Assembly: GCA_963800065.1 (NCBI GenBank)
Contig: CAWCZO010000007.1
Span: 176,474-240,473 of the forward strand
DNA from: an uncultured Acidimicrobiaceae bacterium
GTDB taxonomy: Bacteria > Actinomycetota > Acidimicrobiia > Acidimicrobiales > UBA8190
Direction: 5' to 3'
DNA length: 64,000 nt
Shown: positions 1-64,000 of the stretch, piece by piece
Layout of the letters: each line of letters begins with the position of its first letter
Numbering within the stretch: position 1 is the stretch's first letter
Made by a program: the position numbers and the translations under genes
The notes under the pieces: model-generated
What the model saw: the letters and a program-made list of their open reading frames with translations, nothing else
Databases searched by the model: none
Told to the model about the DNA's origin: nothing

Positions 1-54
1 CTCGTCGACGCTGGCCACGTCGACGACGAGGGCGCTGTCGCCGAAGGCGCGCAC
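1..54 (-). CDS. 5-oxoprolinase subunit PxpB (KipI-like), N-terminal fragment running off the window
   Basis: Reverse strand from GTG at 54 reads VRAFGDSALVVDVASVDE, which resembles the conserved PxpB N-terminus (R-x-F-GD-x-ALLVE). It lies 14 nt downstream of the pxpA stop. Confidence 0.35.
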   Translation of the reverse strand, partial: MRAFGDSALVVDVASVDE

Positions 55-68
55 CCGACGGGCCGGCG

Positions 69-815
69 TCACGTCACGAAAGGTCGGAGCTCGACGCCGG
101 CGTCGGTCAGGGCGTCGCGGACCCTCTGCGCCAGGGCGGCCGCACCCGGCGTGTCGCCGTGCACGCAGATCGACGAGGCCGCCACCGTGATCCACTGTCC
201 GTCGACGGCGGCCACCCGGTGCTCGACGGCCAGCGTCACGGCGCGCGCCGCCACGTCGTCGGCGTCGGTCACGACAGCGCCCACCTCGGCCCTGGGGGCC
301 AGGCTGCCGTCGGGGAGGTAGGCCCGGTCGGCGAACGCCTCGGTGGCCACCGCCACCCCGAGACGTTCGGCCACGGCGATGGCCACCGATCCGTAGGGGG
401 CGAGCAGGGCCAGGTCCCCGTAGGCGCGCAGGGCGTCGCAGACGGCCCTGGCGCAGGTTTCGTCCTCCCCCATGCGGTGATAGAGCGCACCATGGGGCTT
501 CACGTAGCTGACCTGCGTGGCGTAGGCGCGCGCCAGGCCGTCGAGGGCGCCGATCTGGTAGAGCAGGTCGTCGGTCAGGCGCGTGGGCGAGATCTCCATC
601 TCCCGGCGGCCGAACCCGGGGCGGTCGGGGTAGGAGGGGTGCGCACCCACCACGACGTGGCGTTCCACGGCGTCACCGAGCGTCCGACGCATCACGCTCG
701 GGTCGCCGGCGTGGAAGCCGCAGGCCACGCTGGCACTGGTCACGACATCGAGCAGAGCGCCGTCACCGTCGGGACCGCCCGCTTCTTCGCCCACGTCGGC
801 ATTGAGGTCGATCAC
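69..815 (-). CDS. pxpA: 5-oxoprolinase subunit A (LamB/YcsF family)
   Basis: C-terminal 248 aa of ORF 69..1928. It starts VIDLNADVGE and contains SVACGFHAGDP and VKPHGALY, which are LamB/YcsF hallmarks. GTG start at 815 checked in the sequence. Confidence 0.85.
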   Translation of the reverse strand: MIDLNADVGEEAGGPDGDGALLDVVTSASVACGFHAGDPSVMRRTLGDAVERHVVVGAHPSYPDRPGFGRREMEISPTRLTDDLLYQIGALDGLARAYATQVSYVKPHGALYHRMGEDETCARAVCDALRAYGDLALLAPYGSVAIAVAERLGVAVATEAFADRAYLPDGSLAPRAEVGAVVTDADDVAARAVTLAVEHRVAAVDGQWITVAASSICVHGDTPGAAALAQRVRDALTDAGVELRPFVT

Positions 816-890
816 CGGCACACCACCAGTATCACCGTGACCCGGACGACCGGTGCACGGGACCGGTCCAAGTGCGGAAGGATCTCCCCG

Positions 891-2084
891 ATGAACTGGG
901 TCGACTACCTGCTCCTCGCCCTGGTGGTGGTGTCGGGCATCCGTGGGCTCCGGCTGGGGGCGGTGTCGCAGGTGTTGTCGTTCGGTGGCTTCTGCCTCGG
1001 CCTGTTCCTCGGTGCCCTGGTGGCACCGCCGCTGGTCGGGTCGGTCAAGGGAAGCGGGCGCAGCCTGTTGGCGCTGGCGGTGGTCTTCGGCGCGGCCTTC
1101 GTCGTGGGTGGGGTGGGTCGGATCCTGGGGACCCGTTTCTCCGGAGCCCTCCGGCGCCTGCATCTCGGCGCCGTCGATTCGATCGCCGGGGTGGCCGTGG
1201 CCGTGGTGGCCACGCTGGTGGCCGCCTGGCTGGTGGGTAGCTTCCTGGCCAACAGCCGCTTCACGTCGCTCGACGCCGCCGTCGACCGGTCGCACATCCT
1301 CCACGCCATGGACAGGATCCTCCCCCCGGTGCCGTCGGTCTTCTCCCGGGTCGAATCGTTCCTGGACTCCGCCGGCTTCCCCGTCGTGTTCGCCGGCCTC
1401 CCGCCGGAGGCGGCACCCCCGGTGTCGCTGCCCACCAACCTCGCCGTCCGCGCCGCCGTGGTGAAGGCCGAGCGATCGACGGTGCAGATCGTGGGAGCGG
1501 GCTGCGGGGTCATCCAGGAAGGTTCGGGATTCGTGGTGGCGCCCGGGCTGGTCGTCACCAACGCCCACGTCGTCGCCGGCGTGGGACGTCCGGTGGTCCT
1601 CGACGCCACGGGCCACCACGCCGCCACCGCCGTGCTCTTCGATCCGCGTCTCGACCTCGCCGTCCTGCGGGTCCCGGGGCTGAACGACCCGGCGCTGCCC
1701 GTCGACACGGCCACCGTCGGTCGGGGCACGTCCGGCGTCGTTCTCGGTTACCCCGAGGGTGGACCGTTCGACTACAGACCGGCGGCCGTCGCCGCCTCGT
1801 TCCAGGCCACCGGTCTCGACATCTACGGGAAGGCCCAGACCCTGCGCCAGGTGTACCAGATCGAAGCGGTCGTCCAGCCGGGGAATTCCGGGGGACCGCT
1901 GATCTCGTCGGGGGACGCGTCGCAGCACATCCCCGACGGGTCGGTCATCGGCGTCGTCTTCGCCCGGTCCACCATCAACCCCGACGTTGGATACGCACTG
2001 GCCATGGCGGCGGTGAAGGCCGACGTGAACCGTGTCGGCCCGTCCTCTCCGCCGGTCGGGACGGGGGCCTGCCTCTCCGATTGA
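891..2084 (+). CDS. marP: MarP-like membrane serine protease (CvpA-type TM domain plus trypsin-like domain)
   Basis: Start MNWVDYLLLALVVVSG. About four hydrophobic helices are followed by TNAHVV (His), DLAVLRV (Asp) and GNSGGP (Ser) catalytic motifs. Confidence 0.75.
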   Translation: MNWVDYLLLALVVVSGIRGLRLGAVSQVLSFGGFCLGLFLGALVAPPLVGSVKGSGRSLLALAVVFGAAFVVGGVGRILGTRFSGALRRLHLGAVDSIAGVAVAVVATLVAAWLVGSFLANSRFTSLDAAVDRSHILHAMDRILPPVPSVFSRVESFLDSAGFPVVFAGLPPEAAPPVSLPTNLAVRAAVVKAERSTVQIVGAGCGVIQEGSGFVVAPGLVVTNAHVVAGVGRPVVLDATGHHAATAVLFDPRLDLAVLRVPGLNDPALPVDTATVGRGTSGVVLGYPEGGPFDYRPAAVAASFQATGLDIYGKAQTLRQVYQIEAVVQPGNSGGPLISSGDASQHIPDGSVIGVVFARSTINPDVGYALAMAAVKADVNRVGPSSPPVGTGACLSD

Positions 2085-2151
2085 GCGCCCGGACGACCCG
2101 GTCGGTGTCGTGACGTCCGTCTCCGGTGGGTCCCCGGGTAAGAATGAGGCC

Positions 2152-4077
2152 GTGACACTCCCCCTCGAGGACTACGCGCTCATCGGCGACACCCACACGG
2201 CCGCCATCGTGGGCCGCGACGGCTCGATCGACTGGTTGTGCCTGCCCCGGTTCGATTCCGAGGCGTGTTTCGCCCAGCTCCTGGGCGACGAGAGCCACGG
2301 CTTCTGGCGGATCGCCCCGACCGCCGAACAGGTCGAGACGCGGCGACGGTACCGGAACGACACCCTGGTCCTGGAGACCGACTTCGAGACGTCCGAGGGC
2401 GCCGTCCGCCTCATCGACTGCATGCCCATCCGGGAGGAGCATCCCCAGGTGGTGCGCGTCGTCGAAGGGTTGAGCGGGACGGTCGATGTCCGTATGCAGC
2501 TCTCCATGCGTTTCGGCTACGGCTCGGTCCTGCCCTGGGTGCGCCGGGCGGGCAGCCTGCTCACGGCCATCGCCGGCCCCGACGCCCTCTCGCTGTGGAC
2601 ACCGGTCCACACCCACGGGGAGGACATGACGACGGTGGCGGACTTCACGGTCAAAGAAGATGACCGCGTGCCGTTCGTCTTGACCTGGTATCCCTCGAAC
2701 GAGGAGGTGCCGCGGCCCGTGGACGCCCGCTTCGCCGTCGAGGACACCGAGTTGTGGTGGGAGGACTGGGCCTCGTCGTTCCAATTCGAAGGCCCCTGGC
2801 GCAACGCCGTGATGCGCTCACTGATCACCCTGAAGGCTCTGACCTACCATCCCACGGGGGGAATCGTCGCCGCCCCCACCACCTCTCTTCCCGAGACCCT
2901 GGGAGGGGGGCGGAACTGGGACTACCGGTACTGCTGGCTGCGCGACGCCACCTTGACCCTGGAGTCGCTCATGAAGGCCGGCTACTTCCAGGAAGCGATG
3001 GCCTGGCGCGACTGGCTCCTGCGGGCCGTGGCCGGCGATCCGGCCGACCTGCAGATCATGTACGGGCCGGGCGGTGAGCGGCGTCTCGACGAGTGGGAGG
3101 TCGAGTGGCTACCGGGCTACGAAGCGTCGGCCCCGGTCCGGATCGGGAATGCGGCGGCCGGGCAGTTCCAGCTCGACGTCTACGGCGAGGTGATGTCGGC
3201 GCTCTACGTGGCCAGCCACGTCGGGGGCACCCTGAGCGAGACGGCCTGGGACCTCCAACGCGTCCTGATGGGTTTCGTGAAGACCATGTGGGCGCAACCC
3301 GATGACGGGATCTGGGAGGTCCGTGGGCCGCGTCGGCACTTCACCCACTCCAAGGTCATGGCCTGGGTGGCCGTCGACCGGGCCATCAAGATGGTCGACG
3401 AATGCGGCGAGAGCGGGCCCGTCGACGAGTGGCGCGAGCTGCGTGACACGATCCACGAGCAGGTCTGCGCCCAGGGATTCAACACCGAGGTCGGCGCCTT
3501 CACCCAGTACTACGGATCCGACGCCCTCGACGCCAGTCTCCTCATGATCCCCCTGGTCGGATTCCTCCCCGCCACCGACGACCGCGTCCGCTCCACCGTG
3601 GAGGCCATCGAGCGCGACCTGACCGAGGGGGGTTTCGTCCTGCGCTACCGGGCCACCGACGCCCATGCCGTCGACGGTCTCCAGGGTCACGAGGGGGCCT
3701 TCCTGGCCTGCTCCTTCTGGCTGGTCGACTGCCTCTACCTGATGGGCCGCCACGACGACGCCGTGGCCCTCTTCGAGCGCCTGGTGGGCCTGTCCAACGA
3801 TGTCGGGCTCCTGGCCGAGGAGTACGACGCCGTGGCCAAGCGCCAGGTGGGGAACTTTCCCCAGGCCTTCTCGCACGTGTCGCTGGTGAACTCGGCATAC
3901 AACATGAGCGGGCACCCCGAGGGCGACGCCAGAAAGACGGCGCCGGTCCTGCCGCGGCTGGCCGAGACGCATTTCCGGCAGTGGCGTCGCGGGCGGATCG
4001 AGAGCCGGAGTTCGGGACAGCAGGGTCGCGGGAGACCGAAGAGCGAAGACACCGCGGTGACGAGGAGGCCGAGATGA
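2152..4077 (+). CDS. Glycoside hydrolase family 15 (glucoamylase/trehalase-like)
   Basis: LEDYALIGDTHTAAIVGRDGSIDWLCLPRFDS, WDYRYCWLRDA and FPQAFSHVSLVNSA are typical GH15. GTG at 2152 is in frame. Its stop overlaps the next start (ATGA). Confidence 0.85.
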   Translation: MTLPLEDYALIGDTHTAAIVGRDGSIDWLCLPRFDSEACFAQLLGDESHGFWRIAPTAEQVETRRRYRNDTLVLETDFETSEGAVRLIDCMPIREEHPQVVRVVEGLSGTVDVRMQLSMRFGYGSVLPWVRRAGSLLTAIAGPDALSLWTPVHTHGEDMTTVADFTVKEDDRVPFVLTWYPSNEEVPRPVDARFAVEDTELWWEDWASSFQFEGPWRNAVMRSLITLKALTYHPTGGIVAAPTTSLPETLGGGRNWDYRYCWLRDATLTLESLMKAGYFQEAMAWRDWLLRAVAGDPADLQIMYGPGGERRLDEWEVEWLPGYEASAPVRIGNAAAGQFQLDVYGEVMSALYVASHVGGTLSETAWDLQRVLMGFVKTMWAQPDDGIWEVRGPRRHFTHSKVMAWVAVDRAIKMVDECGESGPVDEWRELRDTIHEQVCAQGFNTEVGAFTQYYGSDALDASLLMIPLVGFLPATDDRVRSTVEAIERDLTEGGFVLRYRATDAHAVDGLQGHEGAFLACSFWLVDCLYLMGRHDDAVALFERLVGLSNDVGLLAEEYDAVAKRQVGNFPQAFSHVSLVNSAYNMSGHPEGDARKTAPVLPRLAETHFRQWRRGRIESRSSGQQGRGRPKSEDTAVTRRPR

Positions 4078-5120
4078 AAGCGCTGACGGTGAAACCGATG
4101 ACGGCCGGGTCGGCCCGGTTGGACGACGTCGACGAGCCACCCCTCACCGACGGTCCCGTCCTGGTGCAGACCCTGGCCGTCGGGGTGTGCGGGACGGACA
4201 TGGAGATCACCTCGGGCGCCTACGGGTGGGCACCCCCGGGGCGCGACCGCCTGATACTGGGCCACGAATCCCTGGGCCGGGTCCTGGAGGCCCCGGCCGG
4301 CGCCGCCGTGACCACCGGCGACCTGGTGGTGGGGATCGTCCGCCGACCGGACCCGGTGCCGTGCGCCAATTGCGCCGTCGGCGAGTGGGACTTCTGCCAC
4401 AACGGTCAGTACACCGAACGGGGGATAAAGCAGCGGGACGGCTACTGCTCGGAGCGGTACCGGATCGAGCCCGACTTCGTGGTCAAGCTCGACCCCGCCC
4501 TCGGTCGATGCGGCGTCCTGCTGGAGCCCACCAGCGTGGTGGCCAAGGCGTGGGAGCAGGTGGACCGGATCGGGGGCCGGGCCCACTGGGCACCGACGAG
4601 GGCGGTGATCACGGGGGCCGGACCCATCGGCCTCCTCGCCGCGCTGATCGCCGTCCAGCGCGGGATGGAGGTTCATGTTCTCGACCAGGTGACGAGCGGC
4701 CTCAAACCCGACCTCGTCGCCGCCCTGGGGGCCACGTACCACACGGGGACGATCGAGGACGCGGTGGCCCAGCCCGACGTGGTGATCGAGTGCACGGGCG
4801 TCAGCGCGCTGGTGTTCGACGCCATGGAGCACATGGGTCCGAACGGAGTGGTGTGTCTCACCGGCGTGTCGTCCAGTGGACGCAGCCTGGCTGTCGACGC
4901 CGGGCTTCTCAACCGGTCGCTGGTGCTGGCCAACCAGTCGATCGTCGGATCGGTGAACGCCAACCGACGCCACTACGAGGCGGCCGCCGCCGCGCTGGCC
5001 AAGGCCGACCACGCCTGGCTGGAGCGCGTGGTGAGCCGGACGGTGCCCCTCGAGAATTTCTCCCAGGCCCTGGACCGGCAGCCCGACGACGTCAAGGTGG
5101 TCATCGAGATCAATCAGTGA
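4074..5120 (+). CDS. Zn-dependent glucose 1-dehydrogenase (archaeal-type MDR)
   Basis: MKALTV..GVCGTDMEI..GHESLG..RRPDPVPCANCAVGEWDFC..ERGI..GY and a GAGPIG Rossmann motif, matching the pattern of Sulfolobus/Haloferax-type GlcDH. Confidence 0.75.
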   Translation: MKALTVKPMTAGSARLDDVDEPPLTDGPVLVQTLAVGVCGTDMEITSGAYGWAPPGRDRLILGHESLGRVLEAPAGAAVTTGDLVVGIVRRPDPVPCANCAVGEWDFCHNGQYTERGIKQRDGYCSERYRIEPDFVVKLDPALGRCGVLLEPTSVVAKAWEQVDRIGGRAHWAPTRAVITGAGPIGLLAALIAVQRGMEVHVLDQVTSGLKPDLVAALGATYHTGTIEDAVAQPDVVIECTGVSALVFDAMEHMGPNGVVCLTGVSSSGRSLAVDAGLLNRSLVLANQSIVGSVNANRRHYEAAAAALAKADHAWLERVVSRTVPLENFSQALDRQPDDVKVVIEINQ

Positions 5121-6055
5121 CCACCGAGATCGCACCCGGGGTCATCGAGATCGACACCCTTCTGGGGGGCTGGGAACGGGTGACGGCCGGCTACCTCCTG
5201 ACGGGGCCGACGCCGGTGCTGGTGGAGACCGGGAGTCAGAGCTCCGTGCCCGCCCTCCTCGAGGCCCTCGACTCCCTCGGCCTCGGGGGCGCCGATCTGG
5301 CCGGGGTGGCCGTCACCCACATCCATCTCGACCACGCCGGCGGCGTGGGTGACGTGGCCCGGGCGTTCCCGTCGGCCACCGTCTACGTCCACGGGAAGGG
5401 GGCCCGACACCTGATCGACCCCACCCGGCTGGTCGATTCGGCCGCCCGCGTCTACGGGGATCTGCTCGACTCGTTGTACGGGCGCCTCGACCCCACCCCG
5501 GCGGAGCGGATCCACGTTCTCGAGGACGGAGAGGAGATACGGATCGGGCCCGACCGCGTCCTGGTCACGGTGGACTCACCCGGCCACGCCAAGCATCACC
5601 TGGCCCTGCACGACTCGGACAGCGGGATCCTGTTCGCCGGGGACGCGGTCGGCGTGAGGCTCCCGGACGCCGGCGTGCTGCGCCCCTCGACGCCGCCACC
5701 CGACTTCGACCTCGACCAGGCCCTCAATTCGCTCCGTCGCTTCGCCGGCCGCCGCCCGTCCGGCCTGGCCCTGGCCCACTACGGCCTGGTCCCCGATCCC
5801 TCCTCTCTCCTGGACGAGGCCCAGGAGACGCTGCGGCGCTGGGCGGAGGTGGCCGAGGGGGCCTGGCGTCAGGGTGCCGACATCGCCGCCGCCCTGGACG
5901 AGGCCTTCGCCGCCGACATGGGCGACGTCGATCCGGCCCAGCGCCGGAAGCTCGAGACGTTGAACGGCGTCCATTCGAACGCCGCCGGGTTCCGTCGGTG
6001 GCTCGAGACGCGTGACGGCGGCCGGGGGGAATCGGAGGGTCCGGGCCTGGCATGA
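5117..6055 (+). CDS. MBL-fold metallo-hydrolase
   Basis: THIHLDHAGG metal motif and a later SPGHAKHH. GTG at 5117 overlaps the preceding stop (GTGA). Confidence 0.75.
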   Translation: MTTEIAPGVIEIDTLLGGWERVTAGYLLTGPTPVLVETGSQSSVPALLEALDSLGLGGADLAGVAVTHIHLDHAGGVGDVARAFPSATVYVHGKGARHLIDPTRLVDSAARVYGDLLDSLYGRLDPTPAERIHVLEDGEEIRIGPDRVLVTVDSPGHAKHHLALHDSDSGILFAGDAVGVRLPDAGVLRPSTPPPDFDLDQALNSLRRFAGRRPSGLALAHYGLVPDPSSLLDEAQETLRRWAEVAEGAWRQGADIAAALDEAFAADMGDVDPAQRRKLETLNGVHSNAAGFRRWLETRDGGRGESEGPGLA

Positions 6056-6128
6056 TGGCCCCGCCACAAGAAGATGAAGGCGCAGCCGCGGTGTCCGGCA
6101 CCGGGAGCGCCAGAGCGGGGAGTCGATC

Positions 6129-7478
6129 ATGCAGGTCACCATCATCGGCGGCGGGAGCTACCAGTGGTCGCCCAAGCTGATCACCGACCTGCTGGCGGTG
6201 GGTCCCCTGGCCGACATGCATCTGGTCCTCGAGGACATCGACCCCGTTCCGCTGGAGAAGATGGAGGTCTTCGCCCGCAAGGCCAACGAGACGATGGGTA
6301 CCAAGATGACGGTGTCGACGACCACCGATCAACGGCGGGCCGTCGACGGCGCCGACTTCGTGATCGTGACCATCTCGACGGGGGGCTTCGACTCGATGGC
6401 CCTGGACATCGACATCCCGGCCCGGTACGGGATCCGTCAGTCGGTGGGCGACAGCGTCGGACCGGGGGGGATCAGCCGCTCCCTGCGAAACATCCCCATC
6501 CTGGTGAGCATCGGGCGCGACATGGAGCAGGGCTGCCCCGACGCCTGGTTGCTGAACATCACCAACCCGATGACGTGCCTCACCCGGTCGGTCTGCCGGG
6601 AGACGTCGATCAAGACGGTCGGTCTGTGCCACGAGGTGGGGAACTTCGCCATGGACGTGGCCATCGCCTTCGGGAAGCCCCACACCGCCATCCGCCCCAC
6701 CGTCGTGGGGGTCAACCATTTCCCCGTCATCACCGCCCTCGACGTCGACGGGGCCGACGGCTTCGTGATGCTCAGGGAGCTGGTGGACGAGCTCGGCGGA
6801 CTCGGGGCCCTGCGGCCGGGGCCGGACCGCGTCGTGGCCGAACCCTTCACCAAGGCCGACTTCGCCCAACGGCACGCACTGAAGCTGACCCTTCTCGACC
6901 GCTACGGCGCGCTGGTGGGGGCCGGTGACCGCCACGTGGCGGAATTCATCCCGTCGGCGCTGACCGAGGAGTCCGACTGGGGGGCCACCTGGGGCATCGA
7001 GCTCACGCCCATGGCCCGGCGCCAGGAGAGCCAGGACGAGTACATCGCCGAGGTCGACGCCGTCCTGGCCGGGACGGTCGAGGTCCCCACGTGGGACTCG
7101 GGTGAGATCGTGGCCCCGGTCATCGATTCGCTGCTCACCGGGACGCACCGGGAGCTCCCGGTCAACCTGCCCAACGCCGGCCAGTGCCCCGACCTGCCGG
7201 CCGACTCCGTCGTCGAGGCCATGTGCGTGGTGGACGGCGACGGGATGCGCGGGCGCGACGCCCCCCACGCGCCACCGGCCATCACCGAGTGGGTGCGGCG
7301 ACAGGTGGCCGTCCAGGAGCTGACCGTCGAGGCGGCCGTGACGGGGGACCGGAAGGTGGCCCTGCAGGCCTTCGCCCTCGATCCTCTGGCCGGTCGCGGT
7401 GACCTGCGGGTGACCGAGGCGATGGCCGAGGAGCTGTTGGCGGCCACCGCCCGGTGGCTGCCCCAGTTCGCGTCATGA
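6129..7478 (+). CDS. Glycoside hydrolase family 4 (NAD/Mn-dependent glycosidase)
   Basis: MQVTIIGGGSYQW N-terminal Rossmann motif, NITNPM and GLCHEV motifs typical of GH4. Confidence 0.85.
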   Translation: MQVTIIGGGSYQWSPKLITDLLAVGPLADMHLVLEDIDPVPLEKMEVFARKANETMGTKMTVSTTTDQRRAVDGADFVIVTISTGGFDSMALDIDIPARYGIRQSVGDSVGPGGISRSLRNIPILVSIGRDMEQGCPDAWLLNITNPMTCLTRSVCRETSIKTVGLCHEVGNFAMDVAIAFGKPHTAIRPTVVGVNHFPVITALDVDGADGFVMLRELVDELGGLGALRPGPDRVVAEPFTKADFAQRHALKLTLLDRYGALVGAGDRHVAEFIPSALTEESDWGATWGIELTPMARRQESQDEYIAEVDAVLAGTVEVPTWDSGEIVAPVIDSLLTGTHRELPVNLPNAGQCPDLPADSVVEAMCVVDGDGMRGRDAPHAPPAITEWVRRQVAVQELTVEAAVTGDRKVALQAFALDPLAGRGDLRVTEAMAEELLAATARWLPQFAS

Positions 7479-7491
7479 GCCGGGTGGCGTC

Positions 7492-8379
7492 ATGAAGATC
7501 GGGTTCGTCGGGTTGGGCGCCATGGGGCTGCCGATGACGCGCAACCTCCTGGCCGCTGGCCACCAGGTGACGGTGGCGTCGCGCAGCCGCCCGCCCGTCG
7601 ATGCCGCCGTCGCCCTGGGCGCCACCGATGCCGGCACCGTCGCCGACGTGGCCGCCACCAGCGAGGTCGTCATCCTCTGTGTCCCCAATTCCCCCGACGT
7701 GGTCGAGGTGGTGGACGCCATGGGGCCGGCGCTCGGTCGGGGGACGATCGTCATCGACTGCTCGACCATCGATCCCGATGTCGAGCGGGCCCAGCACGAG
7801 AAGGTGAGTTCCGCCGGAGCGCGCTATCTCGACGGCCCCTTGTCGGGCGGGACGGTGGGAGCCGAGAAGGGGACACTCACCGTGATGGTGGGCGGTGACG
7901 CCGCCACCCTCGACGAGGCCCGCCCCGCCCTCGACCCGGTGGCCGGACTGGTCGTCCATGTCGGCGGGCCGGGGATGGGTCAGGTCGTGAAACTCTGCAA
8001 CAACCTGATCTACGCCGCCCAGATGGTGGCCACCGCCGAGGCCACCGCCCTGGCGCTGCGTTCCGGGGTCGAGATGGCCAAGCTCCTCGAGGTCCTCCTC
8101 CACTCCACGGGGGACTGCACGGCGGTGCGGACCCGCCTGCCGGTGGACGGCGTGATAGCCGACAGCCCGGCCTCCAACGGATGGAAGCCGGGTTTCATGA
8201 CGGACCTGATGGCCAAGGACCTCGATCTGGCCCTGGCCTACGGGGCCCGGGCGGGGGTCCCGCTGACCACCACGGCCACCTCCCGCCAGGTCCTCACGGC
8301 GGCGTCGACGGCCGGCTACGGGCGCCAGGACTTCTCGGCCTTGGCCAAGGTCGTCCTGCGCGCCGCCGGCGTGGAGTGA
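7492..8379 (+). CDS. NAD(P)-dependent beta-hydroxyacid dehydrogenase (3-hydroxyisobutyrate dehydrogenase family)
   Basis: MKIGFVGLGAMGLPM, DGPLSGG and GQVVKLCNN motifs. Confidence 0.85.
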   Translation: MKIGFVGLGAMGLPMTRNLLAAGHQVTVASRSRPPVDAAVALGATDAGTVADVAATSEVVILCVPNSPDVVEVVDAMGPALGRGTIVIDCSTIDPDVERAQHEKVSSAGARYLDGPLSGGTVGAEKGTLTVMVGGDAATLDEARPALDPVAGLVVHVGGPGMGQVVKLCNNLIYAAQMVATAEATALALRSGVEMAKLLEVLLHSTGDCTAVRTRLPVDGVIADSPASNGWKPGFMTDLMAKDLDLALAYGARAGVPLTTTATSRQVLTAASTAGYGRQDFSALAKVVLRAAGVE

Positions 8380-9149
8380 CGGACCCGCCCCCGGGGGCGC
8401 TGGTGACGCCGGCGCTCATCCTGGCCGCCGATCACCGTCCCCGCGGGGTCGTCACCATCGAGGGGTACGCGCCCTACCTGGCCGCGCTCACCGCCGCCCT
8501 CCCCGCCTGCGACGGCATCCTGGCCAGTCGTCAACCTCTGGCCGACCTCCGGGCGTCGGGCGCCGTGGGGTCACGCCACCGCACCTACCTCTCGATCAAC
8601 CGGACCGGTCTGGCGGGATCGGCCTTCGAGCTCGACGACCGCCTGGTGACGAGCGTCGACCGGGCCGCCGCCGACGGGTGGACGGGGGTCAAGCACATGA
8701 CGCGGATCGATCTGGCCGACCCCCTGACGGCACCGGCCCTGGAGCTGCTCGGGCGAGTCATCGACGAGGCCCGGACCGCCGGCGTCGAGGCCCTGATCGA
8801 ATCCCTGTCATGGCGCGACGGCAGGATGGCGCGCGACACCGATGCCGTCGTCCTGGCCGCCGTCATCGCCCACGACCTCGGCGCCCCGCTGCTCAAGGTG
8901 CCGGTGCCCGACGTGGCCCCCGGCCGGGACAGGGTGGCGGCGGTGGCCCGGGTGGTGGGGAGCGTGGGTGTCCCCGTCCTCTTCCTGGGTGGTCCCCGGG
9001 GCGACGCCGGTCGCCAGGCCGTCCTCGACGAGGTGCGTGACGCCATGGCCGGGGGGGCGGCGGGGATGGCCGTGGGCCGCGTCGTCTTCGAGGACCCCGA
9101 GCCCGAGAAGATGGCCCGTCTGGTGGCCGACGCGGTGCACGGCGGTTGA
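8376..9149 (+). CDS. Class I aldolase-like TIM-barrel protein (DeoC/LacD-like, Cgl0159-like)
   Basis: Second part of ORF 8181..9149 from in-frame GTG 8376 (VTDPPP..). LLKVPVP with the putative Schiff-base Lys, and GMAVGR near the C-terminus. The start overlaps the previous stop. Family assignment is from memory only. Confidence 0.5.
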   Translation: MTDPPPGALVTPALILAADHRPRGVVTIEGYAPYLAALTAALPACDGILASRQPLADLRASGAVGSRHRTYLSINRTGLAGSAFELDDRLVTSVDRAAADGWTGVKHMTRIDLADPLTAPALELLGRVIDEARTAGVEALIESLSWRDGRMARDTDAVVLAAVIAHDLGAPLLKVPVPDVAPGRDRVAAVARVVGSVGVPVLFLGGPRGDAGRQAVLDEVRDAMAGGAAGMAVGRVVFEDPEPEKMARLVADAVHGG

Positions 9150-10606
9150 TCCTCACCCTCGACCTCGGGACATCCACCACCAAGGCCGTCGTCTGGGACG
9201 GCGACGGACGGCGCGCCGTGGGCCGGGCCGCGGTGGCGACGTCGTTCCCGGCCGGAGACCGGGCCGAGCAGGACCCCGCCGACTGGTGGGACGCGGCGAT
9301 CGAGGCCTGTGCCGGTGCCCGCGCCGAGTCGCCGGAGTCCTTCGGCGCCGTCGAGGCGGTGGGCTTCTCGGCGGCGCGCCAGACCGTGGTGCCCGTCACC
9401 GCCGCCGGCCGGCCCCTCGGACCGGCCCTCGTGTGGTCCGATCGCCGCGCTGCGGCGGAGGCGGCGGCGATGGCGGAGCGGCTCGGTGGCGTCGACGCCG
9501 TCCGCACCCGGACGGGCGCCGTTCTGGACGGGGCGGCGGTGGCGGCCAAGGTGGCGTGGCTGGCCGCCCACGAACCCGACCGGTGGTCGGCCGCGCGGTG
9601 GTTGCTCACGCCGCGCGACCTCGTCGTCTGGCTGATGACGGGGGAGGTGGTGACCGACCCCACCATGATCTCGGCCGCCGGGCTCCAGGACGCCGACGGG
9701 GAGCCGGTGACCGATCTGGTGGCCGTCGCCGGTGACCGGCTCCCCACGGTGATCCCTCCCGACGCCGTGGCCGGGTTGCTGGCCCCGGGCCCGGCCGCCG
9801 AGCTCGGCCTCACCGAGGGGATCCCGGTGGTGGTGGGGGCCGGCGACCGGGCCTGCGAGGTCCTGGGGACCGCCGCCTCGACAGATCGACCGATGGTCTC
9901 GTGGGGTACGACGGCCAACGTCTCGGTCCCTGTCGGGGCCTTCCCCGTCCCGGTCCCCCCCGGTCTGGTCGTCACCCGGGCGGCGTCGGGGGACTGGCTC
10001 CTCGAAGGCGGACTCTCGGCGGCCGGATCCTTTCTCACCTGGTTGTCCACGCTCACCGGATTGGACGCCGCCACCCTGATGAGCCGGGCGGCGGCCTCCC
10101 CCGCCGGGGCCCACGGTGTCGTCGCCCTGCCCTGGTTCGGTGGCGCCCGGGCCCCGTGGTGGCGCGACCGGGCCCGGGGCGGCTTCCTCGGATTGAGCTT
10201 CGACCACGACGCCGGCGACCTGGCCCGCGCCGTCGTCGAATCGGTGGCCGCCGAGGTCCGGCGATGCCTCCGGGCCGCCGGCGGGGCGCCGGCCCGGGGC
10301 CTGGCCCTCACCGGCGCCGATCCGTCCACGGCGCCGTGGGCCGAGGTCCTCACCGCCGTCACCGGGCTCCCCGGCGTCCGGCGCCGTTCGGGCCTGGCGG
10401 CCTCGGCCGGGGCCGCCCTGCTGGTGGCGCGGGCCATCGGGGCGGACTACGACCTCGAACGGATCGACCCCGTGGTGGAGACGGTCGTCCCCGACGATGG
10501 GGCCGTGGCCCGGTACCACCAGCTGGGGGAACGGGCCGACGCCGTGGCCGGCGCCGTGGTGGCCCTCGACACGGGGGAACCAGGGTCACCGGGGGTGCGG
10601 CGGTGA
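9146..10606 (+). CDS. FGGY-family carbohydrate kinase
   Basis: ILTLDLGTSTTKAVVWD N-terminal ATPase motif, VVVGAGDRAC and GGGARAPWW-like C-terminal motif. TTG start overlaps the previous stop. Confidence 0.85.
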   Translation: MILTLDLGTSTTKAVVWDGDGRRAVGRAAVATSFPAGDRAEQDPADWWDAAIEACAGARAESPESFGAVEAVGFSAARQTVVPVTAAGRPLGPALVWSDRRAAAEAAAMAERLGGVDAVRTRTGAVLDGAAVAAKVAWLAAHEPDRWSAARWLLTPRDLVVWLMTGEVVTDPTMISAAGLQDADGEPVTDLVAVAGDRLPTVIPPDAVAGLLAPGPAAELGLTEGIPVVVGAGDRACEVLGTAASTDRPMVSWGTTANVSVPVGAFPVPVPPGLVVTRAASGDWLLEGGLSAAGSFLTWLSTLTGLDAATLMSRAAASPAGAHGVVALPWFGGARAPWWRDRARGGFLGLSFDHDAGDLARAVVESVAAEVRRCLRAAGGAPARGLALTGADPSTAPWAEVLTAVTGLPGVRRRSGLAASAGAALLVARAIGADYDLERIDPVVETVVPDDGAVARYHQLGERADAVAGAVVALDTGEPGSPGVRR

Positions 10607-11859
10607 AGGAGGTCCGCCTGGCCTACGGGCGCGTCGGTCTGGGCGTGTGGGTGCCCGACGCCGCCACCGTGATCACCCCGACCGACCTTCCCGGTCTGGC
10701 CGACGAGACGGGGGCCGTCCTCGACGCGCTGCGGTCGCCGTCGTCGGGGCCTCCCCTGGCCGACCTGGTGGGCCGGCACGACCGGGTGGCCGTCGTCTTC
10801 CCCGACCTGACACGGCCGATGCCGAACCGGACGGTGCTGCCGCCGCTGTTGGCCGAGCTCGAGCGGTCGGGGGCCGGACCGGACCGGGTGGAGCTGCTGT
10901 GCGCCACCGGAACCCACCGCCAGGCCACCGCCGGGGAGATGGCCGAGCTCGTCGGCGACGAGATCGTGGCCCGCTACGCCGTCCACGACCACCGGGCCGA
11001 CGACGGCGCCCACGTCGAGGTGGGCGTGGTGGACGGCGCTCCCGTTCTCATCGATCCCCGCTACGTCGACGCCGACGTCCGGATCCTGACGGGCTTCGTC
11101 GAGCCGCATTTCTTCGCCGGCTTCAGCGGCGGGCCCAAGGGGATGTGCCCGGGCCTGGCCGCCACCGAGACGATCCTCGAGGCCCACAGCCCGGGACGGA
11201 TCGCCCACGAGCGCGCCACGTGGCTGGTCACCGACGGGAATCCCGTCCACGACTTCGTCCGGGCCGCCGCCGCCCTGGCGCCGCCCACCCTGTCGGTCGA
11301 CGTGGCCATCAACAACCGTCGTCAGCTCACCGCCGTCTTCGCCGGGCCGCTCCCCGACGGGCACCGCGCCGCCTGCGACTTCGTGGAGGCGACGGCGGTG
11401 AGCGGCGTCGACGGGCGCTTCGACGTCGTCCTGACCACCAACGCCGGCTACCCGCTCGACCGGAACCTCTATCAGGCGGTGAAGGGGATGGCGGCGGCGG
11501 AACGGGTGGTGACCGACGGCGGGACCATCGTGGTGGCCGCCGCCTGTGCCGACGGTGTGCCGGCCGGAGGCTCCTTCGCCCGGCTCCTGGCCGCCGCACC
11601 CGATGGCACCGCCCTGGCCGGTTCCGACGTCCCGTCCGAGCCCGACCGCTGGCAGGTCCAGGTGCTCGGACGCGTGCTGCGCCGCGCCGCCGTCTGGTTG
11701 CACAGCGACGGCCTGACCGACGACGAGGTCCGCGGGGCGCACCTGTCTCCGGTCGGCGATGTCTCCGATGCCGTGGCCCTGGCCGTCGACCGGGCCGGCC
11801 CGGGAGCACGCGTCTGCGTCCTTCCGCAGGGTCCCCTCACCGTCGCCACCGCCCGCTGA
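10603..11859 (+). CDS. LarA-family nickel-pincer-dependent 2-hydroxyacid racemase/epimerase homolog
   Basis: From GTG 10603 (VKEVRLAYG). CATGTHR (catalytic His) and GFVEPHFFAGFSGGPKGMCPG (NPN-tethering Lys) are conserved as I recall them from LarA. GTGA overlap with the kinase gene. Confidence 0.8.
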   Translation: MKEVRLAYGRVGLGVWVPDAATVITPTDLPGLADETGAVLDALRSPSSGPPLADLVGRHDRVAVVFPDLTRPMPNRTVLPPLLAELERSGAGPDRVELLCATGTHRQATAGEMAELVGDEIVARYAVHDHRADDGAHVEVGVVDGAPVLIDPRYVDADVRILTGFVEPHFFAGFSGGPKGMCPGLAATETILEAHSPGRIAHERATWLVTDGNPVHDFVRAAAALAPPTLSVDVAINNRRQLTAVFAGPLPDGHRAACDFVEATAVSGVDGRFDVVLTTNAGYPLDRNLYQAVKGMAAAERVVTDGGTIVVAAACADGVPAGGSFARLLAAAPDGTALAGSDVPSEPDRWQVQVLGRVLRRAAVWLHSDGLTDDEVRGAHLSPVGDVSDAVALAVDRAGPGARVCVLPQGPLTVATAR

Positions 11860-11911
11860 GCGACGCCCGTCGCCTATCCCTGACAACTACGTCAGGGATA
11901 GAGTGCCGACG

Positions 11912-14104
11912 ATGTCCGAGGGGGTGCTGTTCGAGTTCACCGTTCCCGACGAGCTCCTCCGGGAGGCCGTCACCCGTCTTCCCGAGGCGGAAGCCGAGGC
12001 CGCCATCGGCGTCATCCCCGGCACCGGCGAAGGCAAGCCGCCGCCCCTCATCGGAATCCTGCGCCAGAGCGGGTTCGCCCCGCTGGTGCTTCTCACGGTG
12101 GCCGCCATCGTCCCGAGCACCTTCGGGGCCGGGATCAACCTGATCGGGAACAACCTCGAGCACTCCTTCCACCTGAGTGACGCCGGGCTCGGGGCCGTGG
12201 CCTTCGTGGCCTCGGTGTCGCAGTTCCTGTGGGCGGTGCCGCTGGCGCTGTGGGCCGACCGGGGGTCGCGGAAGGTGGTGGCGGCCGTGGCCCTGCTGAT
12301 CTTCTGCGTGTTCGGGACCCTGATGGGCCTCTCCCCCAACATCTGGTGGTTCGTCTTCCTCTACCTGCTGGCCTCGTTGGGCGTGAGCGTCAACCAGACC
12401 GTGCACAACTCGTTCCTGGCCGACGCCTACCCCACCGAGGGTCGCAGCCGGGTGTTCAGCTGGCACTATCTGGCCGACCCGATCGCCCAGACGGTGGGCA
12501 TCTTGATCTTCGGGTCCATCGTCACCTACACGCACGACTGGCGCTGGGGCCTGGTGGTGGCCGGGGCCGGTGTCCCCATCGCCCTGGCCCTCTTCAGCCT
12601 GCACGAGCCGGACAAGGGGGCCAACGAGTCGAGTCACATCCTGAAGGCGTCGGGCATGGACACTCACGCCCAGCAGCAGAGCGCCCCCCGCGTCCTGCTG
12701 GGATCGGCCGTGACGCGGCTGCTGCGGATCCGCTCGCTCTACTACCAGCTCGTGGCCGTGGCCGTCCTCGGCTTCGTGGGGATCAGCTCGGCGCTGTTCG
12801 GCAACCTCTACTTCGTGCGCGTGTGGCACCAGAGCACGGCGCATCGCAGCGTCATCAACTCCATCATCGGGCTGGCCGCCTTCCTGGGGCTGCCGGTGGC
12901 CTACACGGTGGGCGACCGGCTCTTCCGCCGCGCCCCCCAGGCCCCGCTGCTCCTGGCCGGCGTCTGCATCGCCGTCTACGGGTCGCTGTACAGCGTGTCT
13001 CTCTACATGCCCAACCTGTGGATGGTGGTGGTCCTGCAGTTCCTGGCCAACGCGGCGGTGGCGCCCATCGCCATATCCATCTTCCAGACACTGGCGGCCA
13101 CCGCCCCCGCCGAGATGCGGTCCATCTGCTTCGCCATGTTCGGCGTCTACTCGGCCATCCTGGGGGGATTCGCCGGCGGGATCATCCTCGGGGCGGTGAG
13201 TGACTCCACCAACGTCACCACCGCCCTCACCTTCATCGGCCCCGTCTGTCTGGTGGGGGGATTCCTTCTCGCCGTCGGGTCCCGTTACGTGCGGCGGGAC
13301 ATCACCATGGTCATCGAAGACGTCCTCGAGCGTTACGCCGAAGGCAAGAGACGGCAATCCGGTGGCGCCATCCCCGCCCTCCAGATCCACAACCTCGACT
13401 TTTTCTACGGGACCCAGCAGGTCCTCTTCGACATCAACCTCGAGGTGGCCGAGGGCGAGATCGTGGCCTTGTTGGGGACCAACGGCGCCGGGAAGAGCAC
13501 GCTGCTGCGGGCTGTCTCGGGCCTCGACCACCCCCACCGGGGGGTCATCCGCATCAAGGGTGCCAACTGCACGTACCTCGAGCCCGAACAGATCATCGAC
13601 CAGGGTGTGGCCCTCCTCGTGGGGGGGAAGATGACCTTTCCGGGACTGACAGTGCGGGAGAACCTGCGCGTCGGTGAGTATTCGTTCCGCCGTGAGGGTC
13701 CCCGGGTGCGCGCCGCCATCGAGGAGGCCATCGGGGTGTTCCCCGAGCTCGAGGCCCGCCTCGACCAGCCGGCAGGAACCCTGTCGGGGGGCGAGCAGCA
13801 GATGCTGGCCCTGGCCCGGGTCATGATGACCACGCCCCGGCTGCTGATGATCGACGAGCTGGCCCTGGGGCTGGCCCCCATCACCGTCGAGCGCCTCATG
13901 GCCATCGTCCGGCGGGTCAACGCCGACGGGGCCACCGTCATCCTGGTGGAACAGAGCGTCAACCGGGCCATGAGCCTGGCCCAGCACGCCTTCTTCATCG
14001 AACGGGGAGAGGTCCGATTCGACGGTCCGACCGCTGAGCTCATGGAGCGCGACGACCTCCTGCGGCCGGTCTTCCTGACGGGTGCCGCGACGGGCTCGGA
14101 CTGA
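11912..14104 (+). CDS. Fusion protein: MFS-type membrane domain plus LivF-type ABC ATPase
   Basis: The N-terminal ~480 aa are hydrophobic with MFS motif A (LWADRGSRK). The C-terminal ~240 aa have Walker A GTNGAGKST, signature LSGGEQQ and Walker B LLMIDE. Confidence 0.8.
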   Translation: MSEGVLFEFTVPDELLREAVTRLPEAEAEAAIGVIPGTGEGKPPPLIGILRQSGFAPLVLLTVAAIVPSTFGAGINLIGNNLEHSFHLSDAGLGAVAFVASVSQFLWAVPLALWADRGSRKVVAAVALLIFCVFGTLMGLSPNIWWFVFLYLLASLGVSVNQTVHNSFLADAYPTEGRSRVFSWHYLADPIAQTVGILIFGSIVTYTHDWRWGLVVAGAGVPIALALFSLHEPDKGANESSHILKASGMDTHAQQQSAPRVLLGSAVTRLLRIRSLYYQLVAVAVLGFVGISSALFGNLYFVRVWHQSTAHRSVINSIIGLAAFLGLPVAYTVGDRLFRRAPQAPLLLAGVCIAVYGSLYSVSLYMPNLWMVVVLQFLANAAVAPIAISIFQTLAATAPAEMRSICFAMFGVYSAILGGFAGGIILGAVSDSTNVTTALTFIGPVCLVGGFLLAVGSRYVRRDITMVIEDVLERYAEGKRRQSGGAIPALQIHNLDFFYGTQQVLFDINLEVAEGEIVALLGTNGAGKSTLLRAVSGLDHPHRGVIRIKGANCTYLEPEQIIDQGVALLVGGKMTFPGLTVRENLRVGEYSFRREGPRVRAAIEEAIGVFPELEARLDQPAGTLSGGEQQMLALARVMMTTPRLLMIDELALGLAPITVERLMAIVRRVNADGATVILVEQSVNRAMSLAQHAFFIERGEVRFDGPTAELMERDDLLRPVFLTGAATGSD

Positions 14105-14110
14105 GCCGGC

Positions 14111-16171
14111 GTGTCGCTCCCCCCGTCCGTCATCCTCGAGGGGGCCATCCTCGGCCTCGACTACGGGCTCCTGGCGGTGGGCCTGGTCCTGATCTACCGG
14201 ACCAGTCGGGTGGTGAATTTCGCCCAGGGCCAGCTCGGTGTGGTGGCCGCCGTCTTCCTGGTCAAGCTCTTCTACGACTTCGGCTTCAACTACTGGCTGG
14301 CGCTCGTCATCTCCGTGTCCCTGGCCGCCGCCGTCGGCGCCTTGTCGGAGCTCATCCTCCGCCGTCTGTTCAACCGGCCCCGGGTCCTCGTCATGGTGGC
14401 CACCATCGGACTGTCGCAGGTGCTGTACCTGTTCACCTTGTTCCCCTTCATCCGGCCCAAGAAGCTGTACCTGCCGTTTCCCGTGCCCATCGACTGGACC
14501 TTCCACATCGGGACCTTCCTCTTCTCCCCGGGCGAGGTCCTCACCCTGATCGTGGCGCCCATCGTGGTGATCGCCCTGGCCGCCTTCATCCGGCTCTCCT
14601 CGTGGGGTCTGGCCATGCGGGCCACGGCCGAGAACGCCGAGTCGGCCCGGCTGTCGGGCGTGTGGGTGCGGCGGACCTCGACGGTGGCTTGGACCTTGGC
14701 CGGCGCCCTGTCGGCCGTCACGGCGGTGCTCGCCTCCCCCGGCCAGACGAGCGCGCTGACCGACGTCCTCAGCCCCGACCTGCTCCTCCTGGCCCTCCTG
14801 GCCGCCCTGATCGGGGGGATGGTGAGTCTCCCCGTGGCCTTCATCGCCGGGATCGGTGTCGGCGTGGTGGACGACCTTCTCCAGTGGAACATCACCAATC
14901 CGTCGACGGGATCGGCCACCGTCGAGCTCATCCTCTTCCTCCTGCTCCTGGGGGCGCTGCTCCTGCGGGCCGCCTCCCTGCAGAAGGGGACCAGGGTGGG
15001 GGAACGATCCTCGTGGGCCATGGGGACGTCCTTCTTCCGCACCACGGGCGACGCCCTGCGCAAGAGAGTGGGATGGACCGGTGTGGGTGTCAGCCTGGTG
15101 GTGGCCATCCTCCTGCCCTTCGTCATCGGTGTGGGCCACTCCTTCCTCATGTCCCAGATCTGCCTCTACGGGGTCATCGCCCTGTCGTTGACCGTGCTCA
15201 CGGGGTGGTCGGGACAGGTGTCGCTGGGCCAGTTCGGCTTCGTCGCCGTGGGGGCCGACATCGCCACCCACATCGGTGCCAGCCTCCCTCTGGTGCTGCT
15301 GCTCCCCGTGGCCGGGGCCGCCACGGCGCTGGTATCGATCCTGGTGGGGCTCACGGCCCTGCGCATCCGCGGCCTCTACCTGGCCGTGAGCACCCTGGGA
15401 TTCGCCCTGTTCATGCAGACATCGGTGTTGGCCACCTCCTGCTTCACGCTGCCCCTGATCCACCGGACCATCTGCTCCGGACTTCCCGATCCCGAGTCGA
15501 CCCTGCTCTCCCGGCCGTCGCTGTTCGGGCTCAACCTGTCGTCGGAACAGTCCTTCGCCTGGTTCTCGCTGGGCGTTCTCGTCCTCTCGGTGCTCATGGT
15601 GCGGGTCTGGCGCGACCGGGGGGTGGCCCGCCGCCTCATCGCCGTGCGCGACAACGAGATGGCCGCCGGCTCGGCCGGCATCCCCGTCGTGCGGACCAAG
15701 CTGTTGGCCTTCGCCCTGTCGGGCTTCATGGCCGGCTACGCCGGGGTGTGCCTGGCCTTCGCCACCGAGCGGATCAGCACCGACACCTTCGACCCCACCT
15801 TCTCGATCCTGGTCGTCTCCATGGTGGTGATCGGCGGGCTCGACTCGATCCCCGGGGCCCTGCTCGGTGCTCTCTACCTCGAGGGCCTTCCGGCCTTCTT
15901 CGGTTCCACCCCCACCGTCGAGTTCCTCACCAGCGGCGCCGGGCTCCTCGTCTTCATCCTCTATCTCCCCGGCGGGATGGCCCAGGTCCTCCACCGGTTC
16001 GGTGACCTGGTCACCGCCGGGGTGGAGAACCTGCGGACCCGGTGGGGCGGCGCCCCGCCCGGCGATCCGGCCGACGCGCCGTCGCAGAACCCCGCCGTCC
16101 GTCCCCTCGGCCCCGATCCGCGGCCCCGCGACCCCACCGGGGCCGGCGCTCTCACCATGGCCGATCCGTGA
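14111..16171 (+). CDS. Fused LivH-LivM branched-chain-type ABC permease
   Basis: 686-aa polytopic protein. First half has LIYRTSRVVNFAQGQ (LivH-like). Second half has LTGWSGQVSLGQFGF (LivM-like). Confidence 0.85.
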   Translation: MSLPPSVILEGAILGLDYGLLAVGLVLIYRTSRVVNFAQGQLGVVAAVFLVKLFYDFGFNYWLALVISVSLAAAVGALSELILRRLFNRPRVLVMVATIGLSQVLYLFTLFPFIRPKKLYLPFPVPIDWTFHIGTFLFSPGEVLTLIVAPIVVIALAAFIRLSSWGLAMRATAENAESARLSGVWVRRTSTVAWTLAGALSAVTAVLASPGQTSALTDVLSPDLLLLALLAALIGGMVSLPVAFIAGIGVGVVDDLLQWNITNPSTGSATVELILFLLLLGALLLRAASLQKGTRVGERSSWAMGTSFFRTTGDALRKRVGWTGVGVSLVVAILLPFVIGVGHSFLMSQICLYGVIALSLTVLTGWSGQVSLGQFGFVAVGADIATHIGASLPLVLLLPVAGAATALVSILVGLTALRIRGLYLAVSTLGFALFMQTSVLATSCFTLPLIHRTICSGLPDPESTLLSRPSLFGLNLSSEQSFAWFSLGVLVLSVLMVRVWRDRGVARRLIAVRDNEMAAGSAGIPVVRTKLLAFALSGFMAGYAGVCLAFATERISTDTFDPTFSILVVSMVVIGGLDSIPGALLGALYLEGLPAFFGSTPTVEFLTSGAGLLVFILYLPGGMAQVLHRFGDLVTAGVENLRTRWGGAPPGDPADAPSQNPAVRPLGPDPRPRDPTGAGALTMADP

Positions 16172-17082
16172 CCGACGACGACGCAACCAAGACGGGCCCG
16201 GCCCGCCTCGACATCGAGGACCTGGTGGTCGCCTACGGGGGACTGCGGGCCGTGAACGGCGCCAGCCTGGCCGTCGGAGCGGGGGCGATCGTCGGCCTCA
16301 TCGGGGCCAACGGATCGGGGAAGACGACGTTGCTCGACGCCGTGTCGGGCCTCGTGGCCCCCTCGGAGGGACGGCTGCTGCTCGACCAGGTGGACATGGT
16401 CGACTACCGACCCGAGGAGCGCGCCCGGCTGGGGATGGTCCGTTCGTTCCAGGACTGCCGCCTCTATCCGGAGTTGACGGTGGAGGACACGCTCATGTTG
16501 TGCGAGGACGCGCGTCGTCGGGTCAGCGTGCTGTCGACCACCCTGCAGTTGCCGTGGGCGCGTCGTGCCGAACGGGAGAAGCGCCAGGCGATCGAAGGCG
16601 TGATCGCCTCGTTCGGGCTCGAGAGGTTCCGGCTCCACCAGACCGCCCATCTGTCGACGGGCACGCGCCGGGTGGTGGACCTGGCGTCCATCGTCCTGGC
16701 CAATCCCCGTCTGCTGCTGCTCGACGAACCCACCGCCGGGATCGCCCAGCGCGAGGCCGAGGCCTTCATCCCCCTGTTGCGACGGCTGCACGAGGTGACC
16801 GACTCCACCATCCTCCTCGTGGAGCACGACGTGCCGCTCGTCTTCGAGCTGTGTTCGACGGTGGTCGTCATGCAGACGGGGGAGGTCGTGTCAGTCGGCA
16901 CGCCCGACGAGGTCAAGCGCGACCCCAAGGCTCTGGCCGCCTATCTGGGAGCGAGCGAGGAGGCGTTGAACGTATCGGGCCCGTTGGCCGCCTCGTCGGC
17001 CCGACCCCCGGAACGGGGATCGGGCCAGCCGGGGGCCGACCCCGGCCCGCCGGGTCCGGCACCGTCGGGGGAGGACGGGTGA
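16168..17082 (+). CDS. LivG-type ABC ATPase
   Basis: From GTG 16168 (GTGA overlap). Walker A GANGSGKTT, LSTGTRR signature and LLLLDEP Walker B. Confidence 0.85.
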   Translation: MTDDDATKTGPARLDIEDLVVAYGGLRAVNGASLAVGAGAIVGLIGANGSGKTTLLDAVSGLVAPSEGRLLLDQVDMVDYRPEERARLGMVRSFQDCRLYPELTVEDTLMLCEDARRRVSVLSTTLQLPWARRAEREKRQAIEGVIASFGLERFRLHQTAHLSTGTRRVVDLASIVLANPRLLLLDEPTAGIAQREAEAFIPLLRRLHEVTDSTILLVEHDVPLVFELCSTVVVMQTGEVVSVGTPDEVKRDPKALAAYLGASEEALNVSGPLAASSARPPERGSGQPGADPGPPGPAPSGEDG

Positions 17083-19463
17083 CGGCCGGGGCTCTCGACG
17101 GGATCCGCATCCTCGACCTGTCCCAGGGGATCGCTGGGCCGCTCGGCGTGCTCTTCCTGGCCGAGCACGGCGCCGACGTGATCAAGGTGGAACCGCCGGG
17201 GGGTGATCCGTTCCGGTCGTACGAGGGCTACCGGGTGTGGAACCGCAGCCGGCGCTCCGTGGTGGTCGACCTCCGGCGCGACGAGGGGAGGGCGCAGTTC
17301 GGCGGCCTGGTGGCCAGTGCCGACGTGGTCGTCGAGAGCTTCCGTCCCGGGGTGAGCGGCCGACTCGGTCTCGGCTACGAGGCGCTGCGCGGCGACAACG
17401 ACAGGATCATCCTGGTGTCGTGCCCCGCCTACCCGCCCGGGCATCCTCTGGCCGACGAGCCCGCCTACGACGCCCTCGTCCAGGCCTCGAGCGGCCAGAT
17501 GTGGGCCCAGCCCGGTTGGCGCCCGGGCCCCGTCTTCCTGCACATGCCCGTGCCCTCCATGGGGGCGGTCTTCCTGGTCGCCGCCGGGGCGTTGGCGGCG
17601 CTGTCGGCGCGCCAACGGACCGGGCTCGGTCAGCACGTGGAGACGTCGTTGCTGGCCGGGGCGCTGCTCTTCACGACGCAGCTCTACCAGGACGTCGAGA
17701 ACCCCGGTCCCGGGTATCACGAGCTGATGGCCAAGACGTATCCGCCCGGGATCCACCAGACCATGCTTTTCGAATGTGCCGCCGGAGCCTGGATCCACAT
17801 CTCGGTGATGTCGGGGCTGCCGCCGCTCAAGACCCTCGACGAGGTCATCGGCCTCGAGGACGCCCCCGACGTCCTCACCCTGATGGGCCTGTCGCCGGCC
17901 GAGCGCGCCGAACTCGACGTCCGGCGCCGGCGACGGATGCGGGCGTGGGACGCCGAGGATCTGGTGGAGGAGCTGCGCCGCCACAACCACGCGGCGGAGG
18001 CGGTGGTGCCGGCCCACGACGTGCTCCGTCATGTCCAGACGGTGGCCAACGACACGGTGGTCACGGTGGACGATCCCGACCGGGGCCCGACACGGCAGAT
18101 GGGCGTCCCCATCCACCTGCTCGGCACCCCCGGTGCCGTGAAGGGACCGCAGCCAAGCGTGGGCCAGCACACCGACGAGGTGCTCGGTTCGCTCCCGGCA
18201 CCGGCCCCCACCCCGGCCCCGGCTCCGGTCGCCCCGTCGACGCCGGGCGTGGCCCTGGGTGACGTTCGCGTGATCGACCTCGGCCAGTACCTGGCCGGTC
18301 CCTTCGGGCCCATGATCCTGGCCGACCTGGGTGCTGACGTGGTGAAGATCGAGCCCGTCACCGGAGACTCGATGCGGTTCTCGGCCAAGCCCTTCATCGG
18401 CTGTCAACGCGGGAAGCGCTCGTTGGCCCTCGATCTCAAGCACCCGTCGGGGTTGGAAGCGGCCCGACGGCTGATAGCGGGGGCCGATGTCGTCCACCAC
18501 AACATGACGCGGGGCGTCGCCTCGCGGCTGGGCATCGACTATGCCGCCTGCCGGGAACTGCGGCCCGACATCATCTACTGCAACACCTACGCCTACGGGC
18601 TGGCCGACCCGTTGGGCCGGTTCGGCGGGCTGGACCCCCTCTACCAGGCGTCGTCCGGTCTCGAGTACGAGGCCGGAGCCGTGCGTCACGGGAACGATCC
18701 CCTGTACCTGCGCTTCGGGATGTGCGACACGGCCAACGCCATGCTGTCGGTCGTGGGCGTCCTGCTGGCCCTCGTCCACCGGGCCCGGACAGGCGTTGGT
18801 CAGGAGCTGTGGACGTCGCTGCACGACGGCGGGATGGTCTTCACGTCCGATGCGTGGACCGGTCCCGACGGCGCCGTGTGGGACCGTCCCCAGATGGACC
18901 GGGGCCTGCACGGCATCGACGCGCTGTACCGGCTCTACCCCACGGCCGACGACGGGTGGATCTGCCTGGCGGCGGTGACCGAGGACCAGTGGGACCGACT
19001 GTGCGCGTCGCTCGGTCCCGAGGACCTCGCCGGCGACCCCCGCTTCGCCACGGCCTCGGCCCGGCGGGAGAACCGTCAGGAGCTCGAGGACCGGTTGCAG
19101 GCCGTGTTCGCCGGCGCCACCGCCACCCATTGGGCCGGCGTCCTCGAGACCGGCGGCGTCCCTCATCAGGTGCCGGTGGACACCGATGACGGGCGTCAGA
19201 TCCTGCATGACGCCGACAACATCTCGCTGGGGCTGGTGGCCGACTACGAGCACGGGGTGCTCGGGCGGTTGCGCCAGTTCGGGCAGCTGATCCAGATGGC
19301 ACCGACACCGGGGCGGATCGCCGGGCCCCCTCCCCTGGTGGGGGAGCACACACGCCAGCTGTTGCGCGAGGCGGGCTACCGGGACGCCGACATCGACACC
19401 CTCATCGCCCAAGGCGTGGCCTACGAACCGGACGACGCCTACCGGGAGCGCTTCGTCACCTGA
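17079..19463 (+). CDS. Tandem (duplicated) family III CoA-transferase (CaiB/BaiF x2)
   Basis: From GTG 17079 (GTGA overlap with livG-like). Two complete modules, each starting G(I/V)R(I/V)(L/I)DL..AGP and each keeping the catalytic-Asp motif (AYDALVQASSG and GLDPLYQASSG). They are joined by a PAPAPTPAPAPVAP linker. Confidence 0.85.
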   Translation: MTAGALDGIRILDLSQGIAGPLGVLFLAEHGADVIKVEPPGGDPFRSYEGYRVWNRSRRSVVVDLRRDEGRAQFGGLVASADVVVESFRPGVSGRLGLGYEALRGDNDRIILVSCPAYPPGHPLADEPAYDALVQASSGQMWAQPGWRPGPVFLHMPVPSMGAVFLVAAGALAALSARQRTGLGQHVETSLLAGALLFTTQLYQDVENPGPGYHELMAKTYPPGIHQTMLFECAAGAWIHISVMSGLPPLKTLDEVIGLEDAPDVLTLMGLSPAERAELDVRRRRRMRAWDAEDLVEELRRHNHAAEAVVPAHDVLRHVQTVANDTVVTVDDPDRGPTRQMGVPIHLLGTPGAVKGPQPSVGQHTDEVLGSLPAPAPTPAPAPVAPSTPGVALGDVRVIDLGQYLAGPFGPMILADLGADVVKIEPVTGDSMRFSAKPFIGCQRGKRSLALDLKHPSGLEAARRLIAGADVVHHNMTRGVASRLGIDYAACRELRPDIIYCNTYAYGLADPLGRFGGLDPLYQASSGLEYEAGAVRHGNDPLYLRFGMCDTANAMLSVVGVLLALVHRARTGVGQELWTSLHDGGMVFTSDAWTGPDGAVWDRPQMDRGLHGIDALYRLYPTADDGWICLAAVTEDQWDRLCASLGPEDLAGDPRFATASARRENRQELEDRLQAVFAGATATHWAGVLETGGVPHQVPVDTDDGRQILHDADNISLGLVADYEHGVLGRLRQFGQLIQMAPTPGRIAGPPPLVGEHTRQLLREAGYRDADIDTLIAQGVAYEPDDAYRERFVT

Positions 19464-19506
19464 GACCGGCCTTTCGCCGCGGACGGGCCCTGGTGACCGG
19501 GAACCG

Positions 19507-20376
19507 TCAGCCCTCGGGGTCGCGGGGCCGGGCCGGGCCGTAGGGGCGGGGGCCGCGCAAGGTGACCCGGTGGGCTACGCGGAGGGCGTCGCCGTAGTCG
19601 TCGAGGGCGTAGTGCAGGGTGGCCCGGTTGTCCCAGAAGGCGACGGCACCGACCTTCCAACGGAAGCGGCAGCTGAATTCGGGGCGCTGGCAGTGGCGGT
19701 AGAGCAGATCGAGGAAGGCGGTGCTCTCGAGAGGAGAGAAGCCTTCGATGAAGCGGGTGAATTGCGAGTTGACGAAGAGGCCGTTGCGGCCCGTCTCGGG
19801 GTGGGTGCGGACCACGGGATGTGAGGTCGGCAGCAGCTTGTCGTGTCGCTTGCCGTCCCACTCGTAGCCGCCGCTGGCCTCGACGTCGGCGGCGAACCAC
19901 GGGTCGTGGTGCCAGGCGATGAGGCCGTCGCAGAGCCTGCGGATGGGCTCCGAGAGTGCGTCGTAGGCGGCCTGCAGGCTCACCCACATCGTGTCCCCGC
20001 CCACGGCCGGGGCTTCGCGCATGTGGAGGATCGAGCCGAGCGGCGGTGTGGCCAGGAAGGTGATGTCGGTGTGCCACCACGAGGCGCGGTCCTCCCGTCC
20101 GTCGATGGGGAGCACTTCGGGATGGCCGGCGAGAGAATCGATGACCGGATGGGCCGGGGTGACCTCGCCGAATTGGCGGGCGAAGGCCGTCTGCACCTCG
20201 GGACTCAGGTCCTGATCGAGGAAGAACAGGACGAGGTGACGGGCCAGGGCCGCCCTCAGCTGGGCCACCACGGGGTCCCCGAGCGGGCGCGATAGATCGA
20301 GGCCGTGGACCTCTGCCCCGATGACGGGGGAGATGGGCCGGATGTCCAATTCGGTCGCGACTACCACCTCGACCAT
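19507..20376 (-). CDS. TauD/TfdA-family Fe(II)/2-oxoglutarate dioxygenase
   Basis: 289 aa from ATG 20376. WHTDITF (HxD iron motif), DTMWVS and a C-terminal AHRVTL region typical of taurine/alkylsulfonate dioxygenases. Confidence 0.85.
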   Translation of the reverse strand: MVEVVVATELDIRPISPVIGAEVHGLDLSRPLGDPVVAQLRAALARHLVLFFLDQDLSPEVQTAFARQFGEVTPAHPVIDSLAGHPEVLPIDGREDRASWWHTDITFLATPPLGSILHMREAPAVGGDTMWVSLQAAYDALSEPIRRLCDGLIAWHHDPWFAADVEASGGYEWDGKRHDKLLPTSHPVVRTHPETGRNGLFVNSQFTRFIEGFSPLESTAFLDLLYRHCQRPEFSCRFRWKVGAVAFWDNRATLHYALDDYGDALRVAHRVTLRGPRPYGPARPRDPEG

Positions 20377-20502
20377 GGTGCCCCACCGGACCGTCGGCCA
20401 CAACCCGCCCGGTGTCCTGCCTGAGAGGCGCCTATCGTGTGCGACCGGCGGTGCACCGGTGGCGTCCTGACGCTTCGGACGCTCGACGAGGAGGTAGGCG
20501 CG

Positions 20503-22023
20503 ATGAGGAGGTCCGACCCCGGAGGGTGGGCAAGGTCCCGGCGACGTCCGGGGAGCCGCGTCGGGGGCGGTCGCCGGGGCGGCGTGCTCATGGCGGTCGT
20601 CATCGTGGCGGCGGTGGTCGTGGCGGTCACGTCGGGGGCATCGTCGAGCTCGGCCTCGACGTCGTCGGCCAAGGCGGCCGGCATCGCCGCTCTGAACAAG
20701 GCCAGCACGAGCAGTCGGGGTGTCACGAAGACCACCATCAACGTCGTCTTCCCCATCTCCAACCTGACCAGCCTGGCGTCCAACTTTGGTTTCGCCGGGG
20801 ACGTCGAGTTCGGGGAGCAGAAGAAGGCCATCAACCTGTTCGTGAAGGCAGCCAACGCCAATGGCGGCATCAACGGCCGCAAGATCAAGGCCATCATCGT
20901 CACTTTCGATCCCACCAACGAGGCCGAGATGCGGGCGGACTGCCTGCAGTGGACGGAAGGGAACCCGCCCGTCTTCGCCGTGGTGGACGGGTTGGGATCG
21001 TGGACGGGGGACAACGAGCTGTGCATCACCCAGGAGCACCACACGCCATTCATCGGGCAGTGGACGACGACCACCAACTGGACGAAGGAAGGCGCCCCCT
21101 ACCTGTGGTGGACGGGTCCCGATCAGGCATCGATCCTGAGCACGCTGGTGTCGTGGGCCAAAGGGGCGAAATTGCTGGGAGGGGACCGGAAGGTGGCCAT
21201 CGTGGCCGGGGACCGGGCCAGCGACCAATTGGCGTTGAAGGACTATCTCCTCCCCGACCTCAAACGCGACGGGATCCCCAGGCCGATGATCGAGACCATC
21301 CCGGCCGGCGCCTCGGACACGGCGGCCACCGGGGCGGCGGCGCCGCTGATCGTGCAGCGCCTGCAGGCGGCCGGCATCGATTCGGTCATCCCCCTGATGC
21401 CGTTCAACGCCATGTTCCCGTACCTGCAGGCCGAGTCCCAGGAGCACTACTACCCGAGGCTCCTGCTGTCGGACTACGAGGGCTCCATCGAGTCGTCGTT
21501 GGGGCTGATCCCGCAACCGTACGAAAAGGAGCTCAACGGCCAGGAGGGCGTGACGGTCGAGACCCTGGGCGGCACCGACGCGCCCATCTCCGAGAGCCTG
21601 GGCGGCTACGACCCCGGCGTGGAGAAGTGCTACAAGGTCTGGCACGCCGCCTACCCCAAGCCCCCCCCGGGTGAGACCCTCATCCACGGCGAGAAGGCGA
21701 CGCCCTACATCGAGGAGCAGGGACCGGTTGCCGGGTGGTGCCAAGGCGTCGAACTGTTCGCCCTGGCGGCCAAGAAGGCCGGGCGCGACCTGACACGCCG
21801 CAGCTTCGTGAAGGCGATGGCCAGCATCACGTCCTACCAGGGCACGTACTCACCGGACATGAGCTACGGGCCGGGGAAGTACGCCGGACCCAACGAGTAC
21901 CAGGTGGTCGAGATCCACAACAACGTGCCGGCGTCCAAGTTGTGCGTCCTCACGTCCCAGAAGATCACCCAGGGAACGTGTTGGCACGTCATCCAGAGTT
22001 GGAGGCCGCTTGTCACGGGTTGA
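20503..22023 (+). CDS. Secreted ABC substrate-binding protein (Leu/Ile/Val-binding-protein-type fold)
   Basis: ATG 20503 preceded by GAGGAGG. Arg-rich N-terminus, TM/signal segment VIVAAVVVAV, and Ser-rich linker. GINGRKIK and VDGLGSW resemble type I periplasmic binding proteins. Confidence 0.7.
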   Translation: MRRSDPGGWARSRRRPGSRVGGGRRGGVLMAVVIVAAVVVAVTSGASSSSASTSSAKAAGIAALNKASTSSRGVTKTTINVVFPISNLTSLASNFGFAGDVEFGEQKKAINLFVKAANANGGINGRKIKAIIVTFDPTNEAEMRADCLQWTEGNPPVFAVVDGLGSWTGDNELCITQEHHTPFIGQWTTTTNWTKEGAPYLWWTGPDQASILSTLVSWAKGAKLLGGDRKVAIVAGDRASDQLALKDYLLPDLKRDGIPRPMIETIPAGASDTAATGAAAPLIVQRLQAAGIDSVIPLMPFNAMFPYLQAESQEHYYPRLLLSDYEGSIESSLGLIPQPYEKELNGQEGVTVETLGGTDAPISESLGGYDPGVEKCYKVWHAAYPKPPPGETLIHGEKATPYIEEQGPVAGWCQGVELFALAAKKAGRDLTRRSFVKAMASITSYQGTYSPDMSYGPGKYAGPNEYQVVEIHNNVPASKLCVLTSQKITQGTCWHVIQSWRPLVTG

Positions 22024-23074
22024 GGAGGCAGCGCCGGCGGACACACACGTCAGGCCCCGTAATTTCTCGCCTTGGTTCTCTTGGATGGTCCGCCTCTCGG
22101 AGCAGGCGCTCGTCGACCCGTTACCCGGCGAGGGCGGTGGCGACCTCGAGGAATGGCGGGTCCGGTGCCGGACCCGTCTGGGGGAGTTGTTGGGTCCGTC
22201 GCCCCGTGGCGTGCCCCTGGCCCTCGAGACGCTCGAGAGCGTGGCGTGCGACGGGTACCGGCGCGACAAGGTCGTCTTCGACACCGAGGAGACCATGTCG
22301 GTTCCGGCCTACCTCCTCGTCCCCGACGGCCGAGTGGCGCCGGGGCCCGCCGTCCTGGCCGCCCACGGCCACGGTCCCGGGAAGGACCTCGTGTGCGGAC
22401 TGGCCGAGACACCGGCGCCCAACGGCGACTACGCCGTCCAACTGGTCCGCCGCGGCTACGTGGTCCTCGCTCCCGACATGCGGTGCTTTGGCGAGCGCCA
22501 GGACTGGAACCCCGAGGACCACTACGCCTGTGACACCAATCTCGTCCATGCCGTGATGGCCGGGGAGAGTCCCCTGGCGCAGAACCTGTGGGACCTGGCC
22601 CGGTGCCTCGACGTCCTCGAGGACCATCCGCTCGTCGATCGCCGACGGATCGGCATGGTCGGCCTCTCCTACGGCGGCACCGTGACCCTGTTCCTGGCCG
22701 CCTGGGACGAGCGGGTGGCCGCCTGTGTGGTCAGCGGGTACTTCTCGTCGTGGGCCGAGTCCCACAAGATGCCGTGGAACATGTGTGGATCGCAGGTCCT
22801 GCCGGGGATGCTCGGCCAGCTCGAGCACGTGGACCTCGGGGCCCTGGTGGCACCGCGGCCCATGTTCGTCGAGAGCGGTATCCACGACGACCTGTTCCCG
22901 GCGACGGTGGCCGCCGTCGGGTGCGAGAGGCTCCGCACCGTCTACGAGTCCCTGGGCGCCGAGGGGGACCGGATCGTCCACGAGGTGTCCGACGGCGGAC
23001 ACCAGTGGTACGGGGTGGGCGCCTACCCGTTCCTGGCCCGCTGGTTGGGCGGGGCCGCCGAACCCGGCTCGTAG
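22010..23074 (+). CDS. Alpha/beta hydrolase (dienelactone hydrolase / esterase-like)
   Basis: GLSYGG nucleophile elbow, later D and H (DGGHQW). Start is uncertain: TTG 22010 or ATG 22085. Confidence 0.6.
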   Translation: MSRVEEAAPADTHVRPRNFSPWFSWMVRLSEQALVDPLPGEGGGDLEEWRVRCRTRLGELLGPSPRGVPLALETLESVACDGYRRDKVVFDTEETMSVPAYLLVPDGRVAPGPAVLAAHGHGPGKDLVCGLAETPAPNGDYAVQLVRRGYVVLAPDMRCFGERQDWNPEDHYACDTNLVHAVMAGESPLAQNLWDLARCLDVLEDHPLVDRRRIGMVGLSYGGTVTLFLAAWDERVAACVVSGYFSSWAESHKMPWNMCGSQVLPGMLGQLEHVDLGALVAPRPMFVESGIHDDLFPATVAAVGCERLRTVYESLGAEGDRIVHEVSDGGHQWYGVGAYPFLARWLGGAAEPGS

Positions 23075-23104
23075 CGGGGGTCGACCGTCCCCGCCCGGTC
23101 GCCT

Positions 23105-24208
23105 CTATCCCGGGACCTGCCAATGGACGAGGTCGGTGCTCCGGGCGATTCCGATCCGGGCGTGGCCCCAGCCGTCGAAGGCGCTGAGCTCGGTGCTCCC
23201 GGCGTAGGTGGCGTAGTAGTAGCCGTCGGCGGCGTGGGCGTCACAGAGGAACACCGAGTTGGCGTGCTCGTAGTTCACGCTGGACAGGCCGGGCCCCGAG
23301 TTCCACGCCTGGGCCGGGATCTGGAGCTCCGTCCCGGCCGTCCAGTGCAGCCATGACGCCGGGACCTCGGGGTTCCCGACCAGGGAGAACAGCCAGGGCT
23401 GGTCGAAGGTGTTGGACGTGGCCACCAGGTGCCACCGGCCGTCGAGGGTCAGGAACTCGAGGTTCTCCACCGTGTCCCCGTAGAGGGAGATGCCGGGCCG
23501 GCCCACCGAGACCCACGGGCCGGCCAGGGAGCCGCTGCGCGACCAGGCGATCTCGAAATGCTGGGTGCCCGCCGTGGTCGGTGGTCCCTCCTTGTAGCCC
23601 AGGATGAGGCCGTGACCCGTCCAGGCCAGGGCCGGGTCGATCATCCGGTCCGCCGGGGCCGGGTGGAGGCTCCGCGCCAGTCGGTGGGGAACCGACCACG
23701 TCTCGAGGTTGGCCGACGTCCGGTAGTAGAGCTTGGCCTGCCCTCCGCCCACCTCGCCCGGGCCCGAGTCGTAGGTGACGACGAAGGTCCCCGTCGGGCT
23801 GCGGACGATGTCGGGTGACACCACCCCGATCACCCCGCGTTGCGCCGGCCACGGCGCGGGGGACGACCAGTGGACGAGGTCGGTGCTGGTGGCGGTGGCG
23901 ATGTCCCAGCGCACACCACCCGGGAGTCGGGGGTCGTCGGTCACGTCGCTGAAGAGCATGTGCCAGCGGCCGCCCGCCCAGATCAGGGCCTGGTCCTTCA
24001 CCCCCGCGTCCGGTTCGCTCAGGATGGGGTCGGTGAGCCGGGACCACGCCACGGCCGGGGTGGCCGATCCGGGGACGACGCAGGCGTGGTCGGCGCCGAC
24101 GGGGACGACGACCGGCGCCGCGCCGGGGGTGGCCGGTTTCGTCGCGCATCCGGCCGTGCCCAGGACGAGCGCTCCGGCGACGAGCGCACCCCGGGCGGTC
24201 AGTCCCAC
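23105..24208 (-). CDS. Lipoprotein, five-bladed beta-propeller glycosidase-like (GH43/GH32 clan-like)
   Basis: From GTG 24208. Lipobox LVLGTAGC. Repeated ..DLVHWS.., ..ETWSVP.. and GRWHMLFS blade-like motifs. Overlaps the nagB stop by 10 nt. Confidence 0.55.
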   Translation of the reverse strand: MGLTARGALVAGALVLGTAGCATKPATPGAAPVVVPVGADHACVVPGSATPAVAWSRLTDPILSEPDAGVKDQALIWAGGRWHMLFSDVTDDPRLPGGVRWDIATATSTDLVHWSSPAPWPAQRGVIGVVSPDIVRSPTGTFVVTYDSGPGEVGGGQAKLYYRTSANLETWSVPHRLARSLHPAPADRMIDPALAWTGHGLILGYKEGPPTTAGTQHFEIAWSRSGSLAGPWVSVGRPGISLYGDTVENLEFLTLDGRWHLVATSNTFDQPWLFSLVGNPEVPASWLHWTAGTELQIPAQAWNSGPGLSSVNYEHANSVFLCDAHAADGYYYATYAGSTELSAFDGWGHARIGIARSTDLVHWQVPG

Positions 24209-24942
24209 CCCAGACCGGCGGCCGATCCGGCGTCGAGGTGGAGGGCGACGTGGGACTTCGTGCGCAGCACCGAGGCGGGACACGCCGTGGTCACGGGGCC
24301 GGTGAGCGCCCGCCGGACCGGTTCCGCCTTCCGCCCCTCGGGGACGACGGCCAGCACGGTGGCGGCGTCGAGCAGGGCCGGGATGGTGACCGTGACCGCC
24401 TCGGTGGGGACGTCGGCCAGCGTAACGAAGTGGCCCTCGTTGACCTGCTGCCGGCGGCACGCCCCGTCGAGCTCGACCACCTTGACCAGGAGGGGATCGT
24501 CGAAGTCGGCGACGGGGGGATCGTTGAAGGCCAGATGCCCGTTCTCCCCGATGCCCAGACAGCAGAGATCCAGGGGATGGCGCCGGAGCAGCTCGGCGTA
24601 GCGTTCGCACTCGGCCCGGGGATCGGCCAGTCCGTCGAGATAGTGGGCGGCGCGGGGCCGGACGTTATCGACGATGCGTTCCCGGATCCAGTGCTGGAAC
24701 CCGGCCGGATGGTCGGGACCGGCACCCACGTACTCGTCCATGTGGAAGACGATGACGTCGGACCACGGAACGTCCTCGGTGCCTTGGACCAGAGCGGCGA
24801 CGAACGCCAGCTGCGAGTTGCCGGTGGCGAACATGGCATGAGCCGTCCCCCGGTCGGCCACGGCGTCACGCAGGGCGGCGGCGGCGTCGTCGGCGGCGGC
24901 CCGACCGAGGGCGCCTTCGTCCCGGTGGACGTACACCTTCAT
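24199..24942 (-). CDS. nagB: Glucosamine-6-phosphate deaminase
   Basis: MKVYVH..ATGNSQ..FHMDEY..LGIGENGHLAFNDP are canonical NagB motifs. Confidence 0.85.
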   Translation of the reverse strand: MKVYVHRDEGALGRAAADDAAAALRDAVADRGTAHAMFATGNSQLAFVAALVQGTEDVPWSDVIVFHMDEYVGAGPDHPAGFQHWIRERIVDNVRPRAAHYLDGLADPRAECERYAELLRRHPLDLCCLGIGENGHLAFNDPPVADFDDPLLVKVVELDGACRRQQVNEGHFVTLADVPTEAVTVTIPALLDAATVLAVVPEGRKAEPVRRALTGPVTTACPASVLRTKSHVALHLDAGSAAGLGWD

Positions 24943-25157
24943 CCGGTCGACGGTCCGCACCTGTTCCCGGTCCCCCATGGGCCGCACTGTAGGCCGGACG
25001 TCCCCGTGGCCCCGTCGGTACCGGGGACGGGTCTGGCCCCGGCGGTCGTGAAACCGGTTCTCCGGGGGTTGACAGAGCCCCGACCACGATCCCCAACTAG
25101 GGTGTCGTCGTCTCGCCGGCGGGACCGGCAACCAGGGGAACAGGGGAGGGAACCGTC

Positions 25158-26342
25158 ATGATCCACAAGGGCGCGTTGATCCGCATCGGAGCGGTCCTGA
25201 TGCTGTCGGGGCTACTCCTGGCGGCGTGCAGCTCGAGCCCCAGCCCGAGTTCGACTTCGAGCAGCACCACGGCGACGTCGGGCAGCGCCGCCTTGGCGCT
25301 CCAGGCCGCCATCGCCGCCACCAACGCCGGCTACAAGGGTACGAGCACCAACGTCAATCCGACGCCCCGGCCGGCGGCCAAGAACAAGACCATCGTGATC
25401 ATCTCCGCCGGTCAGGGTGCCGACAGCAACTCGGTGCCGGTGGCGGGCGCCCTCCAGGCGGCCCAGGCCATCGGCTGGCACGCGTCCATCTATGACGCCA
25501 TGCTGAACCCGTCCAACTACGCCGGCCTCGTCCGCCAGGCGATCGCCGCCCACGTGAACGGGATCATTCTCGACGCCATCGACTGCTCGACGGTGAAGGG
25601 CCCGCTCGAGCAGGCCAAGGCGGCGGGCATCGCCGTGACGGCCATGTACGCCTTCGACTGCAACGACCCCCACTCCGGGGGCGGTACGACGAAGCTGTTC
25701 GGCGGGGTCACCAACTACGGGGCCAAGAACGCCAACCTGGACAAGTTCACCGAGTCCTACGGCTCTGACCAGGCCAACTACATCATCGCCAAGTCGGACA
25801 ACAAGGCCAAGATCATCGTGGTCCAGGACCCCGAGTTCACCGTTCTCTATTACACGGCGCTGGGCTTCGACAACACCATCGCCGCCTCGCACGGCTCCAA
25901 GGTCATCGCCACCCTGGACATCACGCAGGAGGACCTCGTCGACGGGCAGGTGGTGCCGATCATCCAGGCCGAACTGGCCCGGTATCCCCAGGCCACCTGG
26001 ATCAAGAGTCCCTTCACCTACGCCACCACCCTGGGCATCGTCCCCGCCCTCGGGACCAACCCCAACCACATCAGCGTCATGGGTGGAGAGGGCTTCCATG
26101 ACGAGCTCGACGACATCAGATCGGGGAAGATCGTCGCCACCAACGCCATCTCGTCCAACTGGACCGGGTGGGCGGCGGTGGACACTCTGAACAGCATCTT
26201 CAATCACACGGCGCCGGTGGACAGCGGCATCGGCTGGACGCTCGTCGACGCCACCCACAACCTCCCCTCGAACCCGGCGGCCGACTACGAGCCCCCCATC
26301 AACTACCAGGCCGAGTACAAGAAGGCGTGGGGAGTGGGCTGA
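25158..26342 (+). CDS. Sugar ABC transporter substrate-binding lipoprotein (RbsB-like)
   Basis: GGGGAGGG SD 7 nt upstream. Lipobox LLLAACSS. Periplasmic-binding-protein type I pattern. Confidence 0.85.
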   Translation: MIHKGALIRIGAVLMLSGLLLAACSSSPSPSSTSSSTTATSGSAALALQAAIAATNAGYKGTSTNVNPTPRPAAKNKTIVIISAGQGADSNSVPVAGALQAAQAIGWHASIYDAMLNPSNYAGLVRQAIAAHVNGIILDAIDCSTVKGPLEQAKAAGIAVTAMYAFDCNDPHSGGGTTKLFGGVTNYGAKNANLDKFTESYGSDQANYIIAKSDNKAKIIVVQDPEFTVLYYTALGFDNTIAASHGSKVIATLDITQEDLVDGQVVPIIQAELARYPQATWIKSPFTYATTLGIVPALGTNPNHISVMGGEGFHDELDDIRSGKIVATNAISSNWTGWAAVDTLNSIFNHTAPVDSGIGWTLVDATHNLPSNPAADYEPPINYQAEYKKAWGVG

Positions 26343-27952
26343 TGCCCGACCCCGGCCAGCCGGGTGATCCGCAGCACCCCCCACCGACCGCACCGGCTCA
26401 CGACGAGTCACCGACCCCAGGGTCGCCCCCCGGGGTGGCCCTGCGGGTCGAGCACCTGTCCAAGACGTTCCCCGGGACACGGGCACTCATCGACGTGTCC
26501 TTCGCCGTGCGGGCCGGCGAGATCCACGCCCTCGTAGGGGGAAACGGGTCCGGCAAGTCGACCCTCATCAAGATCCTGGCCGGCGTCTACCACGGCGACC
26601 CCGGGGGGACGATCACCGTGGGAGACACCACACTGTCCGCCGACCACACCACCCCGGCCAAGGCCAAGGCGCTCGGCCTCCACTTCGTGCACCAGAACCC
26701 GGCGGTGTTCCCCGCCCTGTCGGTGTCCGAGAACATGGTCATCGGCCACGGTTTCACCACCAACGGGGTGGGGTCGATCAAGTGGCGGGCGCTGCGCCGG
26801 CAGACGCAGGCCCTGCTCGACCGCTTCGAGATCAACGTGCGCCCCGAAGCCCTGGTGAGCTCTCTGCGGCCGGCCGAGCGCGCCATGGTGGCCATCGCCC
26901 GGGCCCTGCAGGACCAGGAGGGACAGCACACCGGGGTGCTGGTCCTCGACGAGCCGACGGCCTCCCTGCCGCGTGCCGAGGTGGTACGCCTGATGGGAGC
27001 GTTGAACCGGTTCGCGGCGGCCGGACAGACCATCCTGTTCGTGAGCCACCGGCTCGACGAGGTGATCGACACCGCCGCCGAGGCCACCGTGCTTCGTGAC
27101 GGACGCCTGGCCGGCACCCTGGTCGGTGCCGAGATCACCGAGGAGCGGCTGATCGAGCTCATCGCCGGCCGGACCCTCGACCGGATGTACCCGGTCATGC
27201 CCCCGGTCGAGAGTGACGCGGTGGCCCTCGAAGCCAGAGGCCTGACGGGAGGACCACTGCGGGGAGTCGATTTCCAGCTACGGCGGGGCGAGGTCCTGGG
27301 GGTCGCCGGCCTGCTCGGTTCGGGTCGGTCCGAGTTGCTGAAGATGATCTTCGGCGCCTACCCGATCAAGTCGGGAACGCTGCTCGTCGACGGGAAGCCC
27401 GTGCGGTTCCGCGACATCGGCGACGCCATGGCGGCGGGGATCGCCTACGTTCCCGAGGACCGCGGTGGGGAAGCCGCCTTTCTCAATCAGAGCCTGGCCG
27501 ACAATGTCGTGGCCTCGTCCATCGGTCGGTACTGGCGCGCCCTGCGGTTGCGGAACCGGGCCATCGACCACGATGCCCGGGACATCATCACCCGCTACTT
27601 CATCCGGGCGTCCTCGGAGAAGCAGGTGATGGGCACCTTGTCGGGTGGGAACCAACAGAAGGTGGTGCTGGCCCGCTGGCTCAGCCGAGGCCCCCACATC
27701 CTCCTGCTCGACGAGCCCACCCAAGGTGTCGACGTGAACGCCCGGGCCGAGATCTATGCCCTGATCAGTAAGGCTGTCGGCGACGGCTGTTCCGTGCTCC
27801 TGGTCACGAGCGACTTCGAGGAGCTGTCGAGGGTGGCGGACCGCGCCGTCGTGCTGAGCGGCGGGAGGGTCACGGCCGAGCTGAGGGGGGCCGAGATCGA
27901 GCCCGTCCGCCTGACCGAACTGGCCTTCAGCACCCAGGAGGTGGCCTCATGA
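26342..27952 (+). CDS. Sugar ABC transporter ATPase (two ABC domains, RbsA/MglA-like)
   Basis: ATG 26342 overlaps the previous stop. Walker A GGNGSGKST. Second domain has LSGGNQQKV. Confidence 0.9.
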   Translation: MPDPGQPGDPQHPPPTAPAHDESPTPGSPPGVALRVEHLSKTFPGTRALIDVSFAVRAGEIHALVGGNGSGKSTLIKILAGVYHGDPGGTITVGDTTLSADHTTPAKAKALGLHFVHQNPAVFPALSVSENMVIGHGFTTNGVGSIKWRALRRQTQALLDRFEINVRPEALVSSLRPAERAMVAIARALQDQEGQHTGVLVLDEPTASLPRAEVVRLMGALNRFAAAGQTILFVSHRLDEVIDTAAEATVLRDGRLAGTLVGAEITEERLIELIAGRTLDRMYPVMPPVESDAVALEARGLTGGPLRGVDFQLRRGEVLGVAGLLGSGRSELLKMIFGAYPIKSGTLLVDGKPVRFRDIGDAMAAGIAYVPEDRGGEAAFLNQSLADNVVASSIGRYWRALRLRNRAIDHDARDIITRYFIRASSEKQVMGTLSGGNQQKVVLARWLSRGPHILLLDEPTQGVDVNARAEIYALISKAVGDGCSVLLVTSDFEELSRVADRAVVLSGGRVTAELRGAEIEPVRLTELAFSTQEVAS

Positions 27953-29013
27953 CCGTCGTCTCGGACGCCGCTGCGGAAAAGGGTGGAGCGGCCACCGGCC
28001 ACCCCGCCGTTCCCGACACCTCGGGCCCCATGGGCCGGAGCCGGGGTCGTGAGCTGCTGCTCGAGTTCACCGAACGCTATGCGCTGGTGGTGCTCTTCAT
28101 CGCCACCCTGGTCTTCTTCAGTGTGTGGTCGAAGACCTCGAGTATTTTCTTCACCTCCAGCAACTTCAAGAACGTCCTCGGAGGCGAGGCCTATTCGGGG
28201 ATCCTGGCCCTGGCCATCATGATCCCACTCGTCTGTGGCGAGTTCGACTTCTCGGTGGGCAACAGCGCCGGACTCACCCAGGTCCTCTGTGCCGGGTTCA
28301 TGGCGCGCCTCGGTATGCCTATTCCCCTGGCCATCATCCTCCCCATCGGCGTCGGTGCCTTCATCGGCCTGAACAACGGCAACACCGTGGCCCGGATCGG
28401 GGTGAACTCCCTCATCGTCACCCTGGGGATCTCGTCGGTTCTCCTGGGTATCGTCCAGTGGTACACGAACGGCCAGTCCATCAGTAACAACATCTCACCC
28501 TGGTTGACCAACATCGCCACCGACCAGTGGTTCGGGCTGCCCGTGACCGTCTACCTCCTGGCCTTCGCCGCCCTCGTCGTGTACTACATGCTCGAGCACA
28601 CCCCCTACGGCCGCTACCTCTACAGCATCGGCTCCAACCGCGACGCGGCCCGCCTGGTCGGACTGCGGGTGGAACGGTACGTGCTCACCGCCTTCGTCCT
28701 CTCCGGGACGCTGGCCGGCGTCGCCGGGATCCTGTTGGTGGCGCGCAGCGGCGGTGGGAACCCACAAGCGGGACAGATCATCGACACCCTCCAGGCCCTG
28801 GCTGCCGCCTACCTGGGGGCCACGGCCATCAAGCCGGGGCGCTTCAACGTGTTGGGGACGATGATCGCCATCTACTTCCTGGCCTTCACCGTCACCGGCC
28901 TCTCGCTCGCCGGCGTGGCCGACTGGATCAACAGCGTCTTCGACGGCGCCGCCCTCTTCGTGGCCGTCCTGGTCTCGACCATCATCGGCCGCCGCCGGGC
29001 GGGGACCAGCTGA
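27949..29013 (+). CDS. Sugar ABC transporter permease (RbsC-like)
   Basis: ATGA overlap with the previous gene. Polytopic, with the TLGISSVLLG and ARSGGGNPQAG patterns typical of AraH/RbsC permeases. Confidence 0.9.
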   Translation: MTVVSDAAAEKGGAATGHPAVPDTSGPMGRSRGRELLLEFTERYALVVLFIATLVFFSVWSKTSSIFFTSSNFKNVLGGEAYSGILALAIMIPLVCGEFDFSVGNSAGLTQVLCAGFMARLGMPIPLAIILPIGVGAFIGLNNGNTVARIGVNSLIVTLGISSVLLGIVQWYTNGQSISNNISPWLTNIATDQWFGLPVTVYLLAFAALVVYYMLEHTPYGRYLYSIGSNRDAARLVGLRVERYVLTAFVLSGTLAGVAGILLVARSGGGNPQAGQIIDTLQALAAAYLGATAIKPGRFNVLGTMIAIYFLAFTVTGLSLAGVADWINSVFDGAALFVAVLVSTIIGRRRAGTS

Positions 29014-29055
29014 CCGACGGCGGGAGCAGAATCCCTTCACCGACAAGGACCCACC

Positions 29056-29481
29056 ATGGCTCGAAAGACCAAGACCGATCAGCTACAGGGTGTCCAGATG
29101 TTCTCCGCCTGCACGGACAAGGAGCTGGCGCAGATCGCCCGCGCCTGCGACGAGATGGCGGTCGAGGCCGGCTCCGACGTGGTGGAGGAGGGGACCGCCG
29201 GTGAGGGCTTCTACCTGATCGTGACCGGCGAGGCGGAGGTCACCCGCGGGGGCCACCCGGTGGCCACCGTGGGCCCGGGCCAGTACTTCGGCGAGCTCTC
29301 CTTGCTCGACGAGGCCCCCCGCAACGCCACCGTCACCGCCCGGACCCCGATGACGCTCCTCAGACTGAGACGGCGCGAGTTCGCCGCCGTCCTCGACTCC
29401 TGGCCCGGAGTGGCCCACAAGCTCCTTCAGCAGATGGCGCGGCGACTGCGTGAGGCGGACGAGCAGGCCGTCTCCAACTAG
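29056..29481 (+). CDS. Stand-alone cyclic-nucleotide-binding domain protein
   Basis: GEGFYLIVTGEA..YFGELSLLD..PRNATVTA is a canonical cNMP-binding (Crp-like) cassette with no DNA-binding domain. Confidence 0.8.
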   Translation: MARKTKTDQLQGVQMFSACTDKELAQIARACDEMAVEAGSDVVEEGTAGEGFYLIVTGEAEVTRGGHPVATVGPGQYFGELSLLDEAPRNATVTARTPMTLLRLRRREFAAVLDSWPGVAHKLLQQMARRLREADEQAVSN

Positions 29482-29825
29482 GAGGTCGTCGGCCGCGGTG
29501 GCGCCCCGCCGTCGGTGGGCGAGGTGACGGTGAGCCAGCTCGTCCCCGGAAGCGTCTCGACGAGGCGGTGCCAGGTACCGGCCCGGAGCATGACCCAGTC
29601 CCCGGGTCCGAGGTGCAGTCGCTCGTCGTCGACGTCCAGCGTGGCCCGCCCGTGGATGACGACGACCCACTCGTCGGCGTCCTGCCGGTACTCGACGGGC
29701 CCGTCGAGCCGTCCACTCAGGATCTGGTCGACCACGGTGTGACCGAGCTCGGCCAGCCGGACGACGCGTTCGCCGCTGGCGGGTGCGCCGTCGGGTTGAA
29801 CGAGGCGGCCGCGGGCGAAGGACAC
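29478..29825 (-). CDS. Cupin domain protein
   Basis: 115 aa with DEWVVVIHGRATL..GDWVMLRAGTWHR, a cupin two-motif pattern. Its stop shares CTAG with the convergent gene. Confidence 0.7.
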   Translation of the reverse strand: MSFARGRLVQPDGAPASGERVVRLAELGHTVVDQILSGRLDGPVEYRQDADEWVVVIHGRATLDVDDERLHLGPGDWVMLRAGTWHRLVETLPGTSWLTVTSPTDGGAPPRPTTS

Positions 29826-29874
29826 GGGGCGACGCTAGCGCCGGGGGCGCCGTACCTCCGGTACCGTTTTCGCC

Positions 29875-31155
29875 ATGGTCGACCAAATGACCGTGGTCCG
29901 GACCCGGCGGTTACGGGCGGGGGTCTCGGTGGCGCTGGCGACCGTGATCCTGTCGCTGCCGGCTGACAACGCGTCATCGGCACCCGTGGCGTCGGCCGGA
30001 GCTGTCCGTGTTCCTCACGGTGCCGTGCCGACGGACGCCACGAGCGTCGGCTCGGCGTACGAGTTCCTCGATCTCATGATGGACCGGTATGCCACCGGGT
30101 CGACGCCGCGGCTCGTCCAGAGCTTCACGGGAGGTCTTCTCGGACTGGAGAAGTTCACCGACTCCGAGACCTACGACGACGCCCTCATCATCGACGCCTT
30201 CCTGGCCGAGGGGACCCCGGACGGGCTGGCGCGGGCGGAGGCCGTGGGCGACGCCCTGCTCGAGGTGCAGGCCGATGATCCCGACCATGACGGCCGGATC
30301 CGCGAAGCCTACGCACCGACATCGCTGCTGGCCCCCCACGGGGTGGGGATCACGGACCGGACGAGCGACGTGGGCAACATGGCCTGGGTCGGTCAGTCCC
30401 TGGTCGAGCTCTACGCCGTCACCGGGACCCCGTCGTATCTGGCCGGCGCGGTGGCGATCGGGAAGTGGGTCCAATCACACGCCGCCGACACCCGGGGAGC
30501 CGGAGGCTACACGGGCGGGTACACGGCGCGGGGCGAGCGGATCAGGTGGAAGTCGACGGAACACAATATCGATCTCTACGTCCTGTTCACGAGCCTGGCC
30601 ACCGAGACGGGCAACGCCGCCTGGTCGGTGCGGGCGGCCCGGGCCCGGTACTTCGTCGAGTCGATGTGGGACCCGTCGGCGGGGACGTTCTATGTCGGGA
30701 CGACCGACAATGGTGTGACGCCGAACGACACCGAGCATCCCGAGGACGTCGACAGCTGGTCGTACCTGGCCCTCGGAGACCCGGCCTACTCGTCGTCGAT
30801 CGACTGGGACGTGACGAATCTGGCCGTCACGGCCGGAGGGTTCAGCGGGGTCAGCTTCTGTAGCGGCGACCGCAGCGGCGTGTGGTTCGAGGGGACCTCG
30901 CACCTGGCGGACGCCCTCGAGATGCGTGACGGCCCCGGCGACGCCGCTCGAGCCGATCAGTACCTGTCCGATGTCGCCGAGGCCCAGGCCGACGGTCCGG
31001 ACAGCGACGGCCTGGGCATCATGGCCGCGTCGAAGAACCGGCTGAGCGATTGTGACGGCGACTACTACTACGCATCCCTGCACACCGGTGCCACCGCCTG
31101 GTACATCCTGGCGGCGCAGCGCGTGAATCCCCTGTCGCTGTTCGCGTCGGCTTGA
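29875..31155 (+). CDS. Secreted protein, possibly (alpha/alpha)6-barrel glycosidase-like
   Basis: Signal-like N-terminus RRLRAGVSVALATVILSLPA, with helical-repeat-like composition (YDDALIIDAFL, NMAWVGQSLVELY, ATAWYILA). Function not recognised. Confidence 0.45.
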   Translation: MVDQMTVVRTRRLRAGVSVALATVILSLPADNASSAPVASAGAVRVPHGAVPTDATSVGSAYEFLDLMMDRYATGSTPRLVQSFTGGLLGLEKFTDSETYDDALIIDAFLAEGTPDGLARAEAVGDALLEVQADDPDHDGRIREAYAPTSLLAPHGVGITDRTSDVGNMAWVGQSLVELYAVTGTPSYLAGAVAIGKWVQSHAADTRGAGGYTGGYTARGERIRWKSTEHNIDLYVLFTSLATETGNAAWSVRAARARYFVESMWDPSAGTFYVGTTDNGVTPNDTEHPEDVDSWSYLALGDPAYSSSIDWDVTNLAVTAGGFSGVSFCSGDRSGVWFEGTSHLADALEMRDGPGDAARADQYLSDVAEAQADGPDSDGLGIMAASKNRLSDCDGDYYYASLHTGATAWYILAAQRVNPLSLFASA

Positions 31156-31207
31156 CCCGGGCGGGCGCCACCGCTGGGGACTTCAGCAGCCCGTCGACCG
31201 GGAGGCG

Positions 31208-31393
31208 GTGCACCGGCCTATCGTTAGTGCCATGGGGTGCCTCGTCGCCGTCTTTCTGTTGCTGGCCCTGATCTTCGTGGGGTTCGGATTCGCCGTCCAC
31301 CTTCTGTGGATCATCGCCGCCGTCTTCTTCGTTTTCTGGCTGGCCGGCTTCGCCTTCGGCCGGGGCCACCGCTGGGGTAGCGGGCGGCGCTAG
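31208..31393 (+). CDS. Small two-TM membrane protein
   Basis: 61 aa with two hydrophobic helices and a basic tail GRGHRWGSGRR. GGAGG lies just upstream of GTG 31208 but the spacing is short. The start could instead be ATG 31232. Confidence 0.4.
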   Translation: MHRPIVSAMGCLVAVFLLLALIFVGFGFAVHLLWIIAAVFFVFWLAGFAFGRGHRWGSGRR

Positions 31394-31436
31394 CGGCGAC
31401 GCCCCCGACAGGGGCCACCAAGGACCGCCTGCCGGG

Positions 31437-34400
31437 TCAGGCCTGGTCGAGCTGGTCCCGCAGAGCGGCCCACTGACGCCCGAGGGCCGGCAGGGCGAGT
31501 GCGCCGGCGGTGGCGTCGGCCTCGTCGGTGAGCTGAGCGGCCCGGGTCGTCTCGCCGCGCTCCAGCCACGTCTGGGCCCAGTCGAGTTGGCAACGCGCCA
31601 TCCAGACCGGGCTCATCAGCCCACGGCTGAAGGCGATCGCCTCGTCGAAATGCCGATCGGCGTCCGTCGGTCGGCCGAGCAGTACCTCCAGGTTGGCCAG
31701 CAACCGCGACGCCGGTCCGCAGCCGACACTGCCCGAGGTCATCTGTATGCCGTCATGGGGCCGGAGGATCTCGCACAGGTCGGAGGCGGCACGGCGATCA
31801 CCGATATAGGCGGCGACCTCGGACCACAGGGCCACCGCCAGGGGCCATTCGATGTCGTCGGGGATGTCACCGAAGCCGGCGTGACTCGCCCTGTGAAGCA
31901 GGATGGCGGCATCGTCGCGGTGATCGCTCTCGACCAGCGCGAAGGCCACGGCCGCCGCCGCCGCTGCTGAGGGTGGTCGGGATGCGGCATCGACCGTCAG
32001 GGCCGGGATGAGCTCCGGAAGCCGCTCCTGTTCGCGGCGAAGAGCGAGTTGAGAGATGGCTCCGACCTTGTCGGTCTGGATCGTTCCGGTCATTCGCCGC
32101 ACGTCGCACGCCTCGGCGGACAGGGTCTCGGCGTCGGCCAGCCGGCCGTCGATGACGGCGAGGGCGTGGCCGAGCACGAGGTGGGAACGCAGCGCAATCT
32201 GGTTCTGACCGCCGGCCGACGTCTCCGACAGGGTCATCACCTGGGACCGGAGCATTTCGCCGTCCCCCGCCGTGAACGTGCAGAAGGCGGCGTTGGTCTG
32301 CGTGGTGGCCACCCAAAGGGGGTCACCCAGTGTGAGAGCGGCGTCGAGCGCCCGGCCGAAGAGCGGACGGTCGAGCCTGAACTGTCGCGCCGACCAGATC
32401 GATCGCGGGCGGGCCACGAACTCGGCGGCCGACACCTCGATGAGGGCCTGTTGGTCACCCGACAGTCGGGCCTGTTCCCGGGCGTCGTCGAGGATCGGGC
32501 CGCGGCGCGTCGAGGCACCGAGGAAGATCGATTCGACGGCCAGGGCGCCGAGCAGACGCGCCCGACGGGCAGGGGACCCGGGCAACCCCAACGAATACTC
32601 CAGGAGCTCGATCTTCTCGGGATCGCTCTGTTGCTCCTGGTCGAACGACGTCCGCACGTTGACGAGGAGCGCCTCGATCATGGCGTCGTCGAGCTCTGCC
32701 TTCCGGGCCAGAACGACGGCCTCGCGCAGATGGGCCCCGGCGTCTCCCACCCCGGAGACCAATTCCGCCTTGGCCAGGAGGGTGAGGAGGTCGACGTCGT
32801 CCCTGGTGGTCTCCGTCTCCTTGTCGGAGGGGTTCGACCGGAGTCGACGACGGGCGCCCCGGATGAGAGTGCCGTCCGAAACGGCGGCCACGACGTCGGC
32901 CTGCCCCGGCTGAGCCGAGACGGTGGCGACGTGCCCGGGGGAGTCGACGGACACGAGGACCCCTTCGGCGAACTCGACCCCGCACCGGTAGACGGTGGCC
33001 CCGGATTCGACGTAGTAGGCGTGGCCGGCGTCGTGGGAGTGTTCGAGGATCATGCAGTCGTAGCGCCGGGCCAGCCGGGCCAGCTCGTCGAACGTCTCCA
33101 CATCGACCACCAGTGGGGCCTTGACCGCCGGACTGGCCGTCACGGCCACCAGGTCGGGACGGAAGGCGGCATGGATGCGACCGGTCTCGTCCATGCGCCG
33201 ACGGCGCATCCACCAGATGCCGGCGCCGAAGGCGGCGAGGAGCGAGAGGATCAGGCCGACGAGGGCCAGCCGCCTGGCCCCGGTCACGGCGACGGCGCGC
33301 CCGAGGATCGTCATCTTCGCCGGCACCCGCGTCGGGCGTTCGACCGACCCGGGGCTGTCCGGGGTGAGGGCCTTGTCAGCGGCGACGCTGCCGCCCTGCA
33401 CCACGTCGATCTCCTGTTCGTTCACCGGGAAGGTGAGAGAAGGAGCGAACATGTCGGCGACGGGGGCGCCGTCGAGCGTCCCACGGATGTGCACGGTCGG
33501 TGTCACCACGATGTTCGGGTCCCCGAGAGGCATCCCCGTCTCGGTGTCGAAGGCCTTTTCCACCACGGCGATCTGTGTCAGGTCGAGGGGGACGTCGACG
33601 GTGGCGGTCGGGCCGGAGAAGGCGACGGGAGCCACGGTGCCCAGCGGAGCGCTCCATCCGTCGGGACCCTCGACTACGGCCGTGGCCCCTATGGTGCCCG
33701 ACACAGACACCGGGGCCTCCGATGCACGGCGCGTGGTGAGGTCCAACGAATAGCGTGCCGTCACCTCGAGGGAGTGGACGAGGTGCAGGAACACAGGGTC
33801 GCCCGTCGTCACCAATCCCGTCGGGTAGGTAATGCCGGCGGGGGCGAGGGCGGCGTAGGAGAAGCTGACGTGCTGGTCGAAGGCCACGGAACTCTGGCTC
33901 CCCCGGGTGATGGGCCGCGTCCACGTCACCGCTGTCAGAGCACCGAACACAACCACCAGGGCCAAGCCCACGGCGATGGGCCACCATCCCACCCGGACGG
34001 TCTCGCGCCCCACCCGATCGGAGTCCGTCCCCGCCCGCACGGTTTCCGGGGTGGCCTGCCGGGGACCCGGATCGACGGCGCCGGGGAGGACGGCTCGGCC
34101 CGGGCGCCGGCGCCGGCGCGCCGTCTGGCCGATGCCCAGGGCGACGAGGAAGAAAGCGAGAAGGCCGAGGACGATGGGAGATCGCACCCAGCCGAGGACG
34201 GTGCCGCCGTCGGGGATGTGGAGCCACAGGCGTCCCCTGATAGCCGAGGCGGGCAGCGCCTGGGGATCCTTGAACGAGTTGTTGTCCCCTTTGAAGGTGA
34301 ACAAACCGTTGTGTTCGGCCACGATCCGGTGGAGCACGGTGATGTGCAGCAACGGGCTGTGGTACCCGACGATCTCGCCGACGTGGTAGCTGCCACTGGG

Positions 34401-34559
34401 TACGATGACGGCGAGGTCGCCGGAGTGGAACCTCGGCTCCATGCTCACCCCGTGCGTGGTGACCAACGCCACCTCGCCGGTGGCCATCGCCACGATGGCG
34501 GCGAGGCCGATCACGACGACGAGGGCGGCGCAGATGCTTCGCAGCCGTCGCCCCCTCAT
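31437..34559 (-). CDS. SipW-type (S26, ER/archaeal-type) signal peptidase I fused to a DUF5305-like ectodomain and a ~570-aa cytoplasmic helical-repeat (TPR-like) domain
   Basis: N-terminus has a TM, then GVSMEPRFHSGDLAVI (Ser box), VLHRIV (His box) and FKGDNN (GDN box). Further TM segments lie near aa 128-146, 193-214 and 441-461. The C-terminal tail resembles the C-terminal repeats of large LAL/SARP regulators. Confidence 0.8.
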   Translation of the reverse strand: MRGRRLRSICAALVVVIGLAAIVAMATGEVALVTTHGVSMEPRFHSGDLAVIVPSGSYHVGEIVGYHSPLLHITVLHRIVAEHNGLFTFKGDNNSFKDPQALPASAIRGRLWLHIPDGGTVLGWVRSPIVLGLLAFFLVALGIGQTARRRRRPGRAVLPGAVDPGPRQATPETVRAGTDSDRVGRETVRVGWWPIAVGLALVVVFGALTAVTWTRPITRGSQSSVAFDQHVSFSYAALAPAGITYPTGLVTTGDPVFLHLVHSLEVTARYSLDLTTRRASEAPVSVSGTIGATAVVEGPDGWSAPLGTVAPVAFSGPTATVDVPLDLTQIAVVEKAFDTETGMPLGDPNIVVTPTVHIRGTLDGAPVADMFAPSLTFPVNEQEIDVVQGGSVAADKALTPDSPGSVERPTRVPAKMTILGRAVAVTGARRLALVGLILSLLAAFGAGIWWMRRRRMDETGRIHAAFRPDLVAVTASPAVKAPLVVDVETFDELARLARRYDCMILEHSHDAGHAYYVESGATVYRCGVEFAEGVLVSVDSPGHVATVSAQPGQADVVAAVSDGTLIRGARRRLRSNPSDKETETTRDDVDLLTLLAKAELVSGVGDAGAHLREAVVLARKAELDDAMIEALLVNVRTSFDQEQQSDPEKIELLEYSLGLPGSPARRARLLGALAVESIFLGASTRRGPILDDAREQARLSGDQQALIEVSAAEFVARPRSIWSARQFRLDRPLFGRALDAALTLGDPLWVATTQTNAAFCTFTAGDGEMLRSQVMTLSETSAGGQNQIALRSHLVLGHALAVIDGRLADAETLSAEACDVRRMTGTIQTDKVGAISQLALRREQERLPELIPALTVDAASRPPSAAAAAAVAFALVESDHRDDAAILLHRASHAGFGDIPDDIEWPLAVALWSEVAAYIGDRRAASDLCEILRPHDGIQMTSGSVGCGPASRLLANLEVLLGRPTDADRHFDEAIAFSRGLMSPVWMARCQLDWAQTWLERGETTRAAQLTDEADATAGALALPALGRQWAALRDQLDQA

Positions 34560-34632
34560 CGTCCCACCTCCCGAGGTGGGGTGGTGCGGGCCGTCACTGC
34601 CCGCACCACCCCGGTTCGGATACTTCGCCTAG

Positions 34633-35118
34633 TTAACTTGTCTGGGCTACCACGATGTCGGTGGCCGAGATGCCGTAGACCTCGGAACCACCCACGGGGG
34701 TGTAGTCCGCGATCTGCTGACCGATGCCGCCAGTGGCACCGGCGTTGTTGCAGGTCCACGTGGTTGCTCCGCCGTCAGCCGGGCTGCTGGTGTCGGCGAC
34801 CGCGGTGCAGTAGGTGGTGGGCGTGAGGTCCGCATCCGTATCGTCGAGTGTGAATCCGACGGAAGCGTCGTATCCCGTGGTCGTGTTCTGCACCGTCGTG
34901 AACGTGACCGTGTCGATCTGGGACCCGGTGGCACTGTCCTCGTACGTGTAGTAGATGTTGTCCACGGTGGCGCCGGTGGTGTTCACGGTCCCGTAGCCGA
35001 TCCGGTTCACGGCAGCCTGGGAGCTGAACAGCAGGCTCTGGGTGAATGCCGCCGAGCCAGCGAGCACAAGTGCCCCGACTCCGATAGCGGCGATAAGCGT
35101 CCTCTTGTTGCGTCGCAC
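34633..35118 (-). CDS. Small secreted protein with SipW-dependent-type signal peptide (TasA/camelysin-like candidate)
   Basis: GTG 35118 with GAGGAG 6 nt upstream. N-terminus RRNKRTLIAAIGVGALVLAGSAAFTQS resembles the SipW-cognate signal pattern. The mature part is Thr/Gly-rich. Sits 73 nt upstream of the sipW-fusion gene. Confidence 0.65.
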   Translation of the reverse strand: MRRNKRTLIAAIGVGALVLAGSAAFTQSLLFSSQAAVNRIGYGTVNTTGATVDNIYYTYEDSATGSQIDTVTFTTVQNTTTGYDASVGFTLDDTDADLTPTTYCTAVADTSSPADGGATTWTCNNAGATGGIGQQIADYTPVGGSEVYGISATDIVVAQTS

Positions 35119-35196
35119 GACTACTCCTCTCGTCCGTGAGATGGCCCGGTGGGCCTGGTGCGGCGGAACCCCCCCACACCCTCCTTGTGCGCACTT

Positions 35197-35210
35197 CCTT
35201 GCGCGCAAGG
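35197..35210. promoter_or_regulatory. Perfect 14-bp palindrome CCTTGCGCGCAAGG, candidate operator
   Basis: Seen directly. Preceded by the half-site-like CCTTGTGCGCA. Lies 79-92 nt upstream of the tasA-like start in the 414-bp divergent intergenic region. Confidence 0.3.
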
Positions 35211-35532
35211 TCTCCAATCGGCAGGTGGGGCAAAAAGCTGAAGTGCCTGATCGACATCCCGACCGGCGGCCGCCCGCACGCCTGAAGGGGGGCAAGCGGC
35301 GGGAGGGCGGTGCTCAGGCGATCGGATGGCCGGACAACCTCCGCCCAACGATCGGTTGTCCTCTACACCTATTGGCGACGGTCACGATCAGTGGCGGGGA
35401 ACGGCGGTGCCCGGTGCCCGGCGCTCACCCCGGATCGGGGCCGGCGGCCGGCATGAGCGGCGAGGGTGACGGCGCCCTGGCTAGCATTCCTGCTGGGAGG
35501 CGGCTGGGGGGCCGCTCAGAGGGGCGGTCCCG

Positions 35533-38328
35533 ATGCTCAGGCGGCTTCGACGGTTCCAGTTGATGGCGGGCGCCCTGATCGCGCTGACGGGGTCGGTGTT
35601 GCTTGTCACGGTGCCCTCCGCCACCGTCGCCTCGGCCGGGACCGGGTGGTCGGGGCCCACGACCGTGGACGACTCTTCGCCCGTGGTCGTCGACGCCGTC
35701 TCCTGCCCCACCACCACTTTCTGCGCCGGGGTCAACAGCGCCCAGGACGAGGCGACCGTCTACAACGGATCGGACTGGTCGGCCCAGACGACCTACGAAG
35801 GGACGGGACCCTCCACCAGCGCTGTCTCGTGCGTCTCTTCGACCTTCTGCGTGGCCACCGACAGCAGCGGCAACGCCATCTTCTACAACGGACACTCCTG
35901 GTCGGTCGTGGCCGCCGGTTTCGACATGTCGTCGATCTCCTGCGTGTCGTCGTCGTTCTGCATGGGAGTCACCGAGGGGGCGAGCGCCGGCGACGCCGTT
36001 CTGTACAACGGGGCGACGTGGACACCGGCTGTGATCGATTCCGGTGTCGACCTCTGGTCGGTGTCGTGCCCCACAACCTCGTTCTGTGAGGCCTTCGACA
36101 ACAACGGAAATGCCTTCGCCTTCAACGGCGCCTCGTGGACCTCGCAGGGCAACGTCGACTCCAACCCCGCGGTAGGGATACCCTGGATCGAGGTGTCGTG
36201 CACCGTCACCGGGGGGACCCTCTGTGCCATGGTGGATGGGTGGGGCTCCGGCTTCCACTACAACGGCGTGACATGGACCGCCGACGGCGACCTGAACGCC
36301 TCCCATTACTTCACCTCGGTGTCGTGTGCCAGTGCCTCCTTCTGTGCCGCAGTGGACAGCGGCGGCGGGACGTGGATCTACACCGGAACGGGCTGGACGG
36401 GCTTCCCTCCCGAAGGGGGCCATCCGTATTTCAACTCGGTGTCGTGCCCCCAGGGCAGTTCCTTCTGCGTGGCCGTCGACAACGAGGGCACGTACTTCGT
36501 GACGACAAACGCCGAGACGTCCTGGTCTGGGGAGGGGTTGACCAGTGACAGCGCCCCCACCGGGATCCTGACCGTGTCGTGCGCCACGTCGGCCTTCTGT
36601 GTCACCGGCGACCCATTGGGCAACACCGCCACCTACAGCGGTGACAAATGGGGTTCTGCCGAGAGCATCGACGACAACGCCCTCAACTCCGTGTCGTGTC
36701 CGACGGCGACGTTCTGCGCGGCGGTCGATGATGCCGGTCAGGTCGTCACCTTTGACGGTTCGAGCTGGTCCGCGCCCGACAATATCGTCGGTACCAACAT
36801 GTTGTCGGTGTCCTGCGCCAGCGCCGATTCGTGCGTGGCCATCGACAATGCCGGAGACGCCCTGCTGTACAACGGATCGACGTGGACCGACAACTCCGAG
36901 GTCGATGGGAGTCAGCTGGTGGGTGTGTCGTGTGCACCGGGCACCGCCTTCTGTGCCGCCATCGACAACGTCGGGAATATCATCACCACCACCGACGGGG
37001 GAACGGGCAGCTGGGCGAGCTATTCGACCGGCGCCGGATCGCTGGCCTCGGTATCGTGTTCCACCGCCAGCTTCTGCGTGGTGGTGAGCGGTGAAGGCGA
37101 CGCGTTGACCACCGACAACGGTGGCAGCACGTGGTCGAGCCCCGACGACATCGACCCTGGTCAAGCGTTGAATTCGGTGTCGTGCGCCACGCAGAACTTC
37201 TGCACGGCCGTGGACGACGCCGGCAACGCCCTGCTCACCGACAACGGCGCCGGCTCCTGGTCCAGCGCCGACATCGACGGCGGCCAGCCCCTCGCCTCGG
37301 TGTCGTGCACCTCGCCCACCTTCTGCGTGGCCGTGGACAGCGACGGCAACGCCCTGCTCTACACCCCACCTTCCCCGCCGGGGCTGTACGTGAGCGTGGT
37401 GGCGCCCTACACCGGTCTCACGACCGGGAACACGGTCGTCACCATCACGGGGTCGGGCTTCACCACCCACGACGTGACGAACGTGTTCTTCGGCACCGGG
37501 ACCGCCAGCGACGTCGATGTGCTGGACAACACCACCATCACCGCCGACTCCCCTCCCGGGTCGGCCGGCACCGTGGACGTGACGGTGGCCACCACGACGG
37601 GCACCTCGGCGGTGAACTCGGCCGATCAGTTCACCTACACGGTGGCAACGGGCCAGACCCCGCAATCGTGCACCCCGAACTGCTCCCTGGCCCTCTCCAC
37701 CCCCCTGGCCGCCACCACCGTGCTGGCCTCGGGCACCTCGAGCGAGGAGGGGGCAGCCCTCTACCTGTCGGTGAACGCCGGGACCCTGCCGTGCGCCGGG
37801 GCCCACGACTACACGGCGGCGGTGTCGGACCTGTCCACCAACGCCTTCGCCCCCGATGCCACCGTCACCGTGACCGAGACGATCGGGGACATACCGAGCA
37901 CGAAGGGGGTGAAGGTGTGTTACGCGCCGCTAAGCGCATCGACCGGTACCTTCCTGTCCAAGTGTCACACCCACGTGGTCGCTCCCTGCCGCAAGTCCCT
38001 GAAGGAGCTCTACGGCCACGCCGGCGCGGTGGCCACCTTCGTGGTGAACGCCAACGATCCGCGCTTCTGGACGGGGATCAGCTCGCTCAAGGTGACCGGG
38101 TTCACCCCCACCCACGGCGCACCCGGCTCCATGGTGACCATTAAGGGGACCAACCTGGCCGGGGCCGTGGGCGTGAGCATCGGAGGGGCGTCGGCCCACA
38201 TCGCCAAGGCCACGACCAAGGAGCTCAAGGTGACCGTGCCCTCTTCGGCGCAAACCGGCGTCTTCACGGTCACGGCCGCATCCGGATCGGTGACCTCACC
38301 CACCGCCTTCACCGTCACCGGAGGGTGA
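35533..38328 (+). CDS. Secreted 14-repeat (Cys-pair, Asp-box-like) beta-propeller-type protein with two IPT/TIG domains
   Basis: Signal peptide MLRRLRRFQLMAGALIALTG..ASA. 14 repeats of 37-45 aa of the form SVSC-x4-6-FC-x-AVD-x2-GNA-x2-YNG-x2-W(S/T); the later ones are TDNGGSTWSS-like (Asp-box). IPT-like segments near aa 617-700 and 850-930. Confidence 0.8.
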   Translation: MLRRLRRFQLMAGALIALTGSVLLVTVPSATVASAGTGWSGPTTVDDSSPVVVDAVSCPTTTFCAGVNSAQDEATVYNGSDWSAQTTYEGTGPSTSAVSCVSSTFCVATDSSGNAIFYNGHSWSVVAAGFDMSSISCVSSSFCMGVTEGASAGDAVLYNGATWTPAVIDSGVDLWSVSCPTTSFCEAFDNNGNAFAFNGASWTSQGNVDSNPAVGIPWIEVSCTVTGGTLCAMVDGWGSGFHYNGVTWTADGDLNASHYFTSVSCASASFCAAVDSGGGTWIYTGTGWTGFPPEGGHPYFNSVSCPQGSSFCVAVDNEGTYFVTTNAETSWSGEGLTSDSAPTGILTVSCATSAFCVTGDPLGNTATYSGDKWGSAESIDDNALNSVSCPTATFCAAVDDAGQVVTFDGSSWSAPDNIVGTNMLSVSCASADSCVAIDNAGDALLYNGSTWTDNSEVDGSQLVGVSCAPGTAFCAAIDNVGNIITTTDGGTGSWASYSTGAGSLASVSCSTASFCVVVSGEGDALTTDNGGSTWSSPDDIDPGQALNSVSCATQNFCTAVDDAGNALLTDNGAGSWSSADIDGGQPLASVSCTSPTFCVAVDSDGNALLYTPPSPPGLYVSVVAPYTGLTTGNTVVTITGSGFTTHDVTNVFFGTGTASDVDVLDNTTITADSPPGSAGTVDVTVATTTGTSAVNSADQFTYTVATGQTPQSCTPNCSLALSTPLAATTVLASGTSSEEGAALYLSVNAGTLPCAGAHDYTAAVSDLSTNAFAPDATVTVTETIGDIPSTKGVKVCYAPLSASTGTFLSKCHTHVVAPCRKSLKELYGHAGAVATFVVNANDPRFWTGISSLKVTGFTPTHGAPGSMVTIKGTNLAGAVGVSIGGASAHIAKATTKELKVTVPSSAQTGVFTVTAASGSVTSPTAFTVTGG

Positions 38329-38397
38329 GCCGCACCTCCAACGTCGCGCGAAAATTGCCCCATGACCAGGGACAATGCTCTGTGTATGACTTCGAGT

Positions 38398-38430
38398 GGA
38401 GAGCCTGAGACTGTATTCAAACCCTCCAAA
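38398..38430. repeat. 33-nt intergenic repeat, copy A (GGAGAGCCTGAGACTGTATTCAAACCCTCCAAA)
   Basis: 30/33 identical to copy B at 40236..40268 in the same orientation. Flanks diverge immediately. Confidence 0.75.
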
Positions 38431-38590
38431 ATCGCTCCCGGAGGGCCGCGAACTCGCCCGTTCCTGACATTCTCCAGGTCATCGGCCTTCAGCGATCGCT
38501 TCCGACCGGGCTCAGGGCCAGGTTGCCGGATTCCTCTTCAAACATTCAGAGGTCGGCAATTCGAACGCCGATTGACGTGTGGCGGGTTGG

Positions 38591-39814
38591 TCAGAGGGAG
38601 TCGTGGGCGTTGGGAATCGAGGTCGTGGTCCAGGCCCCTCCAAGGCACATCTCGTCTGATGACCCGTCACCCCAGGTCACGAAGTGGGGAGGGACCTTGC
38701 GCAAAATTGGCAACTTTTGAGCAAGGGTCGGATCATAGGTGCAGGTGATTTGGAGCTTGTCCCCTGTATGCACGGGGATGGGAGTCTTCAAGTTGTAGGC
38801 CTTTTGGTAATCGAAGTTGTAGTCGGGGACACTGAGAACCGTCCGGGCTTGCGGTGTCCCTGGGTTGAGGACCATCGAGAAGCTGCGGCCGAGCAGGTGC
38901 ATGTGGGCTTGCGCGCGAACGATGTAACCGCTTCTGCGGATAGGCCAGATACACGACGTCGTGTCACCCTCCGGCGGGTTCGAAGGATTGCGCCCGCAGA
39001 ACTGCTCGAGGAGGTTCACCGTCTCGACCGCGCTCGCACCGAAGCGCTGTCCCAGGTTGGCGAGCGATGCTGCCCGGTTGCAAAGCGGTCCGTTCACCCC
39101 GGTTGGACAAGGGATGTCCGGGGGAGCGAGCGCTATGAGGCCTCCAAGCGGCAAGAGTGGTGTCGAGGTCGGCACGGTGTCGAGGGTGAGCGAGTTCTGA
39201 ACCGGCTTGTCACCTACGAGCAGGTTGTAGTGGACCTGCATGATCACAAGACTCCCGGCAGGAAGCTCGATCCCCGTCCCCTTCGGCAGGTCGTCGGCGC
39301 CGTGACCCGGGGCCCACACGCTCAGCCAGTGAAGACCCAAGAAGTCAGCGAGCGACGCCCCGGGCAGCCCCGGTGCCCCGAAGCACGTCCAACCCCTGTT
39401 CCCGGTGTTGGCGTTGTCTTTGAGAGCAGTCGGCGCGAGGGATGGCGGGACCAAGGCCAGGATGGCGTGGTGGTCTTCGCGACTGCCGGGAATGAACTGG
39501 CTGGTGATGATGTAGGAGTCCCGGGTGACGTGAGGGTTGAGCAAGGTGCAGTGGTAGTCGTCGGTGCTTCCCACGTCCGCTTTGGGCGTGTAGGACGGAG
39601 ACACCAGCGTGACCGTGCTCACCTGCCGGGACGCGCGCGGAGGAGATGCTGAGGAGGCGGCCACGGCGGCAGTGAGCACCGCCGCCATGAGGACCAGAGC
39701 GAAGACCCCGGCCGTGACACCTCGCCGAGAAAGCCGCCGCCGAAATCGGGTCCTAGTGGTAGTCGAACCCTGGTCGGGTGGCTCGCGTTCGGACCGTTCG
39801 TCCAGATCCGTCAT
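38591..39814 (-). CDS. Copper type II ascorbate-dependent monooxygenase-like protein (PHM/DBH family), membrane-anchored or Tat-exported
   Basis: ATG 39814. N-terminus RFRRRLSRRGV plus a hydrophobic helix. CuH-like DDYHC..EDHHAIL..MQVHY. CuM-like AHMHLLGRSF..GDKLQITCTYD..SSDEMC. Confidence 0.8.
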   Translation of the reverse strand: MTDLDERSEREPPDQGSTTTRTRFRRRLSRRGVTAGVFALVLMAAVLTAAVAASSASPPRASRQVSTVTLVSPSYTPKADVGSTDDYHCTLLNPHVTRDSYIITSQFIPGSREDHHAILALVPPSLAPTALKDNANTGNRGWTCFGAPGLPGASLADFLGLHWLSVWAPGHGADDLPKGTGIELPAGSLVIMQVHYNLLVGDKPVQNSLTLDTVPTSTPLLPLGGLIALAPPDIPCPTGVNGPLCNRAASLANLGQRFGASAVETVNLLEQFCGRNPSNPPEGDTTSCIWPIRRSGYIVRAQAHMHLLGRSFSMVLNPGTPQARTVLSVPDYNFDYQKAYNLKTPIPVHTGDKLQITCTYDPTLAQKLPILRKVPPHFVTWGDGSSDEMCLGGAWTTTSIPNAHDSL

Positions 39815-40133
39815 TGTTCCCCCGTCCCTGTGCTTGGTCGTTGTCGGGGCTAGAACGCCGCAAATCGTCCCGGGACCTCTCGTTGTGCCCCAACAGGCTA
39901 ACCCGGCGAAGCTCGAACCGTTCGCTGGTCCCCGCAGAAACAGAACGGGCCCACGACAGCCAACGAAGCCGCTGGCTGATCCCCCAGGCGACAGCCACGT
40001 CGACATGGAGGCTGGACTCGGCGCGTGTGTCCATGTGGCCGCGGGACCGAGAGCTTGCTCCGGGCTCTACCGCGGGCACACCAGGCGCGACTGAGGGTCG
40101 GCTCCGCATTCGCCATCAGGCCTGCTGCAACTA

Positions 40134-40152
40134 CTTCGGGGGGGTTTGAAAC
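40134..40152 (+). repeat. Short repeat copy C (CTTCGGGGGGGTTTGAAAC)
   Basis: Shares CTTCGGGGG(GG)TTTGAA with copy D at 46595..46610. It is the inverted partner of the 3' part of copy B (13-bp complementarity with one G-T). Confidence 0.6.
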
Positions 40153-40235
40153 AGGCACATCCTCGAGTCGAGCGATCCGACATGCAATGGGGCGGTTTGC
40201 CTCGGGTCTCCGATGTCTCGCGACATCACAAGGGC

Positions 40236-40268
40236 GGAGAGCCTAAGACAGTTTTCAAACCCTCCAAA
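40236..40268. repeat. 33-nt intergenic repeat, copy B (GGAGAGCCTAAGACAGTTTTCAAACCCTCCAAA)
   Basis: 30/33 identity to copy A. Lies in the 830-bp non-coding gap upstream of the monooxygenase gene. Confidence 0.75.
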
Positions 40269-40575
40269 GAGGATAAAAGACCTGCTCAGCCACTATGCAA
40301 GCGCTCCAGTATGAGCTGGAACCTGTTGCATTTGACCATCCAGGACCCGTCGATCCGAGCGATTCTCACTCCGACGGAATGCAGTGGTCGTCGCCAAACC
40401 TTTGTGCTCGGGTCTGAAGGCCTCAAGGAGCCGGCGAGCGCGCAATCCTTGGCAACGATCTGTCTGAGGGCGTGAGCCTCGTCTACGACCTGCGTCGAGA
40501 CCCGTGAACAGAGGTCTCCATGACCACGGCATAGACCCTGGTCGAACTGGCGGTGAGGTCCAGCGGGTTGGAATT

Positions 40576-40618
40576 GCCAGAAGGCCCGGTCCCGTGTCGA
40601 CGGACCGGGCCTTCTGGC
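40576..40618 (-). terminator. Strong hairpin downstream of the 40646..42181 gene (candidate intrinsic terminator)
   Basis: Perfect 17-bp inverted repeat GCCAGAAGGCCCGGTCC / GGACCGGGCCTTCTGGC with a 9-nt loop, 28 nt past the stop codon. No clear U-tract. Confidence 0.6.
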
Positions 40619-40645
40619 TACGTGGTGAACTTGATGCGATTCTTC

Positions 40646-42181
40646 CTAACAGCCCGTAGCCGACGACACGAACGTAAGTGTCACGTTTGTGCTGTTGTAA
40701 GTCACGTCGTAGCCTGAATGTGTTGCCCCGGGCGTAGGCAGACAGTTTCCAATAACAGGCCCAAAACTCCCGCTCACGCCGCCGGTCGCGTTGAGAATGT
40801 CGAACGTCTCGTTGAGCGTCGGCGTGAAGCCTGCCTGAGTGGTGATGTCCAGGTCACTGCCGTTCAGAGTCGCCGTGCTCGATCCCTGCAGGTTTCCGAA
40901 CGTGGATGAACCGATGGTTGTGGCGAACTGCGTTGATCCGGCCGCGCTCCCGAATGCGACGTAGGGACTGCTGAATGTGTCAGTACCCGTCGACGGGTCC
41001 AACTCGCCTCCAGTGCAACTGGGGACGACATTCAGCGTCGAGGCCGTCCACGGCCCAACGATGGTGCCGGCAACGGACAAAGAGCTGAATGTTTGCCCAT
41101 TGGTATAGAGAGGACCTCGGCCACTGCCGCAATCGACGTAATAGGTTCCGGCGCCGGACGTCGTGACTGTCGAGGCCAAGGTTCGGCTCCCCTGGAATTC
41201 GATGGTGGCGCCGGTGCCGACCGAATAATTGCCCGATTGGCTTGGTGGGCTGGTTGGGCACCCCGAGGCGCTGCACGGCACGTAGAAGCAGCCGTTGGTC
41301 CCCGGGAAGCAACCACTATTCGCCGTTGCGCCAGTCACAGACACCGACCCCTCGTTATCGAAAACGTATCCGGTCTGCCCGAAACCAGCGGAGTGCGACA
41401 GAGACGTGATCGTTCCGTTGGGTTCGTTCACCACCGACGTCGTTGTCCCGTCATAGCCCGCACAAGGTCCCCAAGCCGTCGATCCTGCTACGAATTCCAG
41501 CAATCCCTCGTTTTCAAGGGTTTCGTTAGCCGACGGACCATAAGAAGGGTAGGGGACATAGCCAATACATCCGCCACCGGTCTCCAGGGTGCCCTTGTTC
41601 ACAATGGTGACACCCGCAGTGAGTCCGTACGGTCCATTGTATGACCAGCCTGGCGAAATATTGGCTGTTTGGTGGGCCGGAATCGTGAGAGTTCCAGGGC
41701 CACCGATTCCACCCGCTATTGCGGTCGTCTTCCCTAGGAGCTCGAGTGATCCCGCCGCGTTATGGATCGATAGGGCCTCGTTCCCCTGTTGGTAATTGGT
41801 GATCTCCGATGAAACGGCGCCGACGAGCTCGAGGACACCGGCGGTGCCCGTCTTGTTCTGGAGCCCCGCTTTGTTGGTGAAGTCGAGCCCCAGGATCGTG
41901 CCGCTCGCATCCGTCACGGTGGGAAAGTTCTTGACCTTGAGACAGGCGTAGTCCGTCGGCCCAGGTGCATAACCTTCGGACCAATTGGTCGAAGTAGCCC
42001 AGTCGGTCCCAGTGCCGGTAGGGCCGCCTGTGAAGTTGTCGGTGCACCTGTGCTTCTTGGCGAGTGGCGAGGCCGCATTCTGATGTGTCGCTGCGCTAGC
42101 CCAGGTTGGAATGGCGAGGACGCCGCTAGCGACGATCGCCACGGTCGAAAGCGTTGCAACAAGACGTCTCGAGTTCTTCAT
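40646..42181 (-). CDS. Secreted Gly/Thr/Ser-rich beta-helix-like protein of unknown function
   Basis: ATG 42181 with AAGGAGGAGG upstream. Signal peptide MKNSRRLVATLSTVAIVASGVLAIPTWASA. The N-terminal W..STNWS.GY.P.P.D.A motif is typical of beta-helical passenger-like proteins. Low GC. Confidence 0.65.
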   Translation of the reverse strand: MKNSRRLVATLSTVAIVASGVLAIPTWASAATHQNAASPLAKKHRCTDNFTGGPTGTGTDWATSTNWSEGYAPGPTDYACLKVKNFPTVTDASGTILGLDFTNKAGLQNKTGTAGVLELVGAVSSEITNYQQGNEALSIHNAAGSLELLGKTTAIAGGIGGPGTLTIPAHQTANISPGWSYNGPYGLTAGVTIVNKGTLETGGGCIGYVPYPSYGPSANETLENEGLLEFVAGSTAWGPCAGYDGTTTSVVNEPNGTITSLSHSAGFGQTGYVFDNEGSVSVTGATANSGCFPGTNGCFYVPCSASGCPTSPPSQSGNYSVGTGATIEFQGSRTLASTVTTSGAGTYYVDCGSGRGPLYTNGQTFSSLSVAGTIVGPWTASTLNVVPSCTGGELDPSTGTDTFSSPYVAFGSAAGSTQFATTIGSSTFGNLQGSSTATLNGSDLDITTQAGFTPTLNETFDILNATGGVSGSFGPVIGNCLPTPGATHSGYDVTYNSTNVTLTFVSSATGC

Positions 42182-42193
42182 TGTCGTCCTCCT

Positions 42194-42285
42194 CCTTGAA
42201 GGTGGATCACGGTTGGGATCCTCTCGGAGTGTGTCGGGCATCCCCTGAAGGGCCCTTGAAAGGACCTTGAAGCTGCCTCCAAGCT
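42194..42285. promoter_or_regulatory. Array of CCTTGAAG-like direct repeats in the divergent promoter region
   Basis: CCTTGAAGG at 42194, CCTGAAGG at 42244, CCTTGAAAGG at 42254, CCTTGAAG at 42265 and CCTCCAAG at 42277. The last four are spaced 10-12 nt apart, about one helical turn. Confidence 0.3.
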
Positions 42286-42374
42286 GGGAATGGGACCGGA
42301 TGGGCGCCTTGCCGGGTCGGGGCCGGGCCGAGGGTTGTCAGGGCCTCAGCATTCGAGATTGGGCAGCTCAGGGG

Positions 42375-42380
42375 TATAAT
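42375..42380 (+). promoter_or_regulatory. Perfect TATAAT -10 hexamer upstream of the SARP-family regulator gene
   Basis: GGGGTATAATCTGG ends 14 nt before ATG 42395. This implies a very short leader. The -35 is weak (TTCGAG at 17-nt spacing). Confidence 0.4.
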
Positions 42381-42394
42381 CTGGGCCCTCTCGT

Positions 42395-45300
42395 ATGATG
42401 GGGGGAGCGGTGGAGTTCAAGATCCTCGGGCCGCTCGTCGTCCGCAGCGAAGCGGGCGAGGTGAAGGTGGCAGGCTTCCGGCGCCGAGCCCTTCTGGTGC
42501 GTCTGTTGACCGTCCCCAACCAGCTGGTCGCCGCCCCACGCCTGGCCGAGGACCTGTGGGAGGGCGAGCCGCCCACCAGCTGGGTGTCGACCCTTCAGAG
42601 CCACGTGTCGCTTCTGCGTCGGGTGCTTGGCCCGGGCCGGATCGAAGGCCGGGACGGTGGTTACTTGATCAACGCTGCAGATGACGAAATCGACAGCCGT
42701 CTGTTCGAGATCGAGAGCGGCCAGGGTCGCCATGCCCTCGAGGGGGGCGATCCCCGGAAAGCAGCCGGCCTCCTGCGTCAGGCACTGGATCGCTTCAACG
42801 GCCCAGCCCTGGTGGATGTGTCCGAAGCAGCCTGGGCCCTCTCCGAGGCATCCCGGCTTGAAGAGCTCCGCCTGAACACCCTCGAGCTGTGGCTCGACGC
42901 CCGTTTGGCCCTGGGCGAACACAACGAAGTGGTGGCCGCCGCCCAGGCAGCGGTGGCCGAGCATCAGCTCCGCGAGCGGTTGTGGGGTCAGCTGATCCTG
43001 GCCTTGTATCGCTCAGGCCGTCAGGCCGACGCTCTGCGCGCCTACCAGCGGCTCCGGACCACTTTGGGCGACGAACTCGGTATCGAGCCATCGGCTGAAT
43101 TGGTCGCTCTCGAACAGGCCGTGATCCTGCAACGGCCCGAAATGGACTGGAGAGAACGCACCGGTTCGTCTCCTCGCTCGCCATTCGCTGCGCAGACACC
43201 GAGTACGTTCGGCGAGGGCCCGGTGGTGCCGATGCCGGCACGGCTCTTGACGGGTCCGGAATACGGATTCGTCGGGCGAGCCGTCGGGGTGGTCGGCAGA
43301 GAGACCGAGCTTACCGAGATGACTGAGGCGACGAAACGCGTCTCAGGAGGTGGGGGACGGGAGATCCTGCTCATCTCGGGCGAGGCCGGTCTGGGTAAGA
43401 CCACCCTCCTGGCCGAGGCGGCACGAGCGGCGTTCGACAATGGAGTCTGTGTCTTGTTCGGACACTGCGAGGAGGACCTTGCCACTCCCTACCAACTCTT
43501 CGCCGAGGCCCTCGGACACTTCGTCACACATGCCACGGATGAACAATTGTCTGCCCACATAGCGGCTCACGGGTCGGAGCTGTCCCGGCTCGTTCCAGGA
43601 CTCGCCAACCGGATCCGGGACCTTCCGCCATCCAAGGCCACCGACGCCGACACCGAGCGCTACCTCCTTTTCGAGGCGATCGTCGGACTCTTCTCCATGC
43701 TCTCGGCCCAGCTGCCAGTCGTTCTCGTACTCGACGATCTGCAGTGGGCGGACAAGGGAAGCCTCCACCTTCTACGCCATCTGGTCGCGGCAGAGCAACA
43801 AACGCGAGTGCTCGTTCTCGGGGCTTACCGCGACACCGAACTATCTCGGACTCATCCCCTCCTCGAGACCCTCGGGGCGCTACGCCGACAACAAGGCGTC
43901 AGCCGGATCGAGCTGACAGGGCTGGATGACACCGGGGTGATTTCATTTATGGAGGCCGCCGCTGGTCAGACGCTTGACGCCGATGGCGTCGATCTCGCCC
44001 ATGCCGTTCACCGTGAAACCGACGGGAACCCGTTCTTCCTCAGTGAGGTGCTCCGCCATCTTGTCGAGACAGGGGCAATCTATCGGGACACAGCCGGACA
44101 GTGGGTAAGGGACGACAGCCTCGAATCACTGGGCCTACCTGCCGGCGTACGCGAAGTAATCGGTGCCAGGGTCGGGCGGCTCGGGGCGAGTTCCGAGCGG
44201 GTCTTGTCGTTTGCGGCGGTCATAGGCCGGGACTTCGACTTCGAAGTACTGGCCGAGGCCACCGAGACTCGGGAGGACGAGCTTCTCGAGGTGCTCGACG
44301 CTGCTCGATCGGCGGCCCTAGTGCGCGAAATGCGGGATGCTCCGGGGCATTACAGCTTCGCCCACGCACTGATTCAACACACGCTGTATGAGGACCTCGG
44401 TCCCACTCGCCAGGCAAGGGTGCATCGGAGGGTTGCCGAAGCGTTGGAGGATCTCAGTCAGGGACGACCTGGGCGGCGAGTCGGTGAGCTAGCGCGCCAT
44501 TGGTTCAAAGCAACTCAACCCAAGGATTTGGCCAAGGCCATCGAATATTCTCGGCAGGCGGCCGACGCCGCTCTCGCCGCGCTTGCCCCGGGCGAAGCCC
44601 TTCGCTATTACTCTCAGGCCCTCGACCTCTTCGCTGAGGCCGATGACTCCGAGCCTCTCCTGGACATCGACCTCCGCATCGGTCTCGGAACCGCCCAACG
44701 TCAGTCGGGAGACCCGGCTTACCGCGAGACCCTGCTCGAAGCGGCCGGGCGCGCCGCCCGTCTCGACGACACAGAACGGCTGATTGCCTCGGTTCTGGCC
44801 AATGACCGGGGATTCTTCAGCGCTCTCGGAGCCATCGACAGTGAAAAAGTCGCGATCTTGGAGACGACGCTCGATCGCCTCTCCGCTAGCCACCCGGCCC
44901 GGGCCCTTGTACTCGCCAACCTGAGCAAGGAGCTTGCTGTCGGGACCGCACTCGAACGTCGCCGTACTCTGGCTGAAGAGGCGGTCGCCCTCGCAGAGAT
45001 GTCGGGGAACGACGCCACGATCGTGCGGGTTCTGAACCATGTGGCCGTTCCACTCCTCGTGCCCCCTATGCTTGAGCAATCGCTGACCAGGTCGACCGAG
45101 GCCCTGGCGCGAGCAGAACGCCTGGGCGACCCAGCCCTCATGTTCTGGGCGGCAACCGTGCGTCGCATTGTTGCTGCTTGTGACCAAGACGTCGACGAAT
45201 TGGATCGATGTTTTGAGATCGCCGGGTCCCAGGCCGAACAACTGAACCAGCCGACGCTGAACTGGGTGCAAACCTTCGGGCGAGCCTCACGAGCCCTCGT

Positions 45301-46018
45301 GGCCGGGGACCCCGACGGAGCCGAACAGCTTGCAACTGAGGCCCTCCAGATCGGAACGAATGGCGGCGAGCCCGACGTCGCTACCGTATTCGGACCTCAG
45401 CTCATTGGTGTGCACTTTGAACGCGGGACCTTGGGAGACTTCATTGCCATCATCGAGCAGAACGTTGCGGAGTTCCCCGGGGTTCCCGCCTTCGTAGCAG
45501 CGCTGGCACTCGCTCACGTCGAAGCTGATGACCCCGATGCCGCTCGTCCGCTGTTGGAAGAGTTCGAATGCAAGGGATTCGAAATTCCGATTGACATCGT
45601 CTGGCTCACTGCGATGGCTCTCTATGCGGAAGCCGCCATCGAGTGCGGCGATCCGGCATTCGCTCGGCCGATGCTCGAACGCCTTGCTCCTTGGGAGGAC
45701 CGGTTGATATATGACGCCGGAACTTCCGCTGGTCCCGTGAGTCATTACCTCGGGGGCCTGGCCGCGGTCCTCGGCAGGAGCGACGAAGCAGAGAGGTTCT
45801 TCGAGCAGTCCTCCAACTTCTCCGAGAGGGTTGGCGCCAAGTGGTTCGCCGCCCGGACCGAACTCTCGTGGGGGAGGATGCTCGCCGAGCGCCGGGGTCC
45901 CGGCGACGCCGAGAATGCTCGGAACCTTCTCAACAAGGCGCACAGCGCCGCAGCCACTCACGGGTACCGCACCGTTGAGCGCCGCGCTTTGTCGACTCTT
46001 CGATCGCTGGACGCTTAA
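42395..46018 (+). CDS. AfsR/SARP-family regulator (OmpR-type wHTH, BTAD, P-loop NTPase and TPR-like repeats)
   Basis: VEFKILGPLVV..RRRALLVRLL (wHTH), BTAD segment ..LRAYQRLRTTLGDELGIEPSAEL.., Walker A GEAGLGKTT, Walker B VLVLDDLQWAD, and a long helical C-terminus. Alternative start GTG 42410. Confidence 0.85.
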   Translation: MMGGAVEFKILGPLVVRSEAGEVKVAGFRRRALLVRLLTVPNQLVAAPRLAEDLWEGEPPTSWVSTLQSHVSLLRRVLGPGRIEGRDGGYLINAADDEIDSRLFEIESGQGRHALEGGDPRKAAGLLRQALDRFNGPALVDVSEAAWALSEASRLEELRLNTLELWLDARLALGEHNEVVAAAQAAVAEHQLRERLWGQLILALYRSGRQADALRAYQRLRTTLGDELGIEPSAELVALEQAVILQRPEMDWRERTGSSPRSPFAAQTPSTFGEGPVVPMPARLLTGPEYGFVGRAVGVVGRETELTEMTEATKRVSGGGGREILLISGEAGLGKTTLLAEAARAAFDNGVCVLFGHCEEDLATPYQLFAEALGHFVTHATDEQLSAHIAAHGSELSRLVPGLANRIRDLPPSKATDADTERYLLFEAIVGLFSMLSAQLPVVLVLDDLQWADKGSLHLLRHLVAAEQQTRVLVLGAYRDTELSRTHPLLETLGALRRQQGVSRIELTGLDDTGVISFMEAAAGQTLDADGVDLAHAVHRETDGNPFFLSEVLRHLVETGAIYRDTAGQWVRDDSLESLGLPAGVREVIGARVGRLGASSERVLSFAAVIGRDFDFEVLAEATETREDELLEVLDAARSAALVREMRDAPGHYSFAHALIQHTLYEDLGPTRQARVHRRVAEALEDLSQGRPGRRVGELARHWFKATQPKDLAKAIEYSRQAADAALAALAPGEALRYYSQALDLFAEADDSEPLLDIDLRIGLGTAQRQSGDPAYRETLLEAAGRAARLDDTERLIASVLANDRGFFSALGAIDSEKVAILETTLDRLSASHPARALVLANLSKELAVGTALERRRTLAEEAVALAEMSGNDATIVRVLNHVAVPLLVPPMLEQSLTRSTEALARAERLGDPALMFWAATVRRIVAACDQDVDELDRCFEIAGSQAEQLNQPTLNWVQTFGRASRALVAGDPDGAEQLATEALQIGTNGGEPDVATVFGPQLIGVHFERGTLGDFIAIIEQNVAEFPGVPAFVAALALAHVEADDPDAARPLLEEFECKGFEIPIDIVWLTAMALYAEAAIECGDPAFARPMLERLAPWEDRLIYDAGTSAGPVSHYLGGLAAVLGRSDEAERFFEQSSNFSERVGAKWFAARTELSWGRMLAERRGPGDAENARNLLNKAHSAAATHGYRTVERRALSTLRSLDA

Positions 46019-46594
46019 CGAGCGACCCAGGTTCGCTAACCAACGATCGGAAAGCCGCACCTTCAGCGCATCACTATTCATTGGAGGCCGAAAGCGGGAT
46101 CCGGGACTCGCTCGACGTCCTTCAAGAAAACGCATAGTCAAGCGCATGAAGGCATTTGAATATGGGTCACGCTTGCCGCCGCTGCGGCGCCCATCTCAGG
46201 GCGGACCATTAGTCAGCTGGGGATCCCATCCTGGCCTGGATGTGGTCCTCCTTCTCAGGCCTACTCGATGGCACGATTCCCGCTTAGGCGCGCAGCGGGA
46301 ACGCCCCAGAAGGCGTCGACGGAAGCATTGGAGAGTGGAATGAATAGACCCGAGCACGGGGTTCGTCGCCTACGTGACGGTCAGCCAATCTCGTCGCTTC
46401 GCTTCGGTCACGCCTTCGCTTCGCAGCCAGGCTCGGTTTGGACCAAACCGGGACCCGACGTGCGGGACCCAAACCCCAGGACCTCAGATGAATGACCTGG
46501 TCGCAGACAAGAGCGTCTCGCCCTTCGCTCAAACCGGCCAACTGAAGGCGATGCGCCAGTCGGCGCACCAGAAGCTGTATCTGGCGGTACAAAC

Positions 46595-46610
46595 CTTCGG
46601 GGGTTTGAAT
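46595..46610 (+). repeat. Short repeat copy D (CTTCGGGGGTTTGAAT)
   Basis: Matches copy C and the reverse complement of the 3' part of copies A and B (GGAGGGTTTGAA). Lies 80 nt from tRNA-Ser(CGA). Confidence 0.55.
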
Positions 46611-46689
46611 AAGCATCATCCGATGGTCGACCGATCCCACACCCACATAACCCGTTGATCAGGGGTGACGACCGCTGTTTAAGCATAAG

Positions 46690-46776
46690 CGGAGGAGGTG
46701 GGATTCGAACCCACGGTGGCCTTGCGACCACAACGGTTTTCGAGACCGTCCGATTCGTCCGCTCTCGCACTCCTCC
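46690..46776 (-). tRNA. tRNA-Ser (anticodon CGA)
   Basis: Reverse complement reads GGAGGAG..ACGGT-CTCGAAA-ACCGT..long variable arm..GTGGGTTCGAATCCCAC-CTCCTCC-G. Acceptor, anticodon and T arms all pair. No encoded CCA. Confidence 0.9.
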
Positions 46777-46822
46777 AAGTGCCCGACGAGGCTAGCCTGT
46801 CCCTTCGGTGGGCCGGTCCTGC

Positions 46823-47269
46823 TCAGCGTCTGGCGGCGAAGAAGCGGGCCAGGAGGAGGCCGGTCTCGTCGGCCAGGATCCCGCCCGTCACCGGGAGCTC
46901 GTGGTTGAGCCGCGGGTCGTGACAGAGCTGGTAGAGCGATCCACAGGCGCCCGCCTTCGGATCGGAGGCCCCGAACACGAGCCGCCCGGTCCGGGCGGCG
47001 ACGAGGGCTCCGGCGCACATCGGGCACGGCTCGAGCGTCACCACCAGCGTCACGGCGGGGAGGCGCCACGTGGCGAGGGCCGCGGCCGCGTCGCGCAGGG
47101 CCAGGAGCTCGGCGTGGGCGGTCGGGTCCTGGCGCAGCTCCCGTTCGTTGTGGCGGGAGGCGATCACCCGGCCGTCGACGAGGGCCACCGCTCCCACGGG
47201 CACGTCGCCGTGGAAGAGCGCCGCCTCCGCTTCGACCAGGGCCAGTCGCATGGCGTGGGCGTCGTCCAC
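46823..47269 (-). CDS. tadA: tRNA-specific adenosine deaminase
   Basis: AHAELLAL (HAE) and TLEPCPMCAGAL (PCxxC) zinc motifs. GTG 47269 or ATG 47251 as start. Confidence 0.85.
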   Translation of the reverse strand: MDDAHAMRLALVEAEAALFHGDVPVGAVALVDGRVIASRHNERELRQDPTAHAELLALRDAAAALATWRLPAVTLVVTLEPCPMCAGALVAARTGRLVFGASDPKAGACGSLYQLCHDPRLNHELPVTGGILADETGLLLARFFAARR

Positions 47270-47332
47270 CTCGCCACGGTAGGGCAGACGGAGGGCAGGT
47301 GCGGTCCCTGACCCTCCGCCGGCCCTCGTCAG

Positions 47333-47417
47333 CGGAGGAGGTGGGATTTGAACCCACGGTGAGTTTCCCCACACACGATTTCCAATCGTGCCGATTCGGC
47401 CGCTCTCGCACTCCTCC
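47333..47417 (-). tRNA. tRNA-Ser (anticodon GGA)
   Basis: Reverse complement reads GGAGGAG..CACGA-TTGGAAA-TCGTG..variable arm..GTGGGTTCAAATCCCAC-CTCCTCC-G. Confidence 0.9.
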
Positions 47418-47470
47418 GGAGGCTGCCCGCTCGCAGCAGCAGGGAGGCTATCGTCTCGGCCGGACCGCTC

Positions 47471-47596
47471 GGTGCTCCGTGCGGCGGCCGGGTCCTGCGC
47501 AACGGGCACCCGTGAACCGAGTCAGGGCCGGAAGGCAGCAGCTCTCAGCGGCGCCGTCCGTGTGCCGTAGCAAACCTGGCCGTCGCACCGAACACC
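47471..47596 (+). ncRNA. ffs: Signal recognition particle RNA (small bacterial SRP / 4.5S-type)
   Basis: GUCAGGGCCGGAAGGCAGCAGC matches the domain IV consensus (E. coli GUCAGGUCCGGAAGGAAGCAGC) with a compensatory change. 5' GUGCGGCGGCCGGGU pairs with 3' ACCUGGCCGUCGCAC. Sits in the classic position upstream of dnaX. Ends are +/-10 nt. Confidence 0.75.
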
Positions 47597-47641
47597 GATC
47601 GGGCCCGCCTTCGGTCGATCCCCCGCCGGTAGGCTGCGGCG

Positions 47642-49618
47642 GTGGCCCCCGAAGGCGACCCTGCATCGACTCCGTACCAGTCGCTCTACCGGCGGTTCCG
47701 CCCGCAGCGGTTCGCGGAGGTGCTCGGTCAGGAACACATCAGTCTGGCCCTGCGCAACGCCGTGCGCGACGACCGGGTGGGCCACGCCTACCTCTTCAGC
47801 GGACCCCGGGGTACGGGCAAGACGTCGACGGCACGCATTCTGGCCAAGGCCCTCAACTGCGCGGCGCCCGACGGGGGTGAACCCTGTGGGATCTGCGATT
47901 CCTGCGTCGAGATCGCCCGGGGGACGTCTCTCGACGTCCACGAGTTGGACGCCGCGTCGAACAACGGCGTCGACGCCATGCGCGAACTGGTCTCCCACGC
48001 CGCTCTCGGGACGCCGGGCCGGTGGAAGGTCTACATCGTCGACGAGGTCCACATGCTCTCGACGGCCGCCTCCAACGCCCTGCTCAAGACCCTGGAGGAG
48101 CCTCCCGGTCATGTCGTCTTCGTGCTGGCGACGACCGAGGCCCAGAAGGTCCTGCCCACCATCCGCAGCCGGACACAGCACTTCGAGTTCAGGCTTCTCG
48201 GGCCCGACATCCTGGTCGATCTCCTCCGGAAGGTCCGCGACGACGCCGGGCTCGATCTGGGCGACGAATCGATCGACGCCGCCGTGCGACGGGGCCGGGG
48301 GTCGGCACGCGACGCCCTGTCCGCTCTGGATCAGGTGGCGGCCGGCGGCACCGTCGACGACGAACTGGTCATGCTGGCCGGCTCTGGCCGACGCCCTGGC
48401 CGAGCGCGACCCGGGCCGGGCCCTCGTCTGCGTGGCCCAGGCGTCCGAGGCCGGCCACGACATGGCCCAACTGGCCGGCGCCCTGGCCGACCATCTCCGC
48501 CAGGCCTTCCTGGCCTCGGTGGCCCCCGATCTGGTGGCTGTGCCGGCCACCGAGCGCCCCCAGGTGGAGGAACTGGCCCGGAAGATGGGCCTGGCCGCCG
48601 TGGTCCGGCACATGGAGGTCCTGGGCAAGGCCCAGGTCGACATGCGCGAAGCGCCCGATCCCCGCGTCCACCTCGAGGTCGTCCTGATCCGGCTCACCCA
48701 TCCCGAAGCCGACGACTCGCCCGCCGCCCTGCTCGAGCGGATCGAGACGACTCGAACGGGCCCAAGGCGACGCCGTCCCGGCGGGCCACGGCGGCGCCGC
48801 TACCGTCGACGACGCCGGCCCGGGGCGTCACGCCGACACCGGCCGGCGCCACCCGAGCAGAACCGGCGCCGAGCGGCGGCCGGCAGAGCCGGCGCCGGCC
48901 GAACCGGCCGCGGCGGACCGACCCACCGTCGCCGGCACCGACCCCACGCCGCCCGGCGACGGCGAGGTCAGCGGGCCGGAGATGGCCCGCCGGAGCCTGG
49001 GGGCGGTCAGCCGGAAGTCGCCGGACCGAAGGCCGGCCGGGCGGGCGGAGGCGTCCCCGTCCGGCTCCGCCGCCGCCGCCGCCGCACCGGCGGCGGCGCC
49101 GGCGGCCCCGACCCGACCCCGGCGCCGGCGTCGGCGAACGGTGGATCCGGCGGCGCCCACGGTCAGGTCTCGAGGGACGAGCTGGTCCAGCTGTGGGGTG
49201 ACGGACTGCTGGCGTCGCTGCCCGGCCGGGCCCGGGCCCGATTCCGCGTCGGCCGCTTCGTGGCCGTGGAGGAGCGGCACCGCCGTCTTCGCCCTCCCCA
49301 ACGAGACGCACCGGTCCTACTGCGAGGACGTCCGCGTCGACGTCGAGACGGCTCTCGGCGAAGCATTTCGGCTTTCCCGTCCCCCTGCGGTTGGTGGTCG
49401 ACGAGGAGTCCGACGGCGACGCCGACGCGCCCGGCCGGCCCGGGTCGGGCCGTCCGGCGCCGCGTCCCGGCGGCCGAGGTGGGCATCGAACGACGATGCC
49501 GAGCAACCCGACCTGCTCGACCCCGCCGTCCTGGCGGCGGAGACGGAGCTGGCCGGCGCCGGCACTGTCACCCGAGGAACGGTTGAAGCAGGCCTTCCCC
49601 GGCGCCGAGGAGGTCTGA
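47642..49618 (+). pseudogene. dnaX: DNA polymerase III subunit gamma/tau, reading frame broken many times in this sequence
   Basis: The N-terminal 245 aa are intact (GPRGTGKTS, VYIVDEVHMLS, SRTQHF). The protein then continues in shifting frames: ..LADALAERDPGRALV.. (frame of 47877), ..RLERAQGD.., ..[16 protein letters not shown].., ..[19 protein letters not shown].., ..[12 protein letters not shown].., ..[15 protein letters not shown]. Junctions lie near 48383, 48747, 49275, 49362 and 49570, with more in the Pro/Ala-rich linker. Confidence 0.85.
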
Positions 49619-49623
49619 GCGCC

Positions 49624-50225
49624 GTGTACACCGCCTCGTTGCAGTCCCTCGTCGACGAGCTCGGTCGCCTTCCCGGCATCGGGCCCAAGTCGGCCCAGCG
49701 CCTGGCCTTCCACATCCTGAAGATCGCCCCCGAGGACGCCGCCCGGTCTGGCCGAGGCCATCGTGGCCGTCAAGGAGAACACCACCTTGTGCCCGCGTTG
49801 CTTCAACGTCGCCGAGGGCGATCTCTGCACGATCTGCAACGACCCCCGTCGCGACGGCGCCGTCCTCTGCGTCGTCGAGGATCCCCGCGACATCGTGGCC
49901 GTCGAGAAGACCCAGGAGTTCCGCGGCCGCTATCACGTCCTGCACGGATCGCTCAATCCCATCGAGGGCGTCGGGCCCGACCAGCTCCGCGTCCGTGAGC
50001 TCCTGGCCCGGCTCGAACCGCGAGGGGGTGACCGAGATCATCCTCTGCACCAACCCCAATCTCGAGGGCGAGGCCACCGCCATGTACCTGGCCCGGCTCT
50101 TGAAGCCCCTGGACATGTCGGTGACCCGTATCGCCAGCGGGCTGCCCGTCGGCGGTGATCTCGAGTACGCCGACGAGCTGACCCTCGGTCGTGCCCTCGA
50201 GGGTCGCCGCCAGGTGGACGCCTGA
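49624..50225 (+). pseudogene. recR: Recombination protein RecR, two frame breaks in this sequence
   Basis: GTG 49624 after [28 protein letters not shown] (HhH), [16 protein letters not shown] (zinc finger), Toprim segment [12 protein letters not shown], and C-terminus [18 protein letters not shown]. The three frames join near 49747 (extra T) and 50024-50028 (G5 run). Confidence 0.85.
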
Positions 50226-50239
50226 CCGACCGTACCCGG

Positions 50240-51285
50240 TCAGTCCCACAGCCGAGGTTGGTCCGGCTCGGCGTCAGAGGCGAAGTATCCGGGAATCTCG
50301 TCGGTCGGGGTGTCGAGATAGATCTTCGCCTCCGGGGGCTGGGCGAAGCGGCCGTGACTCCACCGCACCTCGACGTGACCCTCCACCGTCCGTCGCCGGC
50401 CCGTGGCCCGCTCGCGGTAGAGACACCGACCAGTCCACCTGGGGCTGGCCGGCGCTGGCCGGGCCGGATGTCGAGACCGAGGAACTCGAAGGCCTGGCGC
50501 CAGTCCCAGGGGCTGGCGACCCGCAGCCGCAACGACCGCTTGGCGTCGGCGCCCAGCAGGAAGTAGGTGGCGTTGCCGATGCGCAGGAGCCTCCACGCCT
50601 GACGCTCCGGCGGCGCGTTGACGGGCCACGTTCTCCCGCCACCGCTCGGCCGAGTCACACGCTGACCCGGCGGCACAGAGGGCGCTGTACTGGCGTTGCG
50701 CCTCGACCGGATACGACCGTCCGGGCAGGGCCCGACGCAGCCGACGTCGGTCGGCCGGTCGTCAGCGCCGCGGGATCGTCGGGAAGATCGTCGAGACCGG
50801 TGGCCTCCCGGCACGCCGCGTACAGCGCCCGGTACTCGTCGGGCGCCGTCCGCAGGTACCAGTCGCGTCTGTTCCCAGTCGCCCGCCGTGGCCAGCAGGC
50901 CGTCGAAGAGCCGCGCCGGTGACGGGTTGGCGATGTTGCGGGACAGGTACTTGCAGCTGACCAGGTAGACGTGGTCGATCCGCAGGTCGACGGGGGCGAC
51001 CTCGTCACCCGGCGGACGCCGTCCTCCCGTCCACTCGACCAGCCGGGGGCGCCGTCCCCGCAGCGCGTCGGGTGCCTCCAGGAAGGCCCGACCGTTGGCG
51101 AAGGCGGTGGCGAATTCGTCGGCGCAAGGCGCCCGGCGCCGTGGAGCTCGGCGAGCCGGGACCACGTGGCGTCGGAGATGGCGAGCTCCACCGGGCGCGC
51201 CGCCAGAGCGGCGCCCGACGTCGGGGTAGGGGAACATGCCCAGGGCGGTGGCCAGTTCGGTGACCGTCGTCCGGTCATCGGGCAC
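50240..51285 (-). pseudogene. Putative type II restriction endonuclease (PD-(D/E)XK-like), multiply frame-broken
   Basis: Fragments on three reverse frames stitch to one protein: VPDDRTTVTELATALGMFPYPDV.., ..VDLRIDHVYLVSCKYL.. (D..SCK nuclease-like motif), ..WRLLRIGNATYFLLGADAKRSL.., ..VEVRWSHGRFAQPPEAKIYLD... Its GTG start abuts the end of the upstream methylase gene. Confidence 0.5.
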
Positions 51286-52773
51286 GGTGCCTCATCGTCC
51301 GCGGCGTCGGGGCCCTTCGCCGCGTATGTCCGCAGGCGGGCCCGATCCGTCGCCGACTCCATCTCGATGACGTCGAAGACGACGCCGAAGCCGTCGGACC
51401 GATCCGGCCGCCGTGAGGGTCTTCAGGGCCTGGTCGCCGGCACTGCCCGGCACCGGGGCGTCGGTGGTGACGAGGACGAAGGGAATCGTCGGGATGCGAC
51501 GCGTGGAGCACGGCCGCCTTGCCCAGTGCCTTCCACAGCGTGTCGGCCCGTCGCAGGCCCGCCCGCGTGCGTCGTGAACGCCCCCGAGACGTCGAAGTAC
51601 CACGTCTGGCCGGTGTCGTCGACCCCCGAGAAGCTGACCTCGATGCCGTTGCCGGCCCGGACGTCGGCGGTCAGGTCGGCAGAATCCGCAGTGGTCGAGG
51701 AGGTCCCGGGCCAGCTCCCGTGCCTTGTGCCCGTCCCGCTGCGCCCGGGCCAGCGAGGTCGGTGGCATCGCTCCGGCTCGTCCGCCGGGAGGACGCCGAC
51801 CGCCGCGCGGCGCCGGCGGTGACGCGGCTCTCGGCCGACCGCCGCGTGCATGCGTCTGATCCTGTTCGGCCCGGATCCGCTGCTCGGCGATCTCGACGTA
51901 CGACGTCTCGGTGTCGTAGCCCACGAACCGCCGTCCGGTCCGGACGGCCGCCACCCCCGTCGTCCCCGATCCCATGAACGGGTCGAGCACGAGATCGTCG
52001 CCGGTAGGTGTAGAGCTCGATGAGGCGCTGGGGGAGCTCGACGGGGAAGGGCGCCGGGTGACCCGACCCGGGTGGCCCTCTCGGCGCCGATCTCCCAGAC
52101 GTCGGTGGTGGCCTCGATGAACTCGTCCTTGGACACCGAGATCTCGGCCGGGAGCCCGAGCGACGCCCGCTCTGGCGGGAGAGGGCCCGGTCGAAGCGGC
52201 CCTTGCTGGCGATGATCACCCGTTCGGTGACGTCGCGCAGGACCGGGTTGGCCGGGCTCTGGAACGAGCCCCAGGCGCACGACCCGCTGGCACCACGCGC
52301 CTTCAGCCAGATGACCTCGCCCCGCAGCAGCAGCCCGAGCTCGTCCTGGAGGATCCCGATGACGTCGGCCGACAGCGACCGGTACGGCTTGCGCCCCAGA
52401 TTGGCGACGTTGACGGCGATCCGCCCCCCGGGCTCGAGCGTCCGGACCGACTCGGCGAAGACGGCGGTGAGCATCTCGAGGTACTCGAAGTAGCTGGCCG
52501 GGACGTGCCCTTCGCCCAGAGCCTCCTCGTACTCCTTGCCGGCGAAGTACGGCGGGGACGTCACGACGAGGGCGACCGAGCGCGTCCTCGACCTCGTCCA
52601 TGTGCCGGGCGTCGCCCAGGATGGGCTTCTCCGCCGATGGGCGAGCGGACGACGGTGTCGTCACCACTGAGGACGGGGGCGGTGAACCGGTCGTAGAAGC
52701 CGCTGGCGTCGTGGCTCTCGCGCCGGCCGACACCGAAGGCGGAGGTGGAGGTGGGCTTACGGCGGCCGGTCAT
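51275..52773 (-). pseudogene. Beta-class N4/N6 DNA methyltransferase (SPPY motif, likely m4C) with an extra C-terminal module or ORF, multiply frame-broken
   Basis: Fragments: MTGRRKPTSTSAFGVGRRESHDASGFYDRF.., ..VVTSPPYFAGKEYE.. (motif IV), ..[19 protein letters not shown].., ..[25 protein letters not shown].. (motif I), then ..[30 protein letters not shown].. and ..[21 protein letters not shown]... The 3' boundary is uncertain. Confidence 0.6.
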
Positions 52774-52890
52774 CGTTCGATCATGTGGTCGATTGATAGT
52801 ACCGGGGTGTAACGATTCGGCGCCGGGATCGACCGGGCGATGCCAGTGCCGGGGGTGCGAGCCGCCGGGACGCCCGTCAGGGGAGGCCCG

Positions 52891-54078
52891 TCAGGGAAGG
52901 GTGCGGACGAGGAGGGCGTCGCCCTGGCCGCCGCCGCCGCACAGGCTGGCCACCGCCGTGCCGCCGCCGCGCCGCTTGAGCTCGTGGAGGACGGTCAGGG
53001 CCAGGCGGGTCCCCGACATGCCGATGGGGTGGCCGAGGGCGATGGCACCACCGTTCACGTTGGTGACCTCGTCGGTGATGCCCAGGTCGGCCATCGAGGC
53101 CAGGCCCACCACGGCGAAGGCCTCGTTGATCTCGAACAGGTCGACGTCGCCGATGCGTCTTCCCCGCCTTCTCGAGGGCCTGCCGGATGGCGTTGGCCGG
53201 CTGGACGAGGAGCGAGGCGTCGGGACCGGCCACCTGGCCGTAGCCGAGGACCTCCCCGAGCGGCGCCACGCCGAGAGCGTCGGCCTTGGCACGGGAGGTG
53301 ACGATCACGGCGGCGCCGCCGTCGGAGATCTGGCTGGCGTTCCCGGCCGTGACGGTGCCCTCCTTGTCGAAGGCGGGCTTGAGCGCGCCGAGCGACTCGG
53401 CCGTCGTGCCCGGGACGGACGCCCTCGTCGGTGTCGACCAGCGATCGGGTCGCCCTTGCGCTGGGCCACGGACACGGGGACGATCTCGTCGGCGAAGCGG
53501 CCGTCCTTGATGGCGGCGGCGGCCCGCTCGTGCGAGAGGGCGGCGAAGCCGTCCTGGGCCTGGCGCGAGATCCCGGCGGCGTCGTTGTAGCGCTCGGTGC
53601 CCAGCCCCATGGCGCAGTGGTCGAACTGGCAGTAGAGGCCGTCGTACATCATCGAGTCCACCAGCTCGCCGTCGCCCAGCCGGTAGCCGGCCCGGGCCCC
53701 GGGCAGGAGGTACGGCGCCTTGGTCATCGACTCCATCCCCCCGGCCACCACCACCTCGGCGGCGCCGGCAGAGATGAGGAGGTCGGCCAGGAAGATGCTG
53801 TTCAGGCCGGAGAGGCACACCTTGTTGACGGTGGTGGCCGGGACGGACATCGAGATGCCGCCCTTCACGGCGGCCTGGCGGGCCGTGATCTGCCCCTGAC
53901 CGGCCTGCAGGACCTGGCCCATGAAGACGTAGTCGACCTGGTCGGCGGCCACGCCGGAACGCTCGAGGGCGGCGGCGATGGCGAATCCCCCGAGGTCCAT
54001 GGCGCTGAACCCGGCCAGGGCGCCGGACAGCTTGCCGATGGGGGTGCGGGCTCCCCCGAGGATGACGGAACCGGGCAT
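52891..54078 (-). pseudogene. Acetyl-CoA acetyltransferase (thiolase II), frame-broken at least twice
   Basis: ATG 54078 after GGAGG. N-terminus MPGSVILGGARTPIGK..VNKVCLSGL (Cys nucleophile). The middle (..TAGNASQISDGGAAV..) and the C-terminus (..NVNGGAIALGHPIGMSG..CGGGGQG) are in other frames, for example with a junction near 53157. Confidence 0.8.
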
Positions 54079-54223
54079 GAGGACCTCCGAAAGGTCGACG
54101 GCGGCCGTGTCCGGACCGCCTGGTGGCGCCCATCGTAGGGGCGTTCCCCCGAGCCTATCCAGTCGAGCCCCGGCTCGGTGACCCACGGGTAACCAGCCGG
54201 CGCCGGGGGTATCGTGCTCACCC

Positions 54224-55566
54224 ATGCAAGCAATCCGTGACGCCATCCTGGCCGGGGCCGGCGGGGACGAGCTGTCGGCCCTCCCCCTCCCCGAGACGTA
54301 CCGGGCGGCGTACGTCCAACGTGACGAGGTCGAGATGTTCGCCGGGGTCGACTCGGACGACAAGGACCCCCGCAAGTCGCTGCACGTCGTCGGAGGTGGC
54401 CGTCCCCGAGCTGGCCCCCGACGAGGCCTACATCGCCGTCATGGCCTCGTCGATCAACTTCAACACCGTCTGGACCTCGATCTTCGAGCCCCTGCCCACC
54501 TTCGGCTTCCTCGACCGGCTGGGCCGGGAGAGCGTCTGGGGGGCCCGCCACGCCCTGCCGTACCACGTGGTCGGCTCCGACGCCTCCGGGGTGGTGCTCC
54601 GGGTGGGCTCCCTGGTCCGCAACTTCGCCCCCGGCGACAGGGTCGTCGTCCACTGCAACTACGTCGACGACCAGGACCCCTCGGCCCACGACGACTCGAT
54701 GCTGGCGGCCAACGAGCGCATCTGGGGCTTCGAGACGAACTTCGGCGGCCTGGCCGACCTGGCGGTGGTGAAGGCCAACCAGCTCATGCCCAAGGCGACC
54801 CACCTGAGCTGGGAGGAGGCGGCCATCAACGCCCTGTGCAACTCGACCGCCTACCGGATGCTCGTCTCGCGCAACGGCGCCGAGATGAAGCAGGGCGACA
54901 TGGTGCTCGTCTGGGGGGCCAGCGGGGGCCTCGGCAGCTACGCCGTCCAGCACGTGCTGAACGGCGGGGCCACCCCGGTCGGCGTGGTCTCGTCCCCGGA
55001 GAAGGTGGCCCTGCTCCACGACCTGGGCGTGGAGGCCGTGATCGACCGCAAGGCGGCCGGCTACCGGTTCTGGAAGGACGAGCACACCCAGGACGAGTCC
55101 GAGTGGCGCCGGTTCGGCAAGGACATCCGGTCCCTGGTGGGCGACGACCCCGACGTCGTCTTCGAGCACCCCGGGCGCCAGACGATGGGGGCGTCGGTCT
55201 TCGCCTGCAAGAGGGCCGGCACCATCGTCACGTGCGCGGCGACATCGGGCTACATGATCGAGTACGACAACCGCCACCTCTGGATGAAGCTGAAGACGAT
55301 CAAGGGCTCGCACTTCGCCAACTACCGCGAGGCGTGGGACGCCAACCAGCTGATCTGCCAGGGAAAGGTCGTCCCGCCCCTGTCGGCCGTCTACCCCCTC
55401 GAGAACGTGGGCGAGGCCGCCTTCCAGGTCCATCGCAATCTGCACGAGGGCAAGATCGGCGTCCTCTGCCTGGCGCCCTGCGGAAGGCCTCGGGATCGAC
55501 GACCCCGACCTGCGGGCCAAGGTGGGCGAGGACCGGATCACGCTCTTCCGGAGACACGGGGCATGA
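54224..55566 (+). pseudogene. ccr: Crotonyl-CoA carboxylase/reductase, two frame breaks
   Basis: MQAIRDAILAG..YRAAYV..KSLHVV | EVAVPELAPDEAYIAVMASSINFNTVW..FETNFGGLA..GASGGLGSYA..HEGKIGVLCLAP | AEGLGIDDPDLRAKVGEDRITLFRRHGA*. Junctions near 54392 and 55479. Confidence 0.85.
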
Positions 55567-56007
55567 CCGGGGCACCAGGCGCCGACGACGACGACGTCCG
55601 GGGCGACTGCTGACCGAGATCGACCACGTGGCCATCGCCGTCCGCGACCTCGACGCCGCCGTCGCCCACTACCGGACCTGGTTCGGCGCCGCCGTGACCC
55701 ACCGGGAGGTGGTCGAGTCCGACGGCGTCGAGGAGGCGCTTCTGCCGGTGGGCGACCTCCTACGTCCAGCTGGTCTGCCCCACCCGCCCCGACTCGCCGG
55801 TGGCCAAGTTCCTCGAGAAGCAAGGGCGAGGGCCTCCACCACGTGGGCTACCGGGTGACCGACTGCGCGGCGGCGCTGCAGCGGGTCAAGGACAGCGGCG
55901 GGAGGGTCATCGACGAGGCCCCGCGGCCCGGCTCGCGGGGGACGACGGTGGCGTTCGTCCATCCCAAGGGCGACCTCGGCACCCTCATCGAGCTCGTCCA
56001 GGAGTAG
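55563..56007 (+). pseudogene. Methylmalonyl/ethylmalonyl-CoA epimerase (VOC family), frame-broken
   Basis: ..[30 protein letters not shown] | [23 protein letters not shown] | [31 protein letters not shown]. Junctions near 55757 and 55825. The N-terminal join is unresolved. Confidence 0.7.
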
Positions 56008-56081
56008 CGGGGACGCGGCGTCGCCCGAGCGGACGCGGCGTCGTCCGGGGGCTCCGGAGCGCTCCGGTAGCCTCACGGTCC

Positions 56082-57639
56082 ATGGAACATCCCATGTCGC
56101 AACGCCTGGCCGACCTGAAGGCCCGCAAGGAGGAGGCCCTGCACGCCGGAACGCCGCGCGCCGTCGAGCGCCAGCACTCCAAGGGCAAGATGACGGCCCG
56201 GGAACGGATCGAGTACCTGCTCGACGAGGGGTCATTCCAGGAGCTCGACATGCTGGCCCGCCACCGGGCCCACGGCATGGGCCTCGAGGAGAACCGCCCC
56301 TACACCGACGGTGTCATCACCGGCTTCGGCGCCATCGACGGGCGGCGGGTCTGCGTCTTCAGCCAGGACTTCACCGTCTACGGCGGCGCACTGGGCGAGG
56401 TCTTCGCCGAGAAGATCCACAAGATCATGGACCTGGCCGAGTCGATCGGCGTCCCCATGATCGGCCTGAACGACGGCGCCGGGGCCCGGATCCAGGAGGG
56501 TGTGGTCTCCCTGCACTCCTACGGCCAGATCTTCCACCGCAACGTCCGGCGCCTCGGGCGTGATCCCCCAGGTCAGCGTGATCATGGGACCGTGCGCCGG
56601 CGGAGCCGTCTACTCGCCGGCCATGACCGACTTCATCTTCATGGTCAACGGGACCAGCCACATGTTCATCACCGGCCCCGACGTGGTGAAGACGGTGACC
56701 GGCGAGGACGTGACCCTGGAAGAGCTCGGCGGGGCCATGAGCCACGCCACCAAGTCGGGCGTGGCCACCTTCGTGGCCCCCGACGAGCGGACCTGTCTCG
56801 ACGAGGTCCGGTACCTCCTGTCGTTCCTCCCGTCGAACAACCTGGAGGAGACGCCGATCGTCGACACCGGCGACGATCCCGACCGCGGAACCCCCGAGCT
56901 CGTCGACCTGATGCCGGCCTCGGCGACCCAGCCCTACGACATGAAGAAGGTCATCGCCGCCGTGGTCGACGCCGAGGACTACTTCGAGGTCCATCCGCAC
57001 TGGGCCATGTCGATCACCTGTGGCTTCGCCCGCATCGACGGTCGCGCCGTCGGGATCGTCGGCAACCAGCCCGCCGTCCTGGCCGGAGTCCTCGACATCG
57101 ACTCGTCGGAGAAGGCGGCCCGTTTCGTCCGGACCTGCGACGCCTTCAACATCCCCCTCGTCACCTTCGTCGACGTCCCCGGATTCATGCCGGGGACCGA
57201 TCAGGAGTACGGCGGCATCATCCGGCACGGGGCCAAGCTCCTGTACGCCTACTGCGAGTCGACGGTCCCCCGGATCCAGATCATCACCCGCAAGGCCTAC
57301 GGCGGTGCCTACGTCGTCATGAATTCGAAGTCGATCGGTGCCGACCTGGCCTTCGCCTGGCCATCGGCCGAGCTGGCCGTCATGGGCCCCCAGGGAGCCG
57401 TCGAGATCGTCTACCGCCGTGAGCTGGCCGAGGCGGCCGATCCGGTGGCCCGCCGGGCCGAGCTGGTGGAGGAGTACACCGAGCGCTACGCCAACCCCTA
57501 CATCGCCGCCGAACGGGGCTACGTCGACGACGTCATCGATCCGAGCGAGACGCGACGGGTCCTCGTCCGCAGCCTCCGCCTGCTGGCGTCCAAGCGCGAG
57601 GAATTGCCGCGGCGCAAGCACGGCAACGTCCCGCTGTGA
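56082..57639 (+). pseudogene. pccB: Propionyl-CoA carboxylase beta chain / acyl-CoA carboxyltransferase, one frame break
   Basis: [45 protein letters not shown] | [36 protein letters not shown].. to the stop at 57639. Junction near 56550. Confidence 0.85.
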
Positions 57640-57848
57640 GCACCCCCGGGGGGCCCGAGGTGGTGTCCGTCCATCCCGCCCCCGACGCAGCCGTCCTCAC
57701 CGCCATCGTCGCCGCCGTCGAGGAGGCCTGGCCCCGTCCCCGTCCGGCCGGCGACTCTGCCGGGCGGCGGACCTCGGCCTGGCGGTTCAGCGGGCGCTGG
57801 TGGTCCAAGCCCACGGCGCTGCGACGCGACCGGCCCTGGGCCGGCTGA
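57636..57848 (+). CDS. Acyl-CoA carboxylase epsilon-subunit-like small protein
   Basis: 70 aa. GTGA overlap with pccB. Ala/Pro-rich with WRFSGRWW near the C-terminus, as I recall for AccE-type peptides. Confidence 0.5.
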
Positions 57849-57893
57849 AGACGGCGCCGTCGGGGCCGGACGTCAGGGCGGCCGGGAGAGTCG

Positions 57894-59894
57894 TCAGCGG
57901 GAGGCTGTCGCCCGGTGCTCCTCGGCCAGGGTGACGAGCTCGGTCATGATGCGGCCGAAGTCGAAGTCCTTCGGGGTGAAGACCGCCGCCACCCCCTTGT
58001 CGCGCAACAGCTTGGCGTCATCGGGGGGGATGATCCCTCCCACCACCACCGGCACGTCGAGGCCGGCGGCCCGCAGACGGTCGAGGATGTCGGGGACGAG
58101 ATCCAGATGGCTGCCCGACAGGATGGAGATGCCGACCAGGTCGACGTCCTCGTCGACGGCGGCGGCCACGATCTGCTCGGGCGACAGGCGGATGCCCTGG
58201 TAGATGACTTCGAACCCGGCGTCGCGGGCGGCGACGGCGATCTGCTCGGCCCCGTTGGAATGCCCGTCGAGGCCCGGCTTGGCCACCAGGAGCCGTGGTG
58301 GGCCACCGGTCCGTTCCGCCAGGGCCTGCGTCCGGGTCCGGACCCGGGCGACGGCCCCGCCGCGGTGCCCGGTCCGTCCGGTGACGCCGGTGGGGGCGCG
58401 GTACTCGCCGAAGATGTCGCGCAGGGCCTGCGCCCATTGGCCGGTAGTGCCACCGGCATGAGCGAGGGCGATGGTGGCCGGCATGACGTTGTCGTCGCCG
58501 TCCTCGGCGGCCCGGCGCAGCGCGTCGACGGCCCGACGCACCGACGCCTGGTCCCGGGACGACCGCCAGGCGACGACGTCGGCGCGCAGCTCGGCCTCGA
58601 CCGAGGGATCGACCTTGAGGATGGTGGCGGCACCGTCCAGGCTGTTGACGAGGGGCGACGTCTCGGTCTCGGTGAAGCAGTTGACCCCGACGACGGGGAG
58701 CTCTCCCGTCTCGATCCGGCGGACCCGGTCGGCCTGGCTGTCGACCAGACGGCGCTTCAATTCGTCGACCGCCTCGAAGGCCCCCCCGAGACCGAGGACG
58801 TCCGACAGCTCGGTCCAGGCGGCCTCGGCCATCTCGGCCGTCTTGGCCTCGATCACCGTCGATCCCGCGAAGATGTCGTCGTACTCGAGGAGGTCGGTCT
58901 CGAGGGCCAGGATCTGTTGGATCCGCAGCGACCACTGCTGGTCCCACGGACGGGGGAGGCCGAGCGCCTCGTTCCAGGCGGGCAGCTGCAGGGCGCGGGC
59001 GCGCGCCTCGCGTGACAGGGTCACACCCAGAGCCTCGAGGACGATGCGCGGGACGTTGTTCTCGGGTTGGGCCTCGGTCAGTCCGAGGGAGTTCACCTGG
59101 ACCCCGTAGCGGAACCGCCGCAGCTTGGGGTCCTCGACCCCGTAGCGCTCGGAGCAGATGCGGTCCCACAAGCGGGTGAAGGCCCGTACCTTGCAGGTCT
59201 CCTCCACGAAACGGATCCCGGCGTTGACGAAGAACGAGATCCGGCCCACCACGGCGGGGAGTTCTGAGACGTCGATCTTGCCCGAGTCGCGCACAGCGTC
59301 GAGAACGCCGATGGCGGTGGCCAACGCGTAGGCCAGCTCCTGCGTCGGCGTGGCTCCCGCCTCCTGGAGGTGATAGCTGCAGACGTTGATGGGATTCCAC
59401 CTGGGGACGTGGCGGATGGTGTAGGCGATCATGTCGACGATGAGCCGCCGGCTGGGGGCGGGCGGGAAGATGTAGGTCCCGCGCGACAGGTACTCCTTCA
59501 CGATGTCGTTCTGGGTCGTCCCCTGGAGTCGGTGGGGGTCGACACCGGTGTCCTCGGCGTGGGCGATGTACAGGCCGAGCAACCATGCCGCCGTGGCGTT
59601 GATGGTCATCGACGTGTTCATCGTCTCGACCGGGATCCCGTCCATGAGCTGGTGCATGTGCCCGAGGTGGGCGACAGGGACGCCGACCTTTCCCACCTCG
59701 CCGGCGGCCTCGGGGGCGTCGGGGTCGTAGCCGGTCTGTGTGGGAAGGTCGAAGGCGACAGACAGGCCCGTCTGGCCCTTGGCCAGATTGGTGCGGTAGA
59801 GGGTGTTGGACGCCCGGGCCGAGGAGTGTCCCGAGTACGTGCGCATCACCCAGGGCGTGTCACGCCGATGGTCGGGTCGCACCACCTGGCTCAC
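57894..59894 (-). CDS. meaA: Fused B12-dependent acyl-CoA mutase (MeaA / ethylmalonyl-CoA mutase type)
   Basis: 666 aa, intact. PWVMRTYSG, FDLPTQTGYD, QNDIVKEY, and a C-terminal B12-binding domain with GLDGHSNG and VDLVGISILSG. Confidence 0.9.
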   Translation of the reverse strand: MSQVVRPDHRRDTPWVMRTYSGHSSARASNTLYRTNLAKGQTGLSVAFDLPTQTGYDPDAPEAAGEVGKVGVPVAHLGHMHQLMDGIPVETMNTSMTINATAAWLLGLYIAHAEDTGVDPHRLQGTTQNDIVKEYLSRGTYIFPPAPSRRLIVDMIAYTIRHVPRWNPINVCSYHLQEAGATPTQELAYALATAIGVLDAVRDSGKIDVSELPAVVGRISFFVNAGIRFVEETCKVRAFTRLWDRICSERYGVEDPKLRRFRYGVQVNSLGLTEAQPENNVPRIVLEALGVTLSREARARALQLPAWNEALGLPRPWDQQWSLRIQQILALETDLLEYDDIFAGSTVIEAKTAEMAEAAWTELSDVLGLGGAFEAVDELKRRLVDSQADRVRRIETGELPVVGVNCFTETETSPLVNSLDGAATILKVDPSVEAELRADVVAWRSSRDQASVRRAVDALRRAAEDGDDNVMPATIALAHAGGTTGQWAQALRDIFGEYRAPTGVTGRTGHRGGAVARVRTRTQALAERTGGPPRLLVAKPGLDGHSNGAEQIAVAARDAGFEVIYQGIRLSPEQIVAAAVDEDVDLVGISILSGSHLDLVPDILDRLRAAGLDVPVVVGGIIPPDDAKLLRDKGVAAVFTPKDFDFGRIMTELVTLAEEHRATASR

Positions 59895-59939
59895 CTCTCT
59901 CCTCTGCTCCCGCCGACGTCCTTCGGACGCCGTCGAAGT

Positions 59940-60794
59940 CTACGAGCGGTAGTCGTAGAAGCCCCGACCGGACTTCCGCCCGAAGAGCTCGGCGGAGACC
60001 ATGCGGCGCAACAGGGGGACCGCCGCGTAGTTGGGGTCGCGATACTCGTCGTAGAGGGCGTCCAGGATGGCCAGACTGGTGTCCAGACCGACCAGGTCGA
60101 GAAGGGCGAAGGGGCCCATGGGGAACCCGCACCCGCCCTTCATGGCGGTGTCGATGTCGTCGCGGGTGGCCACCTTCTGCTCGAGGAGGCGGACGGCGTT
60201 GTTGAGGTAGGGGAAGAGCAGGGCGTTGACGATGAAGCCGGCCTGGTCCTTCACCTCGACCGGTGACTTCCCGCACGTCTCGGCGAACGTCCGGGCCGAG
60301 GCGATGGTTTCGTCCGAGGCGGTGATGGGCCGGACGATCTCGACCAGCGACATCACCGGTGCCGGGTTGAAGAAGTGGATGCCGCAGACCTTGTCGGGCC
60401 GGCCCGTCTCCATGGCCATGTCCACCACGGCGAGGGTGGAGGTGTTCGTGGCCAGGATGGTGTGCTCGCCGCAGACGCGGTCGAGCTCGGAGAAGAGGTG
60501 CTTCTTTACGGCCAGGTCCTCGACCACCGACTCGATCACCAGATCGCAGCCCGCCAACTCGGACAGATCGGTCACCGGCGTGACCCGGGCCAAGGCCGCG
60601 TCCCGCTCCTCGGCGGCCAGCTTGCCCTTGTCGACCTGCTTCCCCAGGGACTTCGCCATGCCGGCGACCATCCCGTCGGCCGTGCCCTGGGCACGCGAAC
60701 GGAGGACCACGTCGAAGCCGTGCACGGCGGCGGTCTCGGCGATGCCGGAACCCATGATGCCGGAACCGACGATTCCTATTCGCTTGAAGGACAT
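59940..60794 (-). CDS. hbd: 3-hydroxybutyryl-CoA dehydrogenase
   Basis: IGIVGSGIMGSGIA Rossmann motif, NTSTL, FFNPAPVM and GFIVNALL motifs. Confidence 0.9.
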   Translation of the reverse strand: MSFKRIGIVGSGIMGSGIAETAAVHGFDVVLRSRAQGTADGMVAGMAKSLGKQVDKGKLAAEERDAALARVTPVTDLSELAGCDLVIESVVEDLAVKKHLFSELDRVCGEHTILATNTSTLAVVDMAMETGRPDKVCGIHFFNPAPVMSLVEIVRPITASDETIASARTFAETCGKSPVEVKDQAGFIVNALLFPYLNNAVRLLEQKVATRDDIDTAMKGGCGFPMGPFALLDLVGLDTSLAILDALYDEYRDPNYAAVPLLRRMVSAELFGRKSGRGFYDYRS

Positions 60795-60847
60795 GGACGT
60801 ATGTTACCAAGCAGTACGAAGAGGGCTCCCCTGACCGGTCGCCGGGA

Positions 60848-61714
60848 TCAGCGCCGGGCGCCGCGCAGGGCCCGGCGGAGCAGGGCCGGTCCGATGCGGA
60901 CGAAGAGCTCGGGGGCCGCCCGGTAGGCGGCCCAGGCCGTGCGGGCATGGCGCGGAGTGACGATGAAGGCCCGGTTCCGGGCCACGCCGACGAGGACGTC
61001 GTCGGCGAGCGACGCCGCCGGATAGGGCTGTCCGATGGACCGGGTGAGCATCCGCCGCCCCTCGGGGAGGCTGGCCACGGCCGGCAGGTCGGCCGGGTTC
61101 CCCTTGTCGAGGAGCGGGGTATCGATGACGCCGGGGCAGACGACGCTGACGCGTACCCCGTGCGCGGCGGCCTCCATCCTCAGGCTGGTGCTCAGGCCGA
61201 CGACGCCGTGCTTGGTCATGGCGTAGGGGGAGAGCAGGGGAGCGGGGAGGAGGCCGGCCAGCGAAGCGGTGTTGACGATGTGCCCCCGGCCCTGCCTGAT
61301 CATGACCGGGTAGGCGGCCGCCACGCCGTGGACCACCCCCCGCAGGTTGACGTCGATGACACGGTCCCAGTGGACCAGTGACAGATCACCGACATCGCCT
61401 CCCATGCCGACGCCGGCATTGTTGAAGAGGAGATCGATCCGTCCGTGATCGGTGACGGCGCGGCCGACGAGCTCGGAGAATGCGGCGGCATCGGTCACGT
61501 CGAGGGCCACGCCCGACGCTCCCGCCCCCGTGGCGGCGGCCAGTTCGTCGTCGGCCAGCTGGTCGGCGGCCGCCTTGGCGCCGGCTTCGTCGATGTCGGC
61601 CAGGACGACGGTCGCCCCCCGTCGGGCCAGGGCCGTCGACAGCGCCCGTCCGATGCCCGAGGCGGCTCCGGTGACCACCGCCACCTGTCCCGGGAAGAGC
61701 GTCGCCGTGGTCAC
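60848..61714 (-). CDS. Short-chain dehydrogenase/reductase (SDR)
   Basis: VTGAASGIG, NNAG and YAMTKHG (YxxxK) motifs. Confidence 0.85.
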   Translation of the reverse strand: MTTATLFPGQVAVVTGAASGIGRALSTALARRGATVVLADIDEAGAKAAADQLADDELAAATGAGASGVALDVTDAAAFSELVGRAVTDHGRIDLLFNNAGVGMGGDVGDLSLVHWDRVIDVNLRGVVHGVAAAYPVMIRQGRGHIVNTASLAGLLPAPLLSPYAMTKHGVVGLSTSLRMEAAAHGVRVSVVCPGVIDTPLLDKGNPADLPAVASLPEGRRMLTRSIGQPYPAASLADDVLVGVARNRAFIVTPRHARTAWAAYRAAPELFVRIGPALLRRALRGARR

Positions 61715-61753
61715 CGCCCGAGCCTACGACCGCGAGGACGGCGAGGTTCTAGG

Positions 61754-62437
61754 GTGACGACCGTGAGTACGGAATGTGGACCTCTGGCGCTGGTGGGTGG
61801 CGGCGAATGGCAGCCGGGGTGTGATTTCGACGCCGACCTGCTGGCGGCGTCGGGGGGGACGGAGGTCCTCGTCCTGCCCACGGCGGCCGCCTATGAGCAT
61901 CCCGAGAAGACGGTGGAGAGTGCCCGGACCTGGTTCAAGGGGATCGGCGGGGTGGTGCGGGGCCTGATGGTCCTCGGTCGGCGCGATGCCGAGGACGAGG
62001 CCAACGCCTCCGCCGTGCGGGCCAGCCGGTTCACGTACCTGGGGGGCGGCTCCTCGATGCACCTGCGCTCGGTGCTGAAGGGGTCCCGGCTCTGGGACGC
62101 CCTCCTGGCGTCGTGGCGCGACGGCGCCGTGGTGGCCGGCTCGTCGGCGGGGGCGATGGTTCTCACCGACCCCATGGTGGATTCGCGCGGGGGTGCGCTG
62201 ACCGTCGGCCTCGGCCTGGTCGAGCAGATCGCCGTGATCCCCCATTTCGGTCACGAGAACGCCGAGAAGGTGCACCGGTCGATCGCCCTGGCGGCGCCGG
62301 GCCTGCCCGTGGTGGGGATCCCCGAACGGACCGCCCTCATCCGTGACCCGTCCGGCGCCTGGCGCCAGGCCGGCCAGGGCGATGTGCAGGTCTTCGTGAG
62401 CGGCCGGGCGGCCGGGTTCGACGCCCTGCCCCACTGA
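61754..62437 (+). CDS. Peptidase S51 / cyanophycinase-like class I glutamine-amidotransferase-fold protein
   Basis: From in-frame GTG 61754. LALVGGGE.., ..YLGGGSS.. and ..VAGSSAGAMV.. (nucleophile Ser) pattern. Confidence 0.55.
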   Translation: MTTVSTECGPLALVGGGEWQPGCDFDADLLAASGGTEVLVLPTAAAYEHPEKTVESARTWFKGIGGVVRGLMVLGRRDAEDEANASAVRASRFTYLGGGSSMHLRSVLKGSRLWDALLASWRDGAVVAGSSAGAMVLTDPMVDSRGGALTVGLGLVEQIAVIPHFGHENAEKVHRSIALAAPGLPVVGIPERTALIRDPSGAWRQAGQGDVQVFVSGRAAGFDALPH

Positions 62438-62500
62438 AACACCGGCGGCGAGGGGATGCCCCCGCCCGCCCCCCGGCGCTCCGCCGGTCGGGACCGGCCG

Positions 62501-63055
62501 TCAGTCGGACTCGCTGATGGTGACCTTCTCGATGGTGACGCGCTCGGTCGGCTTGCCCTGCGGGGTGCCCACGGCGTCGATGGCCGTCACCGTCTCGAGC
62601 CCGGAGACGACCTTGCCGAACAGCGAGTACTTGGGCGGTAGGGCCATGCCGTCGGGGCCGGAGATGACGAAGAACTGGCTCCCGTTGGTGTCGGGTCCGG
62701 CGTTGGCCATGGCCAGCGATCCCAGCTCGTAGCGGCCGGGCTTGGGCAGCTCGTCGGCGAATTGGTAACCGGGACCGCCCGTCCCCTTCCCGGTGGGGTC
62801 ACCGCCCTGGAGGACGAAGCCGGGAATGACCCGGTGGAAGACGATGCCGTCGAAGTAGTGGAAGAGGGCGAGGACGACGAAGCTGTTCACCGTGCGCGGC
62901 GCCGAGAGGGGGTCCAAGGCGATGGTCATCGTTCCCTTCGACGTCTCCATGGTGGCCGTGTAGCGCTTGTCGGTGTCGATGCACATGGGCGGCTCGGCGT
63001 CGAACTTCCGGCGCGGGGCGCTCGAGCCGTCGGCGGCGGGACATTCGAAGGTCAT
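62501..63055 (-). CDS. Cyclophilin-type peptidyl-prolyl cis-trans isomerase
   Basis: FHRVIPGFVLQGGDPTG.GTGGPGY.F.DE and MANAGPDTNGSQFFI motifs. Confidence 0.9.
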   Translation of the reverse strand: MTFECPAADGSSAPRRKFDAEPPMCIDTDKRYTATMETSKGTMTIALDPLSAPRTVNSFVVLALFHYFDGIVFHRVIPGFVLQGGDPTGKGTGGPGYQFADELPKPGRYELGSLAMANAGPDTNGSQFFVISGPDGMALPPKYSLFGKVVSGLETVTAIDAVGTPQGKPTERVTIEKVTISESD

Positions 63056-63081
63056 GACGATGCCTCTTCCGGTGGGGGTGG

Positions 63082-63927
63082 TCAGGACTCGGCGATGGTG
63101 ACGGACAACATCCGGTGGGTCACCAGTGGTGTCCCGCTCGATGTCCCGTCGGCGTTGATCTTCTGCACGACCGCCTGGCCCGACGTGACGTGGCCGAACA
63201 GTGAGTAGCCGGGGTTGTTGTACGGACCCACGAGGATGAAGAACTGGCTGCCGTTGGTGTTGGCGCCCGAATTGGCCATGGCCACCTCGCCCGCCGTGTA
63301 GCCGCCCCGGGGCGAGTCGTTCTCGTTGGCGAACTCGTAGCCGGGGCCCGAGTCGGTCCCCCCGTTGCTCTGGTTCGGGCTGCCGGTCTGGTCCATGAAG
63401 GTGGGGATCACCCGCATGAAGGCCTCGCAGTCGAAGAAATGGTGATCGGCCAGGAACACGAAGCTGTTGACGGTCTTCGGTGCGTCCTTGGCGTCGAGGG
63501 CGATGGTGAAGCTACCGACGTCGGTCGTCACCGCGGCCGTGTACGTCTTCGACGTGTCGATCGTCATGGCCGGGGCGCTCTTGTAGGTGGGCTTGCTCAA
63601 CGGGGTCTGAGGGTTCGAGGGGCACCCGGCCGCCACCGCCGCCTGGTCGGCGGCGGTCTGGGCGGCGGACGGGGCCGTCGTGGTGGTGGCGGGCGTCGAC
63701 GTGGTGGGGGCGGTGCTGCTGGTGGTGCTGGTGGCCCCGGACTTCTTGCCGGCGGTGTTCTTGGTGCTGTTGCCGGAGACCAGGACGTAGATCCCGGCGG
63801 CGACGGCCACCAGGACCACGACCGTGATCGTCCGCCTCACCGTCGAGCGGCGCCTCTGCGCCCGCTGGAGGGCGGCCAGCTTGGCCTCTCTGGCGGCGCG
63901 TTTGCGCGCCCGCTTATCGCTCGGCAT
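63082..63927 (-). CDS. Membrane-anchored cyclophilin-type PPIase with a Thr/Ala-rich linker
   Basis: ATG 63927. Basic N-terminus, TM ITVVVLVAVAAGIYVLV, linker TSTTSSTAPTTSTPATTTTAP, then FMRVIPTFMDQTG and MANSGANTNGSQFFI. Confidence 0.85.
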   Translation of the reverse strand: MPSDKRARKRAAREAKLAALQRAQRRRSTVRRTITVVVLVAVAAGIYVLVSGNSTKNTAGKKSGATSTTSSTAPTTSTPATTTTAPSAAQTAADQAAVAAGCPSNPQTPLSKPTYKSAPAMTIDTSKTYTAAVTTDVGSFTIALDAKDAPKTVNSFVFLADHHFFDCEAFMRVIPTFMDQTGSPNQSNGGTDSGPGYEFANENDSPRGGYTAGEVAMANSGANTNGSQFFILVGPYNNPGYSLFGHVTSGQAVVQKINADGTSSGTPLVTHRMLSVTIAES

Positions 63928-64000
63928 GGCCCGACACCCTACCCGGCCGACCGGGACCGGGGCGGTCGGCGGCCCGGCGGCCTGGGCCCGGGTCACCCCT

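Follow-up and report, generated by a model that had tools for sequence, protein, structure and literature searches.

A distant bacterial member of the PHM/DBH copper monooxygenase superfamily encoded in an uncultured Acidimicrobiaceae genome

The DNA analysed here is a stretch of 64,000 nucleotides from an uncultured Acidimicrobiaceae bacterium, referred to below in its entirety as the window. It carries a gene for a protein that resembles the two-copper monooxygenases PHM (peptidylglycine alpha-hydroxylating monooxygenase) and DBH (dopamine beta-hydroxylase). The ORF lies on the minus strand, has its stop end at 38591 and has two possible starts, one at 40006 and the other the ATG at 39814. 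We favour the second start, because GGGGGA occurs six bases 5' of this ATG and because the product would then have 407 aa, which is also the length of the nearest homologues (84-91% identity). The ORF is a real gene. Its GC3 is 0.75, whereas the core genes on either side have 0.84-0.94. Its features and their counterparts in rat PHM are collected in Table 1. Along the protein, the recognizable motifs are DDYHC (residues 85-89), HH (115-116), QVHY (193-196), CPTG...LC (236-245), HMH (304-306), ITCTYD (containing C358) and DEMC (387-390).

Table 1. Features of the copper monooxygenase-like gene and its product. Positions are those of the window; PHM equivalents are from a profile alignment of 43 relatives.
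Feature	Position	Strand	Rat PHM equivalent	Basis or remark
PHM/DBH-like copper monooxygenase CDS	38591..39814	-		407 aa + stop; ORF, homologue lengths, PF03712, profile and fold matches
Putative ribosome-binding site GGGGGA, 6 nt before ATG	39815..39826	-		read from the sequence; predicted
Hydrophobic helix, residues 33-55, predicted signal anchor or uncleaved signal peptide	39650..39718	-		hydropathy; AlphaFold2 helix 33-54
N-terminal jelly-roll with CuH site, residues 66-230	39125..39619	-	H107/H108/H172 and C81	aligned to PHM
H115/H116 codons	39467-39472	-	H107/H108 (CuH)	CuH ligand positions; profile alignment
H195 codon	39230-39232	-	H172 (CuH)	CuH ligand position; profile alignment
Inter-domain insert, clade-specific, largely helical, residues 231-290	38945..39124	-		C236, C245, C273 and C288 conserved
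C-terminal jelly-roll with CuM site, residues 291-400	38615..38944	-		PF03712 at residues 297-391; PHM alignment
H304/H306 codons	within 38897-38905	-	H242/H244 (CuM)	CuM ligand positions; profile alignment
M389 codon	38648-38650	-	M314 (CuM)	CuM ligand position; profile alignment
C89			C81	profile alignment
C288			C227	profile alignment
C358			C293	profile alignment
C390			C315	profile alignment
Conserved ~30-nt intergenic motif, downstream copy	38398..38430			direct repeat flanking the gene
Same ~30-nt motif, upstream copy, ~420 nt before the start codon	40236..40268			homology to the closest genome, L001, ends here

The gene is convergent with one for a 931-aa secreted protein that has Cys-rich repeats and TIG domains. 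Upstream, at a distance of 830 bp, is the gene for a 531-aa secreted protein with no Pfam match, and beyond it, 2.6 kb upstream, lies the gene for a 1207-aa BTAD/AAA/TPR regulator of the SARP/AfsR-like type. An earlier, sequence-only reading of this DNA had described the setting as an island, and this description holds, as the gene sits in a variable stretch of lower GC content adjoining tRNA-Ser genes. An Rfam scan of 30-50 kb of the window returned only two tRNA-Ser genes and an SRP RNA, and a scan for promoters and terminators was uninformative. The direct-repeat arrangement of the ~30-nt motif around the gene is also present in L001; the repeat may be unrelated to monooxygenase function.

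Both profile searches and the predicted fold place the protein in the PHM/DBH superfamily. Of the two Pfam domains that the superfamily would be expected to show, the C-terminal one, Cu2_monoox_C (PF03712), was matched over residues 297-391 with 37 bits (cut-off 23; E = 3e-9), whereas the N-terminal one (PF01082) reached only 15 bits against a cut-off of 30. Relatives of the protein do pass the PF01082 cut-off (39.2 bits for P0168 and 35.3 bits for P0187), and the family profile aligns the whole N-terminal domain to PHM. Searches of PDB sequences with the single sequence or a shallow profile gave a weak match to DBH and nothing else; a diverse profile was needed. A profile built from 43 diverse relatives, which share 28-91% identity with the query, covered both domains in its alignments to human DBH (E = 4.6e-9) and rat PHM (E = 3e-9). 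We also built an AlphaFold2 model from 27 homologues (pLDDT 74, pTM 0.74), in which values of pLDDT below 50 are limited to the N-terminal 61 residues outside the helix and to residues 382-386. The model contains the two consecutive jelly-roll domains of the PHM fold. When it was searched against the PDB with Foldseek, the top match was DBH (4zel, E = 3e-13), PHM entries came next, and ranks 1-31 were exclusively DBH or PHM (E from 3e-13 to 4e-9, probability 1.0; TM score by target length at most 0.65). Identity to PHM and DBH was 13-17%, which does not sit with the label 'eukaryote-like' if this is taken to mean a recent transfer. Given the Pfam C-terminal domain, the profile alignment, the conservation of the ligands and the Foldseek matches, we conclude that the window protein does belong to the PHM/DBH copper type II monooxygenase superfamily, though as a distant member (~15% identity). 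That it belongs there with both copper sites intact is, in our estimation, very probable.

The two copper sites occur in the same order as in PHM, as the sequence-only reading had proposed. The profile of the 43 relatives matched the PHM ligand positions without gaps (E = 3e-9; we use PAM numbering, which is the 1OPM chain index + 44), so that all six ligands fall in aligned columns of rat PHM. Among these 43 relatives, H115, H116, H195, H304 and M389 are invariant and H306 is present in at least 90%. Y87, Q193, Q337 and E388, which correspond to PHM Y79, Q170, Q272 and E313, are likewise invariant. The motifs that had been assigned to the CuH site (DDYHC, HHAIL and QVHY) contribute to it unequally. 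The HH pair and the His of QVHY align with PHM ligands, whereas the His of DDYHC does not: H88 aligns with F80 of PHM, and distant relatives have Arg in its place (DDYRC), which excludes H88 as a ligand of CuH. By alignment, DDYHC is the DTYxC motif that carries the disulfide Cys81 of PHM.

Eight Cys residues are invariant among the homologues. The N-terminal domain holds C89 (in DDYHC) and C144, and the C-terminal domain holds C358 and C390; these four are also invariant among the 43 relatives. Between the domains lies an insert of ~55 residues that is kept throughout the bacterial relatives and that, except for C288 (= C227), has no counterpart in PHM; the AlphaFold2 model places helices at residues 247-258 and 260-272. 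In PHM, C227 is partnered by C334, which has no equivalent in the window protein, so C288 would have to pair inside the insert. The Cys pattern that had been read as interdomain is present and is matched in PHM at the C358 of ITCTYD, but its CPTG and LCNR elements fall in the insert and have no PHM counterpart.

Homologues of the window protein are abundant in bacteria. One word-indexed search gave 2761 matches among 8000 scored candidates, and an exhaustive search of representatives of 50%-identity clusters found 3513 clusters at E ≤ 1e-3, with 1508 at E ≤ 1e-10 and 197 at E ≤ 1e-30. We confirmed 219 relatives in prokaryotic species genomes. The best 80 of these all come from Acidimicrobiales, Acidimicrobiaceae or unclassified actinobacterial MAGs, the habitats of which are soil, peat and palsa. 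Genomes often carry two or three paralogues, as in OY970155.1 (loci L001 and L020) and MFD02248.bin.3.14 (L010, L016 and L019), and L002 has two adjacent copies of the PHM-like gene. A plasmid collection added one relative, on a Nonomuraea gerenzanensis replicon, which is unannotated in that table. With 3513 clusters, 219 relatives in genomes and several paralogues per genome, the earlier view that bacterial members are rare is wrong. The accompanying view that they are poorly characterised seems right, as we found no characterised bacterial member in full-text literature from outside the subscription journals. NCBIfam holds no model for this family, and a 2022 paper sets PHM, common among eukaryotes, against PNGase F as its counterpart among bacteria (PMC8812541). 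Source annotations of family members read 'monooxygenase' or give the Cu2_monoox_C domain name. The window gene is an ordinary stand-alone member of a large, multi-copy family in soil Acidimicrobiales that has already been annotated by machine.

The N-terminus points to a location outside the cytoplasm. According to hydropathy and the AlphaFold2 model, residues 1-65 begin with a charged head, continue as a single hydrophobic helix and end in a linker of low model confidence. The head is acidic (MTDLDERSERE) and is followed by an Arg-rich segment (residues 21-31) and then by the hydrophobic segment, where the best 19-residue hydropathy window reaches 2.4 (residues 33-53). Hydrophobic N-terminal segments are present in 117 of 120 close homologues, and lipobox-like motifs in 11 of the 120. 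More distant relatives, including that of the cultured Nonomuraea gerenzanensis (LLASC), have clear lipoprotein signals. Together, the Arg cluster, the single hydrophobic helix and the eight invariant Cys residues point to a catalytic domain that is extracytoplasmic, tethered to the membrane and facing outward, in agreement with what had been proposed from the N-terminus at the outset. We also considered a dedicated Tat signal. The protein contains SRRGV, yet the RR pair holds no fixed position in the alignment and some homologues have lipoboxes, so Tat export is not supported.

Many relatives are fused to a cytochrome. A CxxCH motif was found in 55 of 94 representative relatives (at least 340 aa long), within a domain of ~100 residues (PI..xxCxxCH...GGIAPF...YMPPW) that lies ~110 residues before DxYxC and scores up to 27.3 bits with Pfam Cytochrome_CBB3 (cut-off 27). 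Some of the cytochrome-fused relatives also have a YceI domain. In the uncharacterised cytochrome c fusions (for example, P0147, P0153, P0168 and P0200), the PHM-like core is 30-40% identical to the window protein and has the same insert and the same invariant residues. The fusions differ in carrying a mono-haem cytochrome c (CxxCH...MPPW), sometimes with YceI, before the core, where the window protein has only a membrane anchor. That 55 of the 94 relatives carry the fused domain suggests a c-type cytochrome, rather than ascorbate, as the electron source of the bacterial branch. For the window protein itself, such a donor is suggested by these distant relatives (30-40% identity), since the protein itself lacks a cytochrome domain, and an HMM built from the fused domains of the 55 relatives matched no separate copy of this domain in six-frame translations of the window and ~1.5 Mb of related loci.

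Fusion to cytochrome c, an electron carrier, is also what might be seen if the protein, rather than acting as a monooxygenase in vivo, bound copper or transferred electrons outside the cytoplasm, in copper buffering or a redox relay, for example, and multiple membrane-tethered copies would suit such a role. We nevertheless consider it improbable, because all of the CuM ligands, the Met among them, and the equivalents of PHM Q170, Q272 and Y79 are invariant down to 28% identity, as catalysis and not mere binding would require. Nor are any copper-homeostasis genes conserved near the gene across 79 related loci.

Among characterised enzymes, human DBH (4ZEL) gave the best match both to the single sequence and to the fold. 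The window protein has the same ligand set as DBH and, by extension, as tyramine beta-monooxygenase and MOXD1, and it shares with DBH a Gln at the position of PHM R240. These likenesses raise the possibility of a DBH- or tyramine beta-monooxygenase-like hydroxylation of phenylethylamine or a similar small amine, and the Nonomuraea relative is adjoined by an ORF that resembles a PLP-dependent decarboxylase (identified by eye). However, at 16% identity to DBH, the window protein has no DOMON domain (no Pfam match) and no C-terminal dimerisation domain, and has instead a membrane anchor and the inter-domain insert. No decarboxylase or amine-pathway gene is conserved at the 79 loci, and a membrane-anchored protein with several paralogues per genome does not suggest a single small-molecule pathway. 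Hydroxylation of a small amine is thus unlikely in our view.

The comparison with PHM bears on amidation. Like the PHM core of rat PAM (1PHM/1OPM/1SDW), the window protein has two jelly-rolls, with His-His...His at CuH and His-x-His...Met at CuM. It also shares the DTYxC, QVHY and SDEMC motifs, equivalents of the disulfide residues C81 and C293/C315, and the residues at positions Y79, Q170, Q272 and E313. Unlike PHM, it has the insert with four Cys residues between the domains, ~10 additional residues ahead of the Met ligand and no PAL domain, and its equivalent of C227 lacks a partner; its membrane anchor is N-terminal, whereas that of PHM is C-terminal, and its host is a bacterium. A further difference concerns PHM R240, N316 and Y318, which we take to hold the glycine carboxylate and backbone of the substrate. 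In the window protein these are Q302, L391 and G393, with no gaps in the alignment between them and the ligands, and Leu-Gly after the Cys is the majority pair across the bacterial family. No PAL/NHL match was found in the protein (Pfam) or in the five neighbouring proteins scanned, and only 17 residues of the protein follow the Met ligand, with no further Pfam domain. With the carboxylate-binding residues replaced and neither PAL nor DOMON found, peptide amidation, which the sequence-only reading had entertained, appears unlikely, nor is the window protein an orthologue of DBH.

A true peptidylglycine alpha-hydroxylating (amidating) enzyme acting on secreted peptides or proteins encoded nearby would be expected to have PHM-like copper sites, PHM-like second-sphere residues and an outward-facing domain, all of which the window protein offers or is predicted to offer. 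Moreover, the 931-aa neighbour and its orthologue in L001 end in ...TVTGG. We rejected this C-terminal Gly as the mark of a PHM substrate, because it is confined to these two proteins and absent from the members of the repeat family at other loci. The 931-aa neighbour is itself not conserved. Set against the three replaced residues and the lack of a fused or adjacent PAL/NHL, these points leave an amidating enzyme highly unlikely.

The gene does not belong to any conserved operon. In the two closest genomes (L001 and L002), the flanks are syntenic with 25.9-35.2 kb and 46.7-52 kb of the window and the PHM-like gene is kept, but the genes for the 531-aa protein and the SARP regulator are absent from both, and that for the 931-aa protein is kept only in L001. 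More widely, tblastn with the proteins encoded next to the gene in the window against the 79 related loci revealed no conserved neighbours, and de novo clustering of ~1300 ORFs from these loci gave no adjoining family in more than a few of them. Flanking genes occurred in either orientation about equally often. The Cys-rich repeat/TIG family was found at 24 of the 79 loci, at all distances and in all orientations. Its copies are no denser within 3 kb of the gene (11) than at 6-10 kb (16), which indicates that the family is simply abundant in these genomes, and we rejected the repeat/TIG protein as a linked partner. SARP-like genes matching most of the regulator were found at three of the 79 loci (L070, L014 and L047), with short partial matches in two more. 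With no conserved neighbour and with the SARP gene missing from the closest genomes, the context is silent on function, and the functional link to the regulator and the secreted neighbours that had been proposed is unsupported. A role as tailoring enzyme in a SARP-controlled secondary-metabolite pathway or an island-borne pathway, for which the regulator, the lower GC content and the tRNA-Ser border could be cited, is extremely unlikely, given that the PHM-like gene persists where the SARP and 531-aa genes are lost, that no biosynthetic genes lie beside it and that a near-full SARP-like match is so infrequent across the loci.

The reading that we prefer, and hold as a whole to be probable, is that of a tethered, outward-facing PHM/DBH-type monooxygenase encoded by a stand-alone gene, with a substrate other than peptidylglycine and a cytochrome or another reductant as donor. 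The N-terminal helix would anchor the enzyme in the cytoplasmic membrane, with the two jelly-rolls facing outward. By analogy with the known enzymes, CuH (H115, H116 and H195) would accept single electrons from an external donor and relay them, and CuM (H304, H306 and M389) would bind and activate O2 and abstract hydrogen from a C-H bond of the substrate, giving a hydroxylated product. In this bacterial family, a c-type cytochrome or some other reductant outside the cytoplasm is a likelier donor than ascorbate. The substrate is presumably not a Gly-extended peptide, given that the protein lacks the PHM residues that bind the carboxylate. Only tentatively do we extend this to the family at large: it is possible, though we would not expect it on balance, that a large bacterial branch works outside the cytoplasmic membrane, is supplied by c-type cytochromes, which many members carry as a fused domain and which would be separate proteins in the case of the window protein, and hydroxylates a class of substrate new to the family, for example a compound of the cell envelope or of soil organic matter.

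PHM and DBH serve as the textbook examples of a monooxygenase whose two copper sites lie apart. Both are regarded as eukaryotic, and the family is known for the animal enzymes that amidate peptide hormones and make noradrenaline. The window locus itself is of modest interest, being an ordinary family member whose neighbourhood gives no clue to the substrate. Greater interest attaches to the family, with its size, its inter-domain insert, its lost peptide-binding residues and its cytochrome c fusions, which point to a different electron supply. An abundant bacterial branch with intact copper sites would offer simple model proteins, free of glycosylation, for studying a reaction that is still under debate, and it may hide new extracellular hydroxylations in soil Actinomycetota. 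A cytochrome-fed branch acting on new substrates would, if real, explain the expansion of paralogues in the Acidimicrobiales of soil and peat.

The DNA of the PHM-like gene, a relative of the PHM/DBH-type copper monooxygenases, is similar in the two closest genomes. The region containing it (38355-39952) is 92% identical to locus L001 and 90% identical to locus L002, and we compared it with the flanks at 25.9-35.2 kb and 46.8-52.4 kb. At four-fold degenerate sites, identity within the gene was 0.89 (L001) and 0.84 (L002); most of the syntenic genes in the flanks reached 0.54-0.74. One flank stretch (46.8-48.8 kb) is likewise approximately 92% identical to L002. GC3 also differs, being 0.75 in the PHM-like gene and 0.84-0.94 in the flanks. 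These sequence comparisons suggest that the PHM-like gene was exchanged recently among related Acidimicrobiaceae, with selection as a possible alternative.

A direct repeat brackets the gene in the window, and likewise in the closest genome: a conserved motif of approximately 30 nt, GGAGGGTTTGAAWACWGTCTCAGGCTCTCC (minus-strand reading), whose ends are partly complementary. The sequence surrounding the copies is unrelated. Only two copies occur in the 64-kb window, where none would be expected by chance. It may serve as an operator or a site of recombination, or may be a small repeat element.

Coordinates of the features discussed, by locus
Feature	Locus	Coordinates	Strand
1063-aa protein	window	31437-34628	-
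931-aa secreted protein	window	35533-38328	+
Motif copies	window	38398-38430 and 40236-40268	
Motif copies	L001	11407-11441 and 9685-9720	
Motif copy	L002	5045-5074	
43-nt direct repeat	window	40140-40182 and 46599-46641	
Segment with 531-aa secreted protein and 1207-aa SARP/AfsR-like regulator	window	~40270-46640	
1207-aa SARP/AfsR-like regulator	window	42395-46018	+
tRNA-Ser, anticodon CGA	window	46689-46776	-
tadA-like deaminase ORF	window	46823-47521	-
tRNA-Ser, anticodon GGA	window	47332-47417	-
Small SRP RNA	window	47486-47584	+

Many bacterial PHM-like proteins (among relatives P0144-P0270, which lie outside the window) carry a fused cytochrome c domain of the mono-haem type (CxxCH...MPPW); a YceI lipid-binding domain is joined to some as well. 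We found no description of such fusions in the searchable literature. A relative at 39% identity, bearing a lipoprotein signal, occurs in the cultured actinomycete Nonomuraea gerenzanensis (NZ_LT559118.1, 339202-340170; a chromosome-sized replicon of 11.85 Mb, though filed as a plasmid). It lies between a putative histidine-kinase-like ORF and a convergent putative PLP-dependent decarboxylase-like ORF, both identified by eye.

The window itself also encodes a 931-aa secreted protein and a 1063-aa protein. The 931-aa protein comprises roughly a dozen 41-residue repeats (VSCxxxxFCxAVDxxGNAxxYNGxxW), which have no Pfam model, followed by two IPT/TIG domains; proteins related to it recur often in Acidimicrobiales loci, with 33 copies across about 1.5 Mb. 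Weak matches to Peptidase_S24 and DUF5305, plus TPR, characterise the 1063-aa protein, whose C-terminal third shares approximately 30% identity with the C-terminal portion of the SARP-like regulator.

The segment carrying this regulator is missing from both closest genomes and has the lowest GC content in the window (0.60-0.65). Its 531-aa secreted protein has no Pfam match, and none of the 79 related loci encodes a relative. An imperfect direct repeat (74% identical) bounds it, and tRNA-Ser(cga) adjoins it. Beyond this tRNA, the tadA-like ORF as drawn runs over the second tRNA-Ser, and the real coding sequence is therefore probably shorter. The segment itself resembles an insertion into a variable site linked to a tRNA gene, but no integrase was seen.
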